Source of the DNA: Eledone cirrhosa
Lineage: Eukaryota
NCBI GenBank assembly: GCA_964016885.1
Contig: OZ024740.1
Coordinates: forward strand, 112,282,001 to 112,346,000
Length of the DNA stretch: 64,000 nucleotides
Direction of reading: 5' to 3'
In this document: in pieces, positions 1-64,000 of the stretch
Layout: the number at the start of each line of letters is the position of its first letter
Position numbering within the stretch: the stretch's first letter is position 1
Made by a program: the position numbers and the translations under genes
Notes under the pieces: model-generated
Told to the model about the DNA's origin: nothing
What the model saw: the letters and a program-made list of their open reading frames with translations, nothing else
Database searches by the model: none

Positions 1-420
1 ACAAGAGTGTTCGCATTGAGTCGTGAAAGTGTCGGATTAAATATTTTGGTATTTATTCAGTGTTCTTGCATACCCTTACCTATGGTCATGAATCATGGGT
101 AATGAGCGAAAGAATACGAATTCGAATAAAAGGGGCAGAAATGGGTTCTTCCGAAAGGTCTTTGTGGTAACGTTACTCAATAGATTCGGTAGCTCGTAGG
201 ACATACTGTCGCTCCAAGCAAAGCCGTTACTTTTTCGAATTGAGAGATTACTGCTCCGATATTACGAACATGTTAGAATGTCTGAGGAAAGAATCGCTGG
301 ACATATTTCACTGAGTTGGTGTCGCTTGGGGATCCAGCTGGATCAGTTGAAGACGGTTGTCTGACAGGAAAACGTGTCTGAAGACTCTGCCCACACGACT
401 CTCCCAGGAATAAGTGGACG
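1..420 (+). mobile_element. RTE-clade LINE, decayed 3' fragment (post-RT region)
   Basis: Manual translation gives TLTYGHESWVMSERIRIRIKGAEMG and LLFRIERLLLRYYEHVRM, matching the conserved RTE C-terminal LTYGxExW...AEM...RxxxLRW(Y)GHV pattern; frameshifted. Confidence 0.75.
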
Positions 421-880
421 AAGAAAATGGGATTTGTTCCAGCTCTCTACGCCCTGGGTTCAAATTATGCGGAGGTTAACTTTGTATTTCAATCTTTAAA
501 GGTAAATAAATAAAAGTACTTGTTCAGGGCGGTTGGTTGGTGAAATTGTAGAAGCGTCGAACGGATGTTTTGTGGTATCTGTCCCGGCTCTGTGTATTCA
601 CATTTCAAATCCTGCCTCCTGTCACAAGAAAAACCATTATGATTCTTCTCTTGTCGGTATGTAGTATCAGTAATGAATAAAAAGACAATAGAAACATAGT
701 TTCCTTCATCAATAGAACTAACGTAATGTTATTCATAATAGAGGTGTATATGAAGTTATATAAAAATATGTTTAAGTATAATAAGTCTCGTTATGAATGC
801 TTTAATCTGTAATCATGTCATACTTATGTCAGTAGCCGTATGAGAAGATATAGCTTATCTCAGTACCGAGTGAGTGAATA

Positions 881-929
881 AACGTCACTGATGATAGATG
901 AAAAGAATTTGAAACACTAGTCTGGCGTT
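881..929 (+). ncRNA. Minimal type I hammerhead ribozyme motif (Penelope-type)
   Basis: Stem I AACGTCA/TGGCGTT, core CTGATGA (888-894), imperfect stem II, GAAAC-ACTA-GTC with palindromic ACTAGT in stem III. Confidence 0.7.
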
Positions 930-1307
930 CTCACACGGCTGCTAAGATAGGTGTGACAGGGTCGCAGTTAAAACATACACTGCGAGACTTATATATGTTT
1001 ATTACAGGTAAACATATCATATATACATCTATTAGCGTTTACCTTAATCCAATTTGATGATCGGCTCCTTCATTTTCAGTTTGTTCATTGATGAGTCAGT
1101 GTCTTTTGATGGGAATTAATAGACGGTCCAAAGAAAGTTCAACTATTGTTTTGTAAGAGGTTGTAATAGTTTGGTATAAAAAATAGATATCTGAGAAATA
1201 TTTTTTGTATTGGAGTATGGTTGAGTATTGATGTGGCTCTTTAAGGTGTACACGGAGTTTAGTTGTGATGTTGCTATGTTAACTATTTGGATAATCTTCT
1301 TTTAATC

Positions 1308-1500
1308 ATTTACTTCTTTCAACGATTAGACTGCGGCCATGCTGGGGCACCATCTTGATTTAGTTGCTCTTATCGACAGCAGTACTTATTTATTGTGTCG
1401 AACCGCTAATATACGGAGCATAAACACCGACAGGCACAAACGTAAAAATGGACACACACACACACACCCACATATATACGCACGCATGCACGCACACAGA

Positions 1501-1587
<87 letters not shown>

Positions 1588-1690
1588 TATAAAGATGACC
1601 TTTTCCAGTTTCCATCTATCAAATTCCACTCACAAAGCGTTGGACAACACGTGACTATTGTAAAATCACTTGCCTAAGTTACTCCAGTGT
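1308..1690 (+). mobile_element. Octopus-type SINE/interspersed repeat (ATTAGACTGCGGCCATGCTGGGGCACC family) split by (CA)n/(TA)n
   Basis: The same head recurs at 10140-10230 and, on the minus strand, around 36290-36420. Confidence 0.55.
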
Positions 1691-1904
1691 TGAAACAACT
1701 GGAACACTCATCGTCAGAAGTAACGGAGGTCCAACACCCACGCACGTGCTCACGCTATCACTTTCGTTTCCCTCTGTAATCCTATATCCAATGCAAGGTC
1801 TATATGTCAGTTAGAAAATCAAATTCGGTTAGGGGAGACAATGAAATTGGTTATCATTCACTGTAAAGGCCATGTGACACCGGTTTAGGAAGCAATGATA
1901 GACA

Positions 1905-2247
1905 GAATGAAAGGAAGAATGAGGGGAACGAACGAAGGGAGGAAAGAAAGAAAGAAGAGGGAGAGAAAGAAAGAAGAGGGGGAGAGAGGACCGAAAGAAA
2001 GAAAAGAAGAAAGAAGAGGGGGAGAGAGGACCGAAAGAAAGGAAAGAAGAAAGAAGAGAGGGAAAGAGGAACGAAAAGAGAAAGAAAGGAAAGAAGAAAG
2101 GAACGAAAGAAAGAAAGATGAAAAAAAGGGGAAAAAAGAAGGTAAAGGAAAGAGAATGATAGAAAGAAAATATAGTCAGAAAGAAAGGTGGAAAAAAAGA
2201 TAGCAAAATGAAAAAAGATAGACAGACAGAGAGCTAGATATAGACAG

Positions 2248-2297
<50 letters not shown>

Positions 2298-2330
2298 GCG
2301 TGTGCGTGTGTGTGTGCGTGTGTGCGTGTG
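1905..2330. repeat. Purine-rich (GA/GAAA) low-complexity tract followed by (TG)n
   Basis: Direct inspection; includes a duplicated GAGGGGGAGAGAGGACCGAAAGAAAG. Confidence 0.9.
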
Positions 2331-2530
2331 TACAGTATTAAATTTCTTCATTAGAGTATTTTCTGTGTCAACAACTTCAAAGGGACATCACTCCCACAAC
2401 ACTACAACTGATTGTGTGGGGGTGGGAGTTGTATTGAGCGTCAATCACATTGAAAGGGATAGAGTGAAGTGAACAACGACCCCTTCTAAATGTCTGTTTG
2501 TATATATATGTGTGTGTGTGTCTGTCTGTC

Positions 2531-2563
<33 letters not shown>

Positions 2564-2586
2564 GTGTTATATATATATATATGTGT

Positions 2587-2648
<62 letters not shown>

Positions 2649-2804
2649 ATTCCACAATACACAGGTAGGAAATTGTATACTGTTGTGTAGAAGACGACCG
2701 CTCTACCGCACACGTCAGTCTCCTTCTCCCTTTCTTCATCTTTCTATTGTTACACAGTAATCATTTGAATTTGATCCATAGTTTGTGTGTCTGAGAGGTG
2801 TCAG

Positions 2805-2920
2805 ACACGTGGTTTAGTGGTTAGAGTGTTGGAATCACGATCATAAGGTCGTGAGTTCAACACCTGGACCGAAAGCGCGTTGTGTTCTTAAGCAAGACGT
2901 TTCATTTCATATCGCTCTTC
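2805..2920 (+). mobile_element. tRNA-derived SINE (family B) 5' part
   Basis: A box TGGTTTAGTGG, B box GAGTTCAACACC, then the TGTTCTTAAGCAAGAC core shared with other copies. Confidence 0.7.
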
Positions 2921-3080
2921 ATGGTAGAAGTGAGACTCCCATGAATGGTTTTATAAATATAGTTTCCATTTATTTAATATCATTGTATATATATATATAT
3001 ATATAGGGAATGCAACGTCCAGTTACTGTAGGTTCACCAGACATATCAAATCGTCCTTTTTATTATTATTATTATTATTA

Positions 3081-3266
3081 GGGCGGTGGATTGGCAGTAT
3101 TGGTAGAGGGTCGGACGCCATATTTGACGTATAGAGTTACGGCCCTTGCCATTCTGAGTTGAAATCCCGCCGAGGTTAACTTTGCCTTTCATCCTTACGG
3201 GGTCGATAAAATAAAGTACCAGTAATGTACTGGGTAATTGCTGGCCTTGTACCAAAAGTAGAAACA
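3081..3266 (+). mobile_element. tRNA-derived SINE (family A)
   Basis: GGCGGTGGATTGGCAG...GAGTTGAAATCCCGCCGAGGTTAACTTTGCCTTTCATCCTTACGGGGTCGATAAAATAAAGTACCAG; flanked by (ATT)n; more than 15 copies in the window. Confidence 0.85.
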
Positions 3267-3288
3267 ATTATTATTATTATTATTATTG

Positions 3289-3437
3289 TTCTTTGAGTCT
3301 CAGTCATTGATGTTATTTAACTGGAAAGTTTGTTGAAATGAATATCAAGCGACTACCTGCAGCCTCAGATATTCAGGACGTATCGGAGGGTTCTTGCTGT
3401 TCCCAGCAATCATGCTTTTGAAGTGTTCCAAAAAGCG

Positions 3438-3438
<1 letters not shown>
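3289..3438 (-). mobile_element. R4/Dong-like (RLE-type) non-LTR element 3' end inside (TAA)n
   Basis: Minus-strand translation A*LLGTARTLRYVLNI* matches the conserved LLGTARILR C-terminus; (AAT)n on both sides. Confidence 0.6.
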
Positions 3439-3490
<52 letters not shown>

Positions 3491-3496
<6 letters not shown>

Positions 3497-3621
3497 GAAC
3501 ATTTTATACAAAATCATTGAGGGGAAGTTTACCGTAGAAGCATTATTCCCTAGGAATAACCAGAGATAAAAATTCTTCTACCGTAATCTTCTCAATGATT
3601 TTGTATAAGATGTTCTATATA
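3491..3621. repeat. ~130-bp fold-back (inverted repeat) element flanked by TA
   Basis: TATATAGAACATTTTATACAAAATCATTGAG ... CTCAATGATTTTGTATAAGATGTTCTATATA. Confidence 0.85.
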
Positions 3622-3671
3622 TACATATATATACATAAACACATAGTATATGCTTTCATATACACCCCTCC

Positions 3672-3790
3672 AGGGGCGTGTGGCTGAGTGGTTAGAGAAT
3701 TGGATTCGCAATCGTGAGGTTGTGAGTTCAATTCCTGGACCGGGCGATGCGTTATGTCCTTGAGCAAGACACTTTATTTCACGTTGCTCC
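3672..3790 (+). mobile_element. tRNA-derived SINE (family B) 5' part
   Basis: GGCGTGTGGCTGAGTGGTTAGAG...GAGTTCAATTCC...CCTTGAGCAAGACACTTTATTTCACGTTGCTCC. Confidence 0.75.
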
Positions 3791-4164
3791 TTCTATCTGG
3801 AGTTGCGACCGATAGATAGTATTAGCAATTGGAAAGACCAACGGAAACATTGTTTCCTCGGTCCGATTTGACGAAAGTCGATCGTTTGAAGATTCACCCC
3901 TGATGAACCACTCTGCAATACCACTTCTGATATATATGTATATAATAGGTGGATTCCTGTTGTATATCGGGAGATGACAACCGTTACAAAAAGTACTCAG
4001 TACGCTAATAGAATATAGGCATCTACAGTACACACACACACGCACACACACACACGCACACACACACACACATATATATGTGTATGTGTGTGTCGGGTTT
4101 AATCGGGGGTAACCACAGTAAGTAAGGTACTCAATACATAGCAGAGGATAAATATTTAATATAG

Positions 4165-4244
4165 AAATGGCTTCTACAGGACTAGAACAGTCGACTTTCC
4201 TGATGATTTCCTTCGAATGAAACAGTTCTAGTCATGTAGAAGCC

Positions 4245-4248
<4 letters not shown>
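4165..4248 (+). mobile_element. Penelope-like pLTR remnant with HHR core and inverted terminal copy
   Basis: IR 4165-4188/4225-4248; CTGATGA (4200-4206)...GAAAC-A-GTT (4219-4227); ends in (TA)n. Confidence 0.6.
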
Positions 4249-4308
<60 letters not shown>

Positions 4309-4407
4309 AAGGAGTGTAACTTGGAGTTACTGTAGGTTCACCCGGGAGAGTACTCGATGTTTAGGTTCACTTCTGTGTCGAGGTGTAGAGCTAGACAGGG
4401 TGTAAAC

Positions 4408-4698
4408 AATTATAGTAAAATAAAACAAAGACGAGTTGTTACTCCTTCATTACGTTTATTGGTTGGTGACGCGCGTTTCGCCACTGGTCAGCTCAAGGTT
4501 CGATCTGACCCCTTATAATGGTAATGAAGAATCATTTTTTCATTACCATTATAAGGAGTCTGACGAGCCGTGAATTACAGAGTCGGGCTAGATCGATACA
4601 GATGGAACCTTGAGCTGACCAGTGGCGAAACGCGCGTCACCAACCAATAAACGTAATGAAGGAGTAACAACTCGTCCTTGTTTTATTTTACTATAATT
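4408..4698 (+). mobile_element. Fold-back non-autonomous Penelope-like element with HHR core
   Basis: 100-bp IR 4408-4507/4599-4698; inner IR 4507-4528/4539-4560; CTGACGA-GCC...GGC-GAAAC-GCGC-GTC (4560-4638); AATAAA and TA tail. Confidence 0.7.
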
Positions 4699-5189
4699 AT
4701 ATATATAATTTGATTTCGTTACGAAAGGTTGCGAGAATTAAAAAATTCGAAAGTGTTTTCTTTTGGAAAGACGCCACACTGCAGAAGAACTATAAATAAC
4801 AGTTGAATTAATCGGGTGAAGTACCCTTGGAGAAGGAAAACAGTGGACAGATCCACCTGCATACATGCATACACACATATACGGACACACATACATATGC
4901 GCATAAATCTCTTTCCATTTTAAAACTTAAAATAACATTTTTCTACAAAATAAGAGTAGTGCTTTTTTTGTGTGTGTCATCAATATCTCTGGGAGAAATG
5001 TTGAGGGAACTTCTCCCAGGGAAACCACTTTGATTCTCCGCGCCTGGTGTATTGTCTAGGACCTATCTCTCCTCTCCTCTGCCTGTTATAGAAAATATTT
5101 ATCACCCTTTGTGAGTGGTGATAGCGATATCACATTGTTTACAAGTGAGTATGTCTATATGGTGTATGTTTATGTGTATATCGGTATAC

Positions 5190-5235
<46 letters not shown>

Positions 5236-6185
5236 GCCTTTCCTCCACTTAAAAAACCTTCAAAGCACAGGCATTGCTTGTTCATGGTATGTTAAAGGTT
5301 CGTGTTATTGGCCGTAGCCTAAAAGTGCACCAAACTGTATAATCTGACAAGCGATTGCAATACTCTTAGCAGAGTTTGCAGCCATCATATATATGTATAT
5401 ATATACATATATATATGTGTGTGTGTGAATGTATATGTATATATGAGGGAGAGTGGGGAATAGTGAGAGTTTCTTAGATATATACAGTATATATATATGT
5501 ATATATGAAAGCGTGTATGTTCATCAATAAATAATATTTTGCATATCTCGTAGGTAGTTATGTATGTGTGTACGAGAGTTAGTGCGTGTGTGTTACCTTC
5601 CCATTGAAAGTGGTTATATATATATAATATGTGTGTGTATCTATAAGATATGATGTATGGGAAATATATTTAGAGAAAGAGAGAGAGGGTGAGGGGGAGC
5701 CTCCCAACCATAATACTGGTTCTATTACATATTGTTGATCTTCTTGCTCTAACTATGCTACCGTAGCCCTTTGAACATCAACATCAAAGGGATATTGAAT
5801 GGGTGGAGCTGTCTGGCTGTCTGTCGTGGGTGGAACAGGCGAGAGAAAGGGAGGCTGGAGGATAGGGACGGGTGGTGGGAACCCCTTGTTACGCCCTTGT
5901 TAAGTGACAGTTAGAAACGAACACCACATTCACATTGACACACACAAATACATACATATACATGAATATACGCTGAAACACTGATGCACACACACACACA
6001 CACACAGACACAAATACTTACACATATACATGTATGCGCTGGCGCACTGACACACACACACACACACAAACACAAATACTTACACATATTCATGTATGCG
6101 CTGGCGCACTGACACACACACACACACACACATAATTACATACACATTTACACATATAAAAACACAGACACGCATTATTTGACTC

Positions 6186-6365
6186 TCGGTAGATTGGCAG
6201 TATCGGGAGAGGGTCGGACGCCATGCTTTGCAGCACAGTTACGTCCCTTTACGGAGTTCAAATCCCGCCGAGGTTAACTTTGCCTTTCATCATTACGGGG
6301 TCGATAAAATAAAGTACCAGTAATGCACTGGGTAATTGCTGGCCTTGTGCCTAAAGTAGAAACAA
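6186..6365 (+). mobile_element. tRNA-derived SINE (family A)
   Basis: Same diagnostic core as 3081-3266. Confidence 0.85.
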
Positions 6366-6481
6366 TTATTTCACTCTCTACCAGACATACACACATACAA
6401 ATATAAACATACACACATACAAATACCTCAAATACATATACATCATCATGCCTCACACACCCACACACCCACACCCACACA

Positions 6482-6540
<59 letters not shown>

Positions 6541-6814
6541 AGAGAGAGAATGAGTGAGAATGCGTTTGTTTGTATGCGTGAACATTTGTGTATAATATAT
6601 ATATATGTATATATAATGTAGGAGGTGAGTTTTATTGTAGTACAATAAAGCAATGATATGTTGATTTAAAACTGAACTATCCACAAGTGTTTTTTAGCCT
6701 TCATATCATGTCCTCCTGTTTTATCTGATGAAAACACAAATATTATTGCATGATGATATTTGTTTTTGAAATGCGCATAATAAAATACATGGAACTCCTT
6801 TAACCATCTTATGT

Positions 6815-6870
6815 TCTTATATATATATGTATATATAGATATGTGTGTTTATATATATATTTACATATAC

Positions 6871-6923
<53 letters not shown>

Positions 6924-7018
6924 CGTGTGTGTGTGTATATATATACATGTGTGTGTGTATATATACGTGTGTGTGTATATATATACGTGTGTGTGTGTGT
7001 ATATATATACGTGTGTGC

Positions 7019-7070
<52 letters not shown>

Positions 7071-7230
7071 GTGTGTGTGTATATATATATACGTGTGTGT
7101 GTGTGTATATATATATATATGTGTGTGTGTATATATACGTGTGTGTGTGTGTGTATATATATATACGTGTGTGTGCGTATACATATATAAGTGTGTGTGT
7201 GTATATATATGTGTGTGTGTATATATATAC

Positions 7231-7274
<44 letters not shown>

Positions 7275-7514
7275 ATATATATACGTGTGTGTGTGTATAT
7301 ATATATATATATGTGTGTGTATATATATACGTGTGTGTGCGTATATATATATATACGTGTGTGTGTGTATATATACATACGTGTGTGTGTGTATATATAT
7401 ATATATACGTGTGTGTATGTATATATATACGTGTGTGTGTATATATATACGTGTGTGTGTGTATATATATATGTGTGTGTGTATATATACGTGTGTGTGT
7501 ATATATATATATAC

Positions 7515-7545
<31 letters not shown>

Positions 7546-7900
7546 CGTGTGTGTATATATATATACGTGTGTGTGTGTATATATATACGTGTGTGTGGGT
7601 GTGTGTGTATATACGTGTGTGTGTGTATATATACGTGTGTGTGTGTATATATATGTGTGTGTGTGTATATATACGTGTGTGTGTATATATATATATACGT
7701 GTGTGTGTGTGTATATATATATATACGTTTGTGTGTGTGTATATATATATACGTGTGTGTGTGTGTATATATGTATGTGTGTGTGTGTATATATACGTGT
7801 GTGTGTATATATATATATACGTGTGTGTGTGTGTATATATATATATACGTGTGTGTGTGTATATATATATATACGTGTGTGTGTGTGTATATATATATAC

Positions 7901-7948
<48 letters not shown>

Positions 7949-8025
7949 ATATATGTATGTGTGTGTGTATATATATGTGTGTGTGTGTATATATATATAT
8001 ATGTGTGTGTGTATGTGTGTGTATG
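6815..8025. repeat. 1.2-kb compound microsatellite [(TA)n C (GT)m]k
   Basis: Direct inspection; source of the spurious 300-400 aa ORFs. Confidence 0.95.
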
Positions 8026-8400
8026 TTTGTTGTTCACAATACAATATAGAAATGACTCGCTAGTTGAATCATGCTAAATATCCACAATGTTTGTTATTAA
8101 ACCAAAACTAATGTTATTTTCTTCACTAAACTAAACAGCAACAATGAAAGTATTGTACAGTTTGGTTAATATACATACATGCATATGTTTGTGTATAGTG
8201 TATATACATAGGTATATACAATACCTTACAGCTCACACCTTCAAATTGACCAAATAAATGGCAAACACAGGTGCTACTACCGGATTGACCAGGTGGTACG
8301 TAGCATTACTGTCGTTGGTGCGTGACGGAGTGATGGGTGAGTGAATTCAACTTCACCGGTGCTTTTATAGAAATATTACTAAATGAATATTCAAAGATAC

Positions 8401-8472
<72 letters not shown>

Positions 8473-8473
8473 C

Positions 8474-8533
<60 letters not shown>

Positions 8534-9050
8534 GGTGCTTTGTTCAATGAGCTGTTGTTGACTATAGCCATGGTGACAATATTTATGATGAATCCTCCGT
8601 CGATTGTGACGATAAGGATTCGGTTATTTTTATCAGAGTTGATTAACAGGTAGGTGTTTCCACATGGTGTATTTCATATATAAGTTTATTCTTAACGCAA
8701 TTTTCAAACCAAATCAGTCTGATCCGATATGGAAAGACTGGGCATTTTACATAACAGATAAAATCCATCCGACGGGCTTCCACACACTTTCTGTTTACAC
8801 GATTTCAGTCACAAAACTTGAGTTGATCCGAGGCTATGGTAAGGACACTCTATATATTTAATGTAAATGGGAGAAAAATAGGGAGGCATGCAGAAGACAA
8901 ATGAACGGAAAACAAAACAAAAGTCTTGGGCTTCAGCTGTCTCCTATCGGATCAGTTGTTTCGCAACCTCCGAGGCAGGAGTGTGTTTTATCACGATTAC
9001 AGCACTACAAGTGACACTTTCCAATATATATATATATATACATACAAAAT

Positions 9051-9608
<558 letters not shown>

Positions 9609-9691
9609 CTTATCGACAAAATATTCAATATGTCATATTGATCGTAAATTAATTTCCACAGGGTCAGCTACTTTATTCTATTCTTAATAAT

Positions 9692-10072
9692 TGTTTCTAC
9701 TTTTGACACAATGCCACCAATTATCCCAGTGCATTACTGGTACTTTATTTTGTCGACCTCTTAAGGATGAAAAACAAAGTTAACCTCGGCGGGATTTAAA
9801 CTCAGATCATAAAGGGCCGTAACTCTTTGCTGGAAAGCATGGCGTCCGACGCTCTACCGATACTGCCAATCCACCAATATTCTATTCATAATGATGATCA
9901 TTATTTCCGGCCCTTTACTTTCTATGTTCAAATCCCGACGAGGTTAACTTTTCCTTTCATCATTACGGGGTCGATAAAATGAAGTACCAGTAATGTACTG
10001 AGGTGGGGGGGAGATTTAATCACTTTCCCCTCCCCTTCAAGTTGTTAGCCTGGTGTCAAAAAATAGAAACAA
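9692..10072. mobile_element. Two family A SINEs head-to-head (9692-9876 minus, 9908-10072 plus)
   Basis: Diagnostic core present in both orientations. Confidence 0.8.
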
Positions 10073-10569
10073 TTATTATAAGAATTGGTAAAAGTAGTTT
10101 TTAGATTTAATTTATATTTAGGTAAGAACTCTTTTTCTGGTTTCAGTCATTAGACTCGGCCATGCTGGGGCACCACTTCGATCATATCGATCCTAATACT
10201 AACTTTCTTTCAAGGCTGGTACTTTTATTCGTCTCCCTCGCTCTCTCCGTCTCTCTCTCTCTCTCCCTCCCTCTCCATCTCTCTCTTCGTCTCTCTCTCT
10301 CACTCTCTCCGTCTCTCTCTCCCTCTCTTCCCCTCCCGCTCCGTCTCCGTCTCCCCCCCCCCCTAATTCTCATATATATATGATTAAAATCAACTTGCTT
10401 CCATGCAATTTACTAAGTGCAAGGGAAATAACTCTGTCAGTTCATTTGCGTAGTTACCTCCTCTTGATAAATGTCATTCGGTGTGTTTTATCATTTATCG
10501 TATGTTAGGAAAAATTGAAATAACAATAAAACAACAATAATTATTTTTTCGATCTCTAATTTATGAGAG

Positions 10570-10620
<51 letters not shown>

Positions 10621-10773
10621 GAGAGAGAAAGAGTGAAGTGTGGGTGGGTATTTATGTATAAACATTAAATAAACGTGGGAAAGGGGACGTGAACCTGGTT
10701 GGTTGTCATTTGTGAAGTATCTAAACCCTTCCAACGAAGGACCAAGCCTTGAAACGTTACTATATTATTATTA

Positions 10774-12762
10774 GCAGTATCGGTAGAGAGTCGAACGCCA
10801 TGCTTTTCACCAGAGAGTTACGGCCCTTTATGACCTGAGTTCAAATCCCGCCGAGGTTAACTTTGCCTTTCATCCTTACGGGGTCGATAAAATAAAGTAC
10901 CAGTCACGCACTGGGGTCAATTTAATCGACTTTCCCCTTCCCCAGAATTGATGGCCTTGTGCCTAAAGTAGAACCAATTATTATTATTACAATTATTGCT
11001 TTTGTTGTTGTTCGAAAAGGCATAGTGGTTAAAGTGTCATAGTAAATGATTCGTTAATTATTCCGACTGACCACGTTCTGATAACATAGCGACATATTGA
11101 TAAAATAACTTATTTAATTTGTTGCTTTTTTTTTTTCAGGTAAGTGCCTCACTTGTATGGCTTTTAATATATCGGTGGTGTATAACATTGAGGTGTTTGG
11201 AATATATATACCCAGCAACACAATTCATTAAAATGTGAATTAAGGTAAACTCATCAATTTTCTTTGGGGGTTTGTATTTATATATTTATGTATTATTACT
11301 ACTGCTGTTATTATTGTTGTTGTTGTTAGGACGGTAAAATGACAGAATTGTTAAAAGCAACGTGCTCCATGCTTTGCGGCATATAGTTACGTCCCTTTGA
11401 GTTCTGAGTTCAAATCGCGCCGAGGTTAGCTTGGCCTTTCATCCTTACATAAAATAAAGCACCAGTAATGCATTGGGTTGATTCAATCGACTTTCCGTTC
11501 CCTAAAATTGCTGGCCTTGTGCCTTAACCAGAAATCGTTATTGTTGTTGTTGTTAGGATGGTGAAATGACAGAATTGTGAAGAGCGTCGGGCACCATGCT
11601 TTGCGGCTTATTAATTACGTTCCTTTACGTTCTGAGTTCAAATCCTGACGGGGTTAACTTTGCCTTTCATCCTTACGGGGTCGATGAAATAAAGGACCAG
11701 TAGCGCACTGGGCTCTATTTAATCAACCATCCCCTCCACTTCAAATTGCTGACTTTGTGCTTAAATTAGAAACCATAATTATAATTGTTGCCATTTATAA
11801 GAGTGATCTAACATTAGTTTTTTAAAAAGGAAAGAAAGAAATCTAATATCTAAAAGATGTACAGTGATAATGTGATCGAGTATCAAAGATATGATTCTGA
11901 AAATCCACAGACATTTTCTGTTCAAATCAAATCTAGGCCAACTTTGCTATTTATCCTTTCAGAGTTGATAAACAGAAATAGCAGTCCAGGGTAATGGATT
12001 GGTGGCATTGTTAGAGAGTTGGACAAACAAAACGTCTTGTAATGTTTGTTCTGGTTGTTTGTGTCCTGAATTTCAAATTCTGTTGTTGTCTACACGTGTG
12101 GTAAATTTAATCCAGTATCCGATTTAATACCATAACCTAGTCCTTGGTACCTTTATCGGAGTCTACTCTGTTGCAAGCGAGGCCTCCAGTTTGAGGATAT
12201 CTTCCTCCATCTCTCCAGGCGATCTTGAACGGCCTCAAAAAAGCTATGTACACTGTCCTCCCGTCTTTGATGAAGCATTAAAATAAATTAGGAATTATTA
12301 AAATATTTTCTAATTCAGCTACAAGGCCAATAGATTGAGGGTAAATAAAGTCAGTTATATCAGCCCCCTGGCGTTTCACTGATACTTCTTCATTTTATCA
12401 ACATTGGAAGGATGGACAAAATTAACATCGGCGTGTTTTGAACTCAGAACGTAAAGAACCAGAATAAATACAGCATTTCTTCCGACAATTATAATATTCT
12501 GGAGTTATTGAGATCAAAGACAAATTTATATGAACGTTCAAATTGAACATGGTAATCTAGAGTTTAATGGGTTTAATAATTGTTTCTACTTTTGGCACAA
12601 GGCCAGAAATTACCCAGTACATTACTGGTACTTTATTTTATCAACCTCGTAAGGATGAAAAGCAAAGTTAACCTCGGCAGGATTTGAACTCAGACCATAA
12701 AGGTCCGTAACTCTATGCGTCAAAGCATGGCGTCCGACCCTCTACCGGTACTGCCACCGCCC
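10774..12762. mobile_element. Cluster of family A SINE copies (10774-10975 +, 11328-11535 +, 11555-11773 +, fragments 11905-12080 +, 12310-12500 -, 12582-12762 -)
   Basis: Repeated GAGTTCAAATCC...GGTTAACTTTGCCTTTCATCC core. Confidence 0.8.
11121..11145 (+). promoter_or_regulatory. Candidate recursive splice site (acceptor abutting donor)
   Basis: GTTGC-T11-CAG|GTAAGT: strong polypyrimidine acceptor fused to a consensus donor. Confidence 0.4.
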
Positions 12763-13027
12763 TTAATTAAATGGGTTTAATAATTATATTCCAGATATAG
12801 AGAAGGTGGCCCAGTCTATAAGTTAGTGGACAGACGTCTGTTGAGTCGCAAGTTTAAATCTGTTTGTGGCAGATAGAAAATATCATAACCTTGGTTGGTC
12901 TCGCCAGAGAATCCACCGGGATCATTTAGAGACGGTGGCTTGCGAGAGGACCCTCAGGAAGGCATGTTTGTGGTCACTGCCATCATGACCCTTTCAAGAA
13001 TAAAATGAAAGAAAGAAGAGACAAAAC

Positions 13028-13143
<116 letters not shown>

Positions 13144-13318
13144 CGTGCGTGTGTGTAAATCATAAAGCGAGTCTAAGGGAGGCAACATTCTAAGTGAATT
13201 AATAAGAGTGAACCATTAAGAGTGTATGTGATGAATAAGAGGAAAAACCATTGAGTCACAGAGATGGTTTCACTTGAAGATTTTCTCTTTGTTTAAAGTA
13301 CCTTTAGGCAAGTTTTAT

Positions 13319-13377
<59 letters not shown>

Positions 13378-13556
13378 AATGGGAGATATGGTGATGAACG
13401 TATCCCAAAGTAAGGCAGTTTTTCAATATGTTTTATACTACAAAATCATCACAGTCTTTAGTTTTTTAATACCTGATATAGCTTAGATAATTGTTGTAAC
13501 ATTCACTACACGGTGAGTGTGTTTGCATGTATGTGTATGTGCGAGATAGATAGATG

Positions 13557-13631
<75 letters not shown>

Positions 13632-13657
13632 TGTGTGAGAGGGGGAGTGAGAGAGAG

Positions 13658-13692
<35 letters not shown>

Positions 13693-13972
13693 ACTGCGTC
13701 AATGTGCATGAGTTCAGTTTCGGCAAAAAAAGAACTACTGGATCCGGAGTGCTCTCCCTTGCACCATGTAATTTTGTTTGCGTTTTTTATTTATTTATTT
13801 ATTTATTGGCATTATTTTTCATGCAGCATTGATTCTGTGTTGAAAGGAAGAAAGAGAAAGTTGTTGGATCCAGAGTTAAACTCTCCGATAAACAAAGGCA
13901 GAGACCTGGCTTCAATTCATAACTCTGGCGGTCAATTTAATTAACTTAAATGTCTGAATATCGCATCTCATA

Positions 13973-14047
<75 letters not shown>

Positions 14048-14131
14048 CATAGCCTCTTAAGGGGCTATCTAAACCTATATAGGTGTAGCAGTGAAGATAC
14101 AATATACAGCTGCAACTTCGATTATACTCAC

Positions 14132-14224
<93 letters not shown>

Positions 14225-14228
<4 letters not shown>

Positions 14229-14381
14229 GGAAATCAGTAAAATCAATCTCTGGCCGTTTGCAAGTAAATTCGGCCTACTTATATGAAATGATAAGTTAGC
14301 AAAGCACTCGATAAGATAGAGCCTTAGAGTAATAACATACGTTTAAATAGCTTGACAAATCGAACATTGTGGTAGGCGAAT

Positions 14382-14385
<4 letters not shown>
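14225..14385 (-). mobile_element. Family Y fragment between (TA)n tracts
   Basis: AGCACTCGATAAGATAGAGCCTTAGAGTAATAACATACGTTTAAATAGCTTGACAAAT matches the conserved family Y block. Confidence 0.6.
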
Positions 14386-14459
<74 letters not shown>

Positions 14460-14539
14460 AGAATGGAAGCAGTAAAAACCAGTTAGACCATCACTCACCA
14501 GAGCACTTGACACTTGGGGCAGTAGAGTAAGTAATATGG

Positions 14540-14643
<104 letters not shown>

Positions 14644-14682
14644 ATCTATTCTCTATATTATTCATTTTATTATTGATACCTT

Positions 14683-14897
14683 AGGGCTGTGGATTGGCTT
14701 GGCAGAATCGGTAGAGTGTTGGACACCATGCTTCACGGCATAGGGTTATGCCCCTTTACGTTCTGAGTTCAAATCCCGTCGAGGTTAACTTTGCCTTTCA
14801 TCCTTACTGGGTCGATCAAATAAAGTACCAGTAATGCACTGGGGTCGATTTAATCAACTTTCCCTCAAACTGTTGGCCTTGTGCCTAAATCAGAAAC
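14683..14897 (+). mobile_element. tRNA-derived SINE (family A), near full length
   Basis: A/B boxes plus diagnostic core and 3' tail. Confidence 0.85.
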
Positions 14898-14924
14898 CAT
14901 TATTGACACCCTTACTGTTAGTTG

Positions 14925-17350
14925 AACCTGAACATTTACTACTTACAAAGTCTTCCTTTCCTGTTAGTCTGCCTGTTATCCCACTACACCTCTTGTGTAC
15001 CCAAGATTTAGATTGTGTATACTGTATAGAGTTTAATGCCTTCTCCTTTTCTACATATCAAGCAAGGCCACTTTCCTGATGAGATTAGTGCCCTATTTTC
15101 TTTCCTACTTATTAACATTTTGGTTTTTGCTAAATTTAGTCTGAGCCCTTTTGATTCTAAGTTCTGATTCCACAGCTGGAATTTATTCTCTAGTTCTTCC
15201 ACAGATAATTGGCATACAGAAGTCCCCATGGGTAACCAGTCTTAAACTCCTTAGTTATGGCTGGGAGACTAGGATAAATATAAATGGGCTAAGAAGGGAA
15301 CCCTGATGCATTACTACCTCTACCTTAAATTCTTTACTAAACTCTCTTCCTATTCACACTTTACTTACAGCTCCTCTGTACATGACTTGCATTGCTCTTA
15401 CAAGCCACTCTTCTACACCTAGTTTCCTTAAAGAAACCTGATGAACGGTTGGGGTACTCTGTCAAAGACTTTCTCTGTAACAACAAAAGCTACATATAGA
15501 GGCTTACTCTTAGCTAAGATTTTCTCTTGTAGTTGTCTTATTAAAAAGAGGGCATCTGTGGTGATCCTCCCTAATATGAAACTGAATTGCATCTCATCTA
15601 ATTTGACACTTTCCCTAATTAGTTGTGCTAGAACTCTTTCTGTCACTTTCTTAACTTGGTCTGTTAGTTTTATTCCCCTGTGTTGCTCCTTTCTAGAGCA
15701 TCAACTTTGCCTTTGTAGCAATTAATGATTTTGTTGCTGCACCAGTCATTGAATATGGCCCTGCCCTGTATTATACGACTGATTATGTGGGTGACTAGCT
15801 CATCTCCTACTGCCCCAGCTGCTTTCAGCATTTCAATGACTATCTCAAACAGACATGTGGCTTTACCATTTTCATCTCCTTGATTGCTTCTTTGACCCTA
15901 TATCTGTCAATTTTGATGGCTGGTCCCTCTGTTGGGTTAGCTGGGTGTAGTCTCCCTTTCTCCTATTCATTCTCCACATTTATTAAGCTCTCATAGTAGT
16001 ATTTCCAGACCTCTTTGAGCATCAGTGATGTTAAGTGCATCAGCGTCATTTCAAACACACTTTTCCCCAACACTGTCACACTACCTTACAATACAGAGCA
16101 CCACATGCTTCAAGTCATTAGCAAACCTCCTTATTTCAGCCTCTTTTTGTGCTATGTATACCTTTCACCTAGCTTCTCTTTTATCTACCAGGTACAGATC
16201 TTTGCTACCACCATTTTTCCAGTTCTTTCATGCCTGTCTCTTGACTTTACTGGCTCTCTCTACTATGCTGTTCCACCACCAGGTCACCCTCTGTCTGGCT
16301 GGTACTTTTCTCCAGCCACAAGTCTTTTCAGTAGTCTGTTGTAGTTTATCACATAGGAACATCCAATTGTCCTCTATGTAATATGTGTCTAACTCCTCTT
16401 CCTTCTCATATGCAAGTAAAGCATTCCTGAACCTACACTTAACGGAAAGGTCTTTAGCTTCCAAACTCTACTCCTCCAGATTCTCCTGTGTTTTCCCTTC
16501 TGTTTTAAGCTTATTTTGATGTCGCTAATATCTAACTTGTGTTGAGCAGTGCATTCTTCTCTGGAGAAGGTTTAATATTTTTAACCATCTGTCTATCTCG
16601 TTTTATAACAAGTACAATTTGACTCATGTGTTTGCCTGACTGGTAGGTGATCAGGTAGCATGCCAGTTTCCTGAAGTTAGAGTTGCAAGTGGTTAAATCA
16701 TTTGCATCACCAAATTCCAGGTGCCTCATTTCCTCTTCATTTCTTGAGCAGCCATAGCCACTGTGTACACTGGTGTAGCCAGCTGTCCAGCCTGTCTATT
16801 AAAGTCACCTGCTAGGATGATAAGGTCTTTGTCATCACTAAGTGAGGTTGTCTGAAGAAGTTGTTCATAAAAGCAGTCCTTTTGTTCTTTACTTAGTCCT
16901 GCTAAGTCCTTTTGTTCTTTACTTAGTCCTGCTTCTGGTCCATAGCAAGAGATAATTCTCATTCTATTGCCAATGCCTATTCTATGCTTGATAATTCTGT
17001 CACTTACCCTTACTTCGATTACCTTATCTACCCACTTACCAGCTAGTAAGATGTCCAGTCCACCTACCCCTCATCATTACCTACACAGAACTTGTATGTT
17101 TGTTGCTTGCTTGAGAGAAGCCTTGCAGAGCTGCCACTCCATCTCACCTCCTTACCACTGCATACATTCTCTCAAGCTACTCCACAATTTTACCTGAACT
17201 ACTTTTCAGTGTGTCAACATTGAATATAGCAGCTCTGAAATCAGTTACCTGTTAACAATGATTTGGTCCTTTTGTAGTTCTTTGTACCTGGAATGGAATA
17301 AGGGGATGCGATTCCTGGATGACAGTTGAAGGGTTCTCACACATGGCTAA
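14925..17350 (-). pseudogene. RTE-clade LINE ORF fossil (APE endonuclease + RT), many stops and frameshifts
   Basis: ORF fragments RIISCYGP...IILAGDFN (APE), TWWWN, QFSFILGRITTDALFLIRQLQEK...VAFVVTEKVFDRVP (RT), LESKGLRLNLAKTK, GKWPCLICRKG; 30-bp tandem duplication near 16874-16932. Confidence 0.9.
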
Positions 17351-17574
17351 GTTATCTACCCCACTAATATGCAGAGCACTAACATGACTAGTGTTAGTCC
17401 TCTATACACAATTAGTGAGAGATTTATGTGTTGTACTTTGTATAGTTTTGGCAAGGTTTTACTGGCTGGATGCCCTTCTTATCAACAACCACTTTACAGC
17501 ATGGACTGGGTGCATTATTCATGCCATCAGCACAAGAGAAATTGTCTTACCTGACTAAATGGTCCTCTCTACCC

Positions 17575-17811
17575 TGTATCAGTTTTTATACAAAGTGGCT
17601 GCTCTCCTAGATCAGTAGCCTTCTCCATGGCTGACAGACCCACATCTACCTTGTAGTCTTCTTTTATTCAGAATTACTGCCCTCCTAGCTGGGCTGCCTT
17701 TTCTATGGCTTAAGGAGCCCATGTCCTCTCTGTGCAGTCCTATTTTATTCATAGCCAATACCGCCTAAGCGGGCAACCTTCTGCATGGCTTACAGAGCCC
17801 ACATCTGCCCC
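17575..17811 (-). repeat. Three diverged ~79-bp tandem units upstream of the RTE ORF
   Basis: CCTA(G/A)...CCTT....ATGGCT....CCCA at 17606, 17684 and 17764. Confidence 0.6.
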
Positions 17812-17875
17812 ATACTGATTTATTTTATTGTATTTTGAATCACTGGTATCCTAAACTAACTGGCTTCATCTCACT

Positions 17876-17912
<37 letters not shown>

Positions 17913-17979
17913 AAAAGGTAAACAGAAATAACAACACAATCAGTACAGTATATGGAAGGGATATATATCTATATATATA

Positions 17980-18048
<69 letters not shown>

Positions 18049-18258
18049 TTGCTTTATGGATTTGTGTAATAAACACTTAACATACACAGAAAGAAGCTCT
18101 CATATACTATATATAGAGTCAATATAATATATATATATATACATATATATGTGTGTATGCGTGTCTGTGTAAACTGGATACACGTGTGTGTGTGTGTCTT
18201 TATATGGGTGTGTACAATGTTTGCACAGATGTGAATATGTGTATGGGTGTGTATATAT

Positions 18259-18340
<82 letters not shown>

Positions 18341-18707
18341 CTGCAGTTTGTTTTAGCTTTGACATCTAAGGCCAAGCTGGAGTTATATAAACATACCCTT
18401 TTATATACATATGTCTATGAATGCATATATGTTTAGTATGAATATATATATATATATAAAGATATCCATATGCAAGTATGTATGTATGTATGTATGTATG
18501 TATGTATGTATGTATGTATGTATGTATGTATGTATGTATGTATGTATGTATGTATATACAAACACACATTGACATATAACACATCAATATATAGAATCTA
18601 CATCATATGTAGGAAAGAAAATATTGTTGCAATTGTATAATATAAAACGTGTATATTGTATATTTATATGTATGTTGATTTATTGTTGAGTGTGTGTATT
18701 TTATATA

Positions 18708-18769
<62 letters not shown>

Positions 18770-18906
18770 TCCCAATATGTATATGTTGATTTATCTAGCT
18801 GCATATATATATATATATATATATATATCATGCCAATGCATGCTCATTATATTTAACCATATGCTGGTATTGACTCTGAGTGTATGTGTATATACATACA
18901 AATAGA

Positions 18907-18974
<68 letters not shown>

Positions 18975-19334
18975 TACATATATGCATATATAGATATAAT
19001 GTGTGTGTGTGTTTTATGTGCTTATGTTAAGTCTGTAGTCCATATGTCCATATATGGTATACACCCATATGTCTATTGCTGTTTATATAAAGGATGCATG
19101 TATGTGTGTGTGGTGAGGGGAGATTTATATTTAAAAAAAAAAGAGTGGAGAAAATGAAGGAAGAGAAGAACAGACAGTCTAAAAGGTCTAAGCAAGGATG
19201 TATTTCTATTATAACCTTAAATAATTCATTATCTGAGTGTCAACTAACATTGATATTTTCAATATATCCAATTTATGACTAATATGTTTGATGGCATGTT
19301 TGATGGATTTATGTCTTGTGGTATACCTGTTAAT

Positions 19335-19600
19335 CATCACCGTTTTATGTCCATTCTTCCACGCTAGCATGGGTTAGACGGGTTGTCCTGTTGTGGGCAG
19401 TGTCCAGTCATCTGACCTTGTCTTGCTCATTCGGGAATTGATTCTGGCTTGATTTCTACAGCTGGATGCCCTTCCTAACACAAACCTCATTTACAGTGAG
19501 TGCTGGGTGCTTTTTTTCCGTGGCCCCTACACGTCCACTTTACAGTGTGGGCTGGGTGCTTTTTTGCCGTGGCACCTCCAAGACCACTTTGCAGTGGGAG
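19335..19600 (-). mobile_element. SINE 3' part carrying two copies of the 48-bp unit
   Basis: TTTCTACAGCTGGATGCCCTTCCTAAC followed by two TTTACAGTG.G.GCTGGGTGCTTTTTT units. Confidence 0.75.
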
Positions 19601-19624
19601 GGGATGGAGGCATATTGTCTATAT

Positions 19625-19890
19625 GCTTCAGCTTCAGCTTGTACCCGTGGGAAGTCGGGTCTTCTGTATTAAAACGTGACGCCAGAGGTCACAGTCCTGT
19701 GTTATCGCCTTTGAGAGGTGTAATTGGGTAAGGTCGGCTTTTATCACCTCCTCCCAGGTCTTCTTGGGTCTCCCCACTCCACGGCTTCCATCGACTTTTA
19801 GTGCTCTGCACCTTTTTATGCAGCTGTCATTCTTTATATGCACCACATCTCCATACCAACGCAACCTCCTCTCCTGCACACAGCATTTGT
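19625..19890 (-). mobile_element. RTE LINE 3' end fragment
   Basis: ORF QERRLRWYGDVVH...GSRGVGRPKKTWEEVIKADL...DCDLWR. Confidence 0.9.
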
Positions 19891-19894
19891 TAAT

Positions 19895-20270
19895 ATGCTT
19901 TATATTTCATGGTATGTCTGATGGTAAGTTTGAGAGTATGTCTGATTATATATGTCTGAGAATAATTCAGTAACTTTCACTGAAAAGTTTGATGGCATCT
20001 TTGATGATACGTCTGATGATATATCCAATGTATGACTATGTTTGATGGTATCTCTGAAGGTATTTAATTGATTTATATATGATGGCATTCTTGATGCTAT
20101 ATATAATTGGAACGTTTGATAGTATGTGTGATGACATGCCTAATGATCTGTCTGACTGATGATATGTTTGAAGATATAGCTACTGGTATATGTATGACTG
20201 GTGATATGTTTGTTTGATGCTATGTCTGTCAGTGGTATGATGTCTGATGGTATGTTTAGAGCATTGATGT
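19895..20270. repeat. Degenerate ~12-bp tandem repeat (TGATGGTATGT-like)
   Basis: Recurrent TGATGGTAT/TCTGA motifs. Confidence 0.6.
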
Positions 20271-20449
20271 GAACACACAAGTATACATATATAACACACA
20301 AGTATACATATATAAATATTGTCATGAAAAAAAGTACCAGTCTAATACTGGAGAGGATTGGGCTCTGCCAGGTTTGAAAATGTCAATGGGTGCTTTTGCC
20401 CATATGATTCCCTCAGGATTTAAGGAACTAATGCCATGACTTACACACG

Positions 20450-20480
<31 letters not shown>

Positions 20481-20496
20481 CATCATTTCATTTCAT

Positions 20497-21063
<567 letters not shown>

Positions 21064-21071
21064 CACACACG

Positions 21072-21172
<101 letters not shown>

Positions 21173-21269
21173 TGGTGAGTGCATTTTGCTCTACAACAGT
21201 TCAGTAAACTGTATCCCAGAATCTAGAAGACTATAACTATCTTGCTTTACAATTCCCCATCTACACCAG

Positions 21270-21562
21270 CACTACCATAACCAACACCATCACCATAATG
21301 ATCACCCTCACCACCACCATCACCACCATCATAATCGTCATCCCCACCACCACCACCATCAAAATCATCACCACTACCACCACCACCACCATCATAACCA
21401 TCACCCCCACCCCTTACCACCACCACCACCACCACCATAATCATCACCCTCACCACCACCATCACCACCACCACCATTACTCAAGAACATCTCTTCAAAA
21501 TGGTTCTTCCTGCTCCTTTGTTTGGCAAGGTTTTGACACTTCCAATCATTTCACAGAAACCA

Positions 21563-21636
<74 letters not shown>

Positions 21637-21990
21637 ATACTATTAATTACTTCAACTGCAACTACTACTACTACTGCCAAACCACCACAACTACTACCAC
21701 TACCATTATTACTACTAGTAATACTACAAGAACCTCTGCTATTATTGTTGTTGTTTAAATTAGCTAATTGATCTATACTAACCAATGTAGTTATTCTTCA
21801 TTAGTGTCATTTAATAAATGCTTTCTTTTCTTTTTGTATTTGTATTTTTGTTATAGCTTTTGTTGCCGTAGTTACTGCTATTGTAGTTGTTGCTGCTGTT
21901 GTATTGTTGTTGTTTTTGTAATTGTTGTTGCTTTTCTATCTGTAGTTGTTGTTGTTTCTGTTGTTGTATTTGCTGATTTTGTTGTTGCTG
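21270..21990. repeat. Trinucleotide low-complexity block (CAC)n, (CTA)n, (TTG)n
   Basis: Direct inspection. Confidence 0.9.
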
Positions 21991-22682
21991 TTAATGTCAT
22001 CGGGTGTGTACTCATATATTATTGCACCCCCACCCCCCTCTCATCCACATCCCCATCTTACATCATCTCTTTCATTGTTATTATCATAGCCACCATTATT
22101 TTTAGCAAGACATGCATGAATGGTTGTGTGGCTAAGAAGACATTTGCTTTACAGCCCCATGGAGTTAGGATTCTATCCTTGAGTGAGGCACCGTGGACAG
22201 GTGTTTGCCAATATAGACTAGAGTCACACAATATCTGAGTGAAATTGTAAGGAAGCCTGTCACAAGCATATATGAAGGGCATCTAGCCGTAGAAAACCTG
22301 CCAGATAGTCCTATATGAGCGAGACACGGTCACCCAACCAACCCTGCCTCAAGTGGGTCAACTCCCGTCTAACCCATGCTGGCGTGGAAGATGGACGTTA
22401 AACGAAGATGATGATGATGATGATGATATGAAATATATACTTTGTATCTACCAAAATACAGCCACCGTGCTTGTTATTAACTAAAATGTGTGCACTCTGA
22501 ACTACTGGTTGCAATTACATTACTGCAGCTTGGCAGATTTATTGAGTGAGCTTGATGTTGGTCAAGGACCGTTGAGTTAATATCAACAATCTTCATTAAT
22601 AATCTCTCTCTCCATATATATATATATATGAGGGCGTGTGTGCATGTGTTTTGATGTGTATATATATATATATATATATATA

Positions 22683-23025
22683 CATGGCTTAGTGGTTAGA
22701 GCATTGGCCTTGCAATCGAAAGGTTGTGAGTTCAATTCTCAGACCAGGTGATGTGTTGTTTCCTTGAGCAAGACACTTTATTTCACATTGCTCCAGTTTA
22801 CTCAGCTGTAGAAATGAGATGATAGGGACTGGGGTCCCTATCATTCCACTGTAAAGTGGTCGTGGAGGTGCCATGGCAAAAAAGCACTCAGCACTCACTG
22901 CAAATGAGGTTGGTGTTAGGAAGGGCATCCAGCTGTAGAAATCAAGCCAGAATCAGTTCCCGTCCCACCCTTGCAAGCAGGGAAAAGTGGACGTAAAATG
23001 ATGATGATGATGATGATGATGATGA
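22683..23025 (+). mobile_element. Young full-length family B SINE (tRNA head, core, one 48-bp unit, RTE-like tail, (GAT)n)
   Basis: TGGCTTAGTGGTTAGAGC...GAGTTCAATTCTC; AGGAAGGGCATCCAGCTGTAGAAA; GGACGTAAAATGATGATGAT. Confidence 0.9.
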
Positions 23026-23029
23026 TATA

Positions 23030-23356
23030 ATCATTATCATTTAACGTCTATTTTTCCACGCTTCCATGGGTTAAACAGGTTGTCATGTTATGAAACAAGC
23101 CAAGTCAAGTGACCAGGTCTTGTTCATATGGATTTGTATTTTGGCTTGCTTTCTACAGGTGAATGCCTCTCCTAATACCAACCACTTGGTGTTTTTTCAT
23201 CGTATCACCAGCATGATCATCTTACAGGGTGGACTGGGTGCATTTTGTCGTGTCACCAACATGACTGCCTTACAAAGTTGACTGGGTGATTTGTTTTTTT
23301 TCATCATGTTACTAACAGTGGACTGGGTGGTTTGTTTTACTTGTGTCACCAACAAT
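23030..23356 (-). mobile_element. SINE 3' part with ~3-4 decayed copies of the 48-bp unit
   Basis: Repeated GACTGGGTG...TGTCACCAAC. Confidence 0.65.
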
Positions 23357-23661
23357 ACATATATATGCTGTATTTATTGATATTGAATATATAAGCATGG
23401 AAAAAGTAGAAATTAAACAATGATACAAGTATATATATATGTGTGTGTGTGTGTAGTAAAATACCAATATATTTTGTTAAAACCCAGGCGCAATGCACAG
23501 TAGAAAAATAGGAAGGGCAAATGGTGACAAATGTAACAAAACAAAGTAATTGTTTTACTCAGTGTATTCTAACATGAAAATACATCTACAGAACTTGAAA
23601 TGTTTTATGTGTTTGAAATCATCAATGAAACAGTTGTACACTTGTAGGAATCATTTATATG

Positions 23662-23755
23662 TGTATGTATATTCAAACGAATGGAACATTTCTATTTAAT
23701 AGTGCTTTTCTTCTGTTCCTCTTCAAAAAACCTTTCTTAATTTCATATAAATATA
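23662..23755 (-). repeat. Left arm of a 94-bp inverted repeat (partner 27381-27474)
   Basis: Reverse complement matches 27381-27474 with one mismatch. Confidence 0.9.
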
Positions 23756-23763
23756 TATATATA

Positions 23764-25918
23764 TGTAAAAACCCACCTACAAACCCTCACCTCGATGCTT
23801 TCGAACAAGATTTAATGGAAATGACCATGAACATTAAGTTCAACAAACATAGAAATAATGAGCTGCAGAACAACATGAAAGCACTACTCCGAAGATTGCA
23901 AAATACCAATGGAATTGTTGTGAAAGCTGACAAGACTTCTAACGTGTATACCATGGATATCGATACGTACAATAACTTCATACGCAACGAACTACACAAA
24001 AAATATAGAAAAACAAATGAAACTACGCTAGCAAATATTAACAACGAGGCATATAAAGTGGTGAAGAATCTCAAAATAGACGATAGAACCGAGCCGATTA
24101 TACCCGCTACCCCCACCTTCAACCTGAAGGACCATAAGGTAAATTTTGACTCTAACCCTAAGATCAGACTTATATGCCCTTCTAAATCAGACATAGGGAA
24201 AATTAGCAAACATATACTTGACAGAGTAATAACTCAAGTGAAAAAGAAAATTGATATTAAATTATGGGGCAACACTAGCGAAGCAATTCGCTGGTTTAAT
24301 AATGTTAAGTATAAGAATAAATCTAACTTTATACAATTTGACATAGACGAATACTACTCTTCCATCTCACCAAGCACTTTACGTAAGGCCCTATCGTTTG
24401 CTAAGGCCAATTCCGACCTAACGGAAGACGAAATTAATATTATTCTCGAGGCTAGAAAAACCATTATTAAGTTCGATAACTGCTACTGGGAACGTAAGGA
24501 CAGACCCACAAATTTCGATATTACCATGGGTTCCAACGACTCGGCGGAGGTCACGGATCTCGTGGGAATTTACATAGCCCACATATTACATAGTAAATTT
24601 AGTAATCTACAGGGGGGGGGGGATATACAGAGATGACGGGCTCTTATTAGTTAATAACTTGAATAATCAAAATCTTGAAAGGCTACGGAAAAATATTAGA
24701 AAATCTTTTAGTGAACTGGGTCTAAAAATAACATACGAATACAATCTTAAAGTAGTAAACTTTCTGGACGTAACTCTTAATTTAAATACCGGACAGATAC
24801 GACCCTTCCACAAGGTAAATGAGAACCTTACGTATATTAACTTTAACTCTAACCACCCACTCTCCATGATCAAATCAGTTCCCCGGAGTATTTCTCTTAG
24901 AATCTCTCGCCTATCGTCTAACTCTGATATTTTTAGTGAACACGCTGAATACTACAATAATGCATTAAGGAATGCTGACCACCGGGATACAATAGAATAC
25001 ATCGATAGGAATTTCCATAACACACATAGCTCTACACGAAATCAAGGAATACGTAACCGGGGGACTAAAACACAAGCACACACACACAGTACTACCAGAC
25101 ATACTAATAATAGAAGATCACCACCAAATAAATCACGTTGTAGAAAGTATATCTGGTACAATCCTATTTTTAATGCCTCGATTAGTACAAAACTATCTCT
25201 TTCATTCTTTAAATTAATCAACAAACATTTCCCTAGTTCCCATAAATACAGCAAAATTCTGAACTCTAAAACTATTAGACTATCATACTCCACGGCACCA
25301 AACCTTGAAGCATACATAAAAAAACTTAACTTAAGGCAATTAAACAACTCTACAAAACAAAACATTTTAGTAACAGATGGGCAGAACGCAATATCTGCCT
25401 CCCAACAACTAAATGGGAGACGTGTATTACTCAACCCACCTGTACCGCTATCACAACCTATCCATGGTATACCCGCTACCCACAACAAAGAATGTAACTG
25501 CCATCTACCTGAAAGATGTCCATTGAAGAATGAATGCCTAAAGTCCAACATTGTTTACCAATGCACGGTTGAATCGAACGACCAGAAATGGTATTATATC
25601 GGATCTACCACCACATCGTTTAAATCTCGCTGGTACCGTCATCGATTCTCAATCAAGCATCCGAATCACCGTTTTGTGACCACACTCGCCAACAAGACCT
25701 GGCAACTCCGTGAACACAACCAACAGTTCACCTTAAAATGGGATATACTTTCCAGCGCAAGTGCATATCGGAGTGGATTGAAGTACTGCAGGTTATGTAA
25801 CCTTGAGCTATTTTACATATTAAAATCCCAAAACAAACTACTTAACGATAGAATAGAACGATCATTATACTGCAACCACAAACTAAAAGTTAAATTCTCT
25901 CACTATAAAATAACTTAA
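23764..25918 (+). CDS. Naiad-type Penelope-like retroelement ORF: reverse transcriptase + GIY-YIG endonuclease; 5'-truncated, frameshifted at G11 (24612-24622)
   Basis: Motifs ADKTSNVY, LKDHKVNF.SNPKIRLICPSKSDIGKISK, FIQFDIDEYYSSI, FDITMGSND, YRDDG (across the frameshift), NFLDVTLNL, IWYNP, IRLSYS, CNC-CPL-C, IVY...YIGST, CRLC, CNH. Confidence 0.93.
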
Positions 25919-26409
25919 CATTCGAACCCATAACTATAACACCACTTTCTAGCTAACAACCTTCTCTTACCCCCACACTACAAGACAATACACTGCTTAT
26001 CACTATACATGGTAACTCAGTGCAATTCCTAGATTACTACTACAAACCCAAAGTTCACTCACCACACATACTTTGTCTGTCTCCTCTCTACCTATCTCTC
26101 TCTACATCCATTACACTCTCTCTCTCTCACCTTTGACCTACCTCCCTCTCAACATCTATGAACCTGCCCTCTGAGGCAATAAATAATTCCGACCTTAACT
26201 ATCAACGCATCTCTCCAAAAGTAACCAGTATAATAAAACCCCTACCATAACATTTTGATTAAGATATCTACAAGCCACTCTCTCCTACTTCTCCAACCCC
26301 TGCATATCTTTCTTTCTCTCTCCCTCTTCCCTACTTTTCTCTCTTCCTGTTCTACTCTATCTTCCCCAACAACCCACTTAAGGGTATTTACATTGTACAT
26401 TTACCATTC

Positions 26410-26521
26410 TGCTCTGAGGAAACAGTGGTCACAGCATTGGATATTCGAGTTCTGCAAGTACTTGTGAATTTGCACGTAGCGTAACTAGGCTGCAGTACCA
26501 CCGTGGAAACACTTGTAAGCA
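26410..26521 (+). ncRNA. Type I hammerhead ribozyme with ~85-nt extended stem II
   Basis: TGCT-CTGAGGA-A-ACAGTGGT...ACCACCGT-G-GAAAC-ACTT-GTA-AGCA; stem I TGCT/AGCA; GUA cleavage triplet. Confidence 0.75.
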
Positions 26522-26568
26522 CACGGAATAAATTACCTTTTTATGATGTCTACCTGTTATTATTCATT

Positions 26569-26640
<72 letters not shown>

Positions 26641-26641
26641 G

Positions 26642-27359
26642 TTAGTACAGCATTGACGAAGCTTTAGAATACGGTCAAGCTAGCGTATATGCATAATCGG
26701 TCTGTAGCTTGAGCACTCAGATGAGGAAAGACCCCAGAGTAATAACATTACGTTCAGACAGCTTAGCAAATCAGATATAGCGGTCGGCAGTCCAGCCGCA
26801 TCACTAGAGCAACGAAAATACAGGACCCAGGAAAAGATTTTATACTGACCCGGCCATAGCGGGAGGCTGAGTGCAAAATATATAACTTACATATATAGCA
26901 TCCAACATCAGCGCTAAGTTTCTGCAAATCCAAGATCGACAAATTCCTATTGCAGGAGTCTGCAATATAATGGTTTTTGACGACAGAACATAGGATTTAC
27001 TTCTTCAGCAAGTCTTTCATTCTTAGCCTGAGCGGGTATGTTGTAGCATTAAATGTCGCCACAGACACGTGGTTTACTCCAAGGGAGGTAACCCCCGCTT
27101 AGGCGGTGAATTCTAATTTGAGATAAAGGAATGAATCCCTTTAGACAAACCGAATAAAGCACTCAACAAGAAGTTATCAAACAAACTTAAACAATTAATC
27201 AATCAATAGAATCATCTAATTAAATTAATCAGTTAATCGTTAATTCTAGGAGTAAATATAAATTTTAGTACAGCATTGACGAAGCTTTAGAATACGGCCA
27301 AGCTAGCGTATATGCATAATCGGTCTGTAGCTTGAGCACTCAGATGAGGAAAGACCCCA
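26642..27359 (-). mobile_element. Family Y non-autonomous element with 95-bp terminal direct repeats (623-nt period)
   Basis: 26642-26736 equals 27265-27359 (one mismatch); no ORF; TA-rich flanks; HHR-like fold 26912-27034 on the minus strand. Confidence 0.8.
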
Positions 27360-27380
27360 ATACATATATATATTTATTTA

Positions 27381-27510
27381 TATATTTATATGAAATTAAG
27401 AAAGGTTTTCTGAAGAGGAACAGAAGAAAAGCACTATTAAATAGAAATGTTCCATTCGTTTGAATATACATACAATTGCTTAAACTTTAATCTGTTATTT
27501 TAATAAATAT
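27381..27510 (+). mobile_element. Short (TA)n-inserted element, family X (3' end GCTTAAACTTTAATCTGTTATTTTAATAAA)
   Basis: The same 3' end occurs at 32345-32370 (minus) and 32784-32815 (plus); 5' part is the right arm of the 94-bp IR. Confidence 0.65.
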
Positions 27511-27528
27511 ATATATATATATATATAT

Positions 27529-27564
<36 letters not shown>

Positions 27565-28449
27565 GTTTAACGTCCCTGTTCCACGCTTGCATGGGTTTGG
27601 ACGGGGGTTTTCCCACTTGAGGCAAGAGTGGTTGTCTTGCTCGCATAGGACTGTCTGGCAGGTTTTCTACAGCTGGATGCCCTTCCTAACACCAACCACA
27701 TTTACACATATATACACATATATATATGAATAAATATATATATGTATATATATATATATATAATCATCATTGTGTATATATATACATATGTGTGTGTATT
27801 AATGTTTGTTTATGTGAAATGTAGGATTTTTGGCAAATGATTCCAAGGAAGGTTGTTAAAGGGAAGAGAAGGTGGGGTGTAGGAGGGACATTTTTATTGC
27901 CAAAATCTGTCAGCATTTTCATTTAATTCAACTATTGCTAATTATTCAAAACTACAGGACTACTCCCCACCACCAACACCATCATCACTATCACTACCAA
28001 CACCGCTAATATCATCACCACCACCCCAACAACAACAACAATGCTAGCACCACTGCCACCACCAACTCTCCTACACACAATTACACCTACTGTTGATTAT
28101 CAATTAAATTTGATTCCAATTACCCTCATCTAAACCCAATCACATTCTATAACTGCCAAACCAGACCTGATGCCTTCATCTGGTTTGATCTGGTCTGCCA
28201 CCAGCTGAGAATATTTTTCAACTTGAGTGAATAATAAGCAGTTTATTGAGTATTGCAGTGCTAAGATGTTACAGGTATGACAGTGAAGATGGGGTGTATT
28301 TAGAGAGTGTGGGTGGAGTGGAGTGGGATTGGAGATAACGTGGAATTGTATGTTGAGTGGAGTTGGAGTGCAGGTAGAATAAGGGTAAATTGGTGTCAAA
28401 TTGGATGTGGTTTGGGTGGAGTGGAGGTGAAACATAGGAGGATGGGATG

Positions 28450-28762
28450 GCCCTTGCCATTCTGAGTTCAAATCCCACCGAGGTTAACTTTGCCTTTCAT
28501 CCTTACGGGGTCGATAAAATAAAGTACCAGTAATGTACTGGATAATTGCTGGCCTTGTGCCAATAGTAGAAACAATTATTTTCATTTTGTGAGAGTCTGA
28601 CGCCCTGCTTTGCAGCAAAGAGTTACGGGGCTTTATGGTCTGATTTCAAATTCCACCGAGGTTAACTTTGCCTTACATCCTTACATCCTTACGGGATCGA
28701 TACAATAAAGTACCAGTAATGCACTGGGATAATTGCTGGCTTTGTGCCAAAAGTAGAAACAA
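28450..28762 (+). mobile_element. Two tandem family A SINE copies
   Basis: Diagnostic core twice. Confidence 0.85.
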
Positions 28763-28904
28763 TTATTTTTATTTTGCAATTCCATTTTGCATGACTATAT
28801 ATCTATTGAATAGACTGTCCAATGTGTTTTAATTGTTTTTCAATATAATCAAGATTTTTTAGGGGAGTTACTAAAATATCTATAACATTATATATTAGTG
28901 TATA

Positions 28905-29099
28905 TAAAGGTTAGCTGAAAAGTTCATCGACTGATCATGATACTCTCATGGAATGACCAAATGAGGTTTGTTTTTTAATATAGTCCCTCGAAAGAAACAA
29001 TGCAGTCATTAATAAGAGTCGAAACTAAGGCATGCAAGATTTCACAGTACTAGCATCACTCCTTTATAGTCAGCCTATAAACTTTTCAGCCTACCCTTG
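28905..29099. mobile_element. Mariner-like MITE
   Basis: Imperfect TIRs AAGGTTAGCTGAAAAGTT / AACTTTTCAGCCTACCCTTG, TA flanks. Confidence 0.65.
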
Positions 29100-29334
29100 T
29101 ATTAAGCATAGGCAACGTTTTTCAAGCAGTGGGCTGCACAGGATGTGGCTCATCATAAGGTAGGCCCCACTACTAAAATCTTTCAGACAAATTTGAAATT
29201 AGGAGAGCCATTCAGAAAGCTAAATGGGCTGCATATGGTTTTCAGACCGCAGTTTGCCTGTGACCGGTGTATATTATGGCGATGTCTGTCTGTAGGTATA
29301 CACTTCAAGTGTGAATATATGTGTATGCATGTGT

Positions 29335-29600
29335 GAAGGCTCTTTGCTTAGTGGTTAGGCTTGTTGTGTCCTTGAACAAAACACTTTATTCCACATTGCT
29401 CCAGTCCACTCAGCTGTAAAAAATAAGTTGTAACCTGTTATTTAAAGGGCTGGCCACGTCCCACTGTGTCATACTGAATTTCCTGGAGAATTATATTAAA
29501 GGTACATGTGTCTGTGGAATGCTCAGCCACTTGCACATTAATTTCATGAGCAGGCTGTTCCATTGTTTGAACAAGTGGTACCAGACCTGCCAACCTCTGA
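29335..29600 (+). mobile_element. Family B-related SINE (long-tail variant)
   Basis: GTGTCCTTGAACAAAACACTTTATTCCACATTGCTCCAGTCCACTCAGCTG...GCTCAGCCACTTGCACATTAATTTCATGAGCAGGCTGTTCC; related copies at 34965-35450 and 36580-36720 (-). Confidence 0.7.
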
Positions 29601-29919
29601 AAACCCGATCGGGGAGTACCATGAAAAAAAAGTGTCCCAAAATGGGGAGAACTGGGGTGATTTTACATAATGAAAGCTATACCCATTTTCACAGGAGATG
29701 ACATTTCTTACCCACCCCAAAGTGAGTGGGAGATCTGCCCGTCGGACGGGGGGAGTTGACAGTTCGTAACTGACAGAGGTCCAACAATATATGTTGACAT
29801 CATCATCATCGTTTTTACGCCAGTTTTTCCACTCTTGCATGGGCTGGAATACATGTGTATGTGAATATATGTACAAATGCGAAGTCTCAACACATAATAA
29901 TTCTTACAATTAAATAAGT

Positions 29920-30630
29920 GCAACTGCAAATAATTTTAAAACCTGTTGTTCATTTTGGATTTATATTCTTTTAAGAAGGAAATATTTAAAAATTCTACTT
30001 CCTTAGCTAAATTTATCTGATGTCTAAAACGTGATAACATACGAGACTCTCTTAAGTGGGATATTAATTCTGCAAAACTTTATGGGTCTAATAGAACAAA
30101 ATGCAATCTTTGTCTGACGGAAGCGTTTGAAATTATTACTTTTTAAATTATCCTTCTCATTTTAAAAAAGGAGATAATACCTTCTTGTCTACATAGAAAT
30201 TTTCACTCCTTTTATAAAATCCTTGAACCTGCTTAACTATACCTTTGACATCCTTGATTAAGTATTTTATTAACAACTTGAAAATTAGTTTCATAACTTT
30301 TATACCCTCCCTCTAAGTTAAGCTATCTTGTAAAATTAATATCTATTACCCTTCTCCTTAGTCTTCTGTGTTTAATTCACATATATATACATGCATACAT
30401 ATATACACAAACACACACATATACAAGCATGAATAAAAGCTCTATAAATTTTCCTTTTACTCTATTTATCATATAATTGTTGACCCTATATTACGTTATA
30501 ATCACAGTTTTATTCTTAAGGTAGTCTACATCGTTAGTTATTTGAAGTTTTTTAGCCATTAAACCTTAATTTTGATTATATATATATTTATTACTGTTAT
30601 ATGCTTTCATATATTTTTAATGTCTTTTTA
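29920..30630 (+). mobile_element. Second Naiad-type family: decayed GIY-YIG C-terminus plus 3' UTR
   Basis: Translation STSLAKFI*CLK...LKWDI...KCNLCLTEAFEII...EIIPSCLHRN parallels the end of the 23764-25918 ORF; UTR 30430-30630 is homologous to 59840-60050. Confidence 0.75.
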
Positions 30631-31485
30631 TTACACACACACACACCACACATGCACATACACCCCCCCCCCCCACACACACACACATATGTATATACTA
30701 GCTGAGGTACCCAGCTTCGCCAAGGTTAACAAATGATAAGAGAAGACCAGCAGAAGAGAAAATGTCTGTATTGAATGCATTGTCTTGTTTACAGTATGTG
30801 TGAATATTTGTGTGTGTTTGTGTATATATATATGTGTGCGTGTGTGTGTGTATATATATGTGTGCCTGTGTGAGTGTTCGTGTGCGTGTGTGTGTGTAAT
30901 CCACCGTTGCAATCGGAGACATAGGCCGCGAAACACGATCATCACTGACAACGAACTCGCACAGAGAATCCCTTATGGTTGATTCCCAGCCTGCTAGAAA
31001 TAGTAGTCAGGTTGGTTAGCATACGTGGTATGTCTTTCTTCTTCTTTGATGTTATAAAATTAGTATCAATAAACTTTCCTGGATATACTCTTATCCCAAT
31101 CCTGTACATACTTTCCGATTGTCACTTTTGGTTTTTTTCGTGTGATACGCGAAGGAACCAACCAACAAACATCTATTTTTTATATTATATATAAGTTACT
31201 ATATCTCTTTTATTTGTTCATTCAAAATATTTTTCACCTAATTCTGTCGTACAATCAGCAATCGTTATCTAATGTTTAAAACATATGAATAGCTGCGATA
31301 TATGCACCATATCAATCAAAAACGATATGAGAATTGAATACCATGCTAAAGCGCCAGTAAGCTTGCTAAGAATCTGCAGATAGAAATGTTAATAAATACA
31401 ACATTTTGCTTAGGTAAACTTTAAGATGTTCTTTCATTGTAGGTTTCTTTTCTCCTTCTCTCCTTCCTCTCCTCTTCCTTCTTTA

Positions 31486-31546
<61 letters not shown>

Positions 31547-32419
31547 CGAAGGAAATGTGGTAAGGAACCAGGTGGACCATAACGCACCAAAGTACTCAAT
31601 ACTTGAGGTAGTAGAGTGGGTAATAGGAACCAGTATATATATACGGCTAGGTTTACCATATATATATACGGCTAGGTTTACCGGGATTTTATCTTTTCAG
31701 GAATCCCCCCTCCACTCCAGTGCAAAGATACCGCACGCCCTCTCAAGTCAGCGATGGTGTGTGTGTGTGTGTGAGGGGGGGGGGGGGGGAACGTGCTCTG
31801 ATGTTGGGTTTGAATAGTTTTTAGGATTCCCCAGTTCAGCAGCCAGTACGTTAAAGAAAATTGATAGTTACAACAATAATGTTTGAACAGAGAACAAATT
31901 TTTTAACAAACTTTACAATAATTTGTACAACCATAATGGAAATTCCACGTAACAGAAGATACATAAATTACATTGTTAGAGCCTCAGAGTATACAATATG
32001 TTTTGTTTGGCCCTCGGGAGTAAAGATGAAGAGATTGTTTGGCGAGCTCACACTAGAGCATCCTACATACAATTGACCATAGTTTTCCCAGATGAAGGCC
32101 AGCCACTTTTAGGGTTTGACCCTGAGCTTTGTTGATGGTAATCGCGAAGCTTAGTCTCTCTGTTGCTCTAGTAACATTTTTTCTTCTGGAAAATCTGATC
32201 TTGCGGCCAAGCTAGGACTTTTGGGGCAGTAACAATGGTAATAAGCCGTCTGTGCTTTCCTGAAATAAATACGTATGTTTATGTTTTGTTTTTGTGTATG
32301 AAAAAATATCTGTATACGAATATATAATTATATATATATATATATTAAAATAACAGATTAAAGTTTAAGCAAAAAATCGCTGCTTTCACCCTTAACGGGA
32401 TCTTCTGAAACTAAAAAAA

Positions 32420-32725
32420 TCAATCTGTGAACGCAGAAGTAAATATTTCGAAAAACGTTGCAACCGAAAGAAAACAGGAGGAGGATACTTTGGTTCGTGA
32501 AGACGTTAGGAATGTCGTATAACCGGAAGTGTTGACATTTGAAAATGTTAAAGAAGTGAATATTCGAATAATATCTTTAATCTTTTAACAAAATTCAGTA
32601 GACGAAAATACCCTCACTTTTTTACTTGGAAAAAGTTACATCTATGGGGCAAATTTGGTGCTGTTTGGTCCAGCCATTTGGCGGAAAGTTTGTTACCTAC
32701 ATACGGCTGTCAGCTCTTTATAGTA
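32420..32725 (+). mobile_element. Possible Helitron/Helentron-like non-autonomous 3' portion
   Basis: CAAATTTGGTG...GGTCCAGCCATTTGG...TACATAC...CTTTATAGTATA resembles DINE/HINE-type 3' ends; resemblance only. Confidence 0.35.
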
Positions 32726-32808
32726 TATATATATATAGTAATAATAATAAATTTGAAGACTAAAATCTTTGCTTAAAATCTTTGCTTAAACTTTAATCTG
32801 TTATGTTA

Positions 32809-32857
<49 letters not shown>

Positions 32858-33567
32858 TAAATATTTGCTCTACGGTTCTTATATATTTGATATATATTTA
32901 TCCTTATCGAGCCCTCTTTGGATTTTAGTCTTCAAATTTATTATTATTACTATATATATATATATATTAATAAATAAAAATCTGCTTTTAAATTTCATAA
33001 ACATAATCATAATATACACCTTTGAAAATATATCTGAAAAATTTCATCGACATATTTATAATGAAAAACACTGTCAATTATTTTCAAAGAAGGCTCGGGT
33101 ATAGATATAAATGCGCAAATAACATTATAGATTGCTCGTAATTCGTTCAGAAGAACATTACAAATATAATGTCGTTGAAAACACAAATATAAACATATAA
33201 AACAAGAAAAAAAGTACCACGGCTGATGGCGAAGCTAAGGCGCTGAAACAACCAGGCGAGCCGCCAGCGATGACAAGAACTTCGCTGTCAGCGGCTCAAC
33301 TCCACCAAACGTCTCGAACGCCACAGGCTGGAGAAAATAATTACTGGATAAATCCAGGTATCCTATTATTTTATAACTTCGTTTACTGAGTGTAATATAC
33401 TTTGATTCTTAATATTATGCCTTAAGGCTTCATAATACGTCTAAAGGCTTCCATAAATTTAAACGTTTTCCCTGCCATATTTAAATGGTCTTGTTTACGT
33501 TCTTCGTTGTTGTTTTTTCCTCTCACTGGGATTTTAAAACGCATAAGGTATTTATTTGTATTTGATT

Positions 33568-33636
33568 GATTCTGAGGAATTATTCTTACAGGAATCAATA
33601 TCTATTCTTGTTACTCTAACGAAACGTTCGTAAATT
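33568..33636 (+). ncRNA. Type I hammerhead motif in a Penelope-like 3' end (33420-33675)
   Basis: GATT-CTGAGGA-...ACAGGAAT/ATTCTTGT...-GAAAC-GTTC-GTA-AATT; homologue at 60451-60519. Confidence 0.65.
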
Positions 33637-33769
33637 CATTAAATGCTTTAATAATAATGGTTCTTTAATCTTTCGTTTATATATATATATATATATATAA
33701 ACAAGGTTTAGCAAATAATGAAAAAGTTTCAAAATAAATTTTTAAAAATTGACTTTACCTACTATAGTT

Positions 33770-33852
33770 ACCTTTACCGATCGGTTTCGAATCCCAAAAA
33801 TAAACGGAGGCCATACGGCCTTCGTTGCAAAGAAAGATTCTCGTCAGAAGGT
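33770..33852 (-). ncRNA. Type I hammerhead ribozyme with an apparently intact core, in a (TA)n-flanked element 33698-34110
   Basis: Minus strand ACCTT-CTGACGA-GAATC...GATTC-GAAAC-CGATCG-GTA-AAGGT; all three stems pair; stem III palindrome ACCGATCGGT. Confidence 0.85.
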
Positions 33853-34109
33853 TCTTTTCATTCGAAGAATATAAAATTCTTGAATTTAAATTACGAACTA
33901 GCGCTATCCAAAACTGTTCCCGAGATGAGAGTGAATGAAGTGGAATCAATTTTTTCAAGGGCCGAAGTAAAGATAGAGGCAGAGGGAGGTAGGTCAACCG
34001 GCCGCAACTATCACTAGCAGCAGTCGGAACGACCAAATTTGCTTCTCAACAATAGAGGAGAATAGTAATAATAGGATATGTGTTCCTTCACGCACAAGGC
34101 GCTAAGGGA

Positions 34110-34178
<69 letters not shown>

Positions 34179-34310
34179 GCTCAATGAAAATATAACTCTG
34201 CTGTGATTAGGTATTTACCCATTGGATTAAACCCTGAGCTGTCTCTAAAATCCTATTGAGCTTTAAAATTTTCTTAACCTTTATATGGTTGTATTATCAA
34301 TTCACTTAAA

Positions 34311-34370
<60 letters not shown>

Positions 34371-35499
34371 TTACGAGGAAAGTAATGGCAATGGTGATGT
34401 GAGAGCTTTAAATTCCTTTGTTTCATAAAACACCGTATGACCTTCCTAAGAGAGAACCCAAGGTCTGACATGATTGATATTATACGGCATGAAGAATTCC
34501 TACTGATAATCTAAGGATGCAGAACTGTCAAAGACACAGAAAGAATTAAAAACCTATAAATTCTTGCTCTTGTTTAGTTTTCAGTAGCATTCCCCCATTC
34601 TCCTCCACCCCGCCACCCCCTTGCTTCTGCCAATTCTAGAGCATGTCTTTGAGAGGGAAAAATGCCATTCATGCCAAAACTGTGTCTACTTGGCAACAGC
34701 AGTGAATGTTTTAAAAGAATCAGTCGTATGGAATGAGTATATAACAATTGTAGACTAACCATCTGGTAGGATCAGGATTGTAACAGTGTAACAGACTAAG
34801 CACATTAAATATGAACCTTCATTCATTCTTGTAGATATATCGCAGAATACTAAGAAGCCATAACTTTCTCTTGTGTTCTTCAAATGGAAGGTTAATTTTA
34901 GTATTGCTTCTCTATATGTGCTAATTCCTCCCTTGTATATCTGATCTGTGGAGGTGCGTTGTTTTGTGCGCTTGGCCTAGTGGTAAGGGTGTTGGATTTA
35001 TGATCATAATAATGTTGTGGGTTCGATTCCTTGACTAGTTTGTGTGTTGTGTTCTTGAGCAATACGCTTCATTTCAAGTTGCTTTAGTATACTCAGCTGA
35101 AAATGACTACCAGTAATAGCTGAGGGTTTAACCCTGCGATGGGCTGGCATCCTCTCCAGGGGTGCCTGTACTCTCAGTCACTTCACTCCACAGAAACTGG
35201 GATAAACACCACACTGAGTCTCCGGGATCGAGACAGATTTTAAACTTCTTTCTCTTAGATATTTGGCTTACGATCTTCAGAGTCACTCCTGGTGACATAG
35301 TGTGTCTTTGAGTAAGGTACCTTATTTCACATTGCTGCAGTTGACTCAGCTGGCAAAGATGAGATATACCTGTAACTTAAAAGGCCAATCATGTTACACA
35401 CTGTGTTATGCCGAATCTCCTTGAAAACTCCATTAAGGCCGCACGTGTCAGGCAGCCAGCATGTGAGATGCTGTACCACTTACTCATCACATTTCTATT

Positions 35500-35945
35500 A
35501 TGCCCGATACTGTTTTTTCGACTACTAAGGCAAACAGTTACATAGGAGTGCCATCAGGAAGCCCCTCCAGTAACCTGGTGTGGCAGTTCAGTGAAATAGA
35601 CCAGATTTGTTGACCTCGCAAAACTGGCAGCTGCATTATGACAATGCCCCAGCTCATTCATCGCAGTTGATCCAAGAGTTCTTGGCAAAGAAAAGCATTT
35701 GGCACTGTACAGACATGGTTCTTTCTAAATTTTGGTTGTTCCTAAAAATGAATATACCATTAAAAAGTTCCCAGTTTGAGAGCTGAGAGCATATCATGTG
35801 AACTGTGACAGCGGAGCTGAGAGCTAGTCATGATTCTTCATGACTAGCTCTCAACTCCGCTGTTACAGTTCCAGATGTACACCGAGGAGTAGAAGGTTCA
35901 CTGGGCTATGTGGAGGCACAAGAGGCCTACTTTGAAAGGGATTCA
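35500..35945 (+). pseudogene. Mariner (DDD) transposase fossil
   Basis: WQLHYDNAPAHSSQLIQEFLAKK...FWLFLKM; stops and deletions. Confidence 0.8.
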
Positions 35946-36451
35946 TACGCACGCACACGCACACACATTCACACATTCATATATTTGATTGTATTTTTGT
36001 TTGATTAAAGACACACCCAAGTTTCAACAGAGCAGGCGGGGTGAGGAGATTTAGGGAAAGGGGTTGTTTAGCTTAACCAAATAACATTAACCAAGCGTTT
36101 TTAGCCCTTTAAATATGAAACATGATATATGAAGTTTGTATATGTATGCAATGAACTTTCTAGAATAATTATAATGTGCACACTACCTCCGTGTACTGAT
36201 ATCAAGGAATAAAATCTCTTTAAAAAGATGAATTTCTCTGCTGAGAAGAGAATTTATTCATATTAAATTTTATTTATTTTTGTTTTTCATTGGGAGACCA
36301 CCATCGAAGTAATTTTAGTCGACCATATAGACCCCAATACTTATTGCCAAAACTGATACTTCTATTATCGGTCTCTGTTTGTCGAACCTCTAAAGAGTAA
36401 ACGTAAACATAGATACGGACTAAGCACACACGCGCGCACGCACACACACGC

Positions 36452-36495
<44 letters not shown>

Positions 36496-36499
36496 ACAC

Positions 36500-36562
<63 letters not shown>

Positions 36563-36739
36563 CACACATTGATGAGCCTCCATCTGTTTCAACGATGAGT
36601 GTTCCAGCTGTTCAATCAGTGGGACAGACTACTCATGAAATTAATATGTAAGTGGCTGAGCATTCTACAGACACGTGTATCCTTAACGTAATTCTCAGGG
36701 AGATTCAGTGTGACACTAAGTCTAATAAGGATGTCCCAC

Positions 36740-37070
36740 CATAACCACCACCACCACGACTACCACAACCACCATCACCATGCCAACCTCCATTATACTG
36801 CCACCATAACAACCACTACCATAACTACAATCACCACAAATACAGCTACCATAACCACCACCAAAGCCATGACAACCCTCAGTAATACTGCCACCATAAC
36901 CACCACTACCACAACCACCACTATCACAACCACCATCACCACTAATACAGCTACCATTACCACCACCATGGCAACCCCCAGTTATACTGCAACAATGAAC
37001 ATTACCACCAATACCACCACCACTAGTACCACTGCAACCATTACCACAACTACCACCATTACTACCTCTC
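36740..37070. repeat. (ACC/ACT)n low-complexity tract
   Basis: Direct inspection. Confidence 0.85.
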
Positions 37071-37339
37071 ATTATCTCCAGTGACCCATACAGACAAAGT
37101 AGACCATTTATAGGCCAATTACCTCAACTGCCAATTGCAGCTGGCGTTGAATAAAACTGCATATTTGACCATTACTTCCGCTAATGCCATCATTAGTGCA
37201 GCAAATGCATTCAGTGCCATGTAGTGCCTGATTGCACCAGCACTGCAAAACATGACAAGAAAAATATAGACTACCGTTGTCTTTTTACTGTAGTTTGGAC
37301 GATTTTATATATATATATATATAATTATATATATATACG

Positions 37340-37385
<46 letters not shown>

Positions 37386-37455
37386 TATATATATATATAT
37401 ATATACATTTATATATATACATTTATGCACACACACTCACACACATATATATATA

Positions 37456-37513
37456 CAGGGTGTGCCCCCAAAATGTAAACAGACTTTGATTAGAATGGTT
37501 TGGGGACACCCTG
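37456..37513. mobile_element. 58-bp Tc1/mariner-type MITE
   Basis: TA-CAGGGTGTGCCCCCA ... TGGGGACACCCTG-TA. Confidence 0.75.
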
Positions 37514-37550
<37 letters not shown>

Positions 37551-37722
37551 GAACGATCGAATTTCGTCAAATCGGACCGAGGGAACAATGTTTCCGTTGG
37601 TCGAAAGATTTCCTGGTGGAAGTTCAGGTGTACTCCGGGTTGGTATCCAGTTTCGAGGTGAAAGTCCAATCAGAAAATCCAACGAATTTTGAGAGGTCCA
37701 CGTAAGCGTTGATATATATATA

Positions 37723-38189
37723 AAAGGTAAACAGAAATAACAACACAATCGGTACAGTATATGGAAGGTATATATTAGGTTAACGCTTGATATAGCAGGA
37801 AGAGGGTCTTAACGTTTCGGACGCTAATCCTTCATCAGAAGAAAGAATGAGAAATAAAATAGATTGAGGGGACGGGCGGGTTGGAATTGGAAAAAATGTC
37901 TTTAGATAAAAATAACGGGTCCATTCATGTTGACATCTCTTGCAAAACTGTTGGTGCTGGCGTGTTGTGTATGATTTATTGTTTAGAAAAGTGGATGATG
38001 GAGCGCGTCTACCTGAAATGGAAAAAAAAAAACGTTTTGTAAAAAGAGCTATACTTGTGCACGTGAGTAAGCATGTGTGTGTGTGTATGTGTGTGTGTGT
38101 AAAGACCCTCTTCCTGCTATATCAAGCGTTAACCTAATATATACCTTCCATATACTGTACCGATTGTGTTGTTATTTCTGTTTACCTTA
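37723..38189 (-). mobile_element. Fold-back non-autonomous Penelope-like element with 88-bp inverted repeats and HHR
   Basis: 37723-37810 is the reverse complement of 38102-38189; (TA)n flanks; a fragment of the same end lies at 17912-17962. Confidence 0.85.
37807..37842 (-). ncRNA. Minimal type I hammerhead ribozyme
   Basis: Minus strand TCTT-CTGATGA-A-GGA-TTAGCG-TCC-GAAACGTT-AAGA; palindromic AACGTT stem III. Confidence 0.8.
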
Positions 38190-38437
38190 TATATATATAT
38201 ATATATATATTCACACATACACATATCATCATCGTTTAACAGCTTTCCTTGCTGACAATGCTAACAGAATTGCTGATCCAAAGTAAACCCTTACATGTAG
38301 GGTAACTAATGCCTTTCACCTACAATGAGGCAATATCTAAAAATTGCATATTTCACTTACATATTTCCACGGGGATGTTTACTGATATAAAGATCTTCTA
38401 ATGAGACCACTAGAATGGTTGAAAATTAATTAATGCT

Positions 38438-41400
38438 CAGCCCACACTGTAAAGTAGCCGTGTTGGTGTCATGACAAAAATCACCCAGCCCACACTGTAA
38501 AGTAGTCGTGTAGGTGACACAACAAAAATCACCCAGCCCACACTGTAAAGTGGTCGTGTTGACGACACAACAAAGATTGCCCAGCCCACACTGTAAAGTG
38601 GTCGTGTTGACGACACAACAAAGATTGCCCAGCCCACACTGTAAAGTGGTCGTGTAGGTGCCACGACAAAAATCACCCAGCCTACACTGTAAAGTAGCCG
38701 TGTTGGTGTCATGACAAAAATCACCCAGCCCACATTGTAAAGTGGCCGTGTTGGTGTCATGACAAAAATCACCCAGCCCACACTGTAAAGTAGCCGTGTT
38801 GGTGTCATGACAAAAAGTACCCAGCCCACACTGTAAAGTAGCCGTGTTGGTGTCACGACAAAAAGTACCCAGCCCACACTGTAAAGTAGCCGTGTTGGTG
38901 TCACGACAAAAATCACCCAGCCCACACTGTAAAGTAGTCGTGTTGGTGTCATGACAAAAATCACCCAGCCCACACTGTAAAGTAGCCGTGTTGGTGTCAT
39001 GACAAAAATCACCCAGCCCACACTGTAAAGTAGCCGTGTTGGTGTCATGACAAAAATCACCTAGCCCACACTGTAAAGTAGCCGTGTTGGTGTCATGACA
39101 AAAATCACCCAGCCCACACTGTAAAGTAGCCGTGTTGGTGTCATGACAAAAAGCACCCAGCCCACACTGTAAAGTAGCCGTGTTGGTGTCATGACACAAA
39201 GTACCCAGCCCACACTGTAAAGTAGCCGTGTTGGTGTCACGACAAAAATCACCCAGCCCACACTGTAAAGTAGTCGTGTTGGTGTCATGACAAAAATCAC
39301 CCAGCCCACACTGTAAAGTAGCCGTGTTGGTGTCATGACAAAAAGGACCCAGCCCACACTGTAAAGTAGCCGTGTTGGTGTCATGACAAAAATCACCTAG
39401 CCCACACTGTAAAGTAGCCGTGTTGGTGTCATGACAAAAATCACCCAGCCCACACTGTAAAGTAGCCGTGTTGGTGTCATGACAAAAAGCACCCAGCCCA
39501 CACTGTAAAGTAGCCGTGTTGGTGTCATGACAAAAAGTACCCAGCCCACACTGTAAAGTAGCCGTGTTGGTGTCATGACAAAAATCACCCAGCCCACACT
39601 ATAAAGTAGCCGTGTTGGTGTCATGACAAAAAGTACCCAGCCCACACTGTAAAGTAGCCGTGTTGGTGTCATGACAAAAATTACCCAGCCCACACTGTAA
39701 AGTAGCCGTATTGGTGTCATGACAAAAATCACCCAGCCCACACTGTAAAGTAGCCGTGTTGGTGTCATGACAAAAAGCACCCAGCCCACACTGTAAAGTA
39801 GCCGTGGTGGTGTCATGACAAAAAGCACCCAGCCAACACTGTAAAGTAGTCGTGTAGGTGTCACGACAAAAAGTACCCAGCCCACACTGTAAAGTAGCCG
39901 TGGTGGTGTCATGACAAAAAACACCCAGCCCACACTGTAAAGTAGCCGTGTAGGTGTCACGACAAAAAGTACCCAGCGCACACTGTAAAGTAGTCGTGTT
40001 GGTGTCATGACAAAAATCACCCAGCCCACACTGTAAAGTAGCCGTGTTGGTGTCATGACAAAAAGCACCCAGCCCACACTGTAAAGTAGCCGTGGTGGTG
40101 TCATGACAAAAATCACCCAGCCCACACTGTAAAGTAGCCGTGTTGGTGTCACGACAAAAAGCACCCAGCGCACACTGTAAAGTAGTCGTGTTGGTATTAC
40201 GACAAAAAGCACCCAGCGCACACTGTAAAGTAGCCGTGTAGGTGTCACGACAAAAAGCACCCAGCGCACACTGTAAAGTAGCCGTGTAGGTGTCACGACA
40301 AAAAGCACCCAGCGCACACTGTAAAGTAGCCGTGGTGGTGTCATGACAAAAATCACCTAGCCCACACTGTAAAGTAGCCGTGTTGGTGTCATGACAAAAA
40401 TCACCCAGCCCACACTGTAAAGTAGCCGTGTTGGTGTCATGACAAAAAGCACCCAGCCCACACTGTAAAGTAGCCGTGTTGGTATCATGACAAAAAGTAC
40501 CCAGCCCACACTGTAAAGTAGCCGTGTTGGTGTCATGACAAAAATCACCCACCCCACACTATAAATTAGCCGTGTTGGTGTCATGACAAAAAGTACCCAG
40601 CCCACACTGTAAAGTAGCCGTGTTGGTGTCATGACAAAAATTACCCAGCCCACACTGTAAAGTAGCCGTATTGGTGTCATGACAAAAATCACCCAGCCCA
40701 CACTGTAAAGTAGCCGTGTTGGTGTCATGACAAAAAGCACCCAGCCCACACTGTAAAGTAGCCGTGGTGGTGTCATGACAAAAAGCACCCAGCCAACACT
40801 GTAAAGTAGTCGTGTAGGTGTCACGACAAAAAGTACCCAGCCCACACTGTAAAGTAGCCGTGGTGGTGTCATGACAAAAATCACCCAGCCCACATTGTAA
40901 AGTGGCCGTGTTGGTGTCACGACAAAAAGTACCCAGCGCACACTGTAAAGTAGTCGTGTTGGTGTCATGACAAAAATCACCCAGCCCACACTGTAAAGTA
41001 GCCGTGTTGGTGTCATGACAAAAAGTACCCAGCCCACACTGTAAAGTAGCCGTGTTGGTGTCACGACAAAAAGTACCCAGCCCACACTGTAAAGTAGCCG
41101 TGTTGGTGTCACGACAAAAATCACCCAGCCCACACTGTAAAGTAGTCGTGTTGGTGTCATGACAAAAATCACCCAGCCCACACTGTAAAGTAGCCGTGTT
41201 GGTGTCATGACAAAAATCACCCAGCCCACACTGTAAAGTAGCCGTGTTGGTGTCATGACAAAAATCACCTAGCCCACACTGTAAAGTAGCCGTGTTGGTG
41301 TCATGACAAAAATCACCCAGCCCACACTGTAAAGTAGCCGTGTTGGTGTCATGACAAAAAGCACCCAGCCCACACTGTAAAGTAGCCGTGTTGGTGTCAT

Positions 41401-44400
41401 GACACAAAGTACCCAGCCCACACTGTAAAGTAGCCGTGTTGGTGTCACGACAAAAATCACCCAGCCCACACTGTAAAGTAGTCGTGTTGGTGTCATGACA
41501 AAAATCACCCAGCCCACACTGTAAAGTAGCCGTGTTGGTGTCATGACAAAAAGGACCCAGCCCACACTGTAAAGTAGCCGTGTTGGTGTCATGACAAAAA
41601 TCACCTAGCCCACACTGTAAAGTAGCCGTGTTGGTGTCATGACAAAAATCACCCAGCCCACACTGTAAAGTAGCCGTGTTGGTGTCATGACAAAAAGCAC
41701 CCAGCCCACACTGTAAAGTAGCCGTGTTGGTGTCATGACAAAAAGTACCCAGCCCACACTGTAAAGTAGCCGTGTTGGTGTCATGACAAAAATCACCCAG
41801 CCCACACTATAAAGTAGCCGTGTTGGTGTCATGACAAAAAGTACCCAGCCCACACTGTAAAGTAGCCGTGTTGGTGTCATGACAAAAATTACCCAGCCCA
41901 CACTGTAAAGTAGCCGTATTGGTGTCATGACAAAAATCACCCAGCCCACACTGTAAAGTAGCCGTGTTGGTGTCATGACAAAAAGCACCCAGCCCACACT
42001 GTAAAGTAGCCGTGGTGGTGTCATGACAAAAAGCACCCAGCCAACACTGTAAAGTAGTCGTGTAGGTGTCACGACAAAAAGTACCCAGCCCACACTGTAA
42101 AGTAGCCGTGGTGGTGTCATGACAAAAAACACCCAGCCCACACTGTAAAGTAGCCGTGTAGGTGTCACGACAAAAAGTACCCAGCGCACACTGTAAAGTA
42201 GTCGTGTTGGTGTCATGACAAAAATCACCCAGCCCACACTGTAAAGTAGCCGTGTTGGTGTCATGACAAAAAGCACCCAGCCCACACTGTAAAGTAGCCG
42301 TGGTGGTGTCATGACAAAAATCACCCAGCCCACACTGTAAAGTAGCCGTGTTGGTGTCACGACAAAAAGCACCCAGCGCACACTGTAAAGTAGTCGTGTT
42401 GGTATTACGACAAAAAGCACCCAGCGCACACTGTAAAGTAGCCGTGTAGGTGTCACGACAAAAAGCACCCAGCGCACACTGTAAAGTAGTCGTGTAGGTG
42501 TCACGACAAAAAGCACCCAGCGCACACTGTAAAGTAGCCGTGTTGGTGTCATGACAAAAATTACCCAGCCCACACTGTAAAGTAGCCGTATTGGTGTCAT
42601 GACAAAAATCACCCAGCCCACACTGTAAAGTAGCCGTGTTGGTGTCATGACAAAAAGCACCCAGCCCACACTGTAAAGTAGCCGTGGTGGTGTCATGACA
42701 AAAAGCACCCAGCCAACACTGTAAAGTAGTCGTGTAGGTGTCACGACAAAAAGTACCCAGCCCACACTGTAAAGTAGCCGTGGTGGTGTCATGACAAAAA
42801 ACACCCAGCCCACACTGTAAAGTAGCCGTGTAGGTGTCACGACAAAAAGTACCCAGCGCACACTGTAAAGTAGTCGTGTTGGTGTCATGACAAAAATCAC
42901 CCAGCCCACACTGTAAAGTAGCCGTGTTGGTGTCATGACAAAAAGCACCCAGCCCACACTGTAAAGTAGCCGTGGTGGTGTCATGACAAAAATCACCCAG
43001 CCCACACTGTAAAGTAGCCGTGTTGGTGTCACGACAAAAAGCACCCAGCGCACACTGTAAAGTAGTCGTGTTGGTATTACGACAAAAAGCACCCAGCGCA
43101 CACTGTAAAGTAGCCGTGTAGGTGTCACGACAAAAAGCACCCAGCGCACACTGTAAAGTAGCCGTGTAGGTGTCACGACAAAAAGCACCCAGCGCACACT
43201 GTAAAGTAGCCGTGGTGGTGTCATGACAAAAATCACCTAGCCCACACTGTAAAGTAGCCGTGTTGGTGTCATGACAAAAATCACCCAGCCCACACTGTAA
43301 AGTAGCCGTGTTGGTGTCATGACAAAAAGCACCCAGCCCACACTGTAAAGTAGCCGTGTTGGTATCATGACAAAAAGTACCCAGCCCACACTGTAAAGTA
43401 GCCGTGTTGGTGTCATGACAAAAATCACCCACCCCACACTATAAAGTAGCCGTGTTGGTGTCATGACAAAAAGTACCCAGCCCACACTGTAAAGTAGCCG
43501 TGTTGGTGTCATGACAAAAATTACCCAGCCCACACTGTAAAGTAGCCGTATTGGTGTCATGACAAAAATCACCCAGCCCACACTGTAAAGTAGCCGTGTT
43601 GGTGTCATGACAAAAAGCACCCAGCCCACACTGTAAAGTAGCCGTGGTGGTGTCATGACAAAAAGCACCCAGCCAACACTGTAAAGTAGTCGTGTAGGTG
43701 TCACGACAAAAAGTACCCAGCCCACACTGTAAAGTAGCCGTGGTGGTGTCATGACAAAAATCACCCAGCCCACATTGTAAAGTGGCCGTGTTGGTGTCAC
43801 GACAAAAAGTACCCAGCGCACACTGTAAAGTAGTCGTGTTGGTGTCATGACAAAAATCACCCAGCCCACACTGTAAAGTAGCCGTGTTGGTGTCATGACA
43901 AAAAGTACCCAGCCCACACTGTAAAGTAGCCGTGTTGGTGTCACGACAAAAAGTACCCAGCCCACACTGTAAAGTAGCCGTGTTGGTGTCACGACAAAAA
44001 TCACCCAGCCCACACTGTAAAGTAGTCGTGTTGGTGTCATGACAAAAATCACCCAGCCCACACTGTAAAGTAGCCGTGTTGGTGTCATGACAAAAATCAC
44101 CCAGCCCACACTGTAAAGTAGCCGTGTTGGTGTCATGACAAAAATCACCTAGCCCACACTGTAAAGTAGCCGTGTTGGTGTCATGACAAAAATCACCCAG
44201 CCCACACTGTAAAGTAGCCGTGTTGGTGTCATGACAAAAAGCACCCAGCCCACACTGTAAAGTAGCCGTGTTGGTGTCATGACACAAAGTACCCAGCCCA
44301 CACTGTAAAGTAGCCGTGTTGGTGTCACGACAAAAATCACCCAGCCCACACTGTAAAGTAGTCGTGTTGGTGTCATGACAAAAATCACCCAGCCCACACT

Positions 44401-47400
44401 GTAAAGTAGCCGTGTTGGTGTCATGACAAAAAGGACCCAGCCCACACTGTAAAGTAGCCGTGTTGGTGTCATGACAAAAATCACCTAGCCCACACTGTAA
44501 AGTAGCCGTGTTGGTGTCATGACAAAAATCACCCAGCCCACACTGTAAAGTAGCCGTGTTGGTGTCATGACAAAAAGCACCCAGCCCACACTGTAAAGTA
44601 GCCGTGTTGGTGTCATGACAAAAAGTACCCAGCCCACACTGTAAAGTAGCCGTGTTGGTGTCATGACAAAAATCACCCAGCCCACACTATAAAGTAGCCG
44701 TGTTGGTGTCATGACAAAAAGTACCCAGCCCACACTGTAAAGTAGCCGTGTTGGTGTCATGACAAAAATTACCCAGCCCACACTGTAAAGTAGCCGTATT
44801 GGTGTCATGACAAAAATCACCCAGCCCACACTGTAAAGTAGCCGTGTTGGTGTCATGACAAAAAGCACCCAGCCCACACTGTAAAGTAGCCGTGGTGGTG
44901 TCATGACAAAAAGCACCCAGCCAACACTGTAAAGTAGTCGTGTAGGTGTCACGACAAAAAGTACCCAGCCCACACTGTAAAGTAGCCGTGGTGGTGTCAT
45001 GACAAAAAACACCCAGCCCACACTGTAAAGTAGCCGTGTAGGTGTCACGACAAAAAGTACCCAGCGCACACTGTAAAGTAGTCGTGTTGGTGTCATGACA
45101 AAAATCACCCAGCCCACACTGTAAAGTAGCCGTGTTGGTGTCATGACAAAAAGCACCCAGCCCACACTGTAAAGTAGCCGTGGTGGTGTCATGACAAAAA
45201 TCACCCAGCCCACACTGTAAAGTAGCCGTGTTGGTGTCACGACAAAAAGCACCCAGCGCACACTGTAAAGTAGTCGTGTTGGTATTACGACAAAAAGCAC
45301 CCAGCGCACACTGTAAAGTAGCCGTGTAGGTGTCACGACAAAAAGCACCCAGCGCACACTGTAAAGTAGTCGTGTAGGTGTCACGACAAAAAGCACCCAG
45401 CGCACACTGTAAAGTAGCCGTGGTGGTGTCATGACAAAAATCACCTAGCCCACACTGTAAAGTAGCCGTGTTGGTGTCATGACAAAAATCACCCAGCCCA
45501 CACTGTAAAGTAGCCGTGTTGGTGTCATGACAAAAAGCACCCAGCCCACACTGTAAAGTAGCCGTGTTGGTATCATGACAAAAAGTACCCAGCCCACACT
45601 GTAAAGTAGCCGTGTTGGTGTCATGACAAAAATCACCCACCCCACACTATAAAGTAGCCGTGTTGGTGTCATGACAAAAAGTACCCAGCCCACACTGTAA
45701 AGTAGCCGTGTTGGTGTCATGACAAAAATTACCCAGCCCACACTGTAAAGTAGCCGTATTGGTGTCATGACAAAAATCACCCAGCCCACACTGTAAAGTA
45801 GCCGTGTTGGTGTCATGACAAAAAGCACCCAGCCCACACTGTAAAGTAGCCGTGGTGGTGTCATGACAAAAAGCACCCAGCCAACACTGTAAAGTAGTCG
45901 TGTAGGTGTCACGACAAAAAGTACCCAGCCCACACTGTAAAGTAGCCGTGGTGGTGTCATGACAAAAAGCACCCAGCCCACACTGTAAAGTAGCCGTGTA
46001 GGTGTCACGACAAAAAGTACCCAGCGCACACTGTAAAGTAGTCGTGTTGGTGTCATGACAAAAATCACCCAGCCCACACTGTAAAGTAGCCGTGTTGGTG
46101 TCATGACAAAAAGCACCCAGCCCACACTGTAAAGTAGCCGTGGTGGTGTCATGACAAAAATCACCCAGCCCACACTGTAAAGTAGCCGTGTTGGTGTCAC
46201 GACAAAAAGCACCCAGCGCACACTGTAAAGTAGTCGTGTTGGTGTCACGACAAAAAGCACCCAGCGCACACTGTAAAGTAGCCGTGGTGGTGTCATGACA
46301 AAAATCACCTAGCCCACACTGTAAAGTAGTCGTGTTGGTGTCATGACAAAAATCACCCAGCCCACAATGTAAAGTAGCCGTGTTGGTGTCATGACAAAAA
46401 GCACCCAGCCCACACTGTAAAGTAGCCGTGTTGGTGTCATGACAAAAAGTACCCAGCCCACACTGTAAAGTAGCCGTGTTGGTGTCACGACAAAAATCAC
46501 CCAGCCCACACTGTAAAGTAGTCGTGTTGGTGTCATGACAAAAATCACCCAGCCCACACTGTAAAGTAGCCGTGTTGGTGTCATGACAAAAAGGACCCAG
46601 CCCACACTGTAAAGTAGCCGTGTTGGTGTCATGACAAAAATCACCTAGCCCACACTATAAAGTAGCCGTGTTGGTGTCATGACAAAAAGTACCCAGCCCA
46701 CACTGTAAAGTAGCCGTGTTGGTGTCATGACAAAAATTACCCAGCCCACACTGTAAAGTAGCCGTATTGGTGTCATGACAAAAATCACCCAGCCCACACT
46801 GTAAAGTAGCCGTGTTGGTGTCATGACAAAAATCACCCAGCCCACACTGTAAAGTAGCCGTGTTGGTGTCATGACAAAAAGTACCCAGCCCACACTGTAA
46901 AGTAGCCGTGTTGGTGTCATGACAAAAATCACCCAGCCCACACTATAAAGTAGCCGTGTTGGTGTCATGACAAAAAGTACCCAGCCCACACTGTAAAGTA
47001 GCCGTGTTGGTGTCATGACAAAAATTACCCAGCCCACACTGTAAAGTAGCCGTATTGGTGTCATGACAAAAATCACCCAGCCCACACTGTAAAGTAGCCG
47101 TGTTGGTGTCATGACAAAAAGCACCCAGCCCACACTGTAAAGTAGCCGTGGTGGTGTCATGACAAAAAGCACCCAGCCAACACTGTAAAGTAGTCGTGTA
47201 GGTGTCACGACAAAAAGTACCCAGCCCACACTGTAAAGTAGCCGTGGTGGTGTCATGACAAAAAGCACCCAGCCCACACTGTAAAGTAGCCGTGTAGGTG
47301 TCACGACAAAAAGTACCCAGCGCACACTGTAAAGTAGTCGTGTTGGTGTCATGACAAAAATAACCCAGCTCACACTGTAAAGTAGCCGTGTTGGTGTCAT

Positions 47401-48533
47401 GACAAAAAGCACCCAGCCCACACTGTAAAGTAGCCGTGGTGGTGTCATGACAAAAATCACCCAGCCCACACTGTAAAGTAGCCGTGTTGGTGTCACGACA
47501 AAAAGCACCCAGCGCACACTGTAAAGTAGTCGTGTTGGTGTTACGACAAAAAGCACCCAGCGCACACTGTAAAGTAGCCGTGTAGGTGTCACGACAAAAA
47601 GCACCCAGCGCACACTGTAAAGTAGCCGTGTAGGTGTCACGACAAAAAGCACCCAGCGCACACTGTAAAGTAGCCGTGGTGGTGTCACGACAAAAATCAC
47701 CCAGCGCACACTGTAAAGTAGTCATGGTGGTGTCACGACAAAAAGCACCCAGCGCACACTGTAAAGTAGTCGTGGTGGTGTCACGACAAAAAGCACCCAG
47801 CGCACACTGTAAAGTAGTCGTGGTGGTGTCACGACAAAAAGCACCCAGCGCACACTGTAAAGTAGTCGTGGTGGTGTCACGACAAAAAGCACCCAGCGCA
47901 CACTGTAAAGTAGTCGTGGTGGTGTCACGACAAAAAGCACCCAGCGCACACTGTAAAGTAGTCGTGGTGGTGTCACGACAAAAAGCACCCAGCGCACACT
48001 GTAAAGTAGCCGTGGTGGTGTCACGACAAAAAGCACCCAGCGCACACTGTAAAGTAGTCGTGGTGGTGTCACGACAAAAAGCACCCAGCGCACACTGTAA
48101 AGTAGTCGTGGTGGTGTCACGACAAAAAGCACCCAGCGCACACTGTAAAGTAGTCGTGGTGGTGTCACGACAAAAAGTACCCAGCCCACACTGTAAAGTA
48201 GCCGTGGTGGTGTCACGACAAAAAGTACCCAGCGCACACTGTAAAGTAGTCGTGGTGGCGTCACGACAAAAAGTACCCAGCCCACACTGTAAAGTAGCCG
48301 TGGTGGTGTCACGACAAAAAGTACCCAGCGCACACTGTAAAGTAGTCGTGGTGGTGTCACGACAAAAAGTACCCAGCGCACACTGTAAAGTAGCCGTGGT
48401 GGTGTCACGACAAAAAGCACCCAGCGCACACTGTAAAGTAGTCGTGTTGGTGTTATGACAAAAAGCACCCAGCGCACACTGTAAAGTAGTCGTGGTGGTG
48501 TCACGACAAAAAGCACCCAGCGCACACTGTAAA
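38438..48533 (+). repeat. 48-bp tandem array, 210 units, SINE-derived, with higher-order repeat structure
   Basis: Consensus CAGCCCACACTGTAAAGTAGCCGTGTTGGTGTCATGACAAAAATCACC; first and last unit starts 38438 and 48518 differ by 10080 = 210 x 48. Confidence 0.98.
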
Positions 48534-48697
48534 TGTGGTTGGCGTTAGGAAGGGAATCGAGCTGTAGAAACCAAGTGAAAATCAGTTGTGTGAGCAAAAC
48601 ATGATCCTCCGACCTGGTTCTCTTAACAGGACATCCCGTCTACCGTCCTACTCATGCTAGCGTGGGAAATAAATGTTAAATGATGATGATGATGATG
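48534..48697 (+). mobile_element. SINE 3' tail contiguous with the 48-bp array
   Basis: GGTTGGCGTTAGGAAGGGAATCGAGCTGTAGAAACC...CATGCTAGCGTGGGAAATAAATGTTAAATGATGATGAT. Confidence 0.85.
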
Positions 48698-48765
48698 AAT
48701 TTACAGTACATAAAAATTGGACATGTTTATATATTCATATATTCAATGTGGAAATGTATATACAC

Positions 48766-49700
48766 ATGTACACACCCATGGTTACCACTGTACTCTATAT
48801 GTCCACACCCATGGTTACCACGGTACTCTATATGTCCACACCCATGGTTACCACTGTACTCTATATGTACACAGCCATGGTTACTATTGTTCTTTATATG
48901 TACACAGCCATGGTTACTACTGTACTTTATATGTACACAGCCATGGTTACCATTGTACTCTATATGTACACAGTCATGGTTACAACTGTACTTTATAGGT
49001 ACACAGCCATGGTTACCATTGTACTCTATATGTACACAGTCATGGTTACTACTGCACTTTATATGTACACAGCCATGGTTACCATTGTACTCTATATGTA
49101 CACAGCCATGGTTACAACTGTACTCTATATGTACACAGCCATGGTTACTACTGTTCTTTATATGTACACAGCCATGGTTACTACTGTTCTTTATATGTAC
49201 ACACCCATGGTTACTACTGTACTTTATATGTACACAGTCATGGTTACAACTGTACTTTATATGTACACAGCCATGGTTACCATTGTACTCTATATGTACA
49301 CAGTCATGGTTACCACTGTGCTCTATATGTCCACACCCATGGTTACTACTGCACTTTATATACACGCAGTCATGGTTACCACTGTACTCTATATTCACAC
49401 AGCCATGGTTACCAATGTACTTTATATATACACTGCTACGGTTACCACTGTACTCTATATGTACACACCCATGGTAGTTACTACTGTACTCTATACATAC
49501 ACTGTCATGGTTACCACTATACTCTATATGTACACAGCCATGGTTACTACTGTACTCTATGCCTACAGCTATGGTTACCATTGTACTCTATATGTACACG
49601 ACCATGGTTACCACTGTATTCTACATGTACACATCCATGGTTACCACTGTACTCTATATGTACACTGTCATGGTTACAATTGTACTCTATATGTACTTTA
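48766..49700. repeat. 33-bp minisatellite, ~28 units
   Basis: ATGTACACAGCCATGGTTACCACTGTACTCTAT-like unit (11-aa periodicity in the ORF track). Confidence 0.95.
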
Positions 49701-49781
49701 TCATATACATTGTTGCTTAGTGCACAATTTAATATATATGTGAGTGTATGAGAGAGAGTGTGTGTCTGTATTTGTATAGTT

Positions 49782-49862
<81 letters not shown>

Positions 49863-50213
49863 GACAGAAGGAGAGAAAGATTGATAGATATGTATGAGTA
49901 TATCGTCATCACCATTTATTGTCTGCTTTCCCCACCAGCAAGGCTTGGGTGTCATGGTAGGGGTGGGGACACACACTCTGTCATTTACCAATAATTATTG
50001 CGCCAAGAGAAATCAGGTATAATTCCATACTGTACTGTGTCATTGATTCTACCAAATAAGAATATGGGTGGGGCTGAAGCAGGGGGCAGGGCACTTATTG
50101 ATTGATTGACAACTAATGATTAATGTACTGCACATGTCCACACACACACACACACTCATTGGCACACACACACATAGACACACACACACACATATATATA
50201 CACAGACAGACAG

Positions 50214-50252
<39 letters not shown>

Positions 50253-50299
50253 CATATATATACACATATATATATATACAAAGACAGACACACACACCC

Positions 50300-50352
<53 letters not shown>

Positions 50353-50428
50353 CACATATATATATACAAAGACAGACACACACACGCACACGCACACGCA
50401 CACGAACACGCACACACACACACATATA

Positions 50429-50481
<53 letters not shown>

Positions 50482-51034
50482 ACACATACATACTCATGTA
50501 CTGACACACACACATACAAGAATAAGCATGTGTGCACAAATACATGTACCCACACACAGAAACTCAGTCACATGTGCATACACACATGCAATTTCTCACA
50601 CACATACATAGATACATACATATATACACTCATATATACATGTACAATCACACACATCACTTGAATTAAAAGATGCTTTGGTAATAATTCTATAATGATA
50701 ACTTACATTTTGACATTCAAAGTAAAACAGGTTCAAATCTTCTGACACACATATAACTACATAATCACATATATAAACACACACCTACATAAGCACATAC
50801 ATAAAATATACATAAATGTACACATACATAAACACTCACACATGCATGCATGCATACATACATAAACACATTCAAACATACATTTAAATATACATAAAAT
50901 CTACATAAAATCTACATTAAACGTACACATACATAAAAAACATTCACACATGCATGCATACATACATAAACAGATGGTGGCTGCCAACTCGTTTTCGAGT
51001 ACGGCCACTACTTTATATCCATGTAGGAGAACCC

Positions 51035-51250
51035 CTACCAATGCGCTGAACGAGTGTGACTTTTTAGTCCAGCCAACGACTTGAAAACTCTGGTACAAAC
51101 ACTACACCTGTGACAATTATTGACACATAGTGCTGGGCCCATGGTACCATGTGACGACAAGTGCAGAGAGATCAGAGATCTCCAGATATAAAGCAATGCC
51201 TGTGCCGTGAAGCTTTTATAGTGAGCAAAGGCACTGCACAAAGCCAGTCC
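51035..51250 (-). mobile_element. Probable LINE 3' end fossil with terminal C2H2 zinc finger
   Basis: CSVCTRVFKSLAGLKSHTRSAH close to a stop; a single finger with no linker, as at the C-terminus of some RTE-like ORFs. Confidence 0.5.
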
Positions 51251-51309
51251 CACTCTCTTAACCAAGATAATATTTACCAAAAAGAAGAACAAGTCAACAT
51301 CATTGGATA

Positions 51310-51590
51310 CCATCAGGGTTGCAGGTGTTATATCAGAGTTTTCCTTCTCCTAGAATTCTGCCTTGACAAAGGCTAAGGGGTCATCTCTCCCAGTGATTTG
51401 GGATGGCCATTGACTCTAAAGAGCTCCTTTGCCCTTTGACAGGTTTTATTTTTAGTCCTGCAGGATGTCCAAAGTCACCCTCCTCACCAAGAAACCTTGG
51501 TGGGGTTGCCAGTTTAGTCGCCAACGACCCGACCATGGGACAGGTTGTACTGGGATACATGTTACCAGTAGCACCAACTGGTGACCTGAC
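51310..51590 (-). mobile_element. Probable RTE-like LINE 5' UTR fragment
   Basis: Minus strand ...TTAGCCTTTGTCAAGGCAGAATTCTAGGAGAAGGAAAACTCTGAT resembles a motif I recall from RTE leaders; similar to the units at 17575-17811. Confidence 0.45.
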
Positions 51591-52179
51591 ACATAAACAG
51601 ATACCTACATACATTCAAACATACATAAACGTACACATACATAAACACTCACACATGCATACATAAGCACATACCTACATACATTCAAACACATAAAATC
51701 TACATAAACGTACACATACATACATTCAAACATACATAAACCATACATAAACGTACACATACATACTCACACGTGCAGATATAAACGCACGCGCACACAC
51801 ACATACACACATACACACAAACACACACACACATACACACACAGAAGTGATGAGTGTGTTTGCTTGTTTTTATTTTTATTTTTTGTTTTACTTTTTTCTG
51901 TGGATCAGGGGTGTTTATGGCTGGGTAACCTCCCTACTGTTAGTCAGTCAACCGTAAAGTTACAGGGGGAACCTCCCTTTTGTCAGTCAAGCTGACTAAA
52001 GCAGACAAGGTTATATTTACAGGGAAACATGGAGAGAGAAAGAAGGGGCGGGGGTTGTAAGTGGTCGCTTGATCTGCTAGAAATAGCAGCCAGATTATTT
52101 GTTTTTGTTTTTATCACATTTTACACATTTGTATTTTTTCACTCATATTGTGTTAAGACCTCCACTGTCCATTCTATCT

Positions 52180-52640
52180 CTCCTACCCACCTACCTACCC
52201 ATCAACCCACCCATCACCCACCCACCAACATACCCATCAACCCACCCATCATCTTAACCCACCATCAGACTCACCAGCCAACCCACCACATATCCGCATT
52301 CCTACCCCCATCCTACCCACCATCTACCCACCAACCTACCCATCAACCCACCCACAATCAGACTCACCAACCCACCCATCAACCCATCCACAACTTACCC
52401 ATCAGCCCACCCACCATCAGACTCACCAACCCACCCACCATCTTAACCGACCATTAGACTCATCAACCCACCCATCAACCCACCCACCATCTTATCCCAC
52501 CATCTACTCACCAATCCACCCATCAACCCACCCACCAACCTTCCCATCAACCCACCCACCATCCTACCCACCACCTACCCATCAACCCACCCACAATCTT
52601 AACCCATCATCAGACTCAGCAACCTACCCACCATACTACA
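52180..52640. repeat. Degenerate (CCCA/CCAT)n tetranucleotide tract
   Basis: Direct inspection. Confidence 0.85.
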
Positions 52641-52856
52641 TAAGAACTTACCCACCATCAAACTTGTCATTTCCATTACATCAACCACTACCACCAAATC
52701 ACTTTCTCCCCCATCATACTCTCTATATATATTTCACCCTCTCGCCATGGTTTTTCTGTTATCTCTCTTCTAGTCACTGTGTTGGTCACATTGCCAAAAG
52801 AGACAACTTACAATGAAGTGGTCTCTATAGCCTAGTGGAGATACAGTGTAACCTGT

Positions 52857-53249
52857 CTAGTGCTGGTACCATAATAAAATGCACCTAGTACACTCTGTAA
52901 AGTGGTTGACAGATAGCAGATGCTACATCAGATAAAGATTTTTTTGACTTGTCAATGACAAGACAATCTCTCTAGTATTGGTGCCATAATAAAATGCACC
53001 TAGTACACTCTGTAAAATGGTTGTCAATTGAGCAGATACTACATCAGATAAAGATTTTTTTGACTTGTCAATAACAAGACAACCTCTCTAGTATTGGTGC
53101 CATAATAAAATGCACCTAGTACACTCTGTAAAGTGGTTGACAAATAGCAGATGCTACATCAGATAAAGATTTTTTGACTTGCCAATGACAAGTCAACCTC
53201 TCTAGTGTTGGTGCCATAATAAAATGCACCTAGTACACTCTGTAAAGTG
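52857..53249 (+). repeat. ~115-bp tandem repeat, 3.4 copies, containing the same SINE domain as the 48-mer
   Basis: Unit starts 52857, 52972, 53088, 53202; GGTGCCATAATAAAATGCACCTAGTACACTCTGTAAAGTGGTTG. Confidence 0.9.
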
Positions 53250-53397
53250 TATGTGTGTGTTTGTATACCCACACATATATACAAAATTCTTTCATGGTAT
53301 TTCCTCATGCCTAACCAGATAAAATTTATGGGGTTAAGGAAATCTTTTTACCAACACAATTCCTGTCATACAATGAATCCATATGTACGTGTGAGTG

Positions 53398-53429
<32 letters not shown>

Positions 53430-53432
53430 AGC

Positions 53433-53514
<82 letters not shown>

Positions 53515-53604
53515 TATAAATAGAGAGAGAGAGAGAAACACGCACATATATATCATTACCATCATCGTTTAACGTCTATTATTCCTTGCTTGCATATGTG
53601 TGTG

Positions 53605-53687
<83 letters not shown>

Positions 53688-53849
53688 ATATATAGTGTGT
53701 ATGTGAGTAAGTTAATGTATTGCTGTAGCACACAGTGATTACATCCAGCTGGCAAGGATCACTAAGCCATGATGAAGAACAAAATTAGAAAACTTGAAAT
53801 TAAATATTTCCTATTGAAACCCAATTTTCTACATTTTAGTATAAGAAAC

Positions 53850-53896
<47 letters not shown>

Positions 53897-53898
53897 TG

Positions 53899-53964
<66 letters not shown>

Positions 53965-54355
53965 TTCATGTATGTATATATATATACATTCATTCATGTA
54001 TATATACACATACATACATTCATTTATGTGTATATATATATATCTATAGACATACATACATTCATTCATGTATATATATATATATATATATACATACATT
54101 CATTCATGTATATATATATATATATATATACACATACATTCATTCATTCATGTATGTATATATATATATATAAATACATTGATGTATACATATATATATG
54201 TATATATACATACATAGATACATGTATATATACATACATAGATACATGTATATATATACATAGATACATGTATATATATACATACATTCATGTATATATA
54301 TATATACATACATACATGTATATATACATATGTATACATACATGTATAAATATAT

Positions 54356-54397
<42 letters not shown>

Positions 54398-54743
54398 TCT
54401 TAAGGAAATTGGCTCCCTATTCCTTACAACTTGGCACCCTTGTCTCACCTATACCTTCTCCATATAGTATGATGTTTAACAGATTTTGGGAAGTAAAATA
54501 CCCCAATTACTGAGTTAAATGGTAGAATTTGAGGTGACTTGTTAAATTTATTTGTTTGTTGTTGTTGTTTTTTTGTTTGTTTTTTGTTGCATATAAATTC
54601 ATGTTTTGTATTGTGTGAGTCCTCAACTCTTGATAGGGTTGTCGGAGCATTGTCAAGACAGGCTGTGTACTGGCCTGCTCCATTTATATCTGCATGCCAA
54701 TTACATATTTTGGGTCTCTGCTAAAGATTTGCCTGTCTCTCCT

Positions 54744-54968
54744 TTAACCCTTTAGCATTTACATTACTCTATATTTACTATTGTTTTTCACTGTAAACAC
54801 TTTATTGCACATAATTATCTCACATAATATCAAATCTACGAGATTCTGATATTATTTATTTTGAGAACAATACCTTAACATGAGTATGAGCAGCCGGTTA
54901 TGGCCGGTTTGAACAGAAAGAGGGGAAAGATTTCTGGGTAGATACAGCTGGTTTAAATACTAAAGTGG
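54744..54968. mobile_element. piggyBac-like (TTAA) MITE
   Basis: TTAACCCTTTAGCATTTA ... TAAATACTAAAGTGG imperfect TIRs; a second candidate at 55052-55289 ends in GGGTTAA. Confidence 0.5.
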
Positions 54969-55643
54969 TGATGTTATGCCAATGTTTGACACCTTATTCA
55001 TGATAGTCTATAATGTTAGGGGTGTTCGCTGCTTTTGTCCTCAATTTACTTATCAAACCTTTCATAACCAGATTTCTTTTACACCGTATTTGAATTAACT
55101 AATGGAAAATTTGGACGGATTTACTAAAATCATTAATTATTTCATTATTAAGTTGGCATTTGTAGCATAACTTAACAAAAGGTTTTTATATCTAATTATA
55201 TTGGAAGATTTTAATTTAAAATAGGATCCCTTTAAAATGGTTGGTTTTGTTTCATAGATAGCTTCAGGCAGTTTAGTATCAATAGGGTTAAAGTATTGAA
55301 TGCTATGATATCGTATTTGTTCGAGCACATCCACAAATTTCCTTTTCATATCAGTTGCTTTTGAAATCTCTGAATATTGAGGAAGTATCTCTGAGAATGG
55401 TGAGCGTAAGATATTGATAACCTTAGAACCTTATAGACCAGTCATGAATGCTTGCAATACACAGTGGATTCAACTAAATGTTTCCCCTCTCGATTTCTCA
55501 AGTTCAGTACAGTCTATCTGACAAATTTCTTATACAGTGTCTGTCTATCCACTTTCATTCACACATCTCGTGCAGTGGCATGGTACAGAAATTGTGAAAG
55601 GAAATTTAAAGTCTATCTCAGCAAGACCAGTTCTTACCATCAT

Positions 55644-55830
55644 CAGTGGTGGATTTAGGATAAATGAAGCCCTGTGCTAGTTAAGCTATGAATCCTTTTA
55701 CTTGGGCCCTGAAGGAGGTAAAAAAATGGGGGGGGGGACAGGTTGATTTCCCCCCCCCCCCCCCCCCCCCCTAACCAACGGGGTCCAGTGCTTAAGCACA
55801 CCTCTAAACATAGTGGTAAATCGGGCACTG
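55644..55830. mobile_element. hAT-type MITE with 8-bp target-site duplication
   Basis: TIRs CAGTGGTGGATTTA / TAAATCGGGCACTG; ACCATCAT directly on both sides (55636-55643, 55831-55838). Confidence 0.75.
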
Positions 55831-56019
55831 ACCATCATCATCATCGTTTGTACATTGAATTACTCCTGCTGACATGGGTTAGATGGAACATTTTGAGGCA
55901 ATGTTTTACACCCAGATGACCTTCCTAACACCAACCAATTTTGTCACTTCTTACGTGTCATAAAATACCATCAATAATAATCTGTCAATGTTAATAAGTT
56001 GTGAGTTTGCAATATTTGT

Positions 56020-56595
56020 TTTTATCGATAAAATAAAGTACCAGTAATGCACTAGGATAATTGCTGGCCTTGTGCCAAAAGTAGAAACAATAATTGTTTT
56101 TATCACACTGGGTATATTTGATATTTACAATTTAAAAATATTAAAATGAAATTAAAAAAAGAAACACAAAGGGAAATAAAAAAAAAATAGAAATTCTATA
56201 GTGCAGTATTCGTTGTGGCTCTCTTCATCCTGAGTTCAAATTTCACCGAGGTCAATTTAGCCTTTTGATCTTCTGAGGATGATAAAATAAAGTATCAGTC
56301 AAGTGCTGCTCAAGGGGTTTAATTGACTTCCCCAACCCAAACACCACTCCCACAAAAAAAAGATAATAATAATAATAATGTTGCTGACCTTGTGCCTAAA
56401 TTAGAAACTATTATGGATTGTGAGGATCAGTAGAGTGCCGGACAATATGCTTTAAGGCATATATATATTCTCAGTTCAAATACTGCCGAGGTTAGCTTTG
56501 CCTTTCATCATTACGGGGTTGATAAAATAAAATACCAGAAATGCATTGGGGTCGATTTAATCAATTTTCCCTTTCCCTTCAAATTGCTGGCTTTA
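56020..56595 (+). mobile_element. Cluster of three family A SINE pieces
   Basis: Diagnostic core at 56020-56090, 56205-56410 and 56415-56595. Confidence 0.75.
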
Positions 56596-57014
56596 TTATG
56601 GAGGCTTCTATTAACATTCTAAAAGGCTTCGCTGTGTTTTTTTAAGTGGCGGAGGGCGGGGGGGGGGGTCTTCATGGGTCTCCTGAGCCCAAACAAGCCG
56701 AACCCTACTTCTTTTTTATAGGTCCTAACTTTCTGAGTACCTGATAACCGATTTCTTCAGCATGTTAGGCATGTTTGCCTGGCCATCTGTTGACCATAAT
56801 AAACTGCCAGACAGCAAACACATTGAGGTTAACATTAACCAGATTTATATATTTTGTGTTCATAACTTTAGAGGAATGGAGAGAGAAGGGCGAGAGGAGG
56901 GAAGAAAGTATATCTGATACACACACAACTAGACTGAGAGTGTGTGTGCCTGGAAGTGAAATCAATGAATACATGTGTACATATACCTATATCTACATGT
57001 GTGTGCATGTACAT

Positions 57015-57081
<67 letters not shown>

Positions 57082-57332
57082 TACATACATACATACATAC
57101 ATACATACATACATACATACATACACACAGATATATATGTACATATATATTTGTGTGTGTGTGAATATACATATATTTATAAATAAATAAATAAAAATAT
57201 GTATATATGTGTGTATATATATATATACACACACATATATACACACTTATATACATTGAAGCCATTCAACATGTTGAGTACGTGTTTAATAATGTAATAT
57301 GGAATAATGTTAAATTCTGCCTTATGTGATGG

Positions 57333-57368
<36 letters not shown>

Positions 57369-57580
57369 TTTAGATGTGCGTGTGTGTGTATACACACATA
57401 CACACACACATCTAAATGTCAAGATTTATGATTCGTACAGTTGTTAGTTCTTTAAACATGTAAGCATATTTGTATGTATATAGGTATAATGGAAGTGTAT
57501 CAGCATGTGTGTAAGTATGAATATGTTTGTGTGAGTATGAGAACAAATGTACATGTGTGTATGTATATAGCTTTGTAGGA

Positions 57581-57676
<96 letters not shown>

Positions 57677-59166
57677 CTAGGTTTCTGGGGGTATATGTAA
57701 GCGTTTGTATATGTGTCGGTATCACTATATATATATGTGTGTCTATGAGTGTTGATGCCTCTGCGTGTGTATATGTGTTTATGTATATATGTGTATATAG
57801 TTTATATATGTGTATATATGTTTGATAGTTTGCCCTCTAGGCTACAATTGGCATATAGAAATCATAATTATGTTAAAAATGACACAAAGATTTTCTTCTC
57901 TTTGATGTTTGTAAAATATGTAAATGTTTGCATTGAGTCCTCTCGTTCTCCCGCCTCCCTCATTCTACTTTGCATGTGTGTGTATACAAGCACACCTACA
58001 TGCATACATACATGGAAATATATATACATACATGCACATATGCATACCTAGATGCATACATGCATGCCATACATACATATATACATATATACTTACTTAC
58101 ATACATACATGGCATACATGCATACATACTTATATGGCATACATATGTACATACATGGTTTAATACATACATACATACATACATACATACATACTTACAT
58201 GTCATACATACATACATAAATACATACATACAACCATACATACATACAATTATACATAAATGCATACAAACATACATACATAAATGCATACATACATATA
58301 TACATATATACATACGTACATAAATGCATACATACATAAATGCATACATACATACATACATACATACATACATACATACATACATACATACATACATACA
58401 TACATACATACATACATAGGAATATGTTTGGTTTTATTAAAATTATCATCACCAATTATTATTATCATTATTATTATTATTATCGTTTGTTCGGTTCATA
58501 TCATTTGAAGAATCAGTATTTATCCAAGACACTAATTGGTTTGAAGTATGGTATGGTGGTGGTGGTGGTGGTGCTGCTGCTGGTTGTTGTTGTTGTTGTT
58601 GTGTGGGTGGAAGTAGCTAGGATGGAGATGGATGATGGGATGTTTTGATTGTGTTCCGTGGTTTGGGGTTGGTAAAGTACATGAAGTAGGACTGGTGATG
58701 ATGATGATGATAGTGATTATTTTAGTATTTGTAGTGGTGGTGGTGGTGGTGTCGTTGGTTATAGTTTAATGTTGTTAGTGGTTATGTTGACGTGTGTGAT
58801 TGTGGAGGTGGTGGTAGTAATGATAATAGTGATTATGTTAATAACGGTGGTGGTGATGGCGGTATTGTTGGCGGTGGTAGTGGTGTAATGTTCATGCTGT
58901 TGGTGATTTTGGTGGTAGTGGTGTGTGTGTGTGTGTGTGTGTGTGTGTGGTGTAATGCTGATATTGCTGACAGCGGTTATATTAGTGTGTCTGGTGGTAG
59001 TAGAATTCCCAAAGACTACCATTAGCAAAGATGGCAATTACAGCCAAATTTTAAATGAACACATATTTCGAATGCTTTCTTCTGTGTATATAATCTATAA
59101 TATATATGTACCAGCATTATACATACGTAAGTACATACATACATACGTGTGTGTGCATGATCAAAT

Positions 59167-59733
59167 GTTGATTTACCAGTATGATCCTGAATACAAAGCT
59201 CAGTCAAAGCAATGGTTACTAAAGGTAGAAATGGTCCGGTCAAAGCAAGAATGAACTGTTCAGGAGCAAATGTTATTCCAACAGCCTATTGAGATGTTGA
59301 GGGCATTTTGTTAGTTGACTTCGTGAAGGGGAGGAAAACAGTAACATCGATTTATTATGAAAATGTTTTACGAAAATTAGTCAGAAATTTAACAGAAATG
59401 TACCCTGGAAACCTTCATCAGAGAATTATTTTCCACCACGATAATGCTCCTGTCCATTTCTCTTGTCAAACAAGGGAAACCTTGCGTTAATTTTTATGGG
59501 AAATTATTAGACAACCACTCTACAATCCTGATTGAGTACCTTCTGTTTTTTGTTTTTCCTAAACTTAAACATTTTAAAAAAATACCCCATTTGAGACCAT
59601 TAATGATGTAAAAACGACTTGTTCGATATGGTTAAATTCTCATGGCCCTCAGTTTTATCAGGATGGTATAAATGACTGAAATCATCGCTTACAAAAGTTC
59701 CTTGATGTTGATGGTGCTTATATGGAGAAATAA
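59167..59733 (+). pseudogene. Mariner transposase fossil
   Basis: IYQYDPEYKAQSKQW, GILLVDFVKGRKTVTSIYYENVLRKL, IIFHHDNAPVH, QPLYNPD, LDVDGAYMEK*; internal stops. Confidence 0.9.
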
Positions 59734-59775
59734 AGTTGTTACATATTATAGTTTCCCTTCGTTTCGTATATATGC

Positions 59776-59819
<44 letters not shown>

Positions 59820-59834
59820 AACACACATATACAT

Positions 59835-60537
59835 GCATACATAAAAGCTTCATGAATTTTCCTTTTACCCTCCTATTTATCATATAATTGTTAAGGCCAT
59901 ACTACGTTATAATCACAGTTTTATTTTTTAATTAATCTATCTCCTCTGTAACTATATCTTTAGTTATTTGAAGTTTCTTAGCCACTAAACCTTCATTTTA
60001 ATTATAGATATATTTATTATTGCTGTGTGCTTCCATACATTTTTAATGTCCGCTTAGTATATTCTATTTTATTGACTTTGCCTTTCATCCTTACGGGGTC
60101 GATAAAATAAAGTACCAGTAATGCACTGGGTAATTGCTGGCCTTGTGCCTAAAGTAGAAACAATTATGTTTATCACTTCACTTACTAAGTGTAATAGACC
60201 TTATACTTTCTATTAGTATACTTCTAGCTCTATTTTAGTGTACAGTATATTTTGTATCAATATATTTTTGCTAGTAAAATATTTATAGTTATTAAATGAT
60301 ATTTTTTTAATCATTTATGAATTTTTAACAACGTCTTCAGGCTTCCATAAATTTTAACGTTTTTTCCACCATATTGTTCTTCGGTCTGTTTTTTTTTTTT
60401 TGTTTTCACCGGAATTTTAAAGCATGTAAGGTAATTATTTGTATTTAGCTGATTCTGTTGACTTATTCTTACAGAAATGAATATTTATTCTTGTTAGTCT
60501 AACGAAACGTTCGTAAATTCATTAAATGCTTTAATAA
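59835..60537 (+). mobile_element. Naiad-type 3' UTR + pLTR with decayed HHR (60451-60519), interrupted by a SINE piece (60074-60162)
   Basis: Homologous to 30430-30630 and 33420-33657; core mutated to CTGTTGA. Confidence 0.7.
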
Positions 60538-61099
60538 TTGTTTCTACTTTTGGCACTAATGATGCTTGTTTATTCTTTGCACACGCATGTGTGAATATAT
60601 ATATATATCGTTACTGTGCTTTAGAACAGTTTATATATCGCACTACATATAGACAGAAACACAATCTCACAAACCTATTTAATGTATTCATTAAAATCAT
60701 ATCAGCAACAATTACGCATATATAGTTACTTAATTATTGCTTATATGAATTAATGGATACATATTGTATATGTGTGTAAATACATATGGATATACATGTG
60801 TGTGCGTGTATATATATACAAACGCAAACATATTTATTATACATCAAAATTGAGAAAGACAAGCCGACAAAATAAAAATTAACCTCAAATTAACAACTGC
60901 TGTACACTCAAGTAGGATCCATTGTTTTCTAATACAGAGAGTTGACTCTAACTCAGTAAACATCTCAACTAAATACCGCCCTGGGGTGCAGGGACACTTA
61001 TATATCCACAACCGTAGTGCTGCAGATATGTCAACAAATTTTGAATTAAAAAAAATTCATGTAGTGTGTTAAAAACTTAATGGATGGTGGGTCGTTAAT

Positions 61100-61370
61100 A
61101 TATATAAATGGTATAGCATGGATGGCCTAAAAGAAGAACTGAGTATAAGTGGAATCAAATGTGGTGTGTAAAAGATAAGACTATGTTTGTTGGACATGTG
61201 ATGTACACGAATGATGATTGTTTAGTGAAGAAGTGCCAGAAGTCCTCAGTGGAAGGAAGTTGTATAGAAAAAGGCCAAGTAAGACATGGGCAGAAGTGGT
61301 GGGAGCACATCTCAAGACGCTGGACCTGACAGAGGAGATGAGGAAGAAACAACGTAGGTTTAGGGGAAAT
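61100..61370 (+). mobile_element. RTE LINE 3' fragment
   Basis: LKEELSISGIKCGV...SVEGSC...RKRPSKTWAEVV. Confidence 0.7.
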
Positions 61371-62468
61371 CACCATCATCGTCATCATCATTTTACGTCC
61401 GCTGTTCCATGCTTGCTTGGGTTTCACAAAAATATATGGCTCCTTCGGCTTCAACTTCGGCGAGTATGTAGTGGATCTCCATCGGTTTTGACGATGAATG
61501 TTCCAGCCTGTTCATAGAAGAGGCTGGTGCAGGTCTGTAGTTGGTTAACGAAATACAGGAATACAGGTCACTGGTTGGTTTAATGGTATTTCCTATGTGT
61601 TTTGTTGACGAGTTAGGGCAATTAATGGTCTTATTTGATTGCAAGTATTTGAGCCAGGTATCCTCCCTTCTTAGCCACTAGTCTTGGAAACCTTGGAAAG
61701 GGTTCATAAGCACTGTCCTCCTTCTTCTCACTAATACATAATAAAAATACAAAAGAAAATGAATAAAACAAATTTTAAAACACAGAGATTTTGTGACTGA
61801 CGTAGAAGCTTCTAGAATATACATCTTTGATGGATTTCATTTGGTATCAGTTTCCATGACATGCAGAATGTTGATGCAAATTGCAATGGACAATTTTTTC
61901 AAGTACAAAAGAGAACAGAGGGAGATAGTGGAGACAGTGGACAAATACTAAGTTAAACATCAACATCAACAACAACACAACAACTACAACAACAATATTG
62001 CATGTGCTGGGTCTTGAACTCCTTGAACTACAAGGAAGTTCAGGTCACAAGATCGGCAGCAACTTTCCAATACACACTGAATATGCATTTATCACACACA
62101 AGCACATACAAATAAAATAATAATAATATTTATTATTCCAGCCTAATATTTGTTTATCAGCTTCTTTCAACTGTGCAAGTAAATTTCCATTCTGAACTTT
62201 CTCTATATAAAAGTTATAGTGATGAAATCAACAGTGGTGGGCAGGAATGGCAGGGAGTAAGAGATCACTTCTGTCTCCATAACAACACAGTACCTCCTGT
62301 TGCACCCTCATCCCCACCCACTCTGTCAGGAAATGCTTTTCTGTGGAGAGATTCTAAATAGATATGACATAAGTCAGAAAGGTTATACATACATTATACA
62401 TACATTGTACATACATAAATACATTATACATATATATATACATACACACACATATATATATATATATG

Positions 62469-62554
<86 letters not shown>

Positions 62555-62598
62555 CATACATAGATATATATACATACATACATATATATATATATTTA

Positions 62599-62631
<33 letters not shown>

Positions 62632-62660
62632 TTATATATACATACATATATATATATATT

Positions 62661-62691
<31 letters not shown>

Positions 62692-63135
62692 TTATATATA
62701 CATATATATATATATATATATACATTCATATATATATATATATATGTAGATATATATTTATATATACATACATATATATATACATATATATATATACATA
62801 CATTAAACACATATACACATACCACCTCCCCCACCCCCAAATGAAGTCAACAAACCAGGGTGTTTACTGATGTGATGGATATTTTTAAACTAATAGAAAA
62901 ACTCTATTCATCAATGTTACCACTGTGGGAGATTACTTTATGTATATATAATAGAAAAAAATGAGGAAGTTTCATTTACATATGAAAAATATTTATTGCA
63001 TATCAACCTGTTACGTGTCTTTCGCAGAGGATTGGCTCAATGTGACTCATACGAGTTATGCACCCAACTCCAGTTCAATCTGCTCATCAGGTGATGTGAC
63101 AAAAGATATATTTTTGTTGTGGTATGTGGGCTGAG

Positions 63136-63243
<108 letters not shown>

Positions 63244-63342
63244 CATCAGCCCTATTTTGTGTGTGTGGACGTGTGTGTGTATTTTGGTGTAATTGGTGGG
63301 GCAGCAATGTGGGTGTGTACTCACAGATATTTGTGCATGTGT

Positions 63343-63711
63343 ATCATCATCATCATCATCATCATTTTACGTCCGCTTTTCCCTGCTTGCAAGGGTGGGG
63401 CGGGATCTGATTTTGGCTTGATTTCTACAGCTGGATGCCCTTCCTAACACCAACCTCATTTACAGTGAGTGCTAGGTGCTTTCATTCCGTGGCGCCCTCA
63501 CGACCACTTTACAGTGTGGGCTGGGTGCTTTTTTGCCGTGGCACCTCCACGACCACTTTGCAGTGGAATGATAGGGACCCCAGTCCTATCATTTAATTTC
63601 TACAGCTGGGTAAACTGGAGCAATGTGAAATAAAGTGTCTTGCTCAAGGAAACAACACATCACCCGGTAGATTGCAAGGCCAATGCTCTAACCACTAAGC
63701 CATGTACCTCC
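63343..63711 (-). mobile_element. Young family B SINE with two 48-bp units and a deletion in the tRNA head
   Basis: Near-identical to 20497-20820 apart from those differences. Confidence 0.9.
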
Positions 63712-63789
63712 ATGTTTGTGTGTATATATATATATAAATACACACACAAATATATTCACCATCATCATTGTAACCACAGTCGAACATTC

Positions 63790-64000
63790 CTGACAAAGTC
63801 TTTCTACTATTCATGATTATCCGTTGTTCCTGGCAACTGCTCTCAACTGAGGTTTGTTTCATCTGAGAGTTGATCAATGAAGGTTCAAGTAGGTCCTCCA
63901 CTATTGCGTCTCTCGTGACATGGTTCCCACAATAGTAGCCTGTGTATAACTTCCTGCTTACTTCTCCAGCAATGTCCTGCAAATGATATCTGTATTTGAG
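63790..64000 (-). mobile_element. LINE (RTE-like) 3' fragment running off the window
   Basis: Minus translation SFAGHCWRSKQEVIHRLLLWEPCH...TFIDQLSDET. Confidence 0.7.

Follow-up and report, generated by a model that had tools for sequence, protein, structure and literature searches.

An element at positions 26,642 to 27,359 of a 64,000-nt stretch of the Eledone cirrhosa genome (contig OZ024740.1, positions 112,282,001 to 112,346,000; the window) ends in direct repeats and carries on its minus strand the motifs of a hammerhead ribozyme. What sort of element is this, and what has become of its ribozyme? The original prediction described a retrozyme-like unit whose hammerhead folds in the type III manner and lacks the U of the NUH cleavage triplet. 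It was explained as either a decayed type III retrozyme or a conserved non-cleaving or variant RNA. The many relatives of the element in the same genome allow each part of this description to be examined.

Organization of the Element

The 623-nt unit extends from 26642 to 27264, and its first 95 nt recur at 27265–27359 with 94 of 95 positions identical. The longest ATG-started reading frame in this copy has 22 codons. The predicted unit, its repeat and its lack of an ORF therefore stand. The minus-strand motifs quoted for 26912–27034 are likewise present, as is a diverged second copy at about 9045–9476, 68% identical to the window unit. The G-U pattern and the folding indicate that the minus strand is the RNA sense; strand and anatomy, like the fold, core and end distribution described below, are read from the sequence. 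Units of subfamily A, to which this copy belongs, are typically about 647 nt long, and the window copy is short by about 24 nt within stem III of its ribozyme. The parts of the element and its two relatives in the window are as follows.

26642..27264, minus strand: full unit, 623 nt, subfamily A
27265..27359, minus strand: 5′-truncated second unit (the "95-bp direct repeat"), whose outer end is the variable 5′ end of the insertion
26573..26645, no strand assigned: (TA)n target tract and fixed 3′ end, the putative priming site; sister copies have TA runs here
27161..27253, minus strand: conserved 5′ domain, an 18-bp hairpin (27241–27190) inside a 6+4-bp stem, from helix ranking and RNAalifold
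26649..26822, minus strand: conserved 3′ domain adjoining the priming site, with an 8-bp helix (26810–26803/26668–26661) and a covarying hairpin (26741–26714)
9045..9476, minus strand: subfamily B copy, 5′-truncated, with core at 9442–9436, GAAAC at 9354–9350 and an intact GUC at 9261–9259
14226..14386, minus strand: subfamily C copy, a short 5′-truncated fragment between (TA)n tracts

The helices of the 5′ domain are the top two of the helix scan, with 3 and 1 compensated columns, and RNAalifold also recovers them. Only two helices exceed all 20 column shuffles, and both lie on the minus strand. The conserved 3′ domain, 26649–26822, is a candidate binding region for a reverse transcriptase (RT). 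Rfam identified no ribozyme in the window or the element, its one match (E 8.8) being a chance one; this is expected for a core divided by long inserts. ARAGORN found no tRNA within the 64-kb window. Elsewhere in the window, from 38342 to about 48600, a 48-nt sequence is repeated in tandem some 209 times, and long open frames run through it on the minus strand; the one frame tested, of 533 aa, has no Pfam match.

A Dispersed Family with One Fixed End

The genome searched comprises 1,796 contigs and 3.0 Gb in all. The three copies in the window served as queries and yielded 2,432, 2,771 and 1,724 first-look candidates, which are not copy numbers, and 40 were scored for each query. Lower bounds come from exact patterns. 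A 3′-domain motif has at least 1,251 matches in the genome and its control none, and the 5′ half of the ribozyme has at least 3,309, against 95 for the reversed pattern; by the same means there are at least 282 matches for subfamily A and at least 880 for subfamily C. Clustering of 126 long copies gave six subfamilies with at least 10 members each (A–F, 114 copies in all) that are 57–83% alike. The element is thus one of many copies of a non-coding repeat unit of about 580–650 nt with a type I hammerhead layout. Further diverged subfamilies (loci L289–L318), about 61–66% identical to the six, keep the split hammerhead, and one of them has a 581-nt unit. In the literature covered, outside which lie Repbase, Dfam, most subscription journals and supplements, we found no description of this family or of cephalopod retrozymes.

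The copies have one end in common, which is 26642 in the window, and the opposite end varies. A TA run adjoins the fixed end in 58 of 62 first-unit copies of subfamily A and in 60 of 62 of subfamily C. Most copies are shorter than one unit, and 52 tandem copies extend about 41 to 397 nt into a second one. Since the fixed end is common to the copies and the other differs from copy to copy, the 95-nt repeat is the overlap of a 1.15-unit copy and not an LTR. Terminal repeats of 95 bp are therefore a property of the window copy and not, as had been supposed, of the element as such.

The repeats at both ends of the window copy, together with a unit size that falls in the 600–1000 nt given for plant retrozymes in the available part of PMC5680766, might still call to mind a deleted LTR element (TRIM) or a plant-type LTR retrozyme. 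We give this hardly any credence, as the repeat varies so widely in length and is absent from most copies, there are no TG..CA ends, no TGG primer site follows either repeat, and the ribozyme is internal and of type I.

The fixed end, the variable 5′ ends and the partial tandems form the pattern of target-primed reverse transcription of an RNA from the minus strand, with which the conserved minus-strand fold agrees. The insertions display a fixed 3′ end, 5′ truncation, partial tandems (pseudo-LTRs) and a microsatellite target, as do those of Penelope-like elements (PLEs). The available text of PMC8557442 counts inverted 5′ pieces among PLE traits, together with partial tandems and microsatellite targets, and one inverted 5′ piece occurs among the present copies (locus L429). 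Some loci hold two ribozyme 5′ halves one unit apart; these are rare, and the window copy has a single ribozyme. In three loci (L007, L047 and L055), two family copies lie in opposite orientation, and those in L007 and L047 belong to different subfamilies. One (TA)n tract may have been used repeatedly, or these may be two-armed insertions.

The Predicted Hammerhead Is of Type I

The core CTGAAGA, the base of stem II and the GAAAC segment of the predicted fold are real and conserved across copies. It is the topology that differs. Stem I does not close beside the core as a type III fold would have it; its 5′ strand, 27013–27009, pairs with 26852–26848, 160 nt downstream and straight after a cleavage triplet of which the G and U are paired with GAAAC. 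The original prediction is thus correct in seeing a retrozyme-like element with a minus-strand hammerhead core, and mistaken as to its type. The elements of the ribozyme are listed below, all on the minus strand.

27002..27013: stem I 5′ strand (27013–27009) and core C3–A9 (27008–27002, CTGAAGA); an extra A lies at 27001
26924..27000: long stem II, with an 8-bp base (27000–26993 with 26931–26924) and an internal branched domain
26948..26967: compensated hairpin within stem II, in which subfamilies A and B differ by 2 compensatory changes
26918..26923: extra A (26923) and G12-A13-A14-A15.1-C15.2 (GAAAC, 26922–26918)
26856..26917: long stem III insert, 26–88 nt across subfamilies
26848..26855: triplet 16.2-16.1-17 (26855–26853) and stem I 3′ strand (26852–26848); predicted cut 26853/26852
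26828..26832: downstream arm able to pair with the stem I 3′ strand, a putative alternative, ribozyme-off hairpin

With a stem II insert of 76–82 nt and a stem III insert of 26–88 nt, the ribozyme spans 115–180 nt. Its core was counted in 106 ungapped copies of the 114 in the six subfamilies, 8 having been dropped for gaps. The cleavage triplet is GUC in 98 of the 106, and the base at 16.1, a position singled out for checking, is U in 104 in the type I alignment. The 3–8 pair is formed in 104 copies, as C-G in subfamily A, U-G in B, D and F, and U-A in C and E; the C/U difference noticed at position 3 is real and belongs to this series. At least four of the five stem I pairs are formed in 104 copies and all five in 84. 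All core tests are passed by 71 copies, the main loss being U4C in 12 of 18 copies of subfamily D. Positions 15.3–16.3 are paired in 25 of 30 scorable copies, as C-G or A-U according to subfamily, and are U·U in subfamily A.

An independent view of the distant stem I strand is given by a pattern holding the 5′ half alone. It led to 30 loci. GUH and a complete stem I follow downstream in 20 of them and in 0 of 30 control windows; 8 others have one or two substitutions in GUH or stem I, and 2 are unrelated. RNAalifold, given the majority sequences of the six subfamilies, found stems I and II unprompted, with −79 kcal/mol for the minus strand against −41 for the plus strand. In a formal count over 36 copies, 94.4% of pairs are formed, compared with 19–45% in slid controls, and 89.6% of the stem II cells are paired. 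This set was chosen by a pattern holding both strands of stem I, so that its 100% stem I pairing is there by construction; for stem I we therefore rely on the 106-copy counts and the 5′-half search. Covariation in stem I is one-sided only, and the number of pairs with two-sided change (2, in stem II) is not above that in shuffles (369 of 500). Short motifs were also compared by eye with the consensus motifs of hairpin, twister, HDV and group I ribozymes, and such readings were dropped once the type I fold fitted all subfamilies.

Could the family nonetheless hold a type III hammerhead, decayed or non-cleaving, without the U of NUH? Such a fold can be drawn on the window copy and makes use of the genuine core, stem II and GAAAC. 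Across the six subfamilies, its stem I is paired in 53.5% and its stem III in 36.1%, its 15.1–16.1 pair in 0 of 36 copies, and every subfamily has the canonical type I solution with GUC. The GGC and GAC that were taken for triplets lie upstream of the core, the true triplet being downstream of it, and the diverged copy, thought to be without the U as well, has its GUC in place. A decayed or non-cleaving type III retrozyme is for these reasons very improbable, and the family lends no support to animal ribozymes of type III or with a non-NUH triplet.

The window copy itself does have GGC at the true site, by a coincidence with the GGC of the original prediction. The change is private to it among 27 copies of subfamily A and indeed among the 106. 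At contig depth, three runs of one sample have the family base at 26854 throughout. With U16.1 changed to G, the single ribozyme of the window copy is predicted to be dead, and that of the family is not.

How active the family ribozyme may be is a separate matter. When forced, the active fold costs 0.8–8.5 kcal/mol (7 copies). One unpaired base on either strand separates the core from the 8-bp base of stem II, which gives A·A in subfamilies A–F, and subfamily A combines its U·U at 15.3–16.3 with two G-U pairs in stem I. The A·A offset, these features of subfamily A and the U4C of subfamily D could weaken cleavage. Precedents exist for part of this. PLE hammerheads with a U3-A8 pair and with an additional base following A9 appear in the accessible part of PMC4209133; U3-A8 is also known outside them, and U·U at the base of stem II is tolerated, according to the portion of PMC3088659 available. 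The 5′ extra base is accordingly a known PLE trait, and for the 3′ one, the A before G12, no description was found in the literature consulted, part of it in incomplete text. This second extra A is a real doubt about activity.

The arm at 26832–26828 is a candidate off-switch. In 34 of 36 copies it can form at least four of five pairs with the 3′ strand of stem I; since the copies were counted by a motif search, the figure is partly circular. RNA circles are said to need a switch of such a kind in the part of PMC7229834 available.

Insertion Ends near the Predicted Cut

About 212 nt separate the predicted cut from the fixed end on its 3′ side, and the variable 5′ ends of the copies can be placed relative to the cut. 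The first sample consisted of the first 100 of the at least 1,251 3′-domain matches, representing 99 insertions. Of the 84 copies at risk, 26 stop within the 25-nt window just 3′ of the cut, and the rate in other windows is 7.0% (p 6e-11). The same 25-nt window holds 18 of 47 ends against 6.1% in a fresh sample of subfamily A, which overlaps the first in part, and 13 of 47 against 3.8% in one of subfamily C, which has no overlap with it. The ends of shortened copies cluster between the stem I 3′ strand and the downstream arm at 26828–26832. They peak 7–21 nt short of the cut, and few lie exactly at −1 or −2. The ends of second units show no distinct pile-up near the cut, with 4 of 11 at risk, like the neighbouring windows. 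Subfamily A at first seemed to be without the pile-up (1 of 19 against 25 of 65, p 0.005), which was not replicated, the fresh sample of 62 first-unit copies giving the 18 of 47 above.

One could suppose that the pile-up is a preference for joining at A/T-rich microhomology to (TA)n, and that the element is an ordinary 5′-truncated PLE derivative. The exact end points do use TA microhomology, being often on TA or A runs, and 7 of 18 ends in subfamily A fall at one TATA. However, the pile-up window has 56–64% A+T and 1–4 TA/AT steps, whereas the windows 25–74 nt further on have up to 80% and 12–14 steps (subfamilies A and B) and take few ends, 2 of 27 and 3 of 25 in subfamily A. The pile-up also recurs in subfamilies with different local sequence. 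Joining preference as the cause is therefore improbable. The pile-up likely means that the motif stops the enzyme, probably of Penelope type, by which the element is copied.

What, then, would stop the enzyme? A helix acts as the template boundary in telomerase RNA. By analogy, the ribozyme might rarely cut, and its folded junction, the alternative hairpin or a bound protein would be a boundary that stalls the RT on an uncut, more-than-unit transcript or a circle. The peak at −7 to −21 is at the foot of stem I and not at the cut, and subfamilies with weakened cores (A and D) pile up too. At three subfamily C ends (L371, L376 and L436, among the 64 ends shown), a 15–17-nt stretch next to the cut on its 3′ side occurs in two or three tandem copies, as though the RT had stalled and re-aligned, which may resemble re-alignment in the telomerase style. 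Moreover, the anole PLE ribozyme requires protein and is dispensable in vitro (PMC11167929). Three observations sit badly with a mere boundary. Stronger helices, the 18-bp hairpin and stem II, are without a comparable pile-up in most windows, the catalytic bases and GUC are kept across subfamilies only 57–83% alike, and a few ends do lie exactly at −1 or −2. We regard a boundary without cleavage as a serious minority possibility.

Tandem copies bear on the state of the template. The second cut site is passed by 7 of the 52, so that some templates were circular or uncut, or were jumped between.

A Penelope-like Neighbour

Beside the element lies a candidate for the kind of enzyme that would copy it.

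23768..26572, plus strand: neighbouring 5′-truncated EN+ PLE, with an RT with YRDD, a Cys-rich linker and GIY-YIG; one frameshift

This PLE, which by its motifs we take to be Neptune-like, is a separate element placed tail-to-tail with the retrozyme-like copy. It has a type I hammerhead of its own with a long stem II, at about 26410–26522. Its family is young, the best 40 copies being 98–100% alike over the 3′ 676 nt, and has the same (TA)n target and partial-tandem habit as the retrozyme-like family (loci L274–L288). The neighbour thus illustrates a candidate enzyme class for the family, and the genome holds 10,597 GIY-YIG candidates. Sequence common to the unit and a PLE was found in none of 30 GIY-YIG loci, a sample far too small for the 10,597, and in none of 14 other loci of the neighbour's family. 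PLE pieces beside two family copies were considered as partners and proved to be unrelated neighbours.

Some further observations concern this locus. Stem II of the neighbour's hammerhead is about 95 nt and likewise begins with a purine–purine offset. Of 14 copies of the neighbour shown, 5 have a further fixed 3′ extension, of about 145 nt in four, compared with a 30–40-bp PLE tail in the part of PMC8557442 available. An inverted duplication of 106 bp (96%), at 23662–23767 and 27369–27474, brackets the PLE and the retrozyme-like copy, so that flank DNA to the right of the latter recurs inverted at the PLE 5′ junction.

Comparison with Known Elements

By its testable features, the family appears to belong with the animal non-LTR retrozymes, as described in the available parts of Cervera and de la Pena (2020, PMC7229834) and Li, Clavereau and Pollet (2026, 10.64898/2026.07.22.740005). 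Both have non-coding units, one type I hammerhead, monomers and tandems, and co-occurrence with PLEs. Those texts give RNAs of about 170–400 nt with compact ribozymes, often in full tandem arrays, whereas the present units of about 580–650 nt are mostly dispersed partial copies; vertebrate family lengths reach 972 bp in the portion of the 2026 work available (10.64898/2026.07.22.740005). Compared with what these sources describe, the present ribozyme is enlarged through its long stems II and III, the whole unit keeps a conserved fold, and the positions of insertion ends can be compared with that of the cut site.

The likeness to the pLTR hammerheads of EN+ PLEs is also close, as far as the accessible sections of Cervera and de la Pena (2014, PMC4209133) and Craig et al. 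(2021, PMC8557442) describe them. It comprises the extra base after A9, a 5-bp stem I, a longer stem II and the U3-A8 variant, and, for the elements themselves, partial tandems as pseudo-LTRs, microsatellite targets and an occasional inverted 5′ piece. In these sections, the PLE hammerheads of metazoans act as dimers and their stem III is minimal or absent, in contrast to the long stem III found here, and a long stem III is described for fungal and protist PLEs (PMC4209133, PMC8557442). The second extra A before G12 and the lack of an ORF also set the present family apart from what is given there.

The Poseidon element PAc of Anolis (Frangieh et al. 2024, PMC11167929) inserts into AT-rich DNA, and its RT begins copying downstream of a hammerhead at fixed sites within the RNA, as proposed here. 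PAc is autonomous and its start site is not homologous to the target, whereas a TATA-like junction in the present family could pair with (TA)n. No PAc RNA ends were found at the cut (PMC11167929); here, genomic 5′ ends pile up beside the predicted one. Plant LTR retrozymes, in the parts of PMC4918200 and PMC7229834 available, are alike in unit size class, in being non-coding and in having a hammerhead, but they have LTRs, a PBS and a type III fold, and the present family is without all three.

A Model for Mobilization

We propose, with a probability of about 80%, that the element is a dispersed, non-coding and non-autonomous retrozyme with a type I hammerhead, mobilised by a PLE. Support comes from the conserved stems and core, the fixed TA end, the pile-up of ends, the tandems that run past two sites, the many GIY-YIG candidates of the genome and the young PLE family next door. 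Transcription, cleavage, ligation and the PLE enzyme enter the proposal as putative steps. More-than-unit transcripts would cleave themselves after GUC to give a monomer that could be ligated to a circle. A PLE RT-endonuclease would bind the conserved domain and nick (TA)n, and copying would begin at the fixed internal site, some 212 nt from the cut on its 3′ side, where the TATA-like stretch at the junction might pair with the (TA)n primer. On cleaved linear RNA, or at the folded ribozyme, the RT would stop after about 190–212 nt, so that short copies pile up. If the template were a circle or uncut RNA, it would run round to make 1 to 1.6 units, the overlap of which would appear as a "direct repeat", and the window copy would be such an insertion of 1.15 units.

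Given an element of this class, the odds that cleavage causes the pile-up are about even. In the anole PLE, internal initiation downstream of the hammerhead was shown in vitro, and cleavage was dispensable for insertion with no RNA reads ending at the cut (PMC11167929); the latter results count against the cleavage model here. It is tempting to go further and to picture an old, radiating family of structured RNA circles of about 600 nt, in which a split hammerhead with large inserted domains and an on/off hairpin cuts in the germ line, and the ends of thousands of genomic copies record a PLE RT that starts at one internal site and runs off at the cut. We put this picture slightly on the doubtful side of even.

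The role of the hammerhead in PLEs is stated to be unclear in the part of PMC8557442 available, and the link between PLEs and retrozymes rests mainly on co-occurrence and pLTR similarity in the accessible texts of PMC7229834 and 10.64898/2026.07.22.740005. Ribozymes split by inserts of this size escape Rfam and short-stem descriptors, so that similar families have probably been missed. What is new, and most worth testing, is the pile-up of 5′ ends within 25 nt of the predicted cut. Insertion ends beside a cut site offer a direct and inexpensive way to ask whether the template is bounded by cleavage or by folding. If the fuller picture is true, a genome would for the first time have supplied written evidence that the template is defined in vivo by a hammerhead of the PLE type and that pseudo-LTRs arise by copying round a circle.

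Follow-up and report, generated by a model that had tools for sequence, protein, structure and literature searches.

A head-to-head, probably PLE-type insertion in Eledone cirrhosa whose short arm starts at a predicted hammerhead cleavage site

Architecture of the locus

The window, which is the whole 64,000-nucleotide stretch of Eledone cirrhosa DNA analyzed here, consists of microsatellite-rich animal DNA. It contains two arms of one repeat arranged head-to-head. The long arm extends on the minus strand from 37722 to 38073 and represents the 5'-truncated 3' end of an abundant repeat family of the PLE pseudo-LTR type, leading through CCTTTT into the left (TA)n target, as read from the sequence at 37712 to 37721. 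The short inverted arm is positioned on the plus strand from 38102 to 38188. It opens with AAGACCCTC at 38102, terminates in CCTT, and is followed in the sequence by the right (TA)n target at 38189 to 38210, where the microsatellite masks any target-site duplication. The junction between the arms is formed by a (TG)n tract with TA interruptions (38074 to 38101), which is likely element-derived. Note that the junction at 38101/38102 is known from the assembled sequence alone, the reads having been aligned over 37529 to 38073.

When numbered from the predicted ribozyme cut described below, offsets 0 to +86 of the short arm are identical to positions 37810 through 37724 of the long arm (87 of 87), and offsets -1 and +87 differ. 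The matches at offsets -2 and -3 come about only through the junction (TG)n tract, which ends in GT. An inverted copy of 88 bp at 38102 had been claimed in an earlier note on this DNA; its identity and its start are upheld, but offset +87 differs and the length is 87. At its 3' end the short arm has two T fewer than the long arm. Homology to the family reaches 38073, the edge of the region covered by reads, and 641 reads of the RAD set X16 overrun the ends of the 37529 to 38073 stretch, the left end of which is without depth.

Adjacent to the long arm, and also on the minus strand, lies a lower-copy repeat piece (37529 to 37711), which over 37605 to 37699 has ∼1% of the family depth. It belongs to the long arm as a long 3' extension, or else stems from an older insertion that took place separately. 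One contig of set X1 spans 37618 to 37750, with 7 other letters and 8 gaps. With regard to partial tandem or pLTR structure, the X16 data contain one joint that goes back 241, in 41 reads. The ORFs checked include no PLE ORF in this 380-base copy, which may be all 3' UTR, and a long ORF across the copy was considered and rejected. A poly-T tract at 38013 to 38070 on the minus strand ends in CCATTTCAG with branch-point-like words upstream, and is similar to a 3' splice site, placed ∼175 bases ahead of the ribozyme. In a comparator locus (L306), one reference copy has TTCAG directly before the position at which L306 starts.

The layout, with head-to-head 5'-truncated arms whose 3' ends point outward in (TA)n, is that of a published PLE inverted insertion. 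For EN+ PLE insertions an inverted 5'-truncated copy has been described, and the function of the hammerhead was called unclear (PMC8557442). The locus resembles these elements in its 5' truncation, in the inverted truncated copy found at the 5' end, in its (TA)n targets, and in a hammerhead near the 3' end. It differs from them in that it has no ORF, in that a short tail of 30-40 bases is seen on neither arm, and in that arm starts were not related to the cut in the available part of that work. PLE insertions are usually short (PMC9977147). On the basis of architecture, rather than of an ORF link to an autonomous PLE, we infer that the copy belongs to the PLEs. A MITE or DNA transposon was ruled out, as both arms represent a single 3' end truncated to different extents, and the family depth is one-sided. 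The locus is similar to the non-LTR retrozymes, which are short non-coding repeats with type I hammerheads and proposed PLE derivatives (PMC7229834; bioRxiv 10.64898/2026.07.22.740005). Unlike those elements, which are recognized by at least two consecutive tandem units, each with a hammerhead, it contains one hammerhead and inverted arms, and whole units arrayed head-to-tail were not seen. Taken by itself, the locus is an ordinary insertion of a truncated retrotransposon, of a known kind.

The predicted hammerhead and its cut

A minimal type I hammerhead motif is found on the minus strand from 37842 to 37807, with its core at 37838 to 37832 and its triplet, GTT, at 37813 to 37811. It reads TCTT-CTGATGA-A-GGAT/TAGC/GTCC-GAAA-C-GTT^AAGA, where the predicted cut falls after GTT. 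Helix I is formed by TCTT and AAGA. The CTGATGA core is followed by an extra A at 37831, a helix II of 4 bp (37830 to 37819), GAAA, and a palindromic helix III (ACGT) leading to GTT. This pattern occurs once in the window, and none of 100 shuffles yields it. The CUGANGA core, the GAAA, and the NUH triplet stand in type I order. The features of the minimal PLE type are likewise present, namely a helix I of 4-5 bp that follows NUH in register, the G10.1-C11.1 pair, an extra base after position 9, and the palindromic helix III. The motif shares with the minimal hammerheads of metazoan PLEs a helix I of 4 bp, an additional base located between positions 9 and 10.1, the G10.1-C11.1 pair, and a palindromic helix III, and it differs from those of the Schistosoma families in that helix II is 4 bp rather than 7-8 bp (PMC4209133). 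At position 37827, the letter with which helix II becomes Watson-Crick throughout is present in 4,565 of 4,785 X16 family reads, and the window copy has a G-U pair there.

Rfam Hammerhead_1 and its clan give no match at the gathering threshold, nor at E-values up to 10 in 37500 to 38250; the minimal variants do not have the helix III that is modelled. Rfam scaRNA and miRNA matches were below threshold and were set aside as microsatellite artefacts. The isolated motif, as a monomer, does not take up the active-shape fold (z -0.5), which is to be expected because minimal hammerheads are thought to act as dimers (PMC4209133). According to the same source, those of metazoans cleave poorly in vitro.

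From the motif, self-cleavage is predicted between 37811 and 37810. The earlier note had placed a minus-strand hammerhead here with cleavage after GTT, and both motif and register are borne out. Helix I comprises 4 bp in the GTT register versus 2 pairs in the UUA register. Across 89 distinct related hammerheads, Watson-Crick pairing over the first three positions of helix I is highest in the GTT register (0.75) and falls to 0.39, 0.39, and 0.27 when the register is shifted by -1, +1, and +2, respectively. The UUA register is disfavoured by this weaker pairing, both here and among the related motifs. The inverted arm starts at exactly the first base of the predicted 3' cleavage product (offset 0), as had been proposed.

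Genomic 5' junctions at a ribozyme cut have been taken as evidence for cleavage in vivo in R2, which carries an HDV-like ribozyme (PMC3774820), and in Perere-3, which carries a twister variant (PMC8501958), and such a junction, at a predicted cut, is likewise present at the locus. In those two elements most of the ribozyme is located 3' of the cut, and it sets the normal full-length end. By contrast, most of a type I hammerhead is located on the 5' side of its cut, and the ribozyme is lost from such copies; unlike R2 and Perere-3, only a small minority of PLE copies end there. Opposite-strand hammerhead pairs 100-700 bases apart have already been noted (PMC4209133). In those pairs both arms keep the ribozyme, whereas at this locus one arm starts at the cut.

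One copy cannot tell cleavage from stalling or chance. The same twin-primed PLE insertion would result without any cleavage if the reverse transcriptase had been halted at a folded or protein-bound ribozyme, or if self-complementary words had fixed the join. Helix I covers +0 to +3. Against this reading, the short arm begins at exactly +0. Alternatively, a random 5' truncation of the inverted arm may have landed on the cut and the copy then been singled out for it, very many PLE copies having been surveyed. These two readings are taken up again below, where other copies bear on them.

The repeat family and related elements in the window

Three contig sets and one RAD read set (X16) were aligned to 37529-38073. 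The family is very abundant, with 18,688 X1 contigs and 16,429 X16 reads on this stretch. Its depth is at a maximum at the 3' end and declines toward 38073, the 5' side. The 3' end is fixed near 37721, and the loose ends at 37712 to 37721 run into (TA)n or (TG)n. A fixed 3' end in (TA)n-type microsatellites together with 5' truncation, as in EN+ PLEs, is accordingly seen in the depth gradient, in the loose ends, and in a further copy at 17912. In two other organisms the ribozyme is the depth peak.

There is no step in depth at the cut in the X16 reads, which number 5,012 over 37795 to 37813 and 5,007 over 37814 to 37832; the successive bins from 37757 to 37851 hold 6,312, 5,652, 5,012, 5,007, and 4,609. 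The X1 contigs show no step either (1.059M versus 1.065M across the cut). The loose ends listed for X1 and X16 are the 3' end, 37602, 37859, 37982, and 38028, and the cut is absent among them. As X16 consists of RAD data, in which molecules stack at 37885 to 37888 in a restriction-site-like manner, it is biased to long copies. The absence of a step thus excludes a dominant hotspot, but one that accounts for a few percent would stay hidden. The smooth truncation gradient is what a chance landing on the cut would lead one to expect.

Breakpoints unrelated to the cut, which the earlier note had named as arguing against its reading, are largely what is found in this family. Apart from the absent step, the sole other family copy found in the window (17912 to 17966, minus strand), a 3' end only that is 96% alike over 55 bases, breaks near +35 from the cut. 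A second hammerhead fold-back, a near-palindrome at 4408 to 4698 with its core at 4560 and its predicted cut at 4638/4639, has an inverted arm with a 39-base internal deletion that extends at least 40 nt beyond its own cut. Both of its arms are weak Rfam Hammerhead_1 matches (21.7 bits versus 34).

The perfect identity of the two arms at 37722 to 38188 is rare by the standards of the family, in which 421 of 16,429 X16 reads are at least 99% alike to the window. This argues that both arms came from the same template and likely in one event. The two-T difference at their 3' ends fits separate priming better than a hairpin copy, which should retain an identical 3' end. The short arm could nevertheless have had a separate origin, through another insertion that entered a compound (TG)n(TA)n microsatellite, through an inverted duplication at the DNA level, or through a hairpin second strand. 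The left-hand (TG)nTA and the right-hand (TA)n would together rebuild a common compound microsatellite, and family 3' ends sit in such tracts. Furthermore, the long arm has ∼5 near-private changes in the 263 bases outside the shared part and none inside it, as would fit a later copy; an old insertion with unchanged arms has a P of 0.04, but the data are also compatible with a recent insertion whose template had aged (P 0.19). Given also that the layout is typical of PLEs (PMC8557442), we regard a separate origin as very improbable. A PLE origin in a single event is held with high confidence, and two primings are probable.

Several other elements were observed in the window. A 51-base two-hairpin motif is common to 37552-37602 and 3836-3886, in otherwise different repeats. 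It is very abundant in contigs of two organisms, its folding is not significant (z 0.3 and -1.3), and it could be a conserved RNA signal. At 23629 to 26575 on the plus strand is a 5'-truncated, frameshifted PLE-like ORF of another family, which ends in (TA)n and has a weak Pfam GIY-YIG match at the cut-off (E 1e-4). Its cysteine-rich linker is, we presume, Neptune-like. The same element contains a hammerhead-like motif at 26414 to 26517 with a helix II region of ∼85 bases. Other hammerhead-like motifs with long middle regions occur at 33572 to 33640 (plus strand), 33847 to 33775 (minus strand), and 60455 to 60520 (plus strand), and 33437-33655 is 80% alike to 60331-60538. A very stable hairpin at 4165 to 4248 on the plus strand (z -6.9) encloses GTC, CTGATGA, and GAAA in the order of a type III hammerhead. 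Its helices I and II are tiny, (TA)n follows, and it has no Rfam hammerhead match. An array of ∼10 kb with a 48-base unit and higher-order repeats extends from 38343 to 48600, with dispersed relatives at 19333-19596 and 63401-63566. A dispersed SINE-like family of ∼190 bases, at 3060 to 3288 and ∼15 other places, shares a 3' end in (ATT)n and is variously truncated at its 5' end. Finally, a small inverted-repeat element at 37457 to 37514, CAGGGTGT...ACACCCTG between TA, is taken by us to be like a Tc1/mariner MITE.

5' ends in comparator families and the proposed pathway

Among the papers listed by literature searches, none tabulates, to judge by its title, the opening of its abstract, or the text available, PLE 5' ends against the hammerhead cut. 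Such a tabulation, which the earlier note had suggested for the copies of the family, was carried out in other PLE-type families. A pattern scan gave at least 120 metagenome loci, 80 of them with full flanks. Two genome bins that bear animal DNA (G001 and G003) contained 55 and 35 hammerhead motifs, and the reversed control pattern none. Although filed as prokaryotic, both are rich in animal-type PLE copies (for example L237, L268, and L249), which points to contamination by host DNA. The bins were searched family by family with at most 40 candidates scored per search. The resulting 377 comparator loci contained 196 de-duplicated copies, of which 21 lie at contig edges. It is not the case, as it is for R2 and Perere-3, that most complete copies begin at the cut: the window family shows no depth step there, and 142 of the 196 comparator copies keep the ribozyme, a share due in part to the sampling method. 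Family-specific pattern scans of metagenome and viral contigs returned no matches. None of 71 viral pattern matches passed the helix filter, and 5 matches to a comparator motif were unrelated. The window element has no match beyond the ribozyme in the comparator loci fetched.

After curation, which was manual and unblinded, 24 events remained whose 5' end lies between -29 and +24. These fall at -27, -26, -24, -24, -22, -18, -18, -11, -8, -7, -4, +1, +1, +1, +2, +2, +3, +7, +8, +10, +13, +17, +20, and +23, with none cleanly at 0. Six of the 24 lie at 0 to +3, where 1.8 are expected (P 0.007). Two of the assignments are ambiguous, as L003 could be -3 and L336 could be -5; with one moved the count is 5 (P 0.029), and with both it is 4 (P 0.10). 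Any 4-nt window would hold 6 of 24 with a P of 0.21, and the enrichment thus rests on the hypothesis having named the 0 to +3 window. Dropped before the count were L390 (a 29-base match only), L048 (a cross-family match), L052 and L017 (low complexity), L263, L313, and L069 (own ribozyme remaining), and L333 (contig edge); the duplicates L294 and L374 were counted once. With L390 and L048 restored, the figure is 6 of 26 (P 0.010). An apparent cluster of ends at -35 to -43 was left unscored, as ribozyme-anchored sampling and subfamily divergence both create it. In L068 and L069, family-like sequence seems to end at the cut on the 3' side and to continue as TA-rich DNA; these are possibly copies of the 5' cleavage product.

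Most inverted arms in opposite-strand comparator pairs retain the whole ribozyme, and in many pairs both arms do. Within one comparator family, whose ORF end is of PLE type, each of the seven fold-backs has its tail of ∼35 nt on a single arm, in keeping with separate priming. The cut looks like a minor hotspot (∼2-3% of copies) and not the rule.

Symmetric junctions were found in family A of G003, which is Poseidon-type and carries a GIY-YIG ORF. Three of its eight head-to-head pairs, with differing flanks, have both arms starting at +1 or +2. L285 is a +1/+1 palindrome joined at GC; just one of its arms carries a tail, and its target-site duplication measures 13 bases. The older L293 is +1/+1 by hand reading and has an 11-base target-site duplication. 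L373 is +2/+2 with no clear target-site duplication. In the remaining five pairs the shorter arms end at -37, -71, -174, -222, and -289.

The density of comparator ends is 1.5 per base at 0 to +3 versus ∼0.36 per base nearby. If the window family behaves like the comparators, roughly three in four such ends would be site-specific, and about one-quarter of the coincidences would be due to chance even with a real excess. A chance landing has against it both the excess at 0 to +3 and the three symmetric junctions in one family, and we consider it unlikely. Stalling at the ribozyme is consistent with the comparator ends at +1 to +3, which fall inside helix I, and with those at -4, -7, -8, and -11, which lie inside the ribozyme, -7 and -8 being at the foot of helix II. 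Against cleavage, L002 extends 3-4 nt beyond the cut, which a cut RNA cannot template. The symmetric junctions sit at self-complementary words (GC; CAAnTTG), as they would if local words had fixed the join; yet two separate family A events share the +1/+1 join, and 2-base self-complementary words are everywhere.

The purified PLE protein of a lizard (PAc, the Poseidon PLE of Anolis) cuts and extends both strands of AT-rich targets, uses two reverse transcription start sites, is predicted to be a dimer, and is the source of the twin-priming model (PMC11167929). In vitro its main substrate was uncut RNA, as stalling would have it, and cleavage was not needed. No RNA-seq reads were found to end at the cut, whereas at the locus a genomic end is there. 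We regard stalling as a rather unlikely cause of the short arm's start. By our judgement of the weights, a site-specific cause would be cleavage in about two cases out of three and stalling in the rest, which leaves cleavage, itself predicted, about evenly balanced overall.

In the pathway that we prefer, a single PLE insertion would have taken place at a break in (TA)n, each side of which primed a cDNA. The long cDNA would likely have been copied from uncut RNA, past the ribozyme and as far as the (CA)n tract. The short cDNA would likely have run off an RNA already cut by the predicted hammerhead, stopping at +0, and the two cDNA ends would then have been joined in the (TG)n tract. Taken as a whole, this twin-primed reading with a ribozyme-cut template has in our estimation an even chance of being correct, as does cleavage as the particular cause of the short arm's start.

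The earlier note had called the junction a direct footprint of a ribozyme-defined RNA 5' end copied in inverted orientation during integration, a reading that is supported in part. A ribozyme-defined end is a reasonable cause of the arm start because 5' ends in the comparator PLE-type families are modestly enriched just past the cut, the symmetric junctions included. The depth of the window's own family, with no step at the cut, lends the footprint no such support. What the note described as an RNA end copied in inverted orientation is more plausibly a second cDNA, whose priming took place on the opposite side of the break in the target. The tabulation placed 4 to 6 of the 24 ends at 0 to +3, and most inverted arms keep the whole ribozyme.

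More tentatively, and with considerable doubt, PLE inverted insertions might record hammerhead cleavage in vivo. A dimeric PLE protein would hold two RNAs paired via the palindromic helix III, each priming one side of the target. Cutting of one RNA would give arms like those in the window, and cutting of both the +1/+1 palindromes of family A. If this is true, junction tables from genomes would gauge, family by family, how far metazoan minimal hammerheads are cleaved in vivo. Symmetric junctions would put to the test the model of two RNAs and two primers for inverted arms.

At stake is whether minimal hammerheads cleave in cells when they are part of animal PLEs. If genomic 5' ends were reproducibly in excess at the cut, this would be cheap evidence on the point, for which genome sequence alone suffices. 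The effect here is small and rests on other families. The small excess of cut-site starts in related families would hint at an occasional use of self-cutting RNA in living cells.
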